NCBI RefSeq assembly: GCF_004010195.1
Contig: NC_057751.1
Coordinates: 5,511,223 to 5,575,222, forward strand
DNA: 64,000 nucleotides
DNA from: Chiloscyllium plagiosum
Lineage: Eukaryota
Direction of reading: 5' to 3'
The position numbers and the translations under genes were made by a program. Under the pieces are notes generated by a model. It searched no databases. It saw only the letters and a program-made list of their open reading frames with translations, and was not told the DNA's origin. Shown here in pieces: positions 1-64,000 of the stretch (within the stretch, counting starts at the first letter, position 1; each line of letters starts with the position of its first letter).

Positions 1-160
1 TCATAATGACTGAACAAATACATACTTCAAATATGAAGGGGTGGCAGGAGAGAGAATTGTTCTTTGAAAAAACTGCCCAAGAGCACTAACAGATAGCTGG
101 CACAACACAAAGCCGGTCAGGCCATCCAAAGACATGCAAAATCAACTGAAAAACTCAAGC

Positions 161-174
161 TTTAATGCTTTATT
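161..174 (-). terminator. NFU1 polyadenylation signals (AATAAA 174-169, ATTAAA 166-161)
   Basis: Two adjacent hexamers about 125 nt after the stop codon, followed by T/GT-rich sequence on the minus strand. Confidence 0.7.
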
Positions 175-299
175 GCAACATATATTATTCTGTTTCACAA
201 TGCGTTGCAGCCAGTAGAGGTGCCAATAAATTGTTAAGGTGCATGAGGATTTACCAACAGGCAGCACATTTGGGTTATCACCCTGTGGTCACCAAACAT

Positions 300-335
300 T
301 CACGAAACGTCGGCTTCGAGTTCTTCATCTGTAAC
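300..335 (-). CDS. NFU1: NFU1 coding exon 8 (VTDEELEADVS*)
   Basis: cttcctgttttattgccag| acceptor, phase 0, short acidic tail then TGA; the eight exons sum to 747 nt = 248 aa plus stop. Confidence 0.9.
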   Translation of the reverse strand, partial: VTDEELEADVS

Positions 336-448
336 CTGGCAATAAAACAGGAAGTCATTAAACTCAGTCATAATGGAGATTCTCCCTTCGCTTGGCAGCA
401 AGGTTCACTTATCAAGTTTTGTTCTGACTGAAATGGGCATTTCCTTGA

Positions 449-1541
449 AATAGAGCTGAAAAATGTGTTGCTGGAAAAGCGCAGCAGGTCAGGCAGCATC
501 TAAGGAGCAGGAGAATCAACGTTTTGGGCATGAACCCTTCTTCAGGAATGAGGAGGGTGTGCCAAGCAGGCTCCTTCCTCCCCTTCCTAGACCTCTCCAT
601 TTCTATCTCGGGCGACCGACTCAACACGGACATTTACTATAAACCGACTGACTCCCACAGCTACCTAGATTACACCTCCTCCCACCCTGCCCCCTGTAAA
701 AACGTCATCCCATATTCCCAATTCCTTCGCCTCCGCCACATTTGCTCCCAGGAGGACCAATTCCAATACCAAACAATCCAGATGGCCTCCTTCTCCAAAG
801 ACCACAATTTTCCCTCAGATGTAGTCGACGATGCTCTCCTCCACTTCCTGCTCCTCCGCCCTTGAACCCCGCCCCTCCAATCGCCACCAGGACAGAACCC
901 CACTGGTCCTCACCTGCCACCCCACCAACCTCCAGATACATCGTATCATCCTTCATCATTTCTGCCACCTCCAAACATACGCCACCATCAAGGATATATT
1001 TCCCTACCCTCCCCTATCGGCGTTCCGGAAAGACCACTCCCTCAGCGACTCCCTCGTCAGGTCCACACCCCCCACCAACCCAACCTCCACTCCCGACACC
1101 TTCCCTTGCAACCGCAAAAAATGTAAAACTTGCGCCCACACCTCCCCCCTCACTTCCCTCCAAGGCCNNNNNNNNNNNNNNNNNNNNNNNNNNNNNNNNN
1201 NNNNNNNNNNNNNNNNNNNNNNNNNNNNNNNNNNNNNNNNNNNNNNNNNNNNNNNNNNNNNNNNNNNNNNNNNNNNNNNCTCTCTGCCCCCACCCCCTCT
1301 CCGGCCCATCATCCTCACCTTAACCTCCTTCCACCTATCGCATTCCCAACGCCCCTCCCCCAAGTCCCTCCTCCCTACCTTTTATCTTAGCCTGCTTGGC
1401 ACACTTTCCTCATTCTGAAGAAGGGCTCATACCCGAAACATCAATTCTCCTGCTCCTTGGATGCTGCCTGACCTGCTGCGCTTTTCCAGCAACACATGTT
1501 TCAGCTCGGATCTCCAGTATCTGCAGTCCTCACTTTCTCCT
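449..1541 (+). mobile_element. Penelope-like element fragment (RT C-terminus, Cys linker, pLTR) with inverted 5' pLTR piece
   Basis: ORFs LPFLDLSI..YYKPTDSHSYLDY..IPYSQFLRLR and FPCNRKKCKTC; 452-550 is the reverse complement of 1408-1507; 10-bp TSD ATTTCCTTGA at 439-448 and 1542-1551. Confidence 0.9.
1168..1279. other. Assembly gap
   Basis: Run of N. Confidence 1.
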
Positions 1542-1747
1542 ATTTCCTTGAGACAGTCCACCCCAACTGTAAACACAAACTCCACTCTGGTGTAATCCTC
1601 TGCATTTCCTAAACAAAGAGAACGTGCAGTTTCCTTAAAATCCGTTCATGGGGTTAGGCCAGCATTTATTGCCCATCTCTCGTTAAGAGTCACCCACGTC
1701 ACTGGGGTCACGTGTAGGCCAGAATGGGTAAGGTCTCCTCCTGAACT

Positions 1748-1782
1748 AGTCCTGAAGAAGGGTCACACCCGAAACGTTGACT
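1748..1782 (+). ncRNA. Minimal hammerhead ribozyme motif (PLE family B)
   Basis: AGTC-CTGAAGA-A-GGGT-CAC-ACCC-GAAA-CGTT-GACT: stem I AGTC/GACT, stem II 4 bp, palindromic ACGT stem III, GUU triplet. Confidence 0.7.
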
Positions 1783-2219
1783 TCTCCACCTCTGGATGCT
1801 GCCCGGCTTGCTGTGTTCTTCCAGCCTCCTGCCTGTCCACTTTGGATTCCAGCACTTGCAGTTTTTTTTTGTCTCATACCAGGTAAGGTCGCAGTTTCCA
1901 TCCCCAGAGGACATTAGTGATCCAGGTGGGCTTTTCCAACAATTGACAATGGATTCACGATCAACATTAAACATTTAATTCCAGAATTCTATTGAATTCA
2001 AATTCCACTGTCAGTTGTGACAGGATTCAAACGCAGGTTACTTGGGTCTTCTGATTTCCAGTCTCATGATAATTCCATTGGGACATCACCTCCCCCCGAT
2101 AGAGACATTTTAATTCTGTTCTGCTCTCTTTGCGGACGGTGCCCCAGCTGACTGGAGTTTTCCAAAATGCTCTTCTGTTTTCATTCTCACAATGGAGTTA
2201 TTCTACAGTCCTCTTAACT

Positions 2220-2380
2220 CAAAGCACCAGCAGTGGATCTGGTCGCTATCAGCAGACACCGCTGTTTGTGGGGAGCTGGCTAGGTGCAAATTGGCCCTCG
2301 TACGTACAGCGTGACAACAGCGCTGACACTTCCAAATCCCTTAATTGACTGCGAAACATTCCGAGGTTGCACATAGCACA
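2220..2380 (+). mobile_element. Degenerate Deu/SacSINE-like SINE fragment (related pieces at ~2690-2780 and ~4660-4890)
   Basis: gctgtttgtggggagctggctaggtgcaaattggc...cacttc resembles the Deu-SINE 3' region as recalled; not aligned. Confidence 0.4.
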
Positions 2381-5190
2381 AAAAAAAAATGCAGTTATAC
2401 CTATCGTCCTTTTCACAGCCTCAGCCCATATTCAAGATCCTTGCTAAGAGCGAGAAAGGAATTTTGAGCACAGTTGAGTGCCCCAACAATTGCACAATCA
2501 GTAGAGTATGGACTAAAAAGGTCACTGGCATGGAAGAGATTAAAGGACACCCATTGTTTCTCTTTTACTGGTGCAGATTGTGTGTGTGTGACAGCAGGGG
2601 TTGGGGGAGAAGGTGAGGATTAGTTTTTGGACTAGTGAGCAAGGATTTGGAAGTTGAAGGGATTCTGGAAAGACAAGAAAGGTACACTTTCCAGACAGGC
2701 AGTTTCCACAAACCGCAATGACTGAACTAACAAGATAATCTGCTTTGTTGGTGTTAGTTGAGGGACAAATACTGACAAATCCATAGGAATGTAAAATTTG
2801 CACCATCAGGTTAAATTATCACCTGTAGTCTTAATCCCACAAGCTTGGTTGACCAACTCAATTAGCTGGTTGCCTGGAAGTGACAAAACAAATTCAAATT
2901 AGGCCAATCAGTTCAAATTATACCTCAAAAAAATACCAAACTCCAATGCAGTTTGAATTGAGTATCTTGACAATCTTAAAAGCCAGTGGCACAATCCGAT
3001 GCTTTGGGAGTATAAGACTGGGAAAAATTGAATGGAGGTGGGGGGGAGAACTGCCAAGCCAATGACATCTGCAGACTGCCTGGAGAATAGCTCTCTTAAA
3101 GATACCTTTATCACTCTGTGACATATGAAGCATAATCCCTCGGAAGAAAAGACACAGGAAGATCCAAATAGAGGATTCGACAGCTGGCTAGCTTTGAAAA
3201 CTTGAATTTTTGGTAAATCTTAATCAGGGGATGTCATCAAACTAGTATTAATGAAGGTAAAATATTGGTTAGAGGAAGGAGTTGTAAATAGTTGTTAGTT
3301 AATTATTCTCTGAACCACTTTATTTCTTAAGGTGATAAAGTTTTACTTTAAATAGTTCTTGGCCTCTCAAAATTTCACATATTACTGCACGGGATAAATC
3401 TTTTCTGTGTTGCTGGTTTGAATTAAGCAAGAGGGTTTACCTGGTGTCATAATAGGAGCAAACAGTAAGACACCAATTTTATTGCTGACAACTTTATTAC
3501 CCAAACCAAACCAGTACCTGATACTCAGCACAAATCAAGAGAGAGACTGGAAGGCAACTTTCAGAATTACTTGGGGCATCGAAACCATACATGTTCCACG
3601 TTTAATGCCTGAAAACCTTTCTTGGAACAGACATAGATTAATGATTTGACCTCAGAGTAATGAATGGCATGCAAAGTATTCCAATAATGGAAAGATGTAA
3701 TTGGGTTGATAAAAGTTCAAGTTCTTCCTTGATAATTCACAAACCCCTCTCTCTTGTCGGTACATCTACGTTGCCCGCTTCCTTCATGTTGAAGCTGTTG
3801 TGAAGTCAATCCCAAATAGCTCTGTGTTCTCCCAAATGATTAACCAGCCCCAAGTCACTGATCTGCTCACCTGGAATCCCGTTGCAGGACGGAAGTCAAT
3901 ACTGAGGACACATCAGGCATGCCCGAGCCGGTTAAAGTATTCACACATAATGCGGAAGATCACCCCAATGGCATGTCACGATGATTCCAAAGCACAGAAG
4001 TATAAAATCAACTGAGACGGAGTACTGACATTGCCCACAGTGGCAATACTCTTCTGTTTTAGCTTGTATCCATGTATTCGGGGGGGATGAAGTTTAGTAA
4101 AGTTTGTAAATTAAAAAAAGGTTATAGCACACATGTTATCTCAGGTAATATATTCCACCACTTTCTGCTTACGAGCTGCAACATTCATAATCTACAGTGA
4201 AGCAACAAGGTGCCATTATCGGATCTAGCATTGTATTTGCTTTGTTCCTATTGTGCGTGGAACTCTGTTGTTTCAATTTCACCCTTGTCAATCCGAACTG
4301 CTAGGTTCGTTATCAGGCAGGTTATCAGCACACCCGCAAGTTGTTATACACAATAACTTGGAGGTGAGTGCTTCAGGTGAATTCAGAGGTGCCCAGGGAG
4401 AAAGATTGACATTTATGCCAGCATTTTGTAAGACCAATTGCTCAAAGTATCACATCTCTGGTTCTGAGCCACCGAAGGTTTAATAGTGGTCCACAGGAGC
4501 AATATGACTGAGAAGACTTGCTGATCTCTGGTTGATTGTTGGTAACTGGCCATTATGAAGAGTGGTATTGGAATGACAAAGCGATGACATTAGAGCTATT
4601 TTACCTAATTATTCTTGGGTTACATAAAAATATCCCTTCAACATTTAAATACAAGAATGACATGTGAGTCAGTTCAAATCCCATCCCAGACCCTAGCATG
4701 AAAATACAGGCCAACACGTCATTGCTGTAATGACAGAGTGCAGTACTGTCAGTTGTGCTCTCTTTCAAATGGAATGTTAACTCAAGATAATGGACTGATC
4801 TCTCGGTTAGAGGCAAGACACTGTTTTGAAAAAAGCAGAGGAGTCTTCCCTCATGATTAAGTCAACATTTATCCCTCAATCAACATGACAAAAAAAAAAG
4901 CAGACTGGGAGTCGTGGAGAAACTCAACAGGTCTGGCAGAGTCAACCTTTTGTGTGCAGTGACCATCCCATTTTTATCTCAACAGGTGCTGCCAGATTTC
5001 TTGCTCTTCCTATGTATCAGATTTCCTGTGTCTGCAGGTCTTTGTTTTTTTTTAAAAAACTTTATCACAAAAGAACTTTATCACAAAAGAGATTTCCACA
5101 GGGTCCCCACTCTCTGGGTGAAGACATTTCTCCTCATCTCAGTCCCAAATGGCCTACTCATATCCTCAGGCTGTGACCCCCCCCTGGTTA

Positions 5191-5500
5191 GATGAGATTA
5201 TTGACAGTGTGGAAACAGGCCCTTCGGCCCAACAAGTCCACACCGACCCGCCGAAGCGCAACCCACCCAGACCCATTTCTCTACATTTACCCCTTCACCT
5301 ACTGGCAATTTAGCATGGCTAACTCACCTAACCTGCACATTTTTGGATTGTGGGAGGAAACCGGAGCACGCGGAGGAAACCCACGCAGACACGGGGAGAA
5401 TGTGCAAACTCCACACAGACAGTTGCCTGAGGCAGGAATTGAACCCAGATCTCTGGTGCTGTGAGGCAGCAGTGCTAACCACTGTGCCACCGTGCCGCCC
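5191..5500 (-). mobile_element. HE1-type tRNA-derived V-SINE
   Basis: A box TGGCACAGTGG, B box GGTTCAATTCC, V-domain TTTGCACATTCTCCCCGTGTCTGCGTGGGTTTCCTCC, CR1-like tail; TGGTTA duplicated at both sides. Confidence 0.9.
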
Positions 5501-5654
5501 TGGTTATTGGGAACATCCTTCCTGCGTAGGCCTGTTGGAATCTGATAGACTTTGATGAGATTCCCCCTCATTGTTCCAAACCCTCATCCTAACCGATCCA
5601 GTCTCTTTTGGTATGTAGTCTTACCATGCCAGGAATCGCTCTGGAGAACAATGA

Positions 5655-6665
5655 TAAGACCCTTAGACCATAGGTGCAGAAATTAGGCCATTCAGCCCAT
5701 TGAGTCTTATCAACCATGAGTGAATGGCTGACTAGCTTCTCAACCCCATTGTCCTCGTGATATCTCAGTCTTAAATATCTTCAATGACCAGACTTCCACA
5801 GCATTCTGTGACAATCTATTCCATGGATTCACCACTCTCTGGCTGAAGAAGTTTCTCCTTATCTCCATTCTGAAAGGTCTTCACTTTACTCTTAAGGGTC
5901 CTAGTCTCTCCTACCAATGGAAACATCTTCCCAACATCCACTCCGTCCAGGCCATTCAGTTTTCTGGATGTTTCAATTACATCTTCTCTCATGCTTCTAA
6001 ACTCCACTGAGTATGGACCCAGATGTTCCTCACATGTTAAACTTTGCATTCCTGGGACAATTCCACTGAACCTCCTCTGAACACACTCCAGGGTCAGTGC
6101 ATTCTTCTTGAGATATGGAACGCAAAACTGTGCACAATACTCCAAATGTGGTCTGAGCAACTGGTGCACTCCTTCCCTGAGCAGAACATCCTTCCTCAGA
6201 TAAGGGGACCAGAACTACACATACTGCTCCCAGGCATGGTCTGCACCAATGCCTCCTATAATTGCAGTCAGACAGCCCTGCCCTTGTACTCAAATCCTTT
6301 TGTGAAGAAGGTCAACATACTGATTATCTGTTTATTGCTGGCGACATCTGTGCGCTTACTTTCAGCTAATGGTGTAAATTGCACATTACCCTCACTCGAT
6401 TTATCACCACCCAGATAATAATATACCTCCCTGTTTTCGCTGCCAAACTGGATTGCCTCACATTCACCTGCATCCCATGGTTTTGGCCATGCATTTGCCC
6501 ACGTGCTCAGCTTGTGCAACTCAGAATGAAGGAACTTTGCATCCTCCTCACACTCGCACCCATCTTTGTTTCGTATGCAAACTTGGCGTGACTACATTTA
6601 GTTCCCTCATCCAAATTGTGCATCAATGCTGTGAACAGCTGGTGTCCGAGCACTGATCCCTGTGA
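5655..6665 (-). mobile_element. CR1 LINE 3' fragment (degenerate RT end and 3' UTR)
   Basis: [19 protein letters not shown] and LRPHLEYCAQF..LECVQRRF peptides in shifted frames. Confidence 0.85.
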
Positions 6666-6694
6666 TCCCCTGTGACAAGCCCCTGGGAAAGTAC

Positions 6695-6869
6695 CTGCAC
6701 CACACCCTCCACCTCTGGGATGTAAAACTGCAGCATGTTCTGAATTCCACTCTTCAGGGTGACGACAGAGCTGGGGCAGCTGGTGCACGAACCCTGCAGC
6801 ATCAATTTGACAATTCCGTCTTCAAAACCTTTGAAGATCACATCACCGCCGTCCTCTTGAACTGTGGGC
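6695..6869 (-). CDS. NFU1: NFU1 coding exon 7 ([10 protein letters not shown]...[11 protein letters not shown]...[11 protein letters not shown]), NifU C-terminal domain with CXXC
   Basis: GSCTSCPSS cluster-binding motif; cctcgcag| and |gtactt; 175 nt. Confidence 0.98.
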
Positions 6870-6905
6870 CTGCGAGGGGTGGGGTACAGGGAGAGAGAAA
6901 GCACA

Positions 6906-7124
6906 CAGGTAAAAACAATGACTGCAGATGCTGGAAACCAGATTCTGGATCAGTGGTGCTGGAAGAGCACAGCAATTCAGGCAGCATCCGAGGACAGGCA
7001 AAATCGACGTTTCGGGCAAAAGCCCTTCATATTCCTGATGAAGGGCTTTTGCCCGAAACGTCGATTTTGCCTGTCCTCGGATGCTGCCTGAATTGCTGTG
7101 CTCTTCCAGCACCACTGATCCAGA
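6906..7124. mobile_element. Palindromic PLE pLTR mini-element with hammerhead core
   Basis: Perfect 87-bp inverted repeat (6944-7030 / 7038-7124); CTGATGA 7035-7041, GGGC/GCCC stem, GAAA-CGTC; 15-bp TSD GAGAGAGAAAGCACA at 6891-6905 and 7123-7137. Confidence 0.9.
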
Positions 7125-7402
7125 GAGAGAAAGCACAGTTAACCTGTGTCAGACACAGTACGGGATTTCACTGAGATTCAAACAAGGATGCCACCGTGTT
7201 TGGAATTGTGTGTGTGTGTCTGCCATCTAGTGGCAAAGCAGGTGATCCAAGCTGAAAGGGGACGAAGCCAGAAAATTCCTGATTTCTTACAGAATGCAAC
7301 AGGGTTGTGACCTATGTGTGCCCCCTCCCACCCCTCTTTAGTGACAATGTGGTGTTGTGACACTTTTACCAACTCCCACCTGGGGAACTTGCTGCTTCAC
7401 TC

Positions 7403-8035
7403 TGATTTGATTTGATTTGTTATTGTCACAAACACTGACACAGTGAAAAATATAATTTTGCGTGCTAACCAGACAAACCGTACCTTTCTGAAGCACAATG
7501 CAGAATGCAGTTTTACAGCTGGAGAGCTGGGTGCAGCCAAAGATCAGCTCTCACATATGAGGGGTCTGTTCAAAAATCTGATAACAGTGGGGAAGAAGCT
7601 GTTCTTGAATCTGTTGGTACATGTTTCCAAACTTTTGTATCTTCTGCCCAATGGAAGAGGGTGGAAGAGATGATAACTGGGGTGATGATGTTGGCTGCTT
7701 TCCTGAGGCAGCAGGAGGTGTATACGAAGTCAGTGAAAGGAAGACTAGTTTGCATGATTGACTGGGCTGTGTTCACAACTCTGTGTAAATTCCTGCACTT
7801 TTGGGAAGAGCAGTTACCACACCAAGCTGTGATGCACCAGGGTGGGATGGTGCATTGATATAAATTGGTCAGAGTCATTGTGGACCTGCCAGATTTCCTC
7901 AGCCTTCTGAGGAAGTCGAGGGGTTGCCATGCTTTCTTGACTGTGGCGTCAGTGTCGATGGACCAGGACGGAATGCTGATGATACTTACTCTGAGGAATG
8001 TGAAGCTGCCGACCACGGCCACTTTCAGCACCAGT
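7403..8035 (-). mobile_element. Rex1/Babar-like LINE 3' fragment
   Basis: KKAWQPLDFLRRLRK..LTNLYQCTI..CITAWCGNCS..RVVNTAQSI peptide; (TCAAA)n tail at 7403-7420. Confidence 0.7.
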
Positions 8036-9009
8036 GATATATACATTTGGGATCCTGCTGCTCACTTCCCCGTCCCCCCACTCATCTTTAATCTCACCCA
8101 ATAACAGCTTTTCCACAGATTGTGCACAGCCACCTGTGCTCAGGAGAGTCACCATGACCCAGCAAGGCTGGAGAAGTACTCCAGATCAGACAGTAACTTG
8201 CAATGTCCAGAAGACTGCATTGACCGACCATCAAGATGGACCTCAGGAACCTGCAAAAACCACTGACCAGGCTACTGCTGGCCACTGTGATCATGAATGC
8301 ATTCAGCCAACAAATAAATTAGCTCACCCCCTCAACACACCTTCCAGCCCCTTCACCCACATATGTAAATTCACATTTTCCTGAATTTAATTCATCCACT
8401 ACATTCCCTGTGGCAGTGAATGGTCATTTGAACAACCCTCTGTTGGCAGAGTAACTTCTCCAGAGCAGCCAACTTTTCTAACCAGTGAGTGCCTTTCTCA
8501 AACGTCCCAAGTTCTTCTCTCACCTACAACACCTTCTCCAGATCCAAACCTCTGTCGGTCATCCCTAAGTTGCCATTCCATTTTTTTCTCCACGCATACC
8601 AATAGCACCACTCTCCACAGCTTTGCTGAGAAAAGACAGCCACACTGTCAATGCTTTTCATCCTGCACTCATGCAGCCAGACACCCTCATGCCATATTTC
8701 AGGATCACAGAATCCCCCATATGGTGGAAGCAGGCCGTTTGCCCCATCAAGTACAGACAGGGTGATACGCAGTGGGTGATATTAAAGTTGAGTGGGGGTG
8801 GGGGGTGGGGAAGTGAGCAACAAGATCCCACCTGTATGCATCACTGGTGCTGAAAGTAGACATGGTCGAGAGTTTCACATTCCTCAGAGTAAGTATGATC
8901 AGCGGTCCATCCTGGTTCATCAATACCGACGCCACAGTTAAGCAAGCACACTGATGCCTCCACTTCTTCACACCAACCAAAACCACACCCTTCACCCTCT
9001 CCCCACAAT

Positions 9010-9252
9010 CTCACATTTCCCCATGGCTAATCCACCTAGCCGACACGTCCCCGAGCACTATGGGCAATTCAGCATGGCCAATCCACCTAACCTGCACATC
9101 TTTGGACTGTGGGAGGGAACCAGAGCACCCGGCCGAATCCCACACAGACACGGGGAGAATGTGCAAACTCCACAGATACAGTCAGCCGAGGCTGGAATCA
9201 AACCTGGGTCCCTGCCACTGTGGGGCAGCCATGTTAACCACTGAGCCACCAC
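9010..9252 (-). mobile_element. HE1-type SINE (older copy)
   Basis: Same A/B boxes and V-domain as the 5191 copy, more diverged. Confidence 0.85.
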
Positions 9253-10718
9253 ACCATCTCGAGGGAACAATTTATAATGCATGAGAAACAAGTGTTGATT
9301 GGTTGGTGGGTCAACTCCAATTTCTTAAAGCATAACTAAGGGAACAGTTGTCTCTGAAGTTTTGTTTATTTTTCAAAAATAAAAGAGGTAAAGCCTGGAG
9401 AAGTTCCATTTTACCCCACAGAGAACAGGTCCCTTTGTATTTGGTGAAATTCTTCCTGCACGAGATATGAGCATCACTGGCAGGACGAACACCCCTCACT
9501 GCTCTTGAATTGGGAGGCTTGCTTGACCATTTCAGAACTCAATTAAAAGTGGATTCTAAGAATTGTACATTTTAAAAAATTTGTGCCTTTTGAAACTGTG
9601 GACTGCAATGAGAAATAACTGGTTTTAAAAAAGAGATCAATTTCCCAGGATGGCTGCAGACAGGGGCATGGAATTCATGTTCGGAGTCCAATCTTAGGAA
9701 GAGGTGCAGCTCAGTTTATCCAGCAACTCCAGCTTTGATAATGGGGTGAAACCCCCCTTACTCCCCATTTCTCCTGAACCAGAAGATATTCCTGAAGGGA
9801 ATGCAAATACCCCAGCAACTATCAACAGAAGATTTGCAACCACGATCTGACATAGCGCACACAGTTTCGATTAAAAAAAAATGGAAACGGGCAGTCAGAA
9901 ACGCACCCAGCGTTGTGCAGCCCTGTGAGTAAGATCAGTCACAGATTAAGAATGCCCATTTCTCTTTCACATCTCCCTAAGAGGTGCAGGCAGTCACCAA
10001 CACCCTGTGTCAAGGGCAACACAGAAGTGAACCTTTTCAGAGGGAACCGGTAGCCTGTTATCATGGTGCTTTTTTTAAAACTCTTCAGCCACAGCGAGTA
10101 GAGCGTCACTGGCTGGGACACCATCCATTGCCTAATCCCTCTGGGCAGTGAAGAGTCAACCACTTTGCTGTGGGTCTGGACTGATGTGTCATTCAGACCA
10201 GGCAAGGAAGGCAGATTTCCTTCCCTAAAGGACGTTACTGAACCAGATGGGTTATTTCCAACAAACAACTGTCCCATTGTCGTCACGAGGCAGACTGTTA
10301 TTGAATTTAAACTCCACCATCTTCCATGGTGGGATTCAAACCCTGGTCCCCAGAACATGATCTGCGTCTCTGGGTTAACAGTGTGGCGATAGAGCCTCTG
10401 GGCTGCCTGTACTCCACATGGTGTCTCTGTCTGGCAAGACTCATTTGCACATCAGGAATCCCTTTTAGATTTCTGCTCTGCTGTTGACCAATTAATGTAT
10501 AAACCAATGCCCCAAACCCCGCTCCCCCCACAACAGGAATACATCATATCACGTCTCGGTTGGATCAGAACCTGAACCGGACTACCTGCTTGGTCAGCTG
10601 CCCGTGACTGTGCATTGTGAGAGACAATGTCGAAAAGCATGTGCCACAGAAATTGAGAACTCGTCATTCCCTCCCAGACTCACATTTCAGGTGCATGGCA
10701 TGTTCCACTGCTACTCAC

Positions 10719-10782
10719 CGAATCCTGGTGTCCAACAGCTCCTTAATGATGGCCACAACTTCGTCATCATCCTCTGAAGCAG
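10719..10782 (-). CDS. NFU1: NFU1 coding exon 6 (AASEDDDEVVAIIKELLDTRIR)
   Basis: DDEVVAxIKELLDTRIR motif; ttgcttccag| and |gtgagt; 64 nt. Confidence 0.96.
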
Positions 10783-12464
10783 CTGGAAGCAACAAGGGGA
10801 CAATTTTTTAAAAAATCAACACATGTCAGGGTGCTGCCAAGTAACACACGCAATCATACGAAAATAAAACGTGTTTTTGCATGTCCTCTCTGACTCTGTC
10901 GATCTGGAGCGTGACAACATCGCCTGAATGAGACAAGACGCGAACGATCTTTTGTCGAGACCTCAGAGGTGGCCTCTCAGATTTTCATGAGGAACCAGGG
11001 CACCATAACAAGATGCTTCAGCTCTAGGGGGACAGGAGTAGTCAGTCCATTGCAGCCTGGCCCTTCTCGGAGAGTCAGGTTCCAGGGGGCTCAGGGCCGC
11101 GAGCTGAGTTTCGAAGAGTATTAGGTACAGTATTTTGAAATGAAAACATGCTCCACATGCCTGCAACAAGGTATAGCATGGGATGACACAGTGCACCAGA
11201 ATAAATCAATGCGCAGGGTTCCACCGTTGGGAACTTTAATCCACAAGGCCACTGTACAAAATGTTCCAATATGCTGTGACCCCCTGTCAAGCCTCCAAGT
11301 GAAGCATCCCATTGGACTTTTCCCACCTGGCCAAAGCTGGTATAAAGGGCTTTATACCAGCGGAGGTGTGCGATCTCCATCAGAAGGGGGGGACAGGATC
11401 GGGGAGAGGGGATGAGCAAGGTTGGATGGCGTTCCTGGGCCCTGAAAGCCACCATGAGTGTGCAACCCCCAACTGTGACTCAGGTGAACAGTGGGAAGGT
11501 GAAGAACGAGCTGAGGGAGAAATGAACGGGAAAGCAGGCAAATGGTGTAAAGGGGAGAAGGAGGAACGTGCTGGGCATCAGGAACAGTCCAAGTGCGCTA
11601 TAACTGTGTGGCAAACCCTGCAACATGGAATGCTGGAGTGGGGATGCCTTGGTTGAGATGAGCTGGCCTTGGTTTTATGCTGAATCACATTTCATGTAAT
11701 TCGGCCACCAACAGCCCCTCGTTGTCAGGGCCACTGTCTGAGACCCCTGCCCGGTGAACTGAGTCAGGCACCTGTGAGAATTGATGCAGAAACGGCGAGA
11801 GGATTGGGAGCTGTGACACCCTTCCCCGAGATCTGATTTCTCACCGATGCCCGGACACCTGCGAAACGCAAGGAGGCCATTCAGCCCCCGCGCCACATTC
11901 CATCTTGACAACACCTGACGTGTCACGCATCCAGCCAAGGCAGGAGGGAAATAAAACCATCCCATCGATCTTGACAGGAAAGCAGCCGTTTTTCCTGCTT
12001 TTTCCTGTTCCCTTCAACGTGCACGTATACCCCTGGGTGTCCCTGCTCCTGCACTTACTTGTAGAACGGTACCCCTACATTACAGTGCCATTCCAAAGTT
12101 CTTTCAACACAAGTGCATCACCTCACACTTCTCTTCAAGTGAACCTCATCTGTCACCCTACCCCAATGATGTACCAATTTGTCCGTGTCCTTTCAGAGTT
12201 CCACACTGCCCCACCCCCACCCGACCATTCTGTGGTTCGTGCCAGATTGCCACAGCGACTGGACACAGAGGGAGTCCGTTCGCCCCGTCATGCCTGTGCT
12301 AGCTGCTGGGTGGAGCAGTCCTGTTTGTTCACCGGTCACTCTCCCCCACCGTGCAGTGGCCAGGACCAGTCTCCCAGCTGCACCCACATGTGTATCTGTC
12401 TGTCTTTCTGCCGCCAGGAGGGTGGGATGGGGTTTCCTCACAGCTGACCAGCTCGAGCACCCAC

Positions 12465-12579
12465 CTGTATCGGAGCGCGGAGCGTCGTCAGTCAGGATTG
12501 GGAGTCCCGACGCAAAGAAATCCATGATGGCGGCATACACGTCCGGCTTGAGCAACTTCCAATCCACCTCCTCGCCGAC
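12465..12579 (-). CDS. NFU1: NFU1 coding exon 5 ([38 protein letters not shown])
   Basis: [22 protein letters not shown] motif; tatccccag| and |gtgggt; 115 nt. Confidence 0.97.
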
Positions 12580-13164
12580 CTGGGGATACACACACACAGA
12601 ACACAATCACCACTGGCCGTTCAGCCCATCCAGACAGGACTGCCCCAGCTTTTGGAAAGCTCAGTCCCCAGTACCCCTAAATCCCCCCACGATTCTTCCC
12701 GTAACCCTTCTGTCATCCTGATACTTTTTGGAAAGATCAAACCCGCTTTCGATATCTGGCCCACTTGAAATCCGACCCGAATCGGTGAGGAAGGCTCCTC
12801 TCTTCCTCATCGCATCCCGGGTTCACAGCCATTCCCCTTGGGCGAGGAGGGTTGAGAATTGTCACGGCCCCTCGGTGAGAACCCAGGAAAGTAGGAGGAC
12901 AACTGACACAGACCCCCACAGTCGCCATCCTTGTCCCAAAGCTCACAGACCCAAAGCCTCAGCTCAGGACCCCCATCTGTGGTCCTGACCCACACTTGAT
13001 GCAGAAGTGCCTGAGGCACTCTGGCCATTTATCTGGTGCACGAGGAGTACACAGATACGCAGGCGTCTCTGACAATCTGTCCAAACTGATCAACGCTAAC
13101 GGTGTAGCTTCTCTAAAGGGAGAATTGGAGTTAGAAACTCATGATAAATTCAATTATGTTTTAA

Positions 13165-13878
13165 CATGCAGGATTGGGAGAGGCTGAATCAGCTGGGGCT
13201 GTTTTCCCTGGATTGTCAGAGGCTGAGGGGTGACCTCATAGAGGTTTATAAAATCACGAGGGGCATGGATAGGGTAACTAGACAAAGTCTTTTCCCTGGG
13301 GTGTTGGAGTCCAAATCAAGAGGTCATAGGTTTATGGTGAGAGAGGAAAGATTTAAAAGGGACCAAAGGGACAACATTTCACACAGAGGGTGGTACGTGT
13401 ATGGAATGAGCTGCCAGAGGAAGTGGTGGATGCTGGTACAGTTACAACATTTAAAAGTCATCAGGATGGATAGATTAGATTAGATTAGATTACTTACAGT
13501 GTGGAACAGGCCCTTCGGCCCAACAAGTCCACACCGATCCTCCGAACAGCAACCCACCCAGACCCACTTCCCTACATTTACCCCTTTCCTAACACTATGG
13601 GCAATTGAGTATGGCCAATTCACCCTAACCTGCACATCTTTGGACTGTGGGAGGAAACCCACACAGACACGGGGAGAATGTGCAAACTCCACACAGTCAG
13701 TTGCCTGAGGCGGGATTTGAACTCTGGTCTCTGGCGCTGTGAGGCAGCAGTGCTAACCACATGAATAGGAAGGGTTTGGAGGGATATGGGCCAAGTGCTG
13801 GCAAATGGGACTAGATTAATTTGGGATATCTGGTCGGCATGGATGAGTTGGACTGTGTTGAACAGCTATATGACTCCT
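13165..13878 (+). mobile_element. CR1 3' fragment interrupted by a minus-strand HE1 SINE (13471-13761)
   Basis: ERLNQLGLFSL..RLRGDLIEVYKI peptide; SINE with (TTAGA)n tail inserted in the CR1 3' UTR. Confidence 0.85.
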
Positions 13879-13986
13879 TAACTGTCCCGGTATGGAATGA
13901 GGCCTTTCTGCCCCTCATGCCTGGACAGGCTTTCCATCATGACCATGTGCCAATCTCCTGCTTTTGATCTGTCGCCTTGCACACGT

Positions 13987-14176
13987 GGGTGGCACAGTGG
14001 TTAGCACTGCTGCCTCACAGCGCCAGGTTAGGGTGAATTGGCCATACTAAATTGCCCGTAGTGTTAGGTGAAGGGGTAAATGTCGGGTCGCTATTGGGAG
14101 GGTCGGTGTGGACTTTTGTGGGCCGAAGGGCCTGTTCCCACACTGTAAATAATCTAATTTAATCTAATCTAATCTA
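13987..14176 (+). mobile_element. HE1-type SINE with internal deletion
   Basis: GGGTGGCACAGTGGTTAGCAC head joined directly to the 3' half; (TCTAA)n tail. Confidence 0.85.
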
Positions 14177-14676
14177 TTTCTGTTCAAAAGAATCACCCAT
14201 TGGCCTCTTGAATGGCTCACTTGAACCTGCGCCCATCCCATTTGCAGGCAGGACTTTCTTGACCTGAATTACTCACTGTGTGAGAAAGGATTCATTTGAA
14301 ATCCATGCCCCCGCTCTCATTCTTGTTCTGTTTACCAGTGGGACCGGCTTCTCCCCATCCCCTCATGTTGAAAACCTTAATAAAATCTGCTCTCAGTGTT
14401 CCTCTCTCCAGGGAGGACAGTCCCAACTTCCCCAGTCTCCCTGCATTACTCAAGTTTCTCATCCCTTGAACCATTACTGCAAACTGTTTCTGCACTCTTT
14501 CCAATGCGTTCACCTTTTTCCTGGAATGTGGGATCCACAGGTTGACACAATTCTCCAGATAAGGTCTAACAAGCATAGAGTCGTGCTATCCTCCAGCACA
14601 GAGACAAGTCCATTGGCCCAAACTGGTCCATGCTGACCAAAATGTCCATCCACGCCAAACCCATTTCCCTGCACTT

Positions 14677-14977
14677 GGGTGGCACAGTGGCTAGCACTGC
14701 TGCCTCACAGAACCAGGGACCCAGGTTCAATTCCAGCCTCGGGCAACTGTCTGTGTGGAGTTTGCACATTCTCCCCGACTCTGTGTGGGTTTTCTCCGGA
14801 TGCTCCGGTTTCCTCCCACAGTCCAAAGATGTGCAATTAAGGTGAATTGGCCATGCTAAATTGCCCATTGTGTTAGTCAGAGGGAAATGGATCTGGGTGG
14901 GTTACTCTTCGGAGGGTCGGTGTGGACATGTTGGGCCGAAGGGCCTGTTACCACACTGTAGGGAATCTAATCTAACC
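14677..14977 (+). mobile_element. HE1-type SINE, full length, within CR1 3' fragments (14270-15110)
   Basis: Complete head, V-domain and tail; flanking LVRPYLENCV..ALERVQK peptide on the minus strand. Confidence 0.88.
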
Positions 14978-15744
14978 TAATATCTTTCTAATCCTTTCCT
15001 ATCCATGTCTTTGTCCAAATGCCTTTTAAAAGTTGTTAATGTACCCGCCTGAACCACTTTCACTCGCACCACATTCCATATGTGTACCACCCTCTATGTA
15101 AAACAAAAATCTGTCCCTCAGCTTCCCTTTTATTCTTTCCCCCAAACAGTTTAACATCACCAGTTCTGAAGAATCCTCACTGGACTCAATGCATTAACTC
15201 TGCTTTTGGTGCACAGATGCTGCCACATTGGCTGAGTTTTGCCAGACATTTCTGGTTTTGTTTCACCACCGCCCAGCTGTTGAACACCATTCCCTTATTC
15301 ACGTGAACACTATGGTTCACAAAACTGCTATCTCCACCAGTCAATGATGTCTGCAATTGCCTACCAAGGTCCTTCTGCTCCTCCACCCCCTTTTTGAATT
15401 GCACCCCCTATTTCTCTGCAATGCCACCTATTCGCCTAATCTACCAAGTTGTCTATGTCCTTGAGGAATTCCAAACCGTCCTTGGTTTACAGTACTTCCA
15501 AGTTCCCTGTCCACCATCACAGTCACAGAGCACAGCAGGGAGATCATTCAGCCCACAGTGGCTGTACTAGCTGTTTGATGGAGCTGTCCATTAGCCCCTC
15601 TCCTTTTGCCCTGACCACCTGGTCATGTATTTTCTCCCGCGAACATGCCTCTGATTCTCCTTTCAGGGTTACAAAGGAGCCTGCTTCCACTATCCTTGCA
15701 TGTAACGTATTCCAGATCACAGCAACTCACTGCCTGTGAAACAG

Positions 15745-16400
15745 TTACAGAGTCATAGAGCACAGACACAGACCCCTTCGGTCCAACGCCAACCAGAATC
15801 CCAAATGAAACGATCCCCGCCTGCCTGCTCCTGGCCTGTATCCCCCGCCAAACCTTTCACATTCCTGCACTTATCCAAATGTCTTCTATACGTCACACCT
15901 GCACCCACATCCACCACTTCCTCTGGAAGTTTGTTCCACACATCAACCACACTCTGTGTAAAAATGTTGTCCCACACAGAGGGTGGTACGTGTATGGAAT
16001 GAGCTGCCAGAGGATGTGGTGGAGGCTGGTACAATTGCAACACTTACAAGACATTTGGATGGGTATGTGAATGGGAAGGGTTTGGAGGGAGATGGGCCGG
16101 GTGCTGGCAGGTGGGACTAGATTGGGTTGGGATACTGGTCGGCATGGATGGGTTGGACTGAAGGGTCTGTTTCTATGCTGTACATCTCTATGACTCTCAC
16201 CTGAAAAGTATGCCCCCGAGTTTTGGACTCCCCTATCCTGGGGAAGAGACCTTAGCTGTTTGCCTTATCTATACTCCTTATGATTTTATAAACCTCTAAA
16301 AGGTCACCTTGCAACCTGCAACTGAAACAAGTCCCAGCCTACTCAGCCTCTCCTTATAAGTTAAACCCTCTATTCCTGGCAACATCCTGGTCAATCTTTT
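15745..16400. mobile_element. CR1 3' ends in opposite orientations (plus copy 15975-16197 inside a minus copy)
   Basis: FTQSVVDVWNKLPEEVV on the minus strand; the same 3' UTR appears on the plus strand. Confidence 0.75.
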
Positions 16401-16546
16401 CCTGGCCCCCTTTGCACATTATCTCATGTGTCCTCCTGCTGGAGCCACCTCCCTCACTCAGTGGAAAACCTTCCTGATTGCGAGGACCTCTGCTCAAGGT
16501 GACTTGGACCCAGCTCTCAGGACACGAGGAAAGGTTTCCTCCTCAC

Positions 16547-16613
16547 CTTGGTGATGGTTATAAAATCAGGCCCAAGGAAAACACCTTTCACCCCGTCAAT
16601 CCTGAAGAGCTGC
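16547..16613 (-). CDS. NFU1: NFU1 coding exon 4 ([22 protein letters not shown])
   Basis: Translated by hand (absent from the ORF track); cctctcggcag| and |gtgagg; 67 nt; near-identical to the vertebrate NFU1 peptide. Confidence 0.97.
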
Positions 16614-16794
16614 CTGCCGAGAGGGGGAAGAGAAGAAACAGGAAATTGTTAAAACTGACTGGAAGGTTACTTCTATTTGTCCGAGCGTGCTGGCTGGGGG
16701 GGTAAACTTCAGAGGTGCACACAAATCTCAGAGGTCTCCCACCTTGACTGATTCTCGCCCAACTTCCTTGGCCACTTCCAGCCTCTGTTTTCAA

Positions 16795-18860
16795 CCCAAA
16801 AGAGAAAATGCTGAAAAATCTCAGCAGGTCTGGCAGCATCTGGAAGGAGAGAAAAGAGTCTAACTGACCCTTTGTCAAATCTGAAAAAAAGGGGAGAAAT
16901 AGGGAGGTATTTATACTAGCCTGAGAGAAGGTGAGTCGTGGTTCCAGAAGCAAAGGTAGCAATAAAGAGGTGATAATGACAGTGCATAGAGAGAGACTAT
17001 AGGGAGATTAGGAGCTGTGAGTATCCAAGGCTGAAGTCAGTGCTATGTGACAAAATATGTGGGGGATGGAGGGGGATGGGTGAAGCAGAGACAAAATGGA
17101 AAACAGGGGAGAAGGGTAGAAAAGGAGGAAGAGGAGAGGAAAAAGGTGTTAAGAGAGTGGGGAGCGAGAGAAAGAGAGACGATCAAGAAATAAGAGGTAC
17201 AGAACAGTGAAAAAAAATTAAAACACAAATTAAATAAATAAAATAAATGAAATATAATTACGGAGCAGAATGAAAACAGAGGGGTCGAGATGGGATAATC
17301 ATCTGAAGTTGTTGAATTCAATGTTGAGACCGGCAGGCTGTAACGTGCCCAGTTGGAAGATGAGATGCTGTTCCTCCAGTTTGCGTTGAGCTTCACTGGA
17401 ACATTGCAGCAGGCCAAGGACAGACATGTGGGCATGGGAGCAGGATTGTGTGTTGAAGTGACAAGCCACGGGAAGGTCCGGGACCTGATTGCATACAGAC
17501 CGAAGGTGCTCTGCAAAGCGATCACCCAGTCGGTGTTTTGTCTCTCCGATATAGAGAAGACCACATTGGGAGCAACGAATGCAATAGACCAAATTGAAAG
17601 AGGTACAAGTGAAACGCTGCTTCATCTGAAATGAGTGTTTGGGGCCTTGGATGGTGAGCATGGAGGAGATAAAGGGGCAGGTCTTGCACCTTCTGCGATT
17701 GCATGGGAAGGTGCCGTGTGTGATGGGAGATGTATTAGGTGTGATGGGAAGGTGCCGTGTGTGATGGGAGAGGTGTTAGGTGTGATGGGAAGGTGCCGTG
17801 TGTGATGGGAGAGGTGTTAGGTGTGATGGGAAGGTGCCATGTGTGATGGGAGAGGTGTTAGGTGTGATGGAGGAGTGCACTAGGTTGTCCCGGAGGGAAC
17901 AATCTCTGCAGAATGCAGACAGGGGGAGGGAAGGGAAGATGTGTTTAGTGGTGGCGTCGTGTTGAAGTTGCAGAGGATTATTCTTTGCATGTGAAGGCTG
18001 GTGGGGTGAAAGATGAGAACAAGAGGGACCCTATCCTTGTTCTGGGAGGGGAGGGAGGGGGTGAGGGTCGTGGCACGGGAGATGGACTGCACACAGTCTC
18101 GAGTCCTGTCAACAACTAGAGGTGGGAAGCCACAGTTGGAGAAGAAGGAGCACATATTAAGAGCACCACTTTGGAAAGTGGCCTCATCAGAACAAATGCG
18201 GCGGAGGCGAAGGAGCTGAGATAGAGGGATAGGGTCCTTACAGGACGTAGGGTGAGGACAGCTGCAGTCCAGATAGCTGTGGGAGTCAGTGGGCTTGTAA
18301 CGGACACTAGTGTATAGACTATTGTCGGAAATGGAGACAGAAAGGTCAAGGAAAGGAAGGCAAGTGTCGGAGATGGACCAGGTGAAGGTGATGGAGGGAT
18401 GGAAACTGGAAGGGAAGTTTATGAATTTTCCCAGGTCAGGACGAAAGCATGAAGCCGCACCGAAACAGTCATCGATGTACCGATAAAGCAGTTGTGGGAG
18501 GGGACCTGGGTAGGCCTGGAACAAGAAATGTTTCATGTACGCCATGAAAAGGCAGGCATAGCTAGGACCCATGCGGATACCCATTGCTACACCTTTGATT
18601 TGGAGAAAATGGGATGAGTTGAAGGAGAAGTTGTTGAGAGAGAGAACAAGTTCAGCCAGGCGGAGGAGAGTGGTGGTGGATGGAGATTGTTGTGGCCTCT
18701 TTTCGAGAAAGAAGCAAAGAGCTTTCAAGCCGTCTTGGTGTGGGATGGAGGTGTAAAGAGATCGCACATCCACGGTGAATAGAAGGTGGTTAGGGCCTGC
18801 TGTCAATATGGCGCAGGGCATGAGAGGAATCCCGGATGGAGGTGGGGAGAGAGTGAAACA
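16795..18860 (-). mobile_element. Penelope-like element (Neptune-type), 5'-truncated, with RT, GIY-YIG endonuclease and pLTR
   Basis: RT motifs DVRSLYTSIP, GVAMGIRMGPSYACLFM, YRYIDDCF and LPFLDL; GIY-YIG NLVYCIRCSQCGLLYIGETKHRL..EH; frameshifted. Confidence 0.93.
17703..17870. repeat. Tandem repeat, 41-bp unit x4
   Basis: ATGGGAAGGTGCCGTGTGTGATGGGAGAGGTGTTAGGTGTG starting at 17703, 17744, 17785 and 17826. Confidence 0.95.
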
Positions 18861-19986
18861 GAGGAGTAAGATTGGAGTCAAGGTAGGATTGTTTTCAACC
18901 GTCTGGGTTCTGAACTCCAAGATTGCTTCTTAAACCTTTCTGCCTCATTTCTCTCCTTCCAAATATGCCCGAAACCCACCTCTTCCCTGTCCTGCTTTGG
19001 CCCGAGTCAAGATTTTTGGACCCGTGGCACTCTTGCTCACGGAGCAGTAGAAATTGCAGTGTGTTGCTGTTGTTTTCTTCATGTGAAACTAAACCACGAC
19101 CTTATCTTTTACCCCCACACCCACAGCCTCCAACGGAGCAGCCAACCCCACAAGAGAACACGCATGGCAGTCTGAAGTAAGGAATACAACAGAGCTCCAT
19201 GCACAGCTCCATGGTCATCAATGGACCGCTGTACACTAACAGGCTGAGACTGTCTGTCTGTGCGTCTCGTCACATCCCCAAAGAGGGAACTCTCACTTCC
19301 CTCTTGGCCAATCCCCAGACGCCTCTCCAACTGGTTAGCAGTAGGCTCCTCCCATCCTGAGCCCAGGAACACTCCAAGGTTTTGTCTTGCAGGAACATTT
19401 TCTCATCCCCAAACTAAGTTCTTCAATCTGCTGAGCAAGCCATCAAGAACGTGGCTGACCTTCGACCCTCCTAACCTTGCAAAGTACTAACTCTTGAATC
19501 TCTCAGTGAGAGAAGTCTTGAAGACCATAAAATATTGGAGCAGGGGTGGACCCCACAGCTTCCAGGGCCCCGTGATACATGGGACAACAGGCTGGCTGGG
19601 GTTCTGACTCAACTCCATCTGACAGACCTCTCCCCATCTCTCTCTCTCTCTCTCTCTCAGTGCCTCACACTCCATAAATCTCACGTTGGGGTGGGGTTTG
19701 GAATCCAAAGATTCACAACCCTCTGAGTGAAGGAGTGGGCCCTCGCTCCTCACCGACGTCTGACCCTGAAGGTGGTGACCCTGAGTCCAGCGCTGTTTGG
19801 TTGTTGGGAACCTGGGCCAGTTTGCTGGGCCAGAGGGATGAGATTGACAGAATGCACTGAGCTGGCTCCCACTCTCCCCTGTAATGCCCCCAACTTTATC
19901 TATTTCCGAACATCACCTCCTTGCCCCCCACCCCAACACCTTTCACACCACCTACAGGGACAAAGGAAGCTGGTGAGGTACTGTAC

Positions 19987-20122
19987 CTGGCCAAAGGAGA
20001 ACAGAAGGCACTTCGGGGTGCTGAGAACTCCATGGTGCCCGATTCCAACACCGTACATCCAGGGATGAACTTCAAGCTGTTCGGGTTTGGCGTGTCTTGG
20101 GTCTGAATGAACATGCTTCTCA
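19987..20122 (-). CDS. NFU1: NFU1 coding exon 3 ([22 protein letters not shown]...SPLAR), Nfu N-terminal domain
   Basis: Hallmark [16 protein letters not shown] motif; tctctttcag| and |gtacag; 136 nt. Confidence 0.97.
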
Positions 20123-20859
20123 CTGAAAGAGAGCCACATGGATTATCAATGGAGCTGACCAACTCTCTCAGAAAGATGACGAGCCTCTCTTCCTCCCCGC
20201 TCCCCACAATGGCACAAAGGAGTAGGACACATCACACAGCGAAGTCTTTCGGAGACCTGCACTGGCCCCCAATCTGTACAGATCAGTCAACCAGGATTGC
20301 AAGCAGCAGACGGTCAAACCAGTTGTTTTCGTGCCCCACCTTGTGGCAATCGGTGGAACAGCAGTGGCAGGGGTTTCAGCAGATGATGGAGTTGAGCTGA
20401 CTTGGCACAAGGTCGAAGGGTTCCACAGAACAGGCAGGGGCCATTTGGCCCATTGTGCCCATGCCTGTCATCAAGCACTTAACCATTTCCCAGCACTTAG
20501 CATCTCAAGTCCTCGTCTAAACAATTATTTAACGTTGCAATGCTTCCTGCTTTTAGCAACATTTCAGGGCAGAGTGTTCCAGATCTGTACTATGCTGTGG
20601 GTGAAAAATAATCTATAAATTCCCTCTAAACCATCTGCCTTTCACCGTTAAATCTAAGGCTCCTGGCCATTGATCGCTGTATGATGGGGACATGTCTCTT
20701 CCCGTCCACCCCACCTTTGCTCTTCATAGTCTTGTACATGTCAGTCAGACATCACCCTCTGCTCAAAGGGAAACTGTGGAGGATGTGCCACAACAGCTGC
20801 GTGATGGGGAGTCCACAATGCAACTGTCACTAACTGTCGTACGGTCATGTTCCACAAAC

Positions 20860-20984
20860 ACCTGATGAAGAGGCAGCGCCTCAAAAGCAAGTGCTTCCAA
20901 ATAAACCTGTTGGACAATAACCTGGTGTCGTGTGATTGTTAACGTTGTCTACCCCAGTCCAACACCGGCACCTCCAAATTATGT
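20860..20984 (+). mobile_element. Hammerhead-headed PLE mini-insertion (family C, core degenerate)
   Basis: CAC-CTGATGA-A-GAGGC-AGC-GCCTC-AAAA-GCAA-GTG (GAAA mutated); homologous to 45648-45780; CACAAAC duplicated at 20853-20859 and 20985-20991. Confidence 0.75.
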
Positions 20985-21309
20985 CACAAACCAGACAGGT
21001 GAAGAAGCATCGAAATAACAACCAGCTGCATTTGGAGTGTGGTTTTTTATGCGGATGACAGACCTGGACTTGATGGGAAGAGCAGATCGATTTGCTAAAC
21101 AGCCCTGAACTGAGGACTTGGGGAAGAATGGAAAGGAAGTGCTGGACAGGAAAAAGAAAAGTGGAAAAAAAACTTAAGTGAAGTGCGTTGGAGAGCGACT
21201 GAAGGAAGAAATCGCATTGAGGAAAAGACAGTATCTCAGCGGAAAATGTAAGAGCATGATGGAGGGAGGATTTGAAGGAAAATGAGGAAGAGGTTGTCAA
21301 CACTGGACA

Positions 21310-22501
21310 GGGTGACAATGCTTCACTTGAAAAAAAAACAAGGACATAATAACTTTAGTTTTTAAAGAGAGGTCATAAATATCTGGCAAAGGGCCTAGTT
21401 TCACAATGATAGGGAAGTGGTGAGTTCTCCCAGTTCAGGTTTTTTTCAAGTTTCTTTTCGTTGTAACAGTGAGAAGCTGATATAGTGGGGAAAGGTTCCA
21501 AGCTTCAGCAGATGATTCTTGGCTGGCTGCTCTCTGAAATCTCTCTTGCCTGTAAGAACCAGTGTTTGAATTTACCAATTAACAAGGGGTACGTTTATGG
21601 GATTGTAGGAGAAATTTGCCCAATAAAGCAGAGATCACACAAACCAGATCGGGTGAAAGTGACAAGCTGTTTATTACAAGCGATATCGCTGGAAGAGAAA
21701 TTGACTAGGCTGACACAGCACTCATCGTCTGTGCAGGTAGATCAGAATTTCTCTTCCTCGAGCTGAGGAAGAATCCAGTTTTTATAATAATCCTGTACAA
21801 AAGGATTAATTAGAAATAGGGACAAAATACAATGGAAATGCAGTAATCTAATTATAACGATGCTAATCAGGAAACAGTTCTCGGAGGAATGTCCTAATTC
21901 TCTACACAAAGCAACATTCTGACAGTATCGATGGGTTCCATTGCTCTATGCAGGTAGGCGCTAATGTCTCCTCTGAAGCAGTGGGGTGCTTCCATTGTCC
22001 TGTCCTGGGAGTAGTGCACGCTGGTGCCTCTCTGTCTGACCTGTTCTTTGTGTGGCTTTGGCATTGTTGGGGGTTGTGAAACTGCCATCAGGGCTTTGGG
22101 ATAGCTGTGGTGCTTAATTGTTCATGGATGCTTGAAGTGTATTCCCTGTCTCTGAGTGCTGTCTAGTTTCGCTTGTCAGCCTGCTGAGGCATCCTGAGTG
22201 TTTTAGTACAGTTTGGCCAATTTTGCTTTTGTGGGCCTTTTTGTGGGTTGGCAGGGTGACAGATCTTTTCCCACAGGGATGTTACAGGAATTGGAACAGC
22301 TCCTTCATTACGTTGCTGTATCGTGTTGGCTGGCTTTTAAAACAGTTAAATTACTCCAAATTCCGTTTTCTTTTGTTCGTGTTTCAACTGTAGTGTTTAA
22401 ATAAGTTCAGTTTGACCAGCTGCATCACACCTGCCTTTAAAACTTAGGGTCTAGACTACCTTCTTCACGTGTTTTGAGGGGGTCTGGTTTGGTCCCTAAC
22501 A
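21310..22501 (+). mobile_element. Solo-LTR-like repeat (family also at 23510-24116, 26655-27290, 27470-27988, 59780-60008), interrupted by another LTR
   Basis: Shared 3' end TTTTGAGGGGGTCTGG..GGTCC.TAACA and internal similarity to the 26655 copy. Confidence 0.6.
21604..22275 (-). mobile_element. Solo LTR (672 bp) nested in another LTR
   Basis: TG...CA ends with imperfect terminal inverted repeats (TGTAGGAGAAAT / ATCTTTTCCCACA); 5-bp TSD GGGAT (21599-21603, 22276-22280); TATAAAAA (21786-21779) then AATAAA (21675-21670) on the minus strand. Confidence 0.8.
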
Positions 22502-23509
22502 ACAGCAACATGATAGATTCTATAGATTATCTCCAAATAAAGAGAGAGGCACAGAATAGGTCTAGAGGTTTGGAAAGACAACAGTGAACCAAGAATCACA
22601 TTATTATTAGGATACAGAATGAGGCAATTTGGCCCTTTGCATCTGCACTGTTTCTGGTGACCAACTGCCAGTTTCCAGCCTTATTCCATATCCCACCATC
22701 CATCTCTGCACAAGGACCTGCCTTCCACTACACTACACCTTATGATGGGTGGTTAATGCGGACCATTGGTACCAGTGACAGTGGGACACCAAAGTGCTCC
22801 AGGAACACAACAGAATGTCTCTGTTTCAAAGGACAATGTCTTCTGGGGTTTATTTGAACCCTGCTGGTCCTGCTCCAGTGCCATCAGGCTGTACGTAACC
22901 TGATTGAGTTTTGCATTGGCAATGTTCAGTGAGCTGCTTGGGATTCAGTGTCTAGGCAACATGGAGAGCCATGAGCAACACGAGTCACAGCTCTGCGCTG
23001 GGACTGACAGCCTGCAAATCCCTGCACCGTGTCAATCGAGGGAGATTAAACATGGGTTACCTTCCAGGGAGAAGAAGCAGGGGCTGAATTCTCACTTTCT
23101 CTGAACAACAAAAGCACATTACCCCAAGCAGATGCAAATGATAATTAATGCTCCTCATTCTTTGCATCCACATGCTTTGCAAGCAATTGTCAGTGGTCTC
23201 ACTGGGCAACAGCTTGAAAGAAACACAGGCCGCAGTGGTTATGGAACAGAATCAGCACTCCCTCAGATTCAGAAGCTGAGAATGATTCAGCACCAACCAT
23301 GCATAGTAATGAAATCTCCCTTGCCAATCAGTTTGAGACACCCCTAGGGCTACCAGTTATTATTAACACTCACTGCAAATATTTCATGGAAGTGAAAAGG
23401 TTAGAGCTCAGGAGGAGGCCATTCGGCCCATTGTGCTGGAGATGCCTCTCAGCGCTTGCTTTTGTTAAGGACCAGGCCAGATCCGCTCAAAACATTTCGA
23501 GAAAGTAGC

Positions 23510-24116
23510 CCAAACCCTAACTTTGCTCGCTGTTTTAAGCAGGTGTACAGTGAATATTGCAGGAGATATGCCACTGGCCAAACCACTTTGTTTTAAACAA
23601 AACAGAATTTATTTGCAATATTACCGAATTAAACATAATAAAAGAGAACAGAAAATGGGATAACTTGACCTAAGAGACAGATTACCTCAAAGGAATGATG
23701 CTGTTCCAAATTCCTGCAAGAATCCCCAATAAACACCCCTTTGCAAAAAAGGGAAAATCAAACTCAAGGTCTTACAGGAGAGACAGATTCAGCATGGAAC
23801 ACCTACTTCCATGTAGCTGTTTCTTGGACCAGCAACCTCAAAACTGATTGACTGCTTTCAGTGAACAACCAGACTGCTAAAACCCAAAGCAAACCAGAGA
23901 AAACTGAGCTGAGAGAACTGGCCACTCCCCTTTCATTACTCAGGTGTTTCTTTTGAACTTGAAAGCCCTTTTCCTGAGGCAGTATCTGTTAGCTATAATC
24001 AAATGGTCCCTAAAACCCTTTAAACCTCGATGTTTCTGAATCGCTGCTTTTACGACCTCTCTGAATAAAAAAAGCCAAAGACAGCAAAACCTTGTTAGAG
24101 GAGCAGCATCATCACA
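23510..24116 (-). mobile_element. Solo-LTR-like repeat copy
   Basis: Ends GGAGCAGCATCATCACA, the reverse complement of the TGTGATGATGCTGCTC start of the 26655 copy. Confidence 0.65.
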
Positions 24117-24914
24117 GTCTTCCAGAGGAAGGAGGTGACCCTGGCTGAGTGTTGCAGACTGACACATTCCAAAGTCCAGGATTACGTGCTGAGGGACACA
24201 CTAAAGCCTTGGGCAGCTGCCGCCAAGGCGCAGTGGGGCAAGACCACTGTGCGAGGTCCTTCTGCTGAAGTTAAACAGGGGTCTTTTTAGTTATCAGAGC
24301 CTCCCATATGTAAATATAGTCTTGTACAAGTAAGAAATACCTTTGGTCTGTTTACTTGACAGAGTCAAACTCCAGTGTTTGTTTGTTTCTTCATATGCCA
24401 CTGCATAGAACTGAACTGCTTTAGTGATTACTTTTGTATGTAAAGATTTTTTTTTGTGAAGAAAGCATATTTTTGAAATCTAAAAAATGCACGATTGGCC
24501 TTGACCTTTGTCTTTCCCTCTCACCTCTCCTGAATGCACAAACTGTGCTCCAGCACAAGTCCAAGAGACTTCTCCAGTCTGAGTTGGAAAGTCAGCTTTT
24601 AGTCATTGAAATGAGCTGGGGTCAGAACTGGGCCCACGAGCGTGCTCAGTTTCATCCTCACGCTGCCAAGGACAACTGTCACACCAACAGCAACACCGAA
24701 CCTAGTCTCAACTCTGTGTCTAATATGTGCAGCAAATCGCTCACAATTACTTTCAACAATAACAACGTGGGCATCACAGACCGCATGAAAAGTGAAGAGC
24801 CAGCTGAACTAGTGACCTGGAGCCTGGATGAACTGTCCAAAGACAGAAGCTCAAATTCAGTCGGTCAATTTTCATTAACTGAGTTCTAAAATGAAAACTC
24901 AGTCTTAGGAATGG

Positions 24915-25250
24915 TCATAGAACCAGAGAATCCCTATAGTGTGGAAGCAGGCCATTCGGCCCATTGAGTCCACACTGACAATCCAAAGAGCATCCAAACT
25001 AGACCCGCCTGTCCCCGGAACCCTGCATTTCCATGGAGAATCCATCCAGCCTGCAGGACAGTCCAGGCAATTTAGCATTACCAATCCAACTAACCTGCAA
25101 ATCTTTGGACTGCGGGAGGAAACCAGGCTACCCGGAGGAAACTCAAGCAGTCAAGGGGAGTGTGTGCAAACTCCACTCAGAGAGTACCCAGAGGGTGGAA
25201 TCAAATCCAGGTCCTTGGCACTGCGAGGCAGCGGCGCCAACCACTGAACC
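24915..25250 (-). mobile_element. Old HE1-type SINE (another at ~25995-26300)
   Basis: Diverged V-domain and tail. Confidence 0.75.
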
Positions 25251-25523
25251 ATCAATGACCATGAAACCGCTGGACTGTCATGAAAATGAAGCAAACCTGC
25301 TGTCTGCTCCCGATCTGGCCACCAGCAATACGGTGGACTCTACACTGCCTTCTGAAATCGCTACTAACGGACTGGATCGAACCACGAGAAAATTGCCGCG
25401 GTTCAGAAGGTGGATCAAGACCACCTTCGAGATCAGCAATAAATGCTGACCTTCCTAGAGACACTCGCCCTGCCATCAGTGAAGCTGTCTTAAGAAGAAT
25501 AAAAGAGACTCTGACCAGCTTAC

Positions 25524-25633
25524 AGGCAACGGAGACGGAAGTTGATGGTTGCAGAAGGTTCTGATATCCCAAGCCATTCCCGCTCCATTTCTTGGTCAAA
25601 CACATGCGCCTCGCGTGCTGGCCTGTGTGTATT
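25524..25633 (-). CDS. NFU1: NFU1 coding exon 2 (IHTGQHARRMCLTKKWSGNGLGYQNLLQPSTSVSVA)
   Basis: ttgctatttttcag| acceptor and |gtaagc donor; 110 nt, phase 2 to phase 1, joining exons 1 and 3 in frame; basic and acid-free like a transit peptide. Not recognisable by homology, so the call rests on splice signals and phase. Confidence 0.75.
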
Positions 25634-26654
25634 CTGAAAAATAGCAATCTTGTAAGCACTCAAAGGATCAAGCAGGCAGGCAGTGCAAGCTGAGGCGTGA
25701 AGACACAAAAGTAAACCTTTCCGCTTGCTCGCTGGTTTGGCAGTAAGATACAATTTTACAACAGGCTTCAATTTCAATTCAATTGAACTCGGGCACTACA
25801 GAAAGTAGCGGAAGGCCCTGGGCTGGTTGGGCACATCTCTATAAATAAATCCACCTTTTCAATGAAAAGAACCTGAAGCAATGAGGTAGACTCAGCTGAG
25901 GTATAATCACTGCCTGGACCACTTCCAGCAAATGGTCTGTTGCCCTGTTGTGAATATCGTGCACCACCGTGCAAGATCAGGAAGACTCACTGCATCCCTA
26001 CAGTATGGAAGCAGGCTATTCAACTCACCATTTCCACTCTGAGAGCATCCGCCCCCTGCCCCCCCACAGACCCATCTCCTACCCCATCCCTATCACCCTG
26101 CATTTCTTATGGCTAATCCACTGAGCCTGAACATCACTGAACACTATGGGCAATGTAGCATGGTCAATCCACCCAAACCTGTACATACTTGGACCGTGAA
26201 AGGAAACCACAGCAACCCAGAGGAAATGCAGACACAGGGAGAATGCTCAAACTCCACACAGACAGTCACCCGAGGGTGGAATCGAACCCAGGCCCCTGAT
26301 CCAGTCCTCCTCCACAATTACTTTAAAACTTACCAAATTACAGTTACTGCCAAAGAAATGCGCCTGCATTGCCACAGCTATCACTTAACCAAAAAAAAAC
26401 GAAGAACGTGAATGATAAAAATCTCAAATAAAAGGAGGCTCTCTGCACCCAAAACGTTAACTCGTTCTCCATCCACACGTGCAGGCAGACCTGCTGAGTC
26501 ATTCCAACAATTTCTATTTTTGCTTCACATCTACCACTTGCCTGGGTTTATTCCCTAAAATTAGGTCCAACATCACCCCCTCACGTGCTGGCTGAAAAAG
26601 GCTCTCCTGAACATAGCTGAACAATTGTGCATCCTCGAAGACTTTGTATACTAG

Positions 26655-27290
26655 TGTGATGATGCTGCTCATTTAAAAAGGTTGTGTTGTCCTTGTTTTT
26701 TTTTCAGAAGCCTTTTATGAGACACAGGATCCAAAATATCTGGCTTGATTTACTTAAAGAAGTTTTTAAGTTGAAAAAGATACACTTGTACAATGAAAGG
26801 GGCGTGGCCAGTTCGCTCAGCTCAGTTTTCTCTGGTTTGGTTTGGTTTGGTTTGGTTTTAGCAGTCTGGCTGTTCACTGAAAGCAGGCAGTCAGTCAGTG
26901 AGGCTGTTAGTCCAAGAAACAGCTGCATGGAAGAAGGTGTTCTGTGCTGAATCTCTCTGTCATCTCTCTCTCTCTTCTAAGAATCTGTGTTTGATTTTTC
27001 CTTTTTTGCAACAGGGTGTTTATGGGGATTGTTGCAGGAACTTGGAACAGCATCATTTAGTTGGGATAGTCTGCTGGGTGTTTGGAGACGTTAAGTTATT
27101 CAGTATTCTGTTGTTTGTATTTCATCCAGTAATTTTGTCAATGAATTCTGTTTTGTCAGAAACTAAGTGGTTTGACCAGTGGCATCTCTCCTGAATTATC
27201 CACTTTACACCTGCTCAAAACAACGAGCAAAGTTAGGGTCTGGGCGACTGTCTTGAAATGTTTTGAGGGGGTCTGGCCTGGTCCTTAACA
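26655..27290 (+). mobile_element. Solo-LTR-like repeat, near full length
   Basis: TGTGATGATGC...CCTTAACA (TG..CA) termini; several homologous copies in the window; no clean TSD seen. Confidence 0.65.
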
Positions 27291-27469
27291 CATAGTTAAT
27301 ATCAAGAGAGTTGAAATCCTCTGCCACTGCTCACCTACTATTTTGATACATCGAGATTTGCCTCCATATTTCTCTATCTCTCTGATTGTTTGTGTACCTC
27401 CAGCCAAGTGATGGCCCACAAGAACCTTCCAAGATATCATCACTCCTGACTTCAGCAACTGACCCTTTG

Positions 27470-27988
27470 AATAACAGAGACAAACCAGGCCAGACTCCCT
27501 CAAAACATTTCAAGAAAGCAGCCCAGACCCTAACCTTTCTGGTTGTTTCAAGTATGTGTACAGTGGATATTCCAGGAGACATGCAGCTGGTCAAACCACT
27601 TAGTTTTCAACCAAACTGAATTTATTTATAAGACTTCCGAATGAAACACAAACAAAAGAGAACAAAATATAGAATAGCAACCGATCCAAGAAGCTAACAG
27701 ACTATCCCAACTTGATGATGCTGTTCCAAATACTTGCTAAAATCCCCATAAACATCCCTTGGCACAAAAGGAAAAATCAAACACAGGGTCTTACAGGAAA
27801 GAAGTCAGAGAGAGATCCGCATGGACCTGCTTCTTTGGGTCCAGCAGCTTTTTTGACACAATTGCTAAAAACGAAACTAAACCATTAAGCTGGTCCCCAG
27901 ACTTTTTAAGAGTCTGTGTCTTTTATGAACTCTTTGAAAAAAGTGCCAAGGACAACATAACCTTGTTAAAGGAACAGCATCGTCACCC
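27470..27988 (-). mobile_element. Solo-LTR-like repeat, inverted relative to 26655-27290
   Basis: ACCAGGCCAGACTCCCTCAAAACATTTCAAG is the reverse complement of the 3' end of the preceding copy. Confidence 0.65.
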
Positions 27989-28074
27989 ACCACATATGCA
28001 CACAAACCTAAAGAACATTAGATGCTGGAAATCAGAAATAAAAACAGAAATTACTGGAAAAAACACAGCATGTT

Positions 28075-29135
28075 GGCACCCTCTCCAATCTAACAATATC
28101 CTTTCGGAAGGGCAACCAGAACAGTCCTCCAACAGTGGCCTTACCAATCTCCTGTACAACCACAACATAACGTCCCAACTCCGCTACTCAATGGTCTGAT
28201 CAAGGAAGGCAAATGTATGGCAAAAACATCCTCATGAGGATGTTGGTCCAGTTCCAGTTGAGATGCAACACATCCCACTAGTACCAGTCCCACCTTCCCC
28301 AAGAACGTACCCAGCGATCCAGCAATCTAAAGCTTTCCCTCCTGCTCCAACCCTTCTGCCACACATGCATTAATTCTATCCACCTACTCCTGTACTCATT
28401 AGCATGTGATACCAGAAGTAGTCCAGACATGACACTTTTTGTGTCCAAGCTTGAAGACACTTCTTAAAAACCAGCTGCCTAAACCCAAATTTTTGACCAT
28501 CTGTGCTGGCACCCTTTTTACCTTAATACTGTCCTGCAGCATGGAGATAGGTCCTTCGGCCCAAACTGGTCCATGCCGACTAAACTGACCATCCATGCTA
28601 ACCCCATTTCCCTGCACTTAGTCCATCTCCTTCTAAACCTTTCCGATCCATGTATGTGCCCAAGTGCATTTTAAATGCAGCTAATGTACCCACGTCAACC
28701 ACTTACACTGGCAGCTCATTCCACACGTGTACCACTCCGTGGTAAAAAAGCTGCCCCTCAGGTTCCTTTTTATACTTCCCCCTCGAATCTTAAACTGATG
28801 CCCTCTCACCTTCTATTCCAAAACCTGGGAGAAAGACTGAGCACATTCATCCTATCCAGGCCCCTCATGATCTTATACACTTCGATATGACACCCCCCAC
28901 AGCCTCCTACATTCTGAAGAAACAAGTCCTAGATTGTCCAGCCTCTCCCTATAACACAGACTGTCGAGGTCTGGCAACATCCTTGTAAATTTCTTCTGCA
29001 CTGTTTCCATTTAATGACATCCTTCCGAAAGCGAGGTAACCAAAATTGAAGACAGTAGTTAAAATGCGGCCTCAACAACATCTCGTACAACTACAACATA
29101 ACTACCCAACTTCTATACTCAAGGCCCTGACTGAC
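28075..29135 (-). mobile_element. Patchwork of CR1 fragments
   Basis: MLWLYRRLVRPLLE and WGRWDWY (ORF1-like) peptides plus CR1 3' UTR sequence. Confidence 0.7.
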
Positions 29136-29600
29136 AAAAGTTAATTTTGTTTCATAAAGTTCGAGCGAGCCATCACGAGGAGAGCTCTTGTGCTCGTATA
29201 ATGTGATGCACTGGAAAACATTGTTACAAGCCACAGCAGCAGCTCAAGTGCAAAGTGCTCCTCAGCAGGGCAAGAGGGCTCCTGTGGCAGAGCAGTAGCA
29301 TCCCACCTCTGAACCAGGGAGTCTGGGTTCAATTCCCACACCCTCCTCCCAGAGGTGTGTGTGTGTGTGTGTGTGAATGATATCCCTGAAGTGACTGACC
29401 AGAAAACATCCCTCACCAGGGCACATTTGGCCAGGCCTGTGAAAACCAAGTGGATTTGGAGGAGAAGTGGGGAGGACTGTGCCCACTACCTGAGCTCGCT
29501 GCAGCGACAGGCAGACGTTTGAAGCTGCAAGTGATCAGAAATCATTCAATAAATCTACCCCAATGACTTGCAGGCCCAGCAGTGACCCACCAGGACTCAC

Positions 29601-29644
29601 CTTGAAGCCAAGAGCCAACAAGTGCCCAACTTCACCGCCGCCAT
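29601..29644 (-). CDS. NFU1: NFU1 coding exon 1 (MAAVKLGTCWLLAS-R), start of probable mitochondrial targeting peptide
   Basis: Minus strand reads aaagATGGCGGCGGTGAAG...TCAAG|gtgagt: good Kozak context, strong donor, 44 nt, phase 2 matching the next exon; lies in a CpG-rich island. Confidence 0.85.
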
Positions 29645-29900
29645 CTTTGATCAAGGCATCCGCAAGGACCCTAACCGCACCTCCCACACTCAGGACTGTC
29701 TAACAGAGGCGCCCGCCGTCCCGGCTGCCCGCCCGAGCCACTCGCCGTCATTTTTAATCGCACGGCCCGCGATTCCAAAACAAAAAAATAAGCTTACAAA
29801 GTTCGAGTCATGTAGAGTCTTTTGGCTGGCTCGGGGAAATGCGCTCAGGCATTGTGGCGAGATGGCCCGGCTGTGCTGCGGAATAGAGCGGTTTCTGTGG
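29630..29900 (-). promoter_or_regulatory. NFU1 CpG-rich promoter/5' UTR with GC box and YY1-type motif over the ATG
   Basis: Local CpG enrichment; GGGCGG at 29734-29729; AAGATGGCGGC overlaps the start codon; no TATA seen. Confidence 0.65.
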
Positions 29901-30647
29901 GCGTGGCCAAGCCACAAGGGCCCTGAGGAGGTAGCCATATCCAGAGCTTGGCGACTGCAGACCAAGGCTTCGTTACAGAGTGATACAGCATGGAAACAGA
30001 CCCTTCAGTCCAATCAGTCCATTCCAAACATCATCTCAAACTAAATGAGTCCCACCTGTCTGCTCCTGACCCAAATCCCTCCAAACCTTTTCTGTTCAGG
30101 AACTTATTTAAATGTCTTTTAAACATCCTAAGTACCTGAATCCACCACTTTCTCTGGCAGTTCATTCCACCTATGAACCACTCTCTGTGTCAGAAGGTTG
30201 ACCCTCATGTTCTTTTAAAATCTTTCTGCTCTTACCTTAAAGATATGTCCCATAGTTTTGAACTTTCCACCGTCAGAAAAGACCCTCGTCATTCACTTTA
30301 TCCATGCCCCTCATGATTTTATAAACCTCAGTAAGATCACCACTCAACTCCCTGCTTCTTCAGACTTAAAACGTACACCCTCCTTTATCCTCCTTACACA
30401 GATATATCCATTTGTCACAATTACTAGATATCGTTTTCCATGAAAAAAATAGGGTATTGGGTGATTCATATCTGAAACCAAAATTGCTTGAGAAATTTAG
30501 CAGTGCTGGCAGTATCAATACAGACATAGAGAAAAAAAGCAGAATTAATGTTAAGTCCAATCAGTCTTCTGCAGAACAGTTTGGAAACGTTAAACATAAT
30601 TTCTCTTGATTTTTGTTTCACATTTCCTGCTTCTGGGCCTTATTTTA

Positions 30648-33330
30648 GAACATAGAACAAAGAAAGGTACAGCAGAGAACAGGCCCTTTGATTGTGCCGA
30701 GGTTTAATCCTAATGGAAAATATAATAACTTAACCTATGCACCCCTCAACTCACTGCTATCCATGTGCATGTCCAGCAGTCGCTTAAATGCCCCTAATGA
30801 CTCTGCTTCCACCACCACAGCTGGCAACGCATTCCATACACATGCCACCTTTTATATCTTTCCACTCTCACCCTAAACTGATGCCCTCTAGTTCAGGACT
30901 CACCCACCCCAGGGAAAAGACTTTGTCTATTTATCCTATCCATGCCCCTCATAATTTTGTAAACCTCTATAAGGTCACCCCTTAGCCTCCGACGCTCCAG
31001 GGAAAACAGCCCCAGGCTGTTCAGCCTCTCCCAACAGCTAAAATCCTCCAACCTTGGCAACATCCTTGCAAATCTTTTCTGAACCCTTTCAAGTTTCACT
31101 CCATCTTTCCGATAGGAAGGAGATCAAAATTGCATGCAATATTCCAACAGTGACCTAACCAATGTCCTGTATAGCTGCAACATGACCTCCCAAGCACTCC
31201 CTATACTTACCAGCCTTTCCTTTCACCCTAACTTCAACTTTTAGATCTGGTTAATCCTTTTCCATCACTATTTTAAATCTAATAAAATGATGGTCGCTGG
31301 CACCAAAGTGCTCCCCCACTGACACCTCAGTCACCTGCCCTGCCTTATTTCCCAAGAGTAGGTCAAGTTTTACACCTTCTCTAGTCAGTACATCCACAGA
31401 CTGAATCAGAATATGTTCTTGTACACTCTTAACAAATTCCTCTCCATCTAAACCTTTAACACCATGGCAGTCCCAGTCTACGTTTGGAAAGTTAAAATCT
31501 CCTACCATAACCACTCTATTATTCTTACTGATATCTCCTTACAAATCTGTTTCTCAATTTCCCTCTGACTATTTGGGGATCTATAATACAATCCTAATAA
31601 GGTAATCATCCCTTTCTTATTTCTAAGTTCCACCCAAATAACTTCCCTGGATATATTTCCAGGAATATCCTCCCTCAGTACAGTCGTAATGCTGTCCCTA
31701 AAAACGCCACTCCCCCTCCTCTCTTGCCTCCATTTCTATCCTTCCTGGAGCATTTGTATCTTGGAACATTAAGCTGCCAGTCCTGTCCATCCCTGAGCCC
31801 TGCTACTGTAATTGCGATGATATCCTAGTCTCCTGTTCCTAACCATGCCCTGAGTTCATATGCCTTCCCTGTTAGGCCCCTTGCATTGAAGCAAATGCAG
31901 TCTATCAGTCCTCCCTTGTTCTCTGCTTTGTCCCTGCCTGCCCTGACTGTTTGACTCGCTTCTGTTCTCAACTGTACCAGTCTCAGATTGATCTCTTTCC
32001 TCACTATCTCCCTGGGTCCCACCCACCCCCCCACCTTACTAGTTTAAATCCTCCTGCAAATCATGCTGCCAGCATATTAGGTGTAATCCGTTCTTCATGT
32101 ACAGGTCACTTCTACCCCAAAAAGAGATTTCAATGATCCAAAAATATGAATCCTTCTCCCATACCCAGCTCCTCAGCCATGCATTCATCTGCTCTATCCT
32201 CCTATTCCTGCTCTCACGAGCTTATAGCACTGGGGGTAATCCAGATATTACGACTCTCGAGGACCTCCTTTTTCAAATTCCTGCCTAACTCTGTAACCTC
32301 CCTTCAGAATCTCAACCTTTTCCCTTCCTATGTCGTTGGTTCCAATGTGGACAATAACCTCTTGCTGGCCCCTCTCCCCCGTGAGAACATTCTGCACCCT
32401 CTCTGAGACATCCTTGATCCTGGCACCAGGGAAATGACACACCATTCTGCTTTTTTGCTGCTGGCCACAGAAACGTCTGTCTGTACCTCGGAGTAGGTGG
32501 CACGGCACGGTGGTGGCACGGTGGCACAGTGGTTAGCACTGCTGCCTCACAGCGCCGGAGACCCGGGTTCAGTTCCCGCCTCAGGCAACTGACTGTGTGG
32601 AGTTTGCATGTTCTCCCCGTGTCTGCATGGTTTCCTCCGGGTGCTCTGGTTTCCTCCCACAGGTCAGGTGAATTGGCCATGCTAAATTGCCCGTAGTGTT
32701 AGGTAAGGGGTAAATGTAGGAGTATGGGTGGATTGCGCTTCGGCGGGTCGGACTGGACTTGTGGGCCGAAGGGCCTGTTTCCACACTGTAATGTAATCTA
32801 ATCTAATAACAAGAGAGTCCCCAACACAATTGGTCTCTTAGAAGCCGACATACCCCTCGTTGCATTAGAACCAGCCCCAATACCAGAAACCTGGCTGTTC
32901 GTGCTACTTTCCCCTGAGAATCCATCACCCCCGACATTTTCCAAAACAGCATACTTGTTTAAAATGGGGATAGCCACAGAAGACTCCTGCACTAACTGCT
33001 TGCCTCTCTCACCTTTCCTGGAGTTAACCCATCTATGTGACTGTATCTGCGACTTTTCCCCCTTCCTATAACTGCCATCCATCACATCCCCTTGCTCTTG
33101 TAAATTCCTTATTGCCTCCAACTGTTTCTCCAACCGATCCATTTGATCTGATAGGATTCACAACCAAAGTCATTTATTGCAGATATAATCCACAGTAATC
33201 CATAAACTCTCCTTAAACTCCCACATCTGACAAGAAGAGCATATCACTCTATTAAAGGCCATTTTTGCTCCTTCACAATCTACAGATCCAGAAAATAACA
33301 CCATCTTATTCCTCGACAAAACACTGCATG
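30648..33330 (-). mobile_element. Internally deleted CR1 LINE: ORF1 (Cys finger plus SGNH-esterase-like), endonuclease, 3' end
   Basis: MAFNRVICSSCQMWE..ICNK (ATG at 33262), FPGARIKDVSERVQNVL..VIVHIGTNDIG, CFNARGL, MVGDFNFPNVDW..SDH, then KLERVQKRF..RLRGDLIEVYKI; RT core absent; HE1 SINE inserted at 32496-32807. Confidence 0.88.
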
Positions 33331-33427
33331 CTTTGAAGATTTAAAAAATAATGTATCTCTCTCTTGCTCAAATGTGTTCAGTGAGTTGGTCCCAACTACA
33401 CTCTGGGAGAAGAAATTTGTTCACCCC

Positions 33428-33642
33428 ATGGTGGCTTGGTTCGCACTGCTGCCTCATAGCGCCAGGGACCTGGGTTTGATTCCAGCCTTGGGCATCCATC
33501 TGTGGGGAGTTTACACACTCTGCCTGTATCTGCCTGAGTTTCCTCTGGGTGCTCTGGTTTCCTCCCATAGTCCAAAGGTATGCAGGTTAGGTGGATAGGC
33601 TATATTAAATTACCCATAGCAGCCAGGAATGTGCAGGTTAGG
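33428..33642 (+). mobile_element. Old HE1-type SINE
   Basis: Diverged head and V-domain. Confidence 0.75.
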
Positions 33643-33651
33643 TGTTATCTA

Positions 33652-34165
33652 TGATGTGGAGGTGCTGGTGTTGGACTGGGGTGGACAAAGTTAAAAATCA
33701 CACAACACCAGGTTATCATCCAACCAGCTTATGTGGAAGTACGAGCTTTTTGTACACTGCTCCTTCATCAGGTAGCCAGTGGGGCAGGATCATAGGACAC
33801 AGAATTTATCGTAAAAAATCAAAGTGTCATACAACTAATGCAACATATTGAACAAAGCTAGATTGCTGTTAAGTCTTAGAATGGGGATGCAGGTTTTGGT
33901 TCATTAATATGTAAATTCCAGAACTTCTTTCAAGTCACATTGCCAAGATAACTTAAGGTTTTATTTAAAAAGGTAATATCTCAGCTTAGACAATGCATGA
34001 AAGGTGTGAGGTTAGAGTATGTCTGTATTCCACTTTGAGTCAGACCGGTTCTATTTCCAAAGTAGGAATTTATAAAATGTCACATGGACTGACTGCTTAC
34101 AGATTGTGTGCTTTTTGAACAAAACAGAATGGCTATGCAAATGCAAATCTGCAAATGCAAATTCA
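33652..34165 (-). mobile_element. Longer PLE pLTR of family C (degenerate hammerhead at 33740-33775)
   Basis: 33652-33775 is the reverse complement of the 45654-45780 mini-element, continuing into longer repeat-like sequence. Confidence 0.6.
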
Positions 34166-34166
34166 T

Positions 34167-34395
34167 CTCGGTAAAAACAAGGACTGCAGATGCTGGAAAC
34201 CAGATTCGAGATTAGAGTGGTGCTGGAAAAGCACAGCACGTCAGGCAGCATCCGAGGAGCAGGAAAATCGACATTTTGGGCAAAAGCCCTTCATTAGGAA
34301 TCCCTGATGAAGGACTTTTGCCCGAAACATCAATTTTCCTGCTCCTCAGATGCTGCCTGACGTGCTGTGCTTTTCCAGCACCACTCTAATCTAGA
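34167..34395. mobile_element. Palindromic PLE pLTR mini-element (same design as 6906-7124)
   Basis: ~90-bp imperfect arms (34209-34298 / 34303-34392), CTGATGA at 34304-34310; 14-bp TSD AAATGCAAATTCAT at 34153-34166 and 34396-34409. Confidence 0.88.
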
Positions 34396-36087
34396 AAATG
34401 CAAATTCATTCCAATGACTTACAGGTGTGTGTGTGTGTGTGATGGAGTGTATGCCTCTGAGAGAGTTGCGTGTGAGTGTGTGAGCGAGAGTGCGTGTATG
34501 AGAGGATCTGTGTGATTGTGTGAGTGTAAGCGTGCGTAAGCTCGGTGGGTTAGTTATGGGAAATGCAGGATTAAAGGGGAAGGGGATTGGTCTGGGTCGG
34601 ATGTTCTTCAGAGGGCTGGTGTGGACTCAATGGGACAAATGGCCTGCTTCCACGTGTTTGGAATTCTATAATTTTATCTGTTTTAAATCAGTGTCCCATT
34701 ATTTGGTGTGAGATTTGTCAAAACATTCTCTCAGAAGCCTCCTCCGAAACACAAATGTTTCATTAATCATTTCTCGTTCTTCTGGAAATGAACACAAATG
34801 TATAAAGGTCTAACCATCCTGAGGCCATTGTTCATAAATCAACTCCGCTTCGGAATCAGCATCTCGAGTCTCTTGTGAACTATCTCCTGTGGTAGTTTGG
34901 GGAGTCAAAACCCGACATCAAACGCGAGTCGAGAAATCACCTGAATCTCCCTTTGCAAACTCTATTTTCTCTTCAGAACATAGTTCTAAAGAACACTCAG
35001 AGGACTTCAAACATGAATTCTGGGAGATCCAAGATGGCGGCGACCCAGCCAGTCTGAGTCTATAGTGCTCCTCCCAAGAGGCCTCCACCACACCTACCAA
35101 ACCATTCAAAATAGTTTTTATTTATATAATTAGTTGCTCTGTACTAAATTTAAACAGTCTAGTCTCCTGCAAAAATGACTAAAGGGAAAGGTGCCCGCAT
35201 TTCTCAGCAGACAGGAACCCCTCCCCCACCACAGCAGAGGCATCCGCAGTCGCCCCGGGGGACTTACCTACGGTGGCGAGCCTCGTGGAAGTAATCTCCA
35301 AACTTGACGTGAAGATCGCGCCTTCATCGAAGAGTCCCGGAGCAGATGGAATTCACTCTCGGTCGCGCTACAAAAGCACAACCGAGACATCGAGGAAATC
35401 GAGCGCCAAGTTGGAGCGGCGGAGCTAAAGGCCGCGACCTTCGAGATGACCGCAGAATCGGCTGTGGGTCGGGTCCGGACTCTCGAACAGCGAGTCTTGG
35501 CCTTAGAAAATCACGAAAAAATATTAGTTTTCTGGGCCTTCCCGAGTGGGAAGAGGAAGGCCAACTTACAGCGTTCCTCAAGCAGTGGCTTCCACAGCTT
35601 TTAAATCTGGAGGCTGGGTCAGGCCGGGTAAGGGTGGAATGGGCCTACCGGGTTGCAATGCGCGGGCCTGGCTCGAACCAGCGCCCCCGCCCGGTCTTGT
35701 TCCGGCTGCAGAGCGACAAGGAGAGGCAGATGCCCTTAGAAGCTTCCAGAAATCTTGGGAAAGATCCCCAAGCCATGGTTTACAAAGGATCCAAGATTAT
35801 GCTTTTCTAGGACTTTTCCCCAGCTTTGGTCTGAAAGAGGAAGGCGTTTGACGAAGCGAAGAAGCGTTTAAGGAACTTAAACATCCAGTACTCCCTGTGC
35901 TACCCAGTGTCGCTACGTTTTAGCCATGAAGGGTCCGTGTACAACTTCGGATCGCCGGAGAAGGCCAAGGAATTTCTGGATTCTCTTAGATAAATTATCA
36001 GATTTAATTCGAGTGGTGAATGATGTTGTTCTGCCCTCCCCCCACCCCGGTTCATCCCTTTCTTTTACCTGACTGTTTAATATTATC

Positions 36088-36791
36088 GGAGAAAGTGAGG
36101 ACTGCAGATGCTGGAGATCAGAGCTGAAAATGTGTTGCTGGAAAAGCGCAGCAGGTCAGGCAGCATCTAGGGAACAGGAGAATCGACGATTCGGGCATAA
36201 GCCCTTCTTCGGGAATGAGGAAAGTTGGTCCAGCAGGCTGAGATAAAAGGTAGGGAGGAGGGACTTGGGAGAGGGGCGTCGGAAATGTGATAGGTGGAAA
36301 GAGGTCAAGGTGAGGGTGATAGGTCAGACTGGGATGGGGGCGGAGAGGTCGGGAAGAAGATCTCAGGTTAGGAAGGCGGTGCTGANNNNNNNNNNNNNNN
36401 NNNNNNNNNNNNNNNNNNNNNNNNNNNNNNNNNNNNNNNNNNNNNNNNNNNNNNNNNNNNNNNNNNNNNNNNNNNNNNNNNNNNNNNNNNNNNNNNNNNN
36501 NNNNNNNNNNNNNNNNNNNNNNNNNNNNNNNNNNNNNNNNNNNNNNNNNNNNNNNNNNNNNNNNNNNNNNNNNNNNNNNNNNNNNNNNNNNNNNNNNNNN
36601 NNNNNNNNNNNNNNNNNNNNNNNNNNNNNNNNNNNNNNNNNNNNNNNNNNNNNNNNNNNNNNNNNNNNNNNNNNNNNNNNNNNNNNNNNNNNNNNNNNNN
36701 NNNNNNNNNNNNNNNNNNNNNNNNNNNNNNNNNNATAGGGGAGGGGAGGGAAATATATCCTTGGTGGTGGGGTCCGTTTGGAGGTGGCGGA
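36088..36791 (-). mobile_element. PLE 3' fragment with pLTR inserted in the L1 inter-ORF region
   Basis: Reverse complement of 1285-1540 and ~960-1015; 9-bp TSD AATATTATC at 36079-36087 and 36792-36800; spans a gap. Confidence 0.85.
36386..36734. other. Assembly gap
   Basis: Run of N. Confidence 1.
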
Positions 36792-36898
36792 AATATTATC
36801 TCCAGGGGGTGGGGAGAGGGGTTTATTTATTTGTTCTTTACTTTGTAATTTTCCCCCTCTTTTTTGAAAAATAGATATATATAGGCTGGGTAGTCTAG

Positions 36899-37263
36899 TT
36901 TAGATTAGATTAGATTAGATTAGATTAGATTAGATTACTTTACAGTGTGGAAACAGGCCCTTCGGCCCAACAAGTCCACACCGCCCCGCCGAAGCGCAAA
37001 CCACCCATACCCCTACCCCTACATTTACCCCTTACCTAACACTATGGGCAATTTAGCATGGCCAATTCACCTGACCTGCACATCTTTGGCCTGTGGGAGG
37101 AAACCGGAGCACCCGGAGGAAACCCACGCAGACACGGGGAGAATGTGCAAACTCCACACAGTCAGTCGCCTGAGGCGGGAATTGAACCCGGATCTCTGGC
37201 GCTGCGAGGCAGCAGTGCTAACCACTGTGCCACCGTGCCGCCCACTGTGCCACCGTGCCGCCC
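36899..37263 (-). mobile_element. Young HE1-type SINE with (TTAGA)n tail and duplicated 5' end
   Basis: CpG-rich near-consensus copy; CCACTGTGCCACCGTGCCGCCC is present twice in tandem. Confidence 0.92.
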
Positions 37264-39699
37264 TAATGTAGGTGGGGGGAGATGGTTACCTTATCCTATT
37301 TTATCTCTGTTTTTAAGAGCAGGGGTGTTTTCCCCTGTTATTTTGCATTACTATATTTAATTATTATTTGTTGAGACTGTAATTTTATAGTTATATATGT
37401 TCATATATGGTATTAACATCACCAAATATACTCAGGTGTTGGTATGGGTGGGGGTAGGGTGCTCACTGTTAACTCAAGCTCTGTAGTATATTTGAATTTT
37501 CTTTATTTTATCGTAGGGCACCTGAGTCAAGGGTTGGGCACTGGTGGGGAGAGGATATGATGGGCATTTGGAAAGGAAGTGATGCCCTGGGGAACAAGGT
37601 GGAAAATCTCCATTTAAATATGTTTTATATTTTTTCTATTTCAAAATAGTTTTTTATTATATTGATGTGAGTGTATTAAAGAACCTTTATTTTTGTGAAT
37701 TTTATATGTTCTATGCTCGGGATGTTCTGGATAGGGTTTCTTCTTGTGAGGGGTCTTGGACTTGCCTGGACGATTATGGTGAGTTATTCGATTAAATGGT
37801 GCACCTGGAATGTCAAGGGGAGTAATTCACCAAGCAAAAGGAAGAAAATATTATCAAACCTCAAGAAAGAAAGGGTTGATATAGCTCTCCGACAGGAGAC
37901 ACACTTATTGGATAAAGAACACTTGAAATTACGACAGGATGGATTTGATCAGGCCTTTTTTTCTTCCTTCAGCTCAAAAAGTAGGGGAGTTGTTATTCTT
38001 ATTCGGAAGAATTTCCCTTTCAAAATCCTAAATCAGATAAAAGACGAATCTGGACAATATAATCTAATTAAAGCCCTTATAAATGGAGAGGAATATGGGA
38101 TCTTAAATCTGTATTGTCCCCCGGCCCATCCTTTTAAATTTATAATGGAAGCCTTCTCCAAATTGATGGCTCTCGGTGCTCGTCATATAATTATAAGGGG
38201 AGATTTTAACTGTATTATGGATCCGGAAATAGATAGGATTCCCAAGAGTACTGCAGGAGTATTTCCCAGATCTGGACAATTGGTGGATTTGAACAAAGAA
38301 TTTGGACTAGTAGATGTATGGAGATGCCTTCATCCACAGGGCAGAGATTTTTCTTTTTACTCCAATCCACATAAATGCCATGCCAGAATTGATATGTTTT
38401 TTGCCCCCTCGATTTTTAAAAATTCCATATCATCCTGTAAAATAGGCTGTATAGCAATTTCTGATCACACTGCTGTATATATGGAAATCAAGGCGAGGAA
38501 CAATGAGACATGCCCCCGGCATTGGCGTATTGACCCCTTCCTGATGAAAGATAGTAAATTTGTAAAATACTTCTCTCAAGAATTTAAAACTTTTTTAGAA
38601 ATTAATTCAGGTACGGCTGGCAACCCATCAATGACGTGGGAGACCATCAAAGCTTAGGCGCGAGGTTTGATCATTTCATACTCGGCGACCCAGAAAAAAT
38701 TAAAGGGAGATCAACAGCGTCTGCTTGAAGCTCGCTTAAAAGCAGCTGAAACAGCATACACTGACAGACCTTCTATTATCAAATTACAAAGGATTACGAA
38801 CCTTAGGATAGCTCTGAATACCACGCTTACCCAAACAGCTCAGAGGGAAATATTATTTGCAAAACAAAGGTTATATGAATTTGGCGATAAACCTGGTAGA
38901 TACTTCGCATTTCTCGCAAAGATAAAAAAGGCCCCTCATGTCTATCAAGGAAAGTGTGGGTACTCTGACTCATGATCACAAAAGGATTAACGCAATCTTT
39001 AGAAAATTTTATTCTGATTTATATAAATTGCAGGATTGTGAAGATAGAGCTAGGCGGATGCAGTCATTTTTTAAAAACTTAACCTTTCTGGACCTCACCC
39101 TGGATCAGGTATCGGTTCTGAATGTTCCCCTAACAATCCAAGAAATACTTGACGCAATCAGGTAACTTCAGAGCGGTAAGGCGCCTGGCCCAGATGGCTT
39201 TCAAGCTGAATTCTATGAAGAATTTACAGGAATATTGGCTTTGGACATGTATAACTATTCATACAGTCAGGGCTGTCTCCCACCTTTGCTGAAAGAGGCG
39301 AATATCTCCCTTATTTTCAAAAAAGGACCCAGAAGATTGCACGTCATACAGACCAATATCCTTGCTAAATGTATATTTTAAAATCCTTTCTAAAACATTA
39401 GCATTGAGGCGAGAAAGGGTATTGCCATATATCATAAAGGAGGATCAGACGGGGTTTATTAAGGGCCGTAGATCATCCAATAATGTCAGAAGGGTTTTGA
39501 ATGTGATTCAAGCCTGCCATCAGGGAAAGATACCAGGAATAGTAGTCTCATTAGACACAGAAAAGGCATTCAACAGGGTTGAATGGTCATATTTATTCTA
39601 CACATTGGAAAGGTTTGGCGCTGGAAAGGTGTTTACCAAATGGGTCTCAACACTGTTTGTTGCGTTGCACTATATCACTATTCTAAATGGGACAGATAT

Positions 39700-41360
39700 T
39701 GAACAGATCTAGGAACTGAAGCCTGGACATCCATTTGGGGCTGAAATGCAGAATTGTAGTCGAAAACAATCTGCAACCTCAATGCCTGGTGTATTCCCCT
39801 CTTAACCATTACCAAACGAAAGGATCAACCCTGGTTCAATGGAGAGTGCAGAGCGCATGCCAGGAATGGTACCAAGCATACCAAAAATTGAGGTGTCAAC
39901 TTAGTGAAACTACCAAACAGGAGTACTTGCATGCCAAACAGCATAAGCAGCAAGTAATAGACAAATCTTTCTGATAACACAACCAATGGATCATTCTTTA
40001 GCTCTGCACCAAGTCATTGGAGGAGGAGGCTTGACAAATATCCCTATCCTGAATTATGGAGAAGCCCAGCACATCATTGCAAAAGACAAGATTGAAGTAT
40101 TCATAACAACCTTCAGCCAGAAGTCCCCAGTGAATGATTCATTTCAGCATCTTCCACTGGTCACTAGGGTTATAGCTAGTCTATAGTCAATTTGATTCTC
40201 CCTATATAAAATCAAAAAGCAGTTGGAGCACAGGATACTGACATGGCTGTGGGCCCTGATAACATTCTGGCAATAGCACTGAAGATTTGGTATACTCCTA
40301 ACTAAGCTGTTCCAATACAGTTTAACACTAGCATCCATCCAACAATGTGGAAAATTGCCCAGCTATGTCCTGAACACAAAAAGCAGGACAAACCCAATCT
40401 GGCCAATTAACACCAATTATTCAAGTCTCAATCATCTCTTCAGGGGTGTGTCCTCGGCCCAACCATCTACAGCTGCTTCATCAATGACCTTCCCTCCATC
40501 ACAAGGTCAGAAATGGGGAAGTTTGTGTTGCTGCACAACACTTGTGATATTGAAGCAGTCATTTTCAAATGCAGTGAGATCTGGACATTTTCTAGGAAAG
40601 GGCTGACGTGGCAAGTAACATTTGTGCCACACAAATGCCGGGCAAAGACCATCACCAATAAGAGTCAATCTAACCACCACCCCAGTATTCAATGGTGTTA
40701 CAATCGATGAATCCTCCACTATCAATGTCCTGGGGGTTACCATTGACCAAAAATTCAATAGGATTCACCATACAAATGCAGTGGCTACAAGACCAGATCA
40801 GAGGTTAGGAGTACTACATTGAGTAACTCACCTCCTGACTCCTTGAAGCCTCTCTGCCATCTGAAAATCACAAATCAGAAATGTGATGGAATTCTCCCTA
40901 TTTGCCTGAATGGATGCAGCTCCAACAATACTCAAGAAGCTTGACACTATACAGGAAAAAGCTTGATTGGCACCACATTCACTCGCTCCACCATCGATGC
41001 TCAGTAGCAGCAATGTGTACTATCCACAAGATGTGCTGCAAAAATTCACCAAAAGTCCTCAGATAGCATCTTCCAAACCTGCAAACACTTCCATCTTGAA
41101 GGGCAAAGACAGCAGATACATGAGAACCTCACCACCTACAAATTCTGGCCCAAGCCACTCACTACACTGACTTGGAAATACATTGCCATTCTTCACTGTT
41201 GCTGAGTAAAAATCCTGAAATTCCTTCCCTGGGAAGGGCATTCCAGGTGTGCAGCGGTTCGAGAAGGCAGCTCACCACCACACTCTCAATGGAAACCAGT
41301 ATAGTCCACAAACACTGGCCAGCCAGCAATCTTCATGTTCCATGAGTGAATAAAAAAAAA
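39700..41360 (+). mobile_element. Old CR1/L2-like LINE relic ending in an A tail
   Basis: Remnants QGCVLGPTIYSCFINDLPS, WQVTFVPHKC and INVLGVTIDQK; ends ATGAGTGAATAAAAAAAAAA. Confidence 0.7.
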
Positions 41361-41989
41361 AGGTCTACCAAGTTGAAGGTTTATGTATAGATTTCCAATG
41401 ACCTTGTCAAAGTCCTCCATGTCCCACTGTATTGACGACTGCTAAACTGTAATTTGTGTGTGCTGTGACTACTGACTGCTCACGTTACTAAGGACCTGTG
41501 CTGTTTCTGATATTTCCCACACTTTAATTTGAACTGTGACAAATAGGTCATGGTGGTATGAAAGCACAGGGAAATTGAAGTACAAAAAATGTGCCAGCAA
41601 GACTAGAATTGGTAGTGACATCCAGCAGCTGCTGAACAGTCTCCAATATGAAGATGTCACAGTTGAAGTACGACTCAGGAAAAAGAGACGGTACAGGTGG
41701 CCTTGATGAATCAAGAATCACCCTTGATTCCATTTCTTCCATTTGAGCAAGATGAATTGACATTGCAGACTGAGGATGTCACTGTCACAGAACTGTGTCA
41801 TCTGCTGGAGCAGGACTTCAATCTGAAGGGGTGGATGAGTGCGGCTATTCAGATAGCCGTCAAGGTAACTATGAAGCTAGATTTTTAACCAATTGGTGGC
41901 TTCCAATAATCCGCTAGGGGCCTGGGTGGGATCTATCAATCCTCAGTGCACAAATGTATTAAGGTTATTAAAGTTTGGGTGCTCGTTGT

Positions 41990-42683
41990 TGTGGTTCTGT
42001 TCGCTGAGCTGGAAGTTTTTGTTGCAAACGTTTCGTCCCCTGTCTAGGCGACATCATCAGTGCTTGGGAGCCTCCTGCGAAGCGCTTCTTTGTTGTTTCC
42101 TCCGGTGTTTATAGTGGTCTGTCCCTGCCGCTTCCGGTTGTCAGTTTCAGCTGTCCGCTGTAGTGGTTGGTATATTGGGTCGAGGTCGATGTGTTTGTTG
42201 ATGGAGTTTGTGGATGAATGCCATGCCTCTAGGAATTCCCTGGCTGTTCTCTGTCTGGCTTGCCCTATGATAGTAGTGTTGTCCCAGTCGAATTCATGTT
42301 GCTTGTCTGCATCAACTAGCCACGAAACGACACGACCAGCTATCCTTAGTAGCCACACACGCAGACAACAAGCAACATGAATTCGACTGGACAACACTAC
42401 TATCATAGGGCAAGCCAGACAGAGAACAGCCAGGGAATTCCTAGAGGCATGGCATTCATCCACAAACTCCATCAACAAACACATCGACCTGGACCCAATA
42501 TATCAACCACTACAGCGCACAGCTGAAACTGACAACCGGAAGCGGCAGGGACAGACCACTATAAACACCGGAGGAAACATCAAAGAAGCGCTTCGCAGGA
42601 GGCTCCCAAGCACTGATGATGTCGCCTAGCCAGGGGACGAAACGTTTGCAACAAAAACTTCCAGCTCGGCGAACAGAACCACA
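41990..42683. mobile_element. Inverted-repeat Penelope (Poseidon-like) 3' end with a hammerhead in each arm
   Basis: ~320-bp arms; peptide HEFDWDNTTIIGQARQRTAREFLEAWHS..INKHIDLDPIY (GIY-YIG C-terminus); GCA-CTGATGA-T-GTC..GAC-GAAA-CGTT-TGC at 42610-42649 (+) and 42063-42024 (-). Confidence 0.88.
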
Positions 42684-44154
42684 GCAGAGAACATAGAATG
42701 TTATGGCCAATGGGGGTATCTTCCGTCAGCATTATTTATCATTTATTACATGATGAAGTATCGAGAGATATGGACAATCTGCTTAAAACATGGGATCAGG
42801 ATTTGGGGCTGGAAATCTCCATAGACATGTGGAATGACATTTGGGAAAATGCCAGAAAAATTTCCATCTGCAACAGAACCCAGGCCATTCAGTTGAAGAT
42901 ACTTCACAGGCTCCATATGGCACTGGACCGATTGGCAAAATTTAAGGCAGGAGCATCTCCAATGTGTCCCAAATGTAAAACAGAGGTGGGCACTCTTGTA
43001 CACTGCTTATGGACTTATCATAAGATCCGTAAATATTGGACTAAAGTAGCAAATGCCCTGACAGAAATTAGAGTGCATCCAGTATCTTTCCTTTTGGGCT
43101 TTTCAAGCTTACCTTCCCTGGATGTGCACAGGAAGAAATTATTTTCCATTCCCTCTTTCTGTGCAAGGAAAAATATTTTGGTAAACTGGGTGGCTGAGGG
43201 CCCTCCTGGACTTTTGAATTGGCACAGAATAATCATGGAATATATTCCCCTTGACTTCCTTACAAACTTAGTGCACCAAAAAACCGAATTATTCCATAAA
43301 ATATGGCAGCCCTTCTTGAATTATACAGATAGATATTTCGACCATTATATCAAGGGCTTTTATCTCATTGAGACAACGGCCCTGGCTGGTCCGGGGCCCC
43401 TTGGGAGAAGAATCCTGAACAAATACGGGTTCTGTTACGATCTGATGTTAACACATTCCGAGCATGTACTTTACTACTCAATTTCTGTGTTATCCATTGT
43501 TTTTTCTTTTCTTGAATAATGTAAGAGATTTAATCATACACTCTGGTTAGTTGTCGGTTCGATTAGTAGTAGTTGAGTTTTGTCTTTGTTTTTCTTTTCG
43601 GTATCTCTTCTTTTGTTTAATAGATTTTGGCTATTAATTATTTAAGATTTAATTGTATATAAATGTTTATACTTGGGGTTTTTTTTATTTGTAAACTTGT
43701 AAAAACATGTTAAATTTTCAATAAAAATATCGATAAAAAAACATGAATTGTTTCTCTCCAGGTGTTACCAGATCACTGAGTTTCTTCACTAATTTCTACT
43801 TTTGTATAAGTTTTCTTTCTATGTCTCCTGATATTATTGCCCGAGGTGTGAAATAATTTCACAACTGGCTGGGATCCAACTACAATCTTTCAAAGCTGTT
43901 GGTACATAAGTAGGCTAGTTTGCCTAGTTTCAATCCCACAACAGCATCAAAGTACATGGTGCCATCATCTCAAGACGACTACAGGCTGTTCTCTCACCAA
44001 AGAGAGGCATTTGCAGGACAGTCATTTTTCAAACTGTGTTTAAACAACACTTCAATGAACCAAGTGGTGGGTAACTATGGGAACTTTATTGTAAAATGTT
44101 TTTCTCAGATCACATATGGGATAAACCACATGCATTTATGGAATAAAAACTGAT

Positions 44155-46065
44155 AGAACTGCAGATGATGTAAATCATAAATAAAAACAAAAGTTGCAGG
44201 AAGAGCTCAGCAGGTCTGGCAGCATCTATGAAGAGAAATCAAAGTTAACGTTTCGGGTCCAGTGACCCTTCCTCATTACTAATGGTAGCTAGAAAATGTC
44301 AGTTTAAATGCATAATATAGGGTTGGCGGTTGGGGAAGGGATAAGGAGTAAACAATAGGTGGGGAGAGACAAGGGAGTGGATAAGGAGGGTGAGTAGCTG
44401 TTACTGGAGACTGTTAATGGCTAACAATCGGTAGCATGTAATGGCAGACGATGTGATAAAAGGCCTGGTGCATGGGGTAGGATGTTAAGACATGGGAGAG
44501 TTCAGGCCCTAAAATTATTGAACTCGATATTGAGTCTGGACCGCTGCAGGGTCCCCAAGTGGAAAATAAGGTGTTGTTCTTTCAGCTTGTGCTGAGCTTT
44601 GCCGTAGCACTGCAGCAAACCTGAGACGGAGATGTTGACCAGGGAACAGGTTGGTGTGTTAAAGTGGCAAGCAACTGAAAGCTCAGGGTCTTCATTGCGG
44701 GCAGCATGTAGATGTTCTGTGAAATGGCCACCCAGTCTACCCTTTGTTTCCCCAATGTAGGCAAGGCCACATTGTGAGTAGTGAAAACAGTAGATCAGAT
44801 TGTGAGAGGTGGTGGCACAGTGACTCAGTGGTAAGCACTGTTTTGGCAGTTGCAGGGGAGGGTGCCATGGGGGGTTATTGGGAGTGAAGGAAGAGAGTAC
44901 CAGGCTGTCCTGGAAGATGGACAACCGCTAAAGGTGGAATCCCCAATGTGGAAACAGGCCATTCTGTCGCACAATTCCACACCAACCCTTTGAAGGTCAT
45001 CCCATCCACACCCATATCATCCTGAATTTCCCATGGCTAATGCACCTACTCTACGTATCCCTAAACACTACTGGTAATTTAACATGGCCAATCTAACTAA
45101 CTTGCACATCTTTGGATTGTAGGAGAAAACTGGAGCACCTGAAAGATGGACAAGGAAGAGACCGTTCCCTCCAGGACACATTTCCTTCATTCATAACACC
45201 TACGCCCCCCAACCCCACTACCACCACAACACCTTTCCCGGCAACTGCTGAAGGTGTGACATTAGCCCATTTCCCTCCTCAGAATCCAAGGGCCCTAACA
45301 AACCTTCCAGGCGAAGCAGGACTTCTGTACCTGCACTTCTCATAACCCAGTCTATTGGATTCGCTGATCACAATGTGGTCTCCTCTATATTAGGGAAACA
45401 AACGGTCGACTGAGTAACTGATTTGCATGACATCTATGTGCCCCTGCAATACAGACCCTGAACTGACAATTGCCTGCCACTTTAACACACCACCTTGATC
45501 CCTGGCTAACATCTGTCTCAAACCTCCTGCTGGACTCCGGCAAAGTTCAAGTTGGAAGAATAAACCTCATTTTCTTCTTGGGGCCGCTGCAGCCCGCTAC
45601 CCCATACACCAGGCCTTGTTATAGACTGCCAAACACACTTCCTATTGCACTCTCACCTGATGAAGGAGCGATGCTCTGAAAGCTAGTGTGCTTCCAATTA
45701 AACCTATTGGACTATAACCTGGTGTTGTGTGATTTTTAACTTTGTACACCCCAGTCCAACACCAGCATCTCCAAATCATACCTATTGTTAGCTACCAACA
45801 GTCTCCATGAATAGCTATTCATCCTCCTAGCCAGATCGTTAACCACTCCTTTGTCTGTCTAACTGTTCTCTCTCTTTGAGCTCTAGCAGCACCTATTGTT
45901 TACTCCTTACCTCCCCGCTCCCCACCCTATCTTCTGCATACAAACTGACATTTTTCTAGCTACCATCAGTTCTGATGAAGGGTCACCGGACCCAAAACAT
46001 TTACTCTGATTTCTCTTCACCGATGCTGCCAGATCTGCTGAGCTTTACCAGCAACCCCTGTTTAC
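44155..46065. mobile_element. Two diverging PLE GIY-YIG/pLTR 3' ends with nested SINE and mini-element
   Basis: Minus NLIYCFHYSQCGLAYIGETKGRL (44502-44810) and a degenerate plus copy (45300-45600); pLTRs with decayed hammerheads at 44245-44280 (-) and 45968-46005 (+). Confidence 0.8.
45654..45688 (+). ncRNA. Minimal hammerhead ribozyme motif (family C) in a 133-bp insertion (45648-45780)
   Basis: CAC-CTGATGA-A-GGAGC-GAT-GCTCT-GAAA-GCTA-GTG; palindromic AGCT stem III; TSD CCTATTG at 45641-45647 and 45781-45787. Confidence 0.7.
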
Positions 46066-46564
46066 GTTTATGTAACACCTTCGCAAAAGGCATCAATCCT
46101 AAACAATTATTGCATACCACTAAATCTGAACTGCAGTCAGGTTTTCAGAAAACAATTTTCCCCAGCTTAAGTTCCCTCAGACAGCCACTTCATTCAAAAA
46201 CAGAAATTGCTGGAGAAACTCAACATGTCTGGCCGCACCTGTAGAGAAAAAAAGTCAACACATCTGTTTCAGTGACACTATATCACAGAAATGTTAACTC
46301 TGCTTTCTCTCAAGCAATGCTGGCAGATCTTCTGATGTTTCTGCAGGACCTTCCGGTTTTGTTTTAGGTTTCCAGCGTATGCATTTGTCGGTTTTATTAC
46401 AAACAGTTGATTCATCTGTTGTGTGTGTGTGTAGCTGATGGTGCAGAAAGGGCACAGTCAGTGACAGCAGCCTGGTCTTCTATTTATGCCTTGGGAACAT
46501 TTTGATTCATGCCCCAGCCACACAAAAAGGGAACACTCAAGCTTAGTTTTCTCTCTGATCCAAG

Positions 46565-47484
46565 ATTTTGGGAAAGCAAATCTGAGCAGGATGTAAACAC
46601 TTAATGGGTAAGGTCCTAAAGAGTGTTACTAAACAAAGAGGCCTTGGACAGCAGGTTCATAGCTCCTTGAAAGTAGGAGTCACAGGAAGATAAGATAGAG
46701 AAGGCGGCATTTGGTATGCTTTCCTTTATTGGTCAGAGCACCGAGTACAGGAGTTCGGAGGTCATGTTGCGGCTGTACAAGACATTGGTTTGGCCACCTT
46801 TGGAATATTGCGTGCAATTCTGGTTTCCTTCCTATTGGAAGGATGTTGTGAAACTTCAAAGGGTTCAGAAAAGATTTACAAAAATGTTGCCAGGGTTGGA
46901 GGATTTGAACTATAGGGAGAGGTTGAATAGGCTGGGGCTGTTTGCCCTGGAGTGTCAGAGGCTGAGGCGTGACCTTATCGAGGTTTATAAAATCATTGGA
47001 GCATGGATAGGATAAAGAGACAAAGTCTCTTCCCTGGTTTGGGAGAGTCCAGAACTAGAGGGCATAGGTTTAGGAGAGGGGATTCCTGAAGAAGGGCCTG
47101 TGCCCGAAACGTCGAATCTCCTGTTCCCTGGATGCTGCCTGACCTGCTGTGCTGTTCCAGCAATAAAGTTTCAACTTTGATCTCCAGCATCTGCAGACCT
47201 CACTTTCTCCTTAGGAGAGGGGAAAGATATTAAAGAATTCTAGGGGGCAACTTTTTCACGTAGAGGATGGTGAGTGTGTGGAATGGGCTGCCAGAGCAAG
47301 TGGTGGAGGTTAGTAAAATTACAACATTTAAAAGGCATCTGGATGGGTATATGAATAGGAAGGGTTTGGAGCGATATGGGCCCGGTGCTGGCAAGTGGGA
47401 CTAGATTGGGGTAGGATATCTAGTCAGCATGGATGAGTTGGACTGAAGGGGCTGTTTCCATGCAGTACATCTCTATGACTCTCT
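46565..47484 (+). mobile_element. CR1 3' fragment
   Basis: EVMLRLYKTLVWPPLEYCVQFW..RVQKRFTKMLPGL..DLIEVYKI and a typical 3' UTR. Confidence 0.9.
47081..47118 (+). ncRNA. Minimal hammerhead ribozyme motif (family A), best-preserved copy, in a 128-bp insertion (47083-47210)
   Basis: GATTC-CTGAAGA-A-GGGC-CTGT-GCCC-GAAA-CGTC-GAATC: stem I 5 bp, stem II 4 bp, ACGT palindrome, GUC triplet (predicted cut after 47113); 13-bp TSD TTAGGAGAGGGGA at 47070-47082 and 47211-47223. Confidence 0.78.
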
Positions 47485-47744
47485 GACATGAACTGGGCAG
47501 CACTTTCCAATCATTACATGTCAGCAGATGAGATGACATGTTCAAGCTCAGGAATGGAAGTTTAGCATTCTAATTTCAAGATAGCAGTGACATTAAGTGA
47601 CCAAGGCTGGCAATCATCATGCATAAAACATCAATAACAGAATATATTTGCGTGAAAGTTAGTGACCGATGAATCATTCTCTCAAACCATGCAATCATTA
47701 GTTGTAGCGGGCATTGAAAGAAACAACTTGCCATATCCACCAAA

Positions 47745-50700
47745 AGTAAAACATGACACGTTTTATTCTCAACAACTTCACTTTAATACAGATGTTTCGA
47801 AATCTTTTTTATAATTTCTTCACGAAAACTAGAGATATACAGCACTATTGAACACTGGAATACAATTAAAATGAGCTGCAGTGGGAAAAAAGTTAATTAT
47901 TTCTCACAGAGGCACATGAACAAGCATGGGGTGTGGGTAAAAGGCAATACATCCAACCCAGTTCAGATGCAGAAACACAAATGATATTCAGTATTTAAAA
48001 TCCAAACGGGGCTTTCTTTGGGTGACTTCTTCAATGCATGATTGCTGTCTATATTGCTTTAAGGAAATCCAGTCTTGAACAGCAGTCATGTTGTCAAGCA
48101 GTAAACATAAATTGAGAAGTAAAATTCCTTCACCCGACAACCCCTGATCAAGCCACAAAAATGAAAATAAGCACAAATCTGATTGAATTCACCACTTCAC
48201 ACTTTAGTGTAACCTTAGTCAGTTCACTCAACCCATATCTTCAGCATGTACTAATTTTATTACTAATTTCTATTTTTAATCCTTGGTACTTAAACATTGT
48301 GTAAGCCATTGGGGAAAATCAACAAAGTCCAATCCCTGTTGTGGAAGCAGAGTGATCCAAATGGTCATCTTGCTCAGCTTGTGCTGAATTCACACATCTG
48401 GGCTTGGGCACTGGGTGAAGAGCCAAGATTGACCTTCAATATCATTGGGCCTCAGGTGGGAGAAGAGAAAAGCCAGGGTTCCTGCTCGTGCTTCCTCATC
48501 TCCAGTGACACCAGCTGCAAAGTCTGGATTCATCTCAGGTTACAGTGGCATTTGAAGGGGATACCAGCAGTGATCGGGCTGCCAATGCTGATCCCAATCA
48601 TACCCTAGCAAGATGCACAGCTTTGGACTGGGAAACGAGCAGTAAACAATAAGTGGAAACACCCGAATGAATATTTTGCACAGAGCACTGAAAATTCATT
48701 TCAATGCAACAAGAAATCTTGAGTGCATGTGCAGTGCCAGTTCACAATGCACTAAAATTGGGGATGGGGTTAAAGATGCCCTGCCACCCATTGCAAGCAT
48801 GGGCTTTTCAAAAGGTGCATCCATGAAGCTAAGAAGCTGTAAACTATTTTGTGAAAGCAGAGCCGGTAAACACTGCAAAAATGACATGTTCCAATATGTG
48901 AAACAAGTTACTCAACTGAGACCACAAAGGAATGTCGTCCATAAACAGTTCAATCTGAAGTGTTGCTTCCAGCATTTTGCTCCTCATCCTGTCATTTTGC
49001 ACTCATCAAAAACACTTGTCCTTTCACTCTTGAAATTATCCGGTGTGAGGACTGCATAAATGTTTAATGCATTCACATTAAATTCACTTGCCTAATTGAT
49101 TTGACGATTTACTTTTCAATCAAAAAATTAAACATCTCAATAAAAATAGCAAAATAATGTCTTGCAAATGGGGTAGCCTCAGGGCTCTCATCAGAGTGAC
49201 AGTGAGGTGATTGATGTCTCGAGGCAGGATACAGTCAGAGACCTGGAGGATTGGGGGAGGATTGTGAAAAAAAAACGCCTATGTCATCCTGCTGAAAAGG
49301 TAGAATAGAGTTGGGCAATGCAAGAAGTTTGGTACGTGGCTTGGAGTGTTGGAAAATCAACCCTGTAAGTGCACCTACTTGGTTTCAACAGGTCATTGCA
49401 GTTGAACCCATCAGCCAAATTAAAAGATCATCAGCCAAATCTTCTTTTCCCCCAGACCAATCTCCTTTTTAAAACATTGTTAACACACGTGAGGCTATTA
49501 AATAATGATATGGAACAAACAAAGCTGCAGCTCATTGCCTTTGGTAAACCTCTGATTTGGTGATGAATAAACCATGTCAAACTGACCTGAGCCTCCTTTT
49601 GTTGAACAGGGTTTCTGTTGCCTGTGCACTGTTCAGACACGTGACAGGATCTACGCTGTCTCACCAAAGCTACCTTATCCCTCCCCTCCACGCCTCATGC
49701 CACAATGATCCTCAATTTCAGTGCTAGAACTCCTCAGAGCATCATTCTCCCACAACCAGTGACCACTGAAGAAGATTCGTCAATCATTCCCAAATTAACA
49801 GGTGGCTTTCTACTTGGGGTATATCTGGAAAGGAGAATAAAAATGCTTAGGCGGTGAACTTGTAGTGGCCCAGATGAATCTGCAGAAGAGAATGCAGTCG
49901 GGAGAACCAAGCTGCCCTTAGGATTTCTATAGCAAGACACAACTATGGGTTGTCGAAACAATTGAGACATGTAAAATAAGTTACTGCAGCCTGGGAGAAA
50001 CCTATACTTAAAAACCAAAGATGCCTGAACCTTAAAATGGAAGTTGGTAAGCGCATTGTAGTTGTAGTTTGCAAAGATGAGACCCCCTGATGGGAGACAA
50101 GCCAAATATTCCTCAAATGTTCCCTTTTCTTTTTGACTTGTTTGGTTGCTCTTAATTTTGACAATCTCCCATGAATCGCGATTTCCAACCCCTCAATGCC
50201 CCCATCACCTCCAACAGCACTGAGCCAGTACTCTCAAATGCCTTCCAAAGTCGGTATTATCTGCACAATGACACTCCAACTCTGTCACTTCTCTCTTTTG
50301 GTTAACAAGTTTTAAAACATAGGTGGGAGTGGGATTCAAATGTGTGTCACCACAAGAGAGTGGAACCTTAATCCACTCAGCTATGCAACCAGAACAAATG
50401 AGCTTGTGTGAAGCTGTGCTGTGAATTATTTTGAAAAATGACCAGTGAAACATTTGGAGCAAGACTGCAGCTTTTGCCTCAGAACTGAGCAAATTTCTAT
50501 CCCATAGCCACGAGTTAAACCAGCTCACTGTTCATACTGGAAAGGTGTGCAGCAAGTTCCAGAATGTGCCTGCATCTCTATTTGTGCCAGACAGCTCTCA
50601 AAACCCATCAAGACAGGCCAGACATTAATGCATAAAGACATGCATAAAACCTTTCACTGAAACAGCCAAAGCCAAGGCCTTTGGATTTAAAGAGCAGAAA

Positions 50701-53700
50701 CATACCATTCAGCTAAAACACTACATTATCTGCACAATCTCTGACCGTTTCTTTTGTGCCAAAGTGGGGAGTGCTTCCAAGTATCTGTGTACATTCAGAA
50801 ACTCCGAAACCAATTCAAAACGTGATGGGGGCAGGGGGAACAAATGGATAGGAGCCAGAAAAGTCGCTGCAAAGTAGAACTGTTTTAGTCCAACACTTGC
50901 TCAAACCACTGCTGTCTTGGACCTTGGAGAAGCACAATGAAGTTCAAACAGCCCAAGTCTTTCAGTTTCAGTTAGGACAAAAGAAAAGGTGGAACAAACT
51001 GCTAAAGCCAAACAGAGACAATAAAATCTTATTCTCAGAATGAAGGGAGAACACAGTGCGCAAAATGATGGCCAGCATCGTAAGTAGTATTGGTATGTCA
51101 GCTAAGTTCCTGCTTCTTGCAGCCCTGCCCTGCTAGATGACAATGGCTTTCAGGCAGCCTGTGGCCACTTTGTGGAAACTTCTCAAAGGAGGCTTGTGGC
51201 AGATTTCCTTTATCAATTCATAACCGGTGACTCCCTTAAAATAAAAAGACAACTTGTGGAAACCACAAATGCTGGGCCTACATGGTAGAGCAGTCAGTTA
51301 TCCACAAATAGCACAGAGGTTCTGACATTTCTAGGGACACACACATCAGAACTGGTCTTCCCTTTGTCATGGTTGGGGCAGAAGTACGTTATTCACGGTC
51401 CATAAGGTGTGTCGGGGCAGAAGTAGGGTATTCATGGGCTGATGATAAATTGCATGGCTTGTGGACCCTGGAATGTAGGAGCTGACAGGGAGGGCGAAAG
51501 GGTATCTCAGAGGGAAACTATTTCCTTCGATGGGATGGTCCAGAACAAGTGGGTATAACCTCAAACCAAATGCAGAGCTCCTTCATTCAAAGGTGATGAC
51601 ATACAATACTTTGACACACAAAGTCTGGAACTCTGCTCAAAAAAGCTGCTGAAGCTGGGGCTGAATTGAAAATTCAAAACTGGGACTGATAGCTTTTCAT
51701 CAAGTGTGAGCTTCCTCAGCATTGTAGTTCAAGTTCAGATACAGATCAGCCAGAATCGAATTAGAGTGCCAAACAGCTGGATGAGCAGAATGGGCAGCTC
51801 CTGTTCCAATGAACTTTGTGCATGCTGGTTGACTGGCTGGATGTTACCAGCAGTTTCTGTTCGTGAAAATCCATTATTCGTACCAGTCTCCTGACTCGTC
51901 TTCTGGAATCATGTTTTATCCTTGTCTTAGCTTTCACATGCAAACACTGTGTGATATATAAGCAAGAAAAATTTCCCAAGAGGCTCCTGACCTCTTGCAA
52001 TAAATCGAAGGCCACGTGATCAAATATCAATACAGGAAAAGCCACGTGAGCAGGTGACAGGAGCAGAGTTCAAGACAAGGTGCCTGCCCCTCAGGTCTCT
52101 CTAATGACCAGTTTTGAAGTGTAGATCCTTGGGGAGGAGAAGGTGGGGGAGAAGCGAGAACCTAATGCATTGACACTGGAGTCTCATCATGAGAAACTTG
52201 CGACAATTCAATGGCAAGACAGTTTTCATGCTCACACAGGGAAGACAGCAAGGTTTAATGGGATCCCAATAAAGATGTCAAGTTCTTGAACTGCCATTTG
52301 GTGCGTGAAATCCTGCCAAATTTAACAGGCCAGCAAAAGTGACCACAGAACAGAGGCACAGTCTTTCTCAGACTGGGTTTGAAGTTCATCAAAGGCAGTA
52401 CATCTCTCTGCAGTCCTCCTCCTCCTCACTCAACACAGTTTCCACATGCACACGGCAACTGAATGGTCAGCTGAGAACACAGCACAAAACGTCACTCTAA
52501 ACCTCACTGCACCCTCTGGATCAGTCAGAACAAAGTGGCAAATCCAAGAGCTTATTTCCCCCAGAAACAACTGCACCGATTTCGGTGAATTCCTGACTTC
52601 ATCCATGACGGGTCAAGCCTGGAGAACGGAAGCTGCGGACAAACTTAGGAGGCTTTTCTTTTGAATGGAAATATCTTCTGGTATCCATTGCGTGGACCAT
52701 GAACAATCTATTGAAATTCCAAAGAACTGTGATTTTTAAAAACTAAGGAGGGAACCTACGACACTCATGTGCCAATACCTTATTTGGTAATTTTTTTTAG
52801 CAGCATTTTAACTATTATTGCCAACATTGCCATTCAACTTCTTCTCTCATCAGTGCCAATGCACTTCCAAACCCAGCTCCTTCAGGCATCACTACCTGAG
52901 AACTAGTACTGGACGGCAAGCTGCTGCCTTGCTTGCAAGGCAGGGTGGTGTGACCACCACAAAGTTTCATGAACACTTACATAATAACACTGACTGTAAA
53001 CTACGTGCATCTTCAAATGTAGTTTTGGGATTGTGATTTGTTTGGAAATTAAAATAATCTTTGTTGATGGACAGCACACTGACTGTTGAAGGGAGTGGTC
53101 ATGTACTTGAGCCAAAAAAATCATTTCTCAACATATACCTCTTCTTGGTAAATTGCAAAATTCTTACTGGGGATGAAAGTTTGGGGTGTAAGTTAATTGT
53201 TTCAAACCTCCTCAACGTATTTTTTACGTTTATTCCAAGAACTTGATATCTCCGGGGGAGTCACTCAAACAAAGGATGTCAGCTAACTTCTGGTGACACT
53301 CAGAGTTGCAATCATTGTGTCAAATCAATGGGCAAACACTGAAGGAATCTATGATTGTATCACTCAGATCTAGTGTTCATTGTGCAATCAAACAGCATTT
53401 ACATAGCACAAAATGTCACTCTATACCTCACTGCACACTTCTGGAGGGCAGCAGTGTCAAGAATAGCAGCAGAATTGTGTTACTGTCAATGTCGAGAAGC
53501 ACACAGTACCCCAATTCATCGTCTGGAAATAAACAAGTCTGCTTTTAAAAGGCACTGTTAAATTACATTTTTTCTCCTTCAATTTATAGTTAGGCAGCTT
53601 AGTAACATTTGGTTGTATGGTAGTGCTTTATATTTACACATTTAATGCAGTGTATAAAAGAAAATCATGTCCGCAAGGAGGCAAATCACTTGAAGGACTG

Positions 53701-54186
53701 AACACTGTGCAATGTGAAACATGAGTCTTGTGCGATTTTGGTCATCCCAGCTTCTAAATTGAGGCTGAAGCTAAGATCAAGCACACAACCTCAATGAAGA
53801 GGTGTGAAAATGCAGAGAGATATCCAAGCGAACTGCAAACGTGAGCCACTTGATGTTCTTCGCGCATTGTCGAGGCCTGGCTGAACCATGCTTGTCTGGA
53901 ATCCATAAAACAGGCACAATGTGGAATCGGCTTCAGGCTTGACAACCTTCAGTGCCTTGATCAGGTTGAAGCTGGTGATCTTTTCTGCCACAATTAGGGT
54001 CTTTCAGAGCAATACAAGATTATTTGCACAATGCCATGGCCTGAGATTTCGACAAATTAGCAGGTTCGATACAGTTCTGTGAAGGTGATTATAAAGAGAG
54101 CATCATGGTCCTTAGCTGGCCAAGTGTTTCTAGTGAGATGCTGCAAATATGAAACCCATGCTTCGGCCAAATCACTCACTCGCACC
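47745..54186 (-). other. AAK1: Probable long AAK1 3' UTR (~6.4 kb)
   Basis: Repeat-poor unique sequence from the stop codon to ATTAAA (47787-47782) and AATAAA (47767-47762), followed by a GT-rich element; dense TE sequence resumes just beyond. Confidence 0.55.
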
Positions 54187-55253
54187 TTAAGGCTTTGGAT
54201 TTCGGGATTTAGAGGGAAAAGGTGCTGCAGCAAAGGGGTCAGCTTGTGAAGTCCTGAGGTGCAGGGAGGCAGGGTTGTCAGCTCCTCGCACTCCCTGCAT
54301 TTTATCAGGAATGGCTGGCTGGTTCTGTGGCTCATCCTCCACCTTGTAGTGACGTGAGTATTTGGCCAGGGCCCGAGGTCGGAAGGGCTGAGGGCTAACA
54401 GCCGCCAGTAACCCTTCTTGACTCAGAAAGGTGCCGGGCAGTGGGTGCATTTGGTGGTTTGCAAAGTCTGTAGAATTCTTTAAGGGCTCCATTGATCGGT
54501 GAGCTGCCGCTACATCCCTGGACTCTTGCTGGCTACTGGCTTTGAAGGTTCCGGCAGGATGTTGGACTCCCCCGGATGATTCGGTGCACGGCTCTTCGAA
54601 ACCAGGGAACTTACTCTGGCTGACCTGAAGGCCACCCTGGGCCGTGCCGCCGAACTGAGTGTGCTCGGGCATTTCTTCACCGGCATTTGCGACTGGCGGG
54701 TAGGGAACTGTCTCCTGCAAAGTTGCCAGAGTTTTCTTTTTCGAGAACGGAGCCCTGGAGAAGACGTCAACCTCCTCAATTGGATTTCGAGCGGGGCTGA
54801 CTTTGGCCTTGAAAGGGGCCTTGGTGAAAACATCGACAGTGCACTCTCCGACCTCAGCACTCCTTGGGCTTCCAAAGGGAGCCGCAGAAAACACATCCGC
54901 CTCGACTGTGCTTCCTTCGCTTGTCTCCTTGGCTGGGGCTTCCGACAGAGTTGTGGCACCTGAACGGACATGCCCACGCTGTCCTTCGACCATGTTCTGA
55001 CCTTTCCCGGTCTCCTCATCCTCTTCCGAATCCATCAGGAGGGGTCTGTGGCCACTGCTGTCCAACAGGTCGCCACCATCTTCGATGCATTCGTCATCGC
55101 TGCTGTGCACAGAGTTGGAGTTGGATAGGTGGGCTTGGCCAGGCCAGTTCATACTTAGGTTGCCACACCCTTTGGATTCACCGAGCTCGGAAGTGGTGCA
55201 CGCAGTCGCCAGGAACTGCTCCGCGGGAAAACTGGTTCCATCAGCTGGGAAAC
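54187..55253 (-). CDS. AAK1: AAK1 long-isoform terminal coding exon (phase 1, 354 codons; BMP2K_C-like tail)
   Basis: tgttgttctcttcccag| acceptor at 55253, frame open to TAA at 54187. Motifs RPLLMDSEEDEE, DVFxxAPF x3, PQPFRPRALAKYSRHY and DPFAAAPFPSK are typical of AAK1/BMP2K C-termini. Same-strand adjacency to NFU1 favours AAK1 over BMP2K. Confidence 0.85.
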
Positions 55254-56751
55254 CTGGGAAGAGAACAACAGCTGGTTATTCCACAATGAAAGCAGGGTGG
55301 CGCTCCCTCAGCGCACCAAGATCAACACTGAACACACAGAGGAATCATTGGTCAGAGGAACATGAATAAATTCCCAATATTTTCCAAAGACAATCTGCTG
55401 CAAGCCTTTATACCACCAGCACGCAGGAGTCAGGGCCCCACAGTGCACTGAAATGTCAGTGACAGTACGTTGTTTTGGGAGTCACATTAAGCACTACTAG
55501 CTCATCGCAGCAGTCAGGTGAAGAGGTTTGATAGGACTCTGCTCATGGTGCTATCAGGCTCAAATGACCGTGAAAGATCTGGGCTGTCACACCAGAGGAA
55601 GGTCATTGCAAACTCGCCAACGTCTGAACCCAGAAGTTAGTTGTGGAAATATAATGCTTCCTATGTTCACAGGCGGACAGAGAGAGCAGTTGGGACGGAC
55701 AGAGCGATGGACCGGCAAGCAGACGGGGCAGGGCAAGCGGGACAGAGTGAGCGAGAGGCTGGATTGTGAACGAAGGCGGCAACACACGATGCTGTTCTCC
55801 ACATACCAAGCTGCACTCTGCCACTTCTGGAAGACTCACTTATGCTCTGCCGCAGCATCAGAGCATGACTCATACCAAATATCAGTTTTCTAAAAGCTTT
55901 GATTCAAGGCTTGTCCCTGTCTTCAGTCACCATCCCTTTCCCTCTGACTGAGCACTAACTAACAAACACTGTGAGCCAAATCCCAGCATGTTAAAAGCTG
56001 CTGGAAGAGGACCTCACACCCCAACACACACTGCACTTGCACCTTCAAACACATTCCAGCCCCTGACTCCTCCTTGCTGTATTAAGGACACAGTGGTCTG
56101 TGAAAGGGAGAAACACATAGATTGCTTTTGGTGCCATGGATCACTCTGATGTCACAATACCTCAGTGACAGGAACCAAGAAGCACTGCATCTGTGGAAGC
56201 AGAATGGGAATTTCAGTCGGCACATGAATAACAAACACATGCAATCACAAGGAAAAGGTACCTAGCAACATGACTCAGTTGGAGATAATCTGTAAAACTG
56301 TGAAGGTACAGAACTGATGAGACACGATTATTTCAAGAATTCTCAAGCTGATTAAAAAGTGCTTTGTGGGCATTCTGCAATCAGAAATGCTTTGGCATGT
56401 ACTCTAAGATAATTGACTGAGCGGGAGAATTCCAGAAGGAATTCTGGAGCGTACAAAAGTTGAGAGAAGCTTGAACTGAGATCCCAGTTCCACTGAACAA
56501 TGGAGAAAGTTCAAGCAGGAACCTTGGGCCCAATGAAACACCAGAGAGACCTGGTTCATGTATGTTAACTGCCAAAGCTCACTCAGATCACAACAGAGTT
56601 TCCTGTATTTTAGTGCTAGAAGGCCACAAGACGTGGGCTTAGCTAGATTCCAGCTTCTGAATCATCCCATCTAATTAGTAATTGTAACCTTCCAATTCTT
56701 GATGCATGCTTCTGCGTTGACTCTCACCACCGCTATCTCCAACTATTGCAC

Positions 56752-59375
56752 AATAGAACATAGAACATTACAGCGCAGTACAGGCCCTTCGGCCCTCGAT
56801 GTTGTGCCGCCCTGTCATACTAATCTGAAGCCCATCCCACCTACACTATTCCATGTACATCCATATGCCTGTCCAATGACGACTTAAATGAACTTAAACT
56901 TAGCGAATCTACTACCATTGCAGGCAATACATTCCATATCCTTACTACTCTCTGAGTAAAGAAACTACCTCTGATATCTGTATCTCCCCTCACTTTGAAG
57001 CTGAGTCCCCTTGTGTTTGCCTTCCCCATGCTTGGAAAAAGGCTCTCCCTGTCCATCCTATCTAACCCTCTGATTATCTTGTATGTCTCTTTTAAGTCAC
57101 CTCTCAACCTTCTTCTCTGTAGCAAGAACAACCTCAAGTCCCTCAGCCTTTCCTCATAAGGCATTCCCTCCATACCAGGCAACATCCTAGTAAATCTCCT
57201 CTGCACCCTCTCCAAAGCTTCCACATCCTTCTTATAATGCGGTGACCAGAACTGTACACAATACTCCAAGTGTGGCCATACCAGAGCTTTGTACAGCTGC
57301 AGCATAACCTCCTGGTTCCGGAACTCAATCCCTCTATTAATAAAGGCCAAAACACTTGTGTGCCTTCTTAACAACCCTGTCAATCTGGGTGGCAACTTTC
57401 AGGAATCTGTGTACATGGACACCGAGATCTCTCTGCTCATCCGCACTCCCTAGAATCCTACCATTAGTCCAGTACTCCGCATTCCGATTACTCCGTCCAA
57501 AGTGTATCACCTCACACTTGTCCACATTAAATTCCATTTGCCACCTCTCAGCCCAGCTCTGCAGCCTTCATCCACTATCCACAACTCCACCCACCTTCGT
57601 GTCGTCCGCAAATTTGCTAACCCACCCTTCTATGCCCTCATCCAGGTCATTTATAAAAACGACGAACAGCAGTGGACCTAATACTGACCCTTGTGGTACG
57701 CCGCTAGTAACTGGACACCAAGATGAACATGTTCCATCAACTACAACCCTCTGTTTTCTTTCAGTCAGCCAATTACTGATCCAAACTGCTATGTCTCCCA
57801 CAATCCCATTCCTCCACATTTTGTCTAATAGCCTACTGTGGGGAACCTTATCGAACGCCTTGCTGAAATCCATAGACACCACATCAACCGGTTTACTCTC
57901 ATCTACCTGTTTGGTCACTTTGTCAAAAAACTCAATAAGATTCGTTAGGCACGACCTACCCTTCACAAAACCATGCTGACTGTCCCTGATCAGATTATTC
58001 TTTTCTAGATGGTTATAAATCCTATCTCTTATAACCTTTTCCAACACTTTACTAACAACTGAAGTGAGACTCACTGGTCTGTAATTACCAGCGTTGTCTC
58101 TACTACAGTTTTTGAATAGGGGAACCACATTTGCTATCCTCCAGGCCTCAGGCACTGTTCCTGCTGACAATGATGATTTGAAGATCAATGCCAAAGGCTC
58201 GGCAATCTCTTCCCTTGCTTCTCAGAGGATCTGAGGATAGATCCCATCTGGCCCAGGGGACTTGTCTATCTTCACATTCTGTAATACCTCAATTTCTTCT
58301 AGTCTAGATGAAAGTTTCTCTGTATCTTCCTCGCCAACATTGTCATTTTCTATGTTGAACACTGTTGAAAAATATTTATTTAGTGTTTCCCCATCTCCTC
58401 TGCCTCCGCCCACAACTTCCCACTACTATCCTTGATTGGCCCTAATTTAACTCTCGTCATTCTTTTATTCCTGACATACCCATGGAAAGCCTTAGGATTA
58501 ACCCTGATCCTATCCGCCAACAACTTCTCATGTCTCCTTCTAGCTCTTTTCTGAGCTCTCTTTTTAGGTCTTTCCTGGCTTCCTTGTAACCCTATAGCGC
58601 ACTATCTGAGTTTTCACATTTTGCCCTATCATAAGCCTTCTTCTTTTTCTTGACCATAGATTCCACTTTCTTAGTAAACCACAGCTCACCCGTTCTATAA
58701 CGTCCGCCCTGTCTAACAGGTACATACTTATCTAGGACACCCTGGAGCTTTTCTTTGAATAAGTTCCACATTTTTAATGTGCTCATCCCCTGCAGTTTCC
58801 TCCCCCAATCTACGCTTCCTAAATCTTTCCTAATTGCATCATAGTTTCCCTTCCCCCAGCTGTAACCCCTGCTCGGTGGAGTACACCTCTGCCTTTCCAT
58901 CACTAACGTAAACTTGACAGGATTGTGATCTCTGTCTCCAAAGTGCTCACCTACTTCCACATCTAACACCTGGCCAGGCTCGTTACCCAGTACTAAATCT
59001 AAAGTGGCTTCACCCCTTGTTGGCCTGTCTACATACTGTGTCAGGAAGCCCTCCTGCACACACTGGACAAAAACTGACCCATCTATAGTACTCGTACTGT
59101 AGTGTTCCCAGTCAATATTTGGATCGTAGGAGTCCCCCATGACAACTACCCTGTCTCTCTCACTCCTATCGAGAATCATCTTTGCAATCCTTTCCTCTAC
59201 ATCTCTGGGACTATTCGGAGGCCTATAGAAAACTCCCAACATGGTGACTTCTCCTTACCTGTTTCTAACCTCAGCCCATACAACCTCAGTCCTTTCTACA
59301 ACTGTAATATTGTCCCTGATCAATAATGCCACACCTCCCCCTCTTTTACCATCTTGTCTGTTCTTACTGATAATA
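56752..59375 (-). mobile_element. CR1 LINE, endonuclease C-terminus through RT and 3' end, frameshifted
   Basis: [82 protein letters not shown]. Confidence 0.95.
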
Positions 59376-59467
59376 GAACTTGCAATTTATTAAACATACA
59401 GTAATTCAGCTGTACAGCACAGAAACAGATCTTTCGGTCCAACTCATCCATGCTGACCAGATACCGT

Positions 59468-59722
59468 GGGCGGCACAGTGTCTCAGTGGTTAGCACTGTT
59501 ACCTCACTGCGCCAGGGACCTGGGTTCGATACCTGCCTCAGGTGACTGTCTGTGTGAGTTTGCACATTCTTCCAGTGTCTGTGTGGGTTTCCTCGGGGTG
59601 GTCTCGATTCCTCCCACAATCCAAAGATGTGCAGGTCAGGTGAATTAGCCATGCTAAATTGCCCATAGTGTTAGGTGCATTGGTCAAGGGTAAATATAGG
59701 GTAGGGGAATGGGTTTGGGTGT
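59468..59722 (+). mobile_element. HE1-type SINE, 3'-truncated, abutting an LTR-like fragment (59780-60008)
   Basis: A/B boxes and V-domain present. Confidence 0.85.
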
Positions 59723-61789
59723 GATCAGCATGTAACTGATTCTCTGGCTCCCCAGCTAAAACTTGACCAGCAGCTTCAAACAGATTGCTCGCTAAAACCA
59801 AACCAAGCCAGAAAATACCCTGAACTGGGAGAACTGGCCACCCCTTTCATTATACAAATGATTTTCAAAAATCCATTTATCTGAGGCAGTATCTGTTAGC
59901 CATAATCAAAGGGCAAACCTCAGTCAAATCAGAACCTCTGGCATTGACAAATGTTTTGAAAAAAAAACAAAGGACAATATAACCTTTTTAAAGGAGCAGC
60001 ATCATCACAAGTGGCTATGCAAACATCGGAGGTATTAGCAAAGCTGCAGGCCACGCGTCACTAATGGATAAGATACGATTCTGGAGAAAGCGCTTCCAGG
60101 AGGCAAATCTGCCTAGTTCTGAAGACAACCAAGGTTTGAAATCCAAAACGCACAACAAGCACACACACTGAGCTTCTTACACTTGGTGTTTTCATTCCAT
60201 CCATCTAATACAAACAAGGAAAATACACAGAGGAGAAAAGGGCCATTTTCTTGGCCACTGGATCACAGCTGAGCTTAGAAGCTGCAGTGTCCTCTCATAC
60301 AGGGAGCCAATTGGAAGACAGCACAAAGAGGGGTTGACCTAGGCCTAAGTTGTTGGATGAACGATGTAACAGACTGCTTGCTTAGATAAGTCAACTGGAT
60401 ATTTGAGGGTGGCACCATACAGATAAGAACGAAATGTCACCACAGATCTCCCAGGAGTTGCTCCAAGCTACAACAATACAAGCATCTGCTGGAAACAATG
60501 GCAGACTGAAGACAGCAATACATATAGATTGCAGAATTATTATCTTAAACCAGATTTTTTGAAAAAAAATTGTCTCATCAGTCCTGCGCTTCTTAGCTTC
60601 AGATGTATTTTACCACTAAGCCCAATATTTACAGTGGGTCAACAAAAAATGTTTCCACTTTGGGGCACACAAAATTCACTTTGCATTTTAATTCTGCAAA
60701 TGCAAGCAACTCGATGGAAGCACACAAATGGAATTGGTTTCAACAGCATCACACAGACTGACAGCCAGTTCACAAGACGTGCAGAGTCATACTCAACATG
60801 CAACAGAAAAACAAAAGCAGTTTCCGGATACTGTACACTATGTCCATCACTGTAAAACTCCATCCTGCTCATGAATAATACAGTCTGCAACATGCAGACA
60901 GAATTTCAAATTCGAAAACTAATACTGACATTGTGCATCTCAGTGTAAAACCCTTCATCTTTTTGGATTGCGGATTTAATCCACACACTGACTTGTCAAA
61001 AATAAATCTCACCAAATGCTGATGCATTGCATCAAACTGCTGCAGAAATAAACAGATTAGGGCTAAAAGCTCATTGCGGATGTCACAAAAATAAGTTTGA
61101 ACAGGATTCTGAACTATCAGGTTATCCAACTGCAACTGGAATTAATTTTTGACATTCAGAAGGTTTCAGAAATGCACTTAAAAAGGTTCTTACCTGGGCA
61201 CACTGACCATTAGGCTTTGAAAGGCCATGTCTGCCAACTTCCGGGTGCATTTACACAAAAGCTCAGGTAGAGTTTAGTACAGTTTAGAAACTGATCAATA
61301 CATCTTTCATTTTATTTCTCTTGTCCTCACCTTTTGATGGTTTTTCACCTCGATGCATTTTCATTTTTGCAATCTGGATTCTATACCAACGTACCGCATG
61401 GGTTTTCAATAGCAAGATTTAAAAGTAATGTTCTTCATTATCTTTTAAAATACAAGTGCATTAATTTCCAACTTATCACTCGAATTTGGGCTGGGGCTTT
61501 GTAGTTGTGCACTCATTTTCAGCTTCCCTCCTCTGCTCAGATTTCCCATTGCCTCAGTCCATCAGCATCAACAAACCATTAATAACACTGGTCGGATTTG
61601 ACAAAACTGCTTGACAACACCACATTGCTTAAACCCACCTCAAGGAGAGTACCAGTAATGCTACCCATGCAACATGACCAACTACCAATGCCAACATGGA
61701 ACAAAGTTGCACTTCATTGGAAACACTGAATTGTGGACCCACCATCATGAGAAACCAGATGGATACCCAACTAAGGTTTTCTGTATTTA

Positions 61790-62095
61790 TTCACAGGATG
61801 TGATAATGCTGGTTAGACCTACATTTATTGCCAAAAGGGTCATTAAGAGTCAACCACATTGCTGTGGGTTTGGAGTTACATGTAAGCTGCACCAGATAAG
61901 GTCGATTTCCTTGCCTAAAGGACATTAGTGAAGCAGATAGGTTTTCTGACATTTAGCCATTATTTCATGATCATCATGAGACTCTTAGATCCAGATTTTC
62001 CTTGAATACAAATCCAGCTTCTGCCACGGTGGGATGTGAACCTGGGTATCTGGTTTAACAGTCTAATGGTAATACCATTGGGTCTTCACCTCCAC
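61790..62095 (-). mobile_element. Dispersed SINE-like repeat (copies also at ~1650-2095 and ~10095-10390)
   Basis: Shared core TTTCCTTCCCTAAAGGACATTAGTGAACCAGATGGG and a tRNA-like GGTTCAAATCCCACC head on the minus strand; family not identified. Confidence 0.6.
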
Positions 62096-64000
62096 TTAAA
62101 CTGAATAGAAGAAATGGTTCATCCAACCGTGGGGTTGGGGGTCGAAGCCAGGTCTCTCAGCACTGTGAATCAGTTTGCCTCACCTTTCTCTCTTCATTGT
62201 AACTGCAAGGTGTGATATTGGGGGTCATTTTTTAAACCCTGATAAAACTGATATTTCTGTGATAATTTACTGGTGCAGCACTCGTGTCTATTATTGATCA
62301 TACTGTCCGAATCAATTAACGTGCTGCTGTGCTCCCAATGGGGAGCTTTGTGCTGGAGGTCTGGGCCAGATTCATGACTTAAAATGAAATTTCTTGGTGT
62401 TCACTGTACCACTGTGTTACAAATTCACCCTCCAACCATGGACCAACAAGCAGCTGCTTTACTCTCCCATCAACTCAATTTGTTGGGGGAAAAATAAATC
62501 TTAAATTTATGAGAGTTTGCACAATTCATATGTTATCACTATCCAAACCTGTAATCTTTCACAGTGAACTACTGCAATGTTTAAAATAACTTGGCAGCAA
62601 TGATGGAGAAGATTTAAATATCTTCAAATAAAACAAGAACTTCTCTGCCAACCTTCAGCAATGGAGATGAAGACACAATACAAATCTTATTTTAAGATAT
62701 ATGCATCAAAACATTATTTATTGGGAAAATGATCACTTGGATACATTACAATGTAAAGTATAGATACAACGTCATAATTGGCAATCCCCCTTTTAGTCAC
62801 TAGAATCTGTACAAAAATAGTCTGCTTTGATTTGTAGCTTTACTCTGGTCAGTAATGCTTCAAACATTCACTCTTCTGCACTACTTAATGTCAACAAGCA
62901 TGCCAATAAGTACTGTGACTGCAGAGAATAGGGGCTGGGGCATCTCTCCTTTAGCGGGAGTTGCACAGGACTGTAGGACTCTTTTTACAACAAAACCTAT
63001 CCTTGGCAGGCAGGCCATGGTGGTTTGGAGTGGGGTGGGGTTCTCGCAGGTCACCTGGCCACGCCCCTCTTCCAATTCTGGAAATACAGAACGCAGAAGA
63101 AGGGCTTTGCCAAACAGTGCCACAAGAAGGGTGATCACTTGTACATTCAACCAGGAACACGACCTCTTCAAGGAGAAAGGGAAGCCAAACAAACAAAGTG
63201 CATTCTAAAAGCTCGATCTGGAGAATACACAAGCAGCATCCATGTGGATAAGCAGAAATAAAACATGTCACTGACACATTGTCTGGATAAGGCAGAGAGA
63301 AAGTGAGTGAGAGAGAGAGAGAAATAATATAGGTAGTAGAATTTTAAAATCTCACAGCCAAGTCAAAGCCTCCTGAAGAGGGTTTCACAATTGCTGTCCT
63401 GGTTCTGCCACAATCCCAGTACTGTACAGAATTTGTTTCTTGTGCTGCTCATGATAAACCCTTTACTTTAATTAATATCCAATGATTTTATTTTAATCCA
63501 GAGCACCTCCCTTGGTAAAGGTTTTTGAAGAGTGCACATACAACATACATCACACAATGTATACTAGAATCACACAATACTGCAGCTGGAATAACTACAA
63601 GTCACAACAGCATATTCTGATTGGATACAAATACAAAAGCAAAGGGAGATAAGACTGACCTTCAAGAGATCTACTTGCGAACCCACAATGATTTGAAACT
63701 ACAGTAGCAGAGGTTGCATAGGTTTGCAACACATGAACCTCCAATGAAACCTCAGGTTGGAGAAAACATTTTAGCAGGCAATTCAAATGTACATGATTTC
63801 AGTTGGAGTTAGAAAAACAACATTACTTCTGTTGTAAGCAAAACAAATGAGGAATAAAGTGCAGGTTATAAAAATGTGACTTCAGGTTACAATAATAAAG
63901 ACATTGACAAGAACAAGAAAAATGCAGCTGAGTGCAGTTATTAGAAGGAACATAAATAAATCACAGCAGGAACTTGAATTAATTATTGAAACAAAATAAG

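What the first reader, a model, noticed from the sequence alone, without database searches (positions are those of the whole stretch)
47070..47223. Ribozyme-headed ~130-bp mini-retroelements recurring across three Penelope families
Seen: four short insertions, each bounded by its own direct duplication, begin within ~2-16 nt upstream of a hammerhead core and end ~95-105 nt past the predicted cleavage site. They are 47083-47210 (13-bp TSD), 45648-45780 (7-bp), 20860-20984 (7-bp) and 1736-1881 (9-bp). Their stems differ but pairing is kept (stem I GATTC/GAATC, AGTC/GACT, CAC/GTG; stem III palindromes ACGT or AGCT), which looks like covariation. Established: PLE pLTRs carry minimal type I hammerheads with palindromic stem III that can act as dimers, and retrozymes are non-autonomous hammerhead retroelements with circular RNA intermediates. 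Inference: these are either a shark non-autonomous ribozyme mini-element class or stereotyped PLE truncation products. Each copy spans the cleavage junction, so the template was uncleaved or re-ligated/circular RNA, and RT repeatedly stopped at the ribozyme fold.
Basis: partly seen in the sequence, partly recalled or inferred. Interest (0 to 1): 0.78.

Follow-up and report, generated by a model that had tools for sequence, protein, structure and literature searches.

The report
Penelope leader stubs mark capped start
These four ~130-base insertions are real, but they are short end pieces of ordinary Penelope-like jumping genes, and because thousands of sister copies begin at the same spot just before the ribozyme motif, often behind an extra G, they are likely DNA copies that ran off the capped front of the element's uncut RNA rather than a separate self-spreading mini-element.

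Summary
The four insertions, their flanking duplications and hammerhead-like cores are there; the 20860 core is mutated. They belong to three very abundant Penelope-like (PLE) families. In 1.35 Mb of arbitrarily placed genome stretches, copies found by their 3' tail alone end 6-18 times more often per base at -10..+5 of the core than further upstream, and not at the cleavage site. The edge sits on an initiator-like A about 30 nt behind a TATA-like box (-4 or -8, by family). Where the parent's C is absent, the base before that A is G in 63, 78 and 37 of 100 listed copies in three subfamilies (26% expected). Short and long copies interleave on a tree. Best reading: reverse transcription primed inside the 5' leader runs off the capped end of uncleaved mRNA. 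An independent mini-element, a stall at the ribozyme and a circular template are not supported. No RNA start was mapped directly, and a fourth family shows no such edge. Earlier notes of this scan reached the same reading on other DNA; my library searches found no paper with it.

The parts
47070..47082 (+). left target duplication (13 bp); its last two bases GA also read as the extra G plus the +1 A (-4) of the element
   Evidence: parent has C at -5; empty site spans the junction
47083..47210 (+). leader-only copy of PLE subfamily A1, ending at the distal (tail) 3' end; no coding sequence (ORF ATG lies at +162 from the core)
   Evidence: 16,520 exact genome matches to a 46-nt tail stretch
47082..47117 (+). 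minimal type I hammerhead: stem I 47082-85/47114-17, core 47086-92, stem II 47094-97/47102-05, GAAA 47106-09, palindrome ACGT 47109-12, predicted cut after C47113
   Evidence: sequence, fold; activity untested
47211..47223 (+). right target duplication (13 bp)
45641..45787 (+). family B leader-only copy 45648-45780 with 7-bp duplications; starts at -9, core 45657, palindrome AGCT, predicted cut after A45685
   Evidence: 14,688 exact matches to a 37-nt tail stretch
20853..20991 (+). family B leader-only copy 20860-20984 with 7-bp duplications; core decayed (AAAA, AGCA); the left duplication resembles the parent's -9..-3, so the start is ambiguous (-2 to -9)
1727..1890 (+). family F leader-only copy with 9-bp duplications: filler 1736-1747, element from 1748 (-4), core 1752, stem I AGTC/GACT
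36088..36340 (-). longer family A copy that continues upstream through the TATA-like and initiator-like motifs (parent form in the window)
44159..44927 (-). long family D copy: same kind of leader, preceded by a 141-aa GIY-YIG-like reading frame (44505-44927)
6911..7116 (.). head-to-head pair of family A leader copies joined at the core's 5' edge (second pair at 34173-34385)

Best explanation
The insertions are the non-coding 5' leader of endonuclease-bearing Penelope-like elements, likely copied when the element's reverse transcriptase primes inside that leader and runs off the likely capped first base of the uncut mRNA. Shown: copies of families A, B, D and F share two 3' ends about 65 and 100 nt past GAAA, a 5' edge at -4 (A) or -8 (B) from the core, a non-parental G before that edge, and no separate lineage. 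Inferred: transcription starts at an initiator A about 30 nt behind a TATA-like box in the pLTR, which puts the hammerhead in the first ~40 nt of the mRNA; the protein nicks a target and primes at one of two internal sites (shown in vitro for the anole element PAc, not for these families); priming on the 3' pLTR copy of the RNA gives long, randomly truncated copies, priming on the 5' copy gives 95-135 nt; the cap is copied as a C, read as G in the genome; the cDNA end joins the target, a second cDNA (head-to-head pairs, about half of the short copies) or a further site on the RNA (short tandems). Solo copies lack the upstream promoter and are predicted to be dead on arrival; the ribozyme in them would be a passenger.
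For: End hazard at -10..+5 vs -11..-100: A 87/1907 vs 19/4926, B 36/681 vs 10/1213, D 40/448 vs 3/593. Bimodal 3' ends match the two RT starts and tail of PAc, where ribozyme mutants insert normally from uncleaved RNA (PMC11167929). Parent majorities show TATA-like and initiator-like motifs 30-32 nt apart with the A at -4 (A, D, F) or -8 (B). Non-parental base before that A, hand counts of the first 100 listed: G 63 of 100 (A2, 8,093 matches), 78 of 100 (B, 1,477), 37 of 100 (F, 352); expected 26%; p 2e-14, 8e-27, 0.013. One base further in, G is 1 of 10 and 1 of 11. Upstream contexts of the G copies differ from each other, so G is not a parent variant. Pieces that include the ORF start begin at -4..0 in 8 of 30, at -10 in 1, at -18 in 2, and none further upstream. 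Tree: 40 changes vs 38.4 shuffled (A), 8 vs 7.4 (B).
Against: No transcript start was mapped. Family C has TATAAA at -53 (predicted start near -23) and no pile-up there: 0 ends at -25..+5 among 11 at risk; most of 30 further C loci are long, by eye. The G excess is weak in family F (37 of 100) and in A3 (55 G to 45 A). Among young A copies the mode is -3 rather than -4 and ends smear to +12. Many G junctions lie in inverted pairs where the G could also come from the partner arm, or in CTG fillers that could be template slips. The initiator consensus is short and recalled, and easy to match by chance. Family D had only 5 long references, so its breakpoints are less sure. The cap-copy precedent in L1 is recalled; two searches did not find it in the library.
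Confidence: 0.75

Rival explanations
1. Reverse transcriptase stalls at the ribozyme (or at a protein-bound ribozyme dimer) on a long tandem RNA, and the partial cDNA is integrated.
For: In A, D and F the edge coincides with the first base of the 4-bp stem I; the hazard rises as the core is crossed.
Against: The copies include the whole fold; the hazard at +16..+62 is low (A 0.002-0.006 vs 0.046 per nt); in B the G-marked edge is at -8 while stem I ends at -3; family C has a hammerhead and no pile-up; a stall does not explain a G fixed to one position.
Confidence: 0.08
2. The RNA end at -4/-8 is real but is made by processing, not by initiation, and the G is an untemplated C added by RT at any template end.
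For: An extra C on cDNA can arise without a cap (recalled); in D. virilis the intron end maps to the 5' end of helix I (PMC4209133).
Against: TATA-like spacing tracks the edge across families with different offsets; copies share no upstream exon; the hammerhead cut lies about 33-38 nt downstream of the edge.
Confidence: 0.08
3. The short copies form an independent non-autonomous, ribozyme-headed family (SINE-like or monomeric retrozyme) that retrotransposes from its own copies.
For: Very high numbers (86 solo short copies in 1.35 Mb), fixed size classes, target duplications; animal retrozymes derive from pLTRs (10.64898/2026.07.22.740005).
Against: No short-copy clade, and identical short and long rows (only 86 columns); 5' junctions and fillers differ copy to copy; no promoter left, no poly(A), no tandem structure in the four copies.
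Confidence: 0.06
4. The template was a hammerhead-cleaved, re-ligated circular RNA.
For: Copies span the cleavage junction; circles were proposed for PLEs (PMC4209133); short tandems exist.
Against: Spanning the junction is what uncleaved RNA gives; a circle has no end at -4/-8; tandem junctions join variable +186..+286 positions to about -4, not cut site to cut site; 10 of 344 ends within 2 nt of the cut.
Confidence: 0.03

Closest known systems
EN+ Penelope-like element insertions: 5'-truncated copies, inverted 5' partner, pLTR, 30-40 bp tail (PMC8557442 passages; PMC3846280 passages)
   Same: pLTR-derived, two 3' ends about 35 nt apart, inverted partner in about half of short copies, 7-17 bp duplications, TATA plus Inr-like motif noted in rotifer pLTRs.
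   Different: The passages I saw treat 5' truncation as unpatterned; here the 5' end piles up at one family-specific base with an extra G.
PAc (Poseidon of Anolis carolinensis), PMC11167929, parts 1-2 of 4 read
   Same: RT starts at two internal sites downstream of the hammerhead, uses uncleaved RNA, extends both target strands.
   Different: In PAc the ORF starts inside the hammerhead; in family A the ATG is at +162, so the copied piece is non-coding. The parts read do not map the RNA 5' end or report cap copying.
Minimal hammerheads of metazoan PLE pLTRs (PMC4209133, parts 1-2 of 4 read)
   Same: Short helix I, bulged base before helix II, palindromic 15.1-16.1, thousands of solo motifs 'probably related to truncated PLEs', opposite-strand pairs.
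   Different: That paper gives no breakpoint map; it proposes cleavage and circles, which these ends do not show.
Animal non-LTR retrozymes (10.64898/2026.07.22.740005, parts 1-3 of 5 read)
   Same: pLTR-derived, non-coding, type I hammerhead; monomers noted as dispersed derivatives.
   Different: Defined as tandem repeats with at least two hammerhead units; the four copies are monomers made afresh from the PLE by my tree and junction tests.
Extra 5' G on full-length L1 insertions and retroviral strong-stop DNA (both recalled, no call)
   Same: RT reaches the capped 5' end; a short leader cDNA is made by priming near the 5' end.
   Different: Here the primer is nicked target DNA and the short cDNA is integrated.

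Membership tests
EN+ Penelope-like element (derivative) | RT and C-terminal GIY-YIG coding sequence upstream of the same repeat in long copies | tested here: met
   Family D frame resembles GIY-YIG clusters at 0.96; it hits 13 of 41 long A references on the element strand, and an RT-like frame hits 6 of 41 (Pfam RVT_1 only E 0.0016). Family B: one RT-like and one GIY-like hit among 18. Family F not tested. No intact full-length copy was fetched.
EN+ Penelope-like element (derivative) | hammerhead in the pLTR, repeat continuing into the ORF start | tested here: met
   ATG at +162 in family A.
EN+ Penelope-like element (derivative) | optional 30-40 bp tail, inverted 5' partner, target duplication | tested here: met
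   3' ends near +65 and +100; inverted partner in 77 of 163 short copies; duplications of 7-17 bp in 19 of 86 solo short copies.
EN+ Penelope-like element (derivative) | clade (Neptune vs Poseidon) by RT phylogeny | not tested
   No reference RTs on hand; 'Poseidon-like' for family C and 'Neptune-like' for A/D are recalled resemblances.
Minimal type I hammerhead | CUGANGA...GAAA core with paired stems I and II and palindromic stem III | tested here: met
   Met in 47083, 45648 and 1736 (the last with U at the cleavage position) and in 7 of 8 subfamily majorities for the palindrome; not met in 20860; no Rfam hit.
Minimal type I hammerhead | self-cleavage as a dimer | not testable with these tools
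   Cofold gave no stem III dimer as the minimum-energy form; this does not test activity.
Non-LTR retrozyme | tandem repeat of at least two hammerhead-bearing units | tested here: not met
   The four copies are monomers; tandems were 5 of 378 A, B and D copies in the sample.
Non-LTR retrozyme | own lineage, amplified from its own copies | tested here: not met
   Short and long copies interleave; resolution limited by 86-89 columns.
Non-LTR retrozyme | circular RNA intermediate | not testable with these tools
   Needs RNase R and divergent RT-PCR; genomic ends do not sit at the cut.
SINE | internal Pol III promoter or tRNA/5S/7SL head, A-rich or repeat tail | not tested
   No promoter scan was run; by inspection the whole insert is PLE leader.

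The most novel reading that the evidence does not exclude
Penelope-like elements routinely make a strong-stop-like cDNA: priming in the 5' leader, run-off at the cap, then a jump to a second cDNA, the target or a site further down the RNA. That one step would build the inverted pLTRs and the short hammerhead tandems from which animal retrozymes are born, and it places the ribozyme in the first 40 nt of the mRNA, where a protein-assisted cut would remove the cap and switch the RNA off rather than mature it. The extra-G footprint would then map promoters of extinct PLE families from DNA alone.
Probability: 0.35. Interest if true: 0.75.

Novelty: new variant of a known kind. Interest (0 to 1): 0.5.

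Why it matters
How PLEs transpose, and what their hammerhead does, are open questions. If about half of the insertions in a 3.6-Gb vertebrate genome (163 of 378 sampled copies; roughly 400,000 arms by extrapolation) are leader-only run-off cDNAs, then the transcript start, the ribozyme's place at the RNA's front and the use of uncleaved RNA become predictions at single-base resolution that CAGE data or the existing in vitro PAc assay can test. It also warns against annotating such stubs as SINEs or retrozymes.

Tried and rejected
Rfam scan: no hammerhead family; miRNA hits are the inverted pairs. No RNA holder was listed for the A1 stretch. Laying one single-cell poly(A) run (about 2 in 100 of it read; a second run gave no reads) and two contig sets showed both strands, 93-98% of reads running on into unlike sequence, and no place where many molecules begin: no test of the start. 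Pfam found no family for two GIY-YIG-like frames, PDB and the longer-protein search gave nothing. Pile-up at the cleavage site: rejected. G as a parent subfamily base: rejected. Separate short-copy lineage: rejected. A start at -23 in family C: not seen. Literature searches for cap or extra-G signatures in PLEs and in L1 returned 0 papers; shark plus Penelope plus hammerhead returned one review, seen as a listing only. The library lacks most subscription papers and I read no supplements, so absence from print is not shown. A genome-wide G count for subfamily A1 itself was not run; the local tally for family A solo copies reaching -4 is G 7, T 4, C 3, A 2 of 16.

Full report
Observation. Removing the insert restores a common repeat across the junction for 47083 (106 of 116 hits) and 1736 (22 of 30); the two 7-bp cases had 1 and 0 hits and could not be tested this way. 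Three copies carry an intact minimal hammerhead; 20860 has lost GAAA and the palindrome. Positions below count from the C of CTGANGA.

Families. 47083 belongs to family A (subfamily A1; 16,520 exact matches to a 46-nt tail stretch), 45648 and 20860 to family B (14,688 matches to a 37-nt stretch), 1736 to family F (971 candidates). The window also holds families D and C (C: 7,041 matches). Long copies continue upstream into coding sequence: the D frame resembles GIY-YIG clusters (0.96) and matches 13 of 41 long A references on the element strand; an RT-like frame matches 6 of 41; B has one hit of each among 18. Downstream, family A runs into an ORF whose ATG is at +162. The short copies are therefore the non-coding leader of PLEs.

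Breakpoint map. I fetched 140 arbitrarily placed 10-kb stretches (1,350,398 non-N bases), found copies with profiles of the tail only, and extended each upstream against long references. I kept hits with E below 0.001: A 212 of 220, B 76 of 77, D 90 of 104, C 12 of 12; F-type copies fall into A or D here. Ends per base of exposure at -10..+5 against -11..-100 were A 87/1907 vs 19/4926, B 36/681 vs 10/1213, D 40/448 vs 3/593; pooled ratio 11, and 6 against +6..+30. 3' ends are bimodal near +65 and +100 past GAAA. Ends within 2 nt of the cut were 7 of 198, 1 of 71 and 2 of 75. Of 163 short copies, 77 have an inverted partner and 86 are solo; 19 of the 86 showed a duplication of 7 bp or more.

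What sets the edge. Majority sequences of long copies show an initiator-like A at -4 (A, D, F) or -8 (B), 30-32 nt behind a TATA-like stretch (clear TATAAA in B, weaker in the others; the consensus motifs are recalled). If the edge is a capped RNA end, a non-parental G should precede that A. Genome-wide patterns that exclude the parent's C gave, by hand count of the first 100 listed matches: A2 63 G, 20 A, 17 T of 8,093; B 78 G, 8 A, 14 T of 1,477; F 37 G, 30 A, 33 T of 352; 26% G is expected from base composition (p 2e-14, 8e-27, 0.013). A3 gave 55 G to 45 A (p 0.005). One base further in, G was 1 of 10 and 1 of 11. The sequences upstream of 30 fetched B matches differ from each other, so the G is not inherited from a variant parent, though in inverted pairs it often coincides with a G of the partner arm and some junctions carry CTG fillers. 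Of 30 pieces that include the ORF start, 8 begin at -4..0, one at -10, two at -18 and none further up; the rest begin further downstream or at gaps. So the RNA that begins at the edge runs on through the ATG, as an mRNA would. In 10 of these 30 the piece ends at a variable place past +186 and is followed within 0-7 nt by the next core, which fits a jump after run-off and not ligation at the cut.

Not a separate lineage. On trees of core plus tail, short and long copies interleave: 40 label changes against 38.4 shuffled in A (67 short, 52 long, 86 columns), 8 against 7.4 in B (26 and 8); two sets of identical rows hold both kinds. Copies with ends between the two classes or with short tails were left out of the trees. 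Stems I and II pair better within than between eight subfamily majorities; this conservation belongs to the parent PLEs and is already described (PMC4209133).

Against. No RNA start could be mapped. Family C has TATAAA at -53 and a hammerhead, yet shows no ends at -25..+5 among 11 at risk, and by eye most of 30 more loci are long, with a few ends near -55..-70. That hurts the ribozyme-stall reading and also limits mine: either C starts elsewhere or it rarely primes on its 5' leader. The mode in young A copies is -3 with a smear to +12, which I read as trimming during joining, untested. An untemplated C added at an uncapped end cannot be told from a cap copy by DNA alone.

Comparison with what is known. 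Internal priming at two sites, use of uncleaved RNA and extension of both target strands were shown for PAc (PMC11167929, parts 1-2 of 4 read). Solo minimal hammerheads tied to truncated PLEs, and low activity as dimers, are in PMC4209133 (parts 1-2 of 4). Inverted partners, tails and duplications are in PMC8557442 and PMC3846280, the latter also noting TATA plus Inr in a pLTR (passages). A pLTR promoter was mapped in D. virilis (PMC2377424, passages). Retrozymes are defined as tandem units derived from pLTRs (10.64898/2026.07.22.740005, parts 1-3 of 5). PMC6765202 was seen in passages; the dimer-cleavage paper it cites was seen only as a reference. Searches found no paper that maps PLE 5' ends to a cap footprint; the library is partial and supplements were not read.

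Earlier notes. I entered the cap run-off reading before the first look-up. Several unreviewed notes of this scan, on this genome and others, reach the same reading; they are not independent evidence.

Verdict. Real and highly non-random, but a by-product of known elements rather than a new class. The mechanistic clue, a family-specific capped start at the hammerhead's 5' edge, is inferred and directly testable. New variant of a known kind; interest 0.5.

Noticed in passing
G000 C1:16163040/16163264, C1:26522075/26522299, C2:128770210/128770434, C3:80905364/80905588 (L296, L297, L300, L301): A 224-nt tandem unit (leader plus ORF start, one hammerhead per unit) recurs at four of the loci among 100 listed matches, with the same junction in the two loci I read; a candidate true non-LTR retrozyme lineage derived from family A.
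   Followed up: partly
L302 and L306; L308 and L318: Pairs of distant loci appear to share the same ORF-start-to-leader junction, hinting at further small non-autonomous sublineages.
   Followed up: no
window 41980-42693; L201-L230: Family C (hammerhead with long stem II) forms a 305-nt inverted pair here; about 5 of 30 loci end at -55..-70, just before TATAAA, instead of at the core.
   Followed up: partly
window 6911-7116 and 34173-34385: Head-to-head leader pairs score as microRNA precursors in Rfam below the gathering threshold; likely false annotations, but they would make hairpin RNA if transcribed.
   Followed up: partly
L231-L260, L261-L290: Many junctions carry CTG or CCTG just before the +1 A, as if the cDNA end re-paired on the ribozyme's own CUGA and copied a few more bases.
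   Followed up: no
window 45400-46072: The 45648 copy seems to sit inside a longer family D Penelope-like copy whose core is at 45972.
   Followed up: no
L291:1527 onward; L294 minus strand: The family A ORF begins with a long N-terminal region ending in Thr/Ala/Pro-rich repeats that run into assembly gaps, which may explain why full-length copies are hard to find.
   Followed up: no
window 17662-17907: 41-bp minisatellite of about five units.
   Followed up: no
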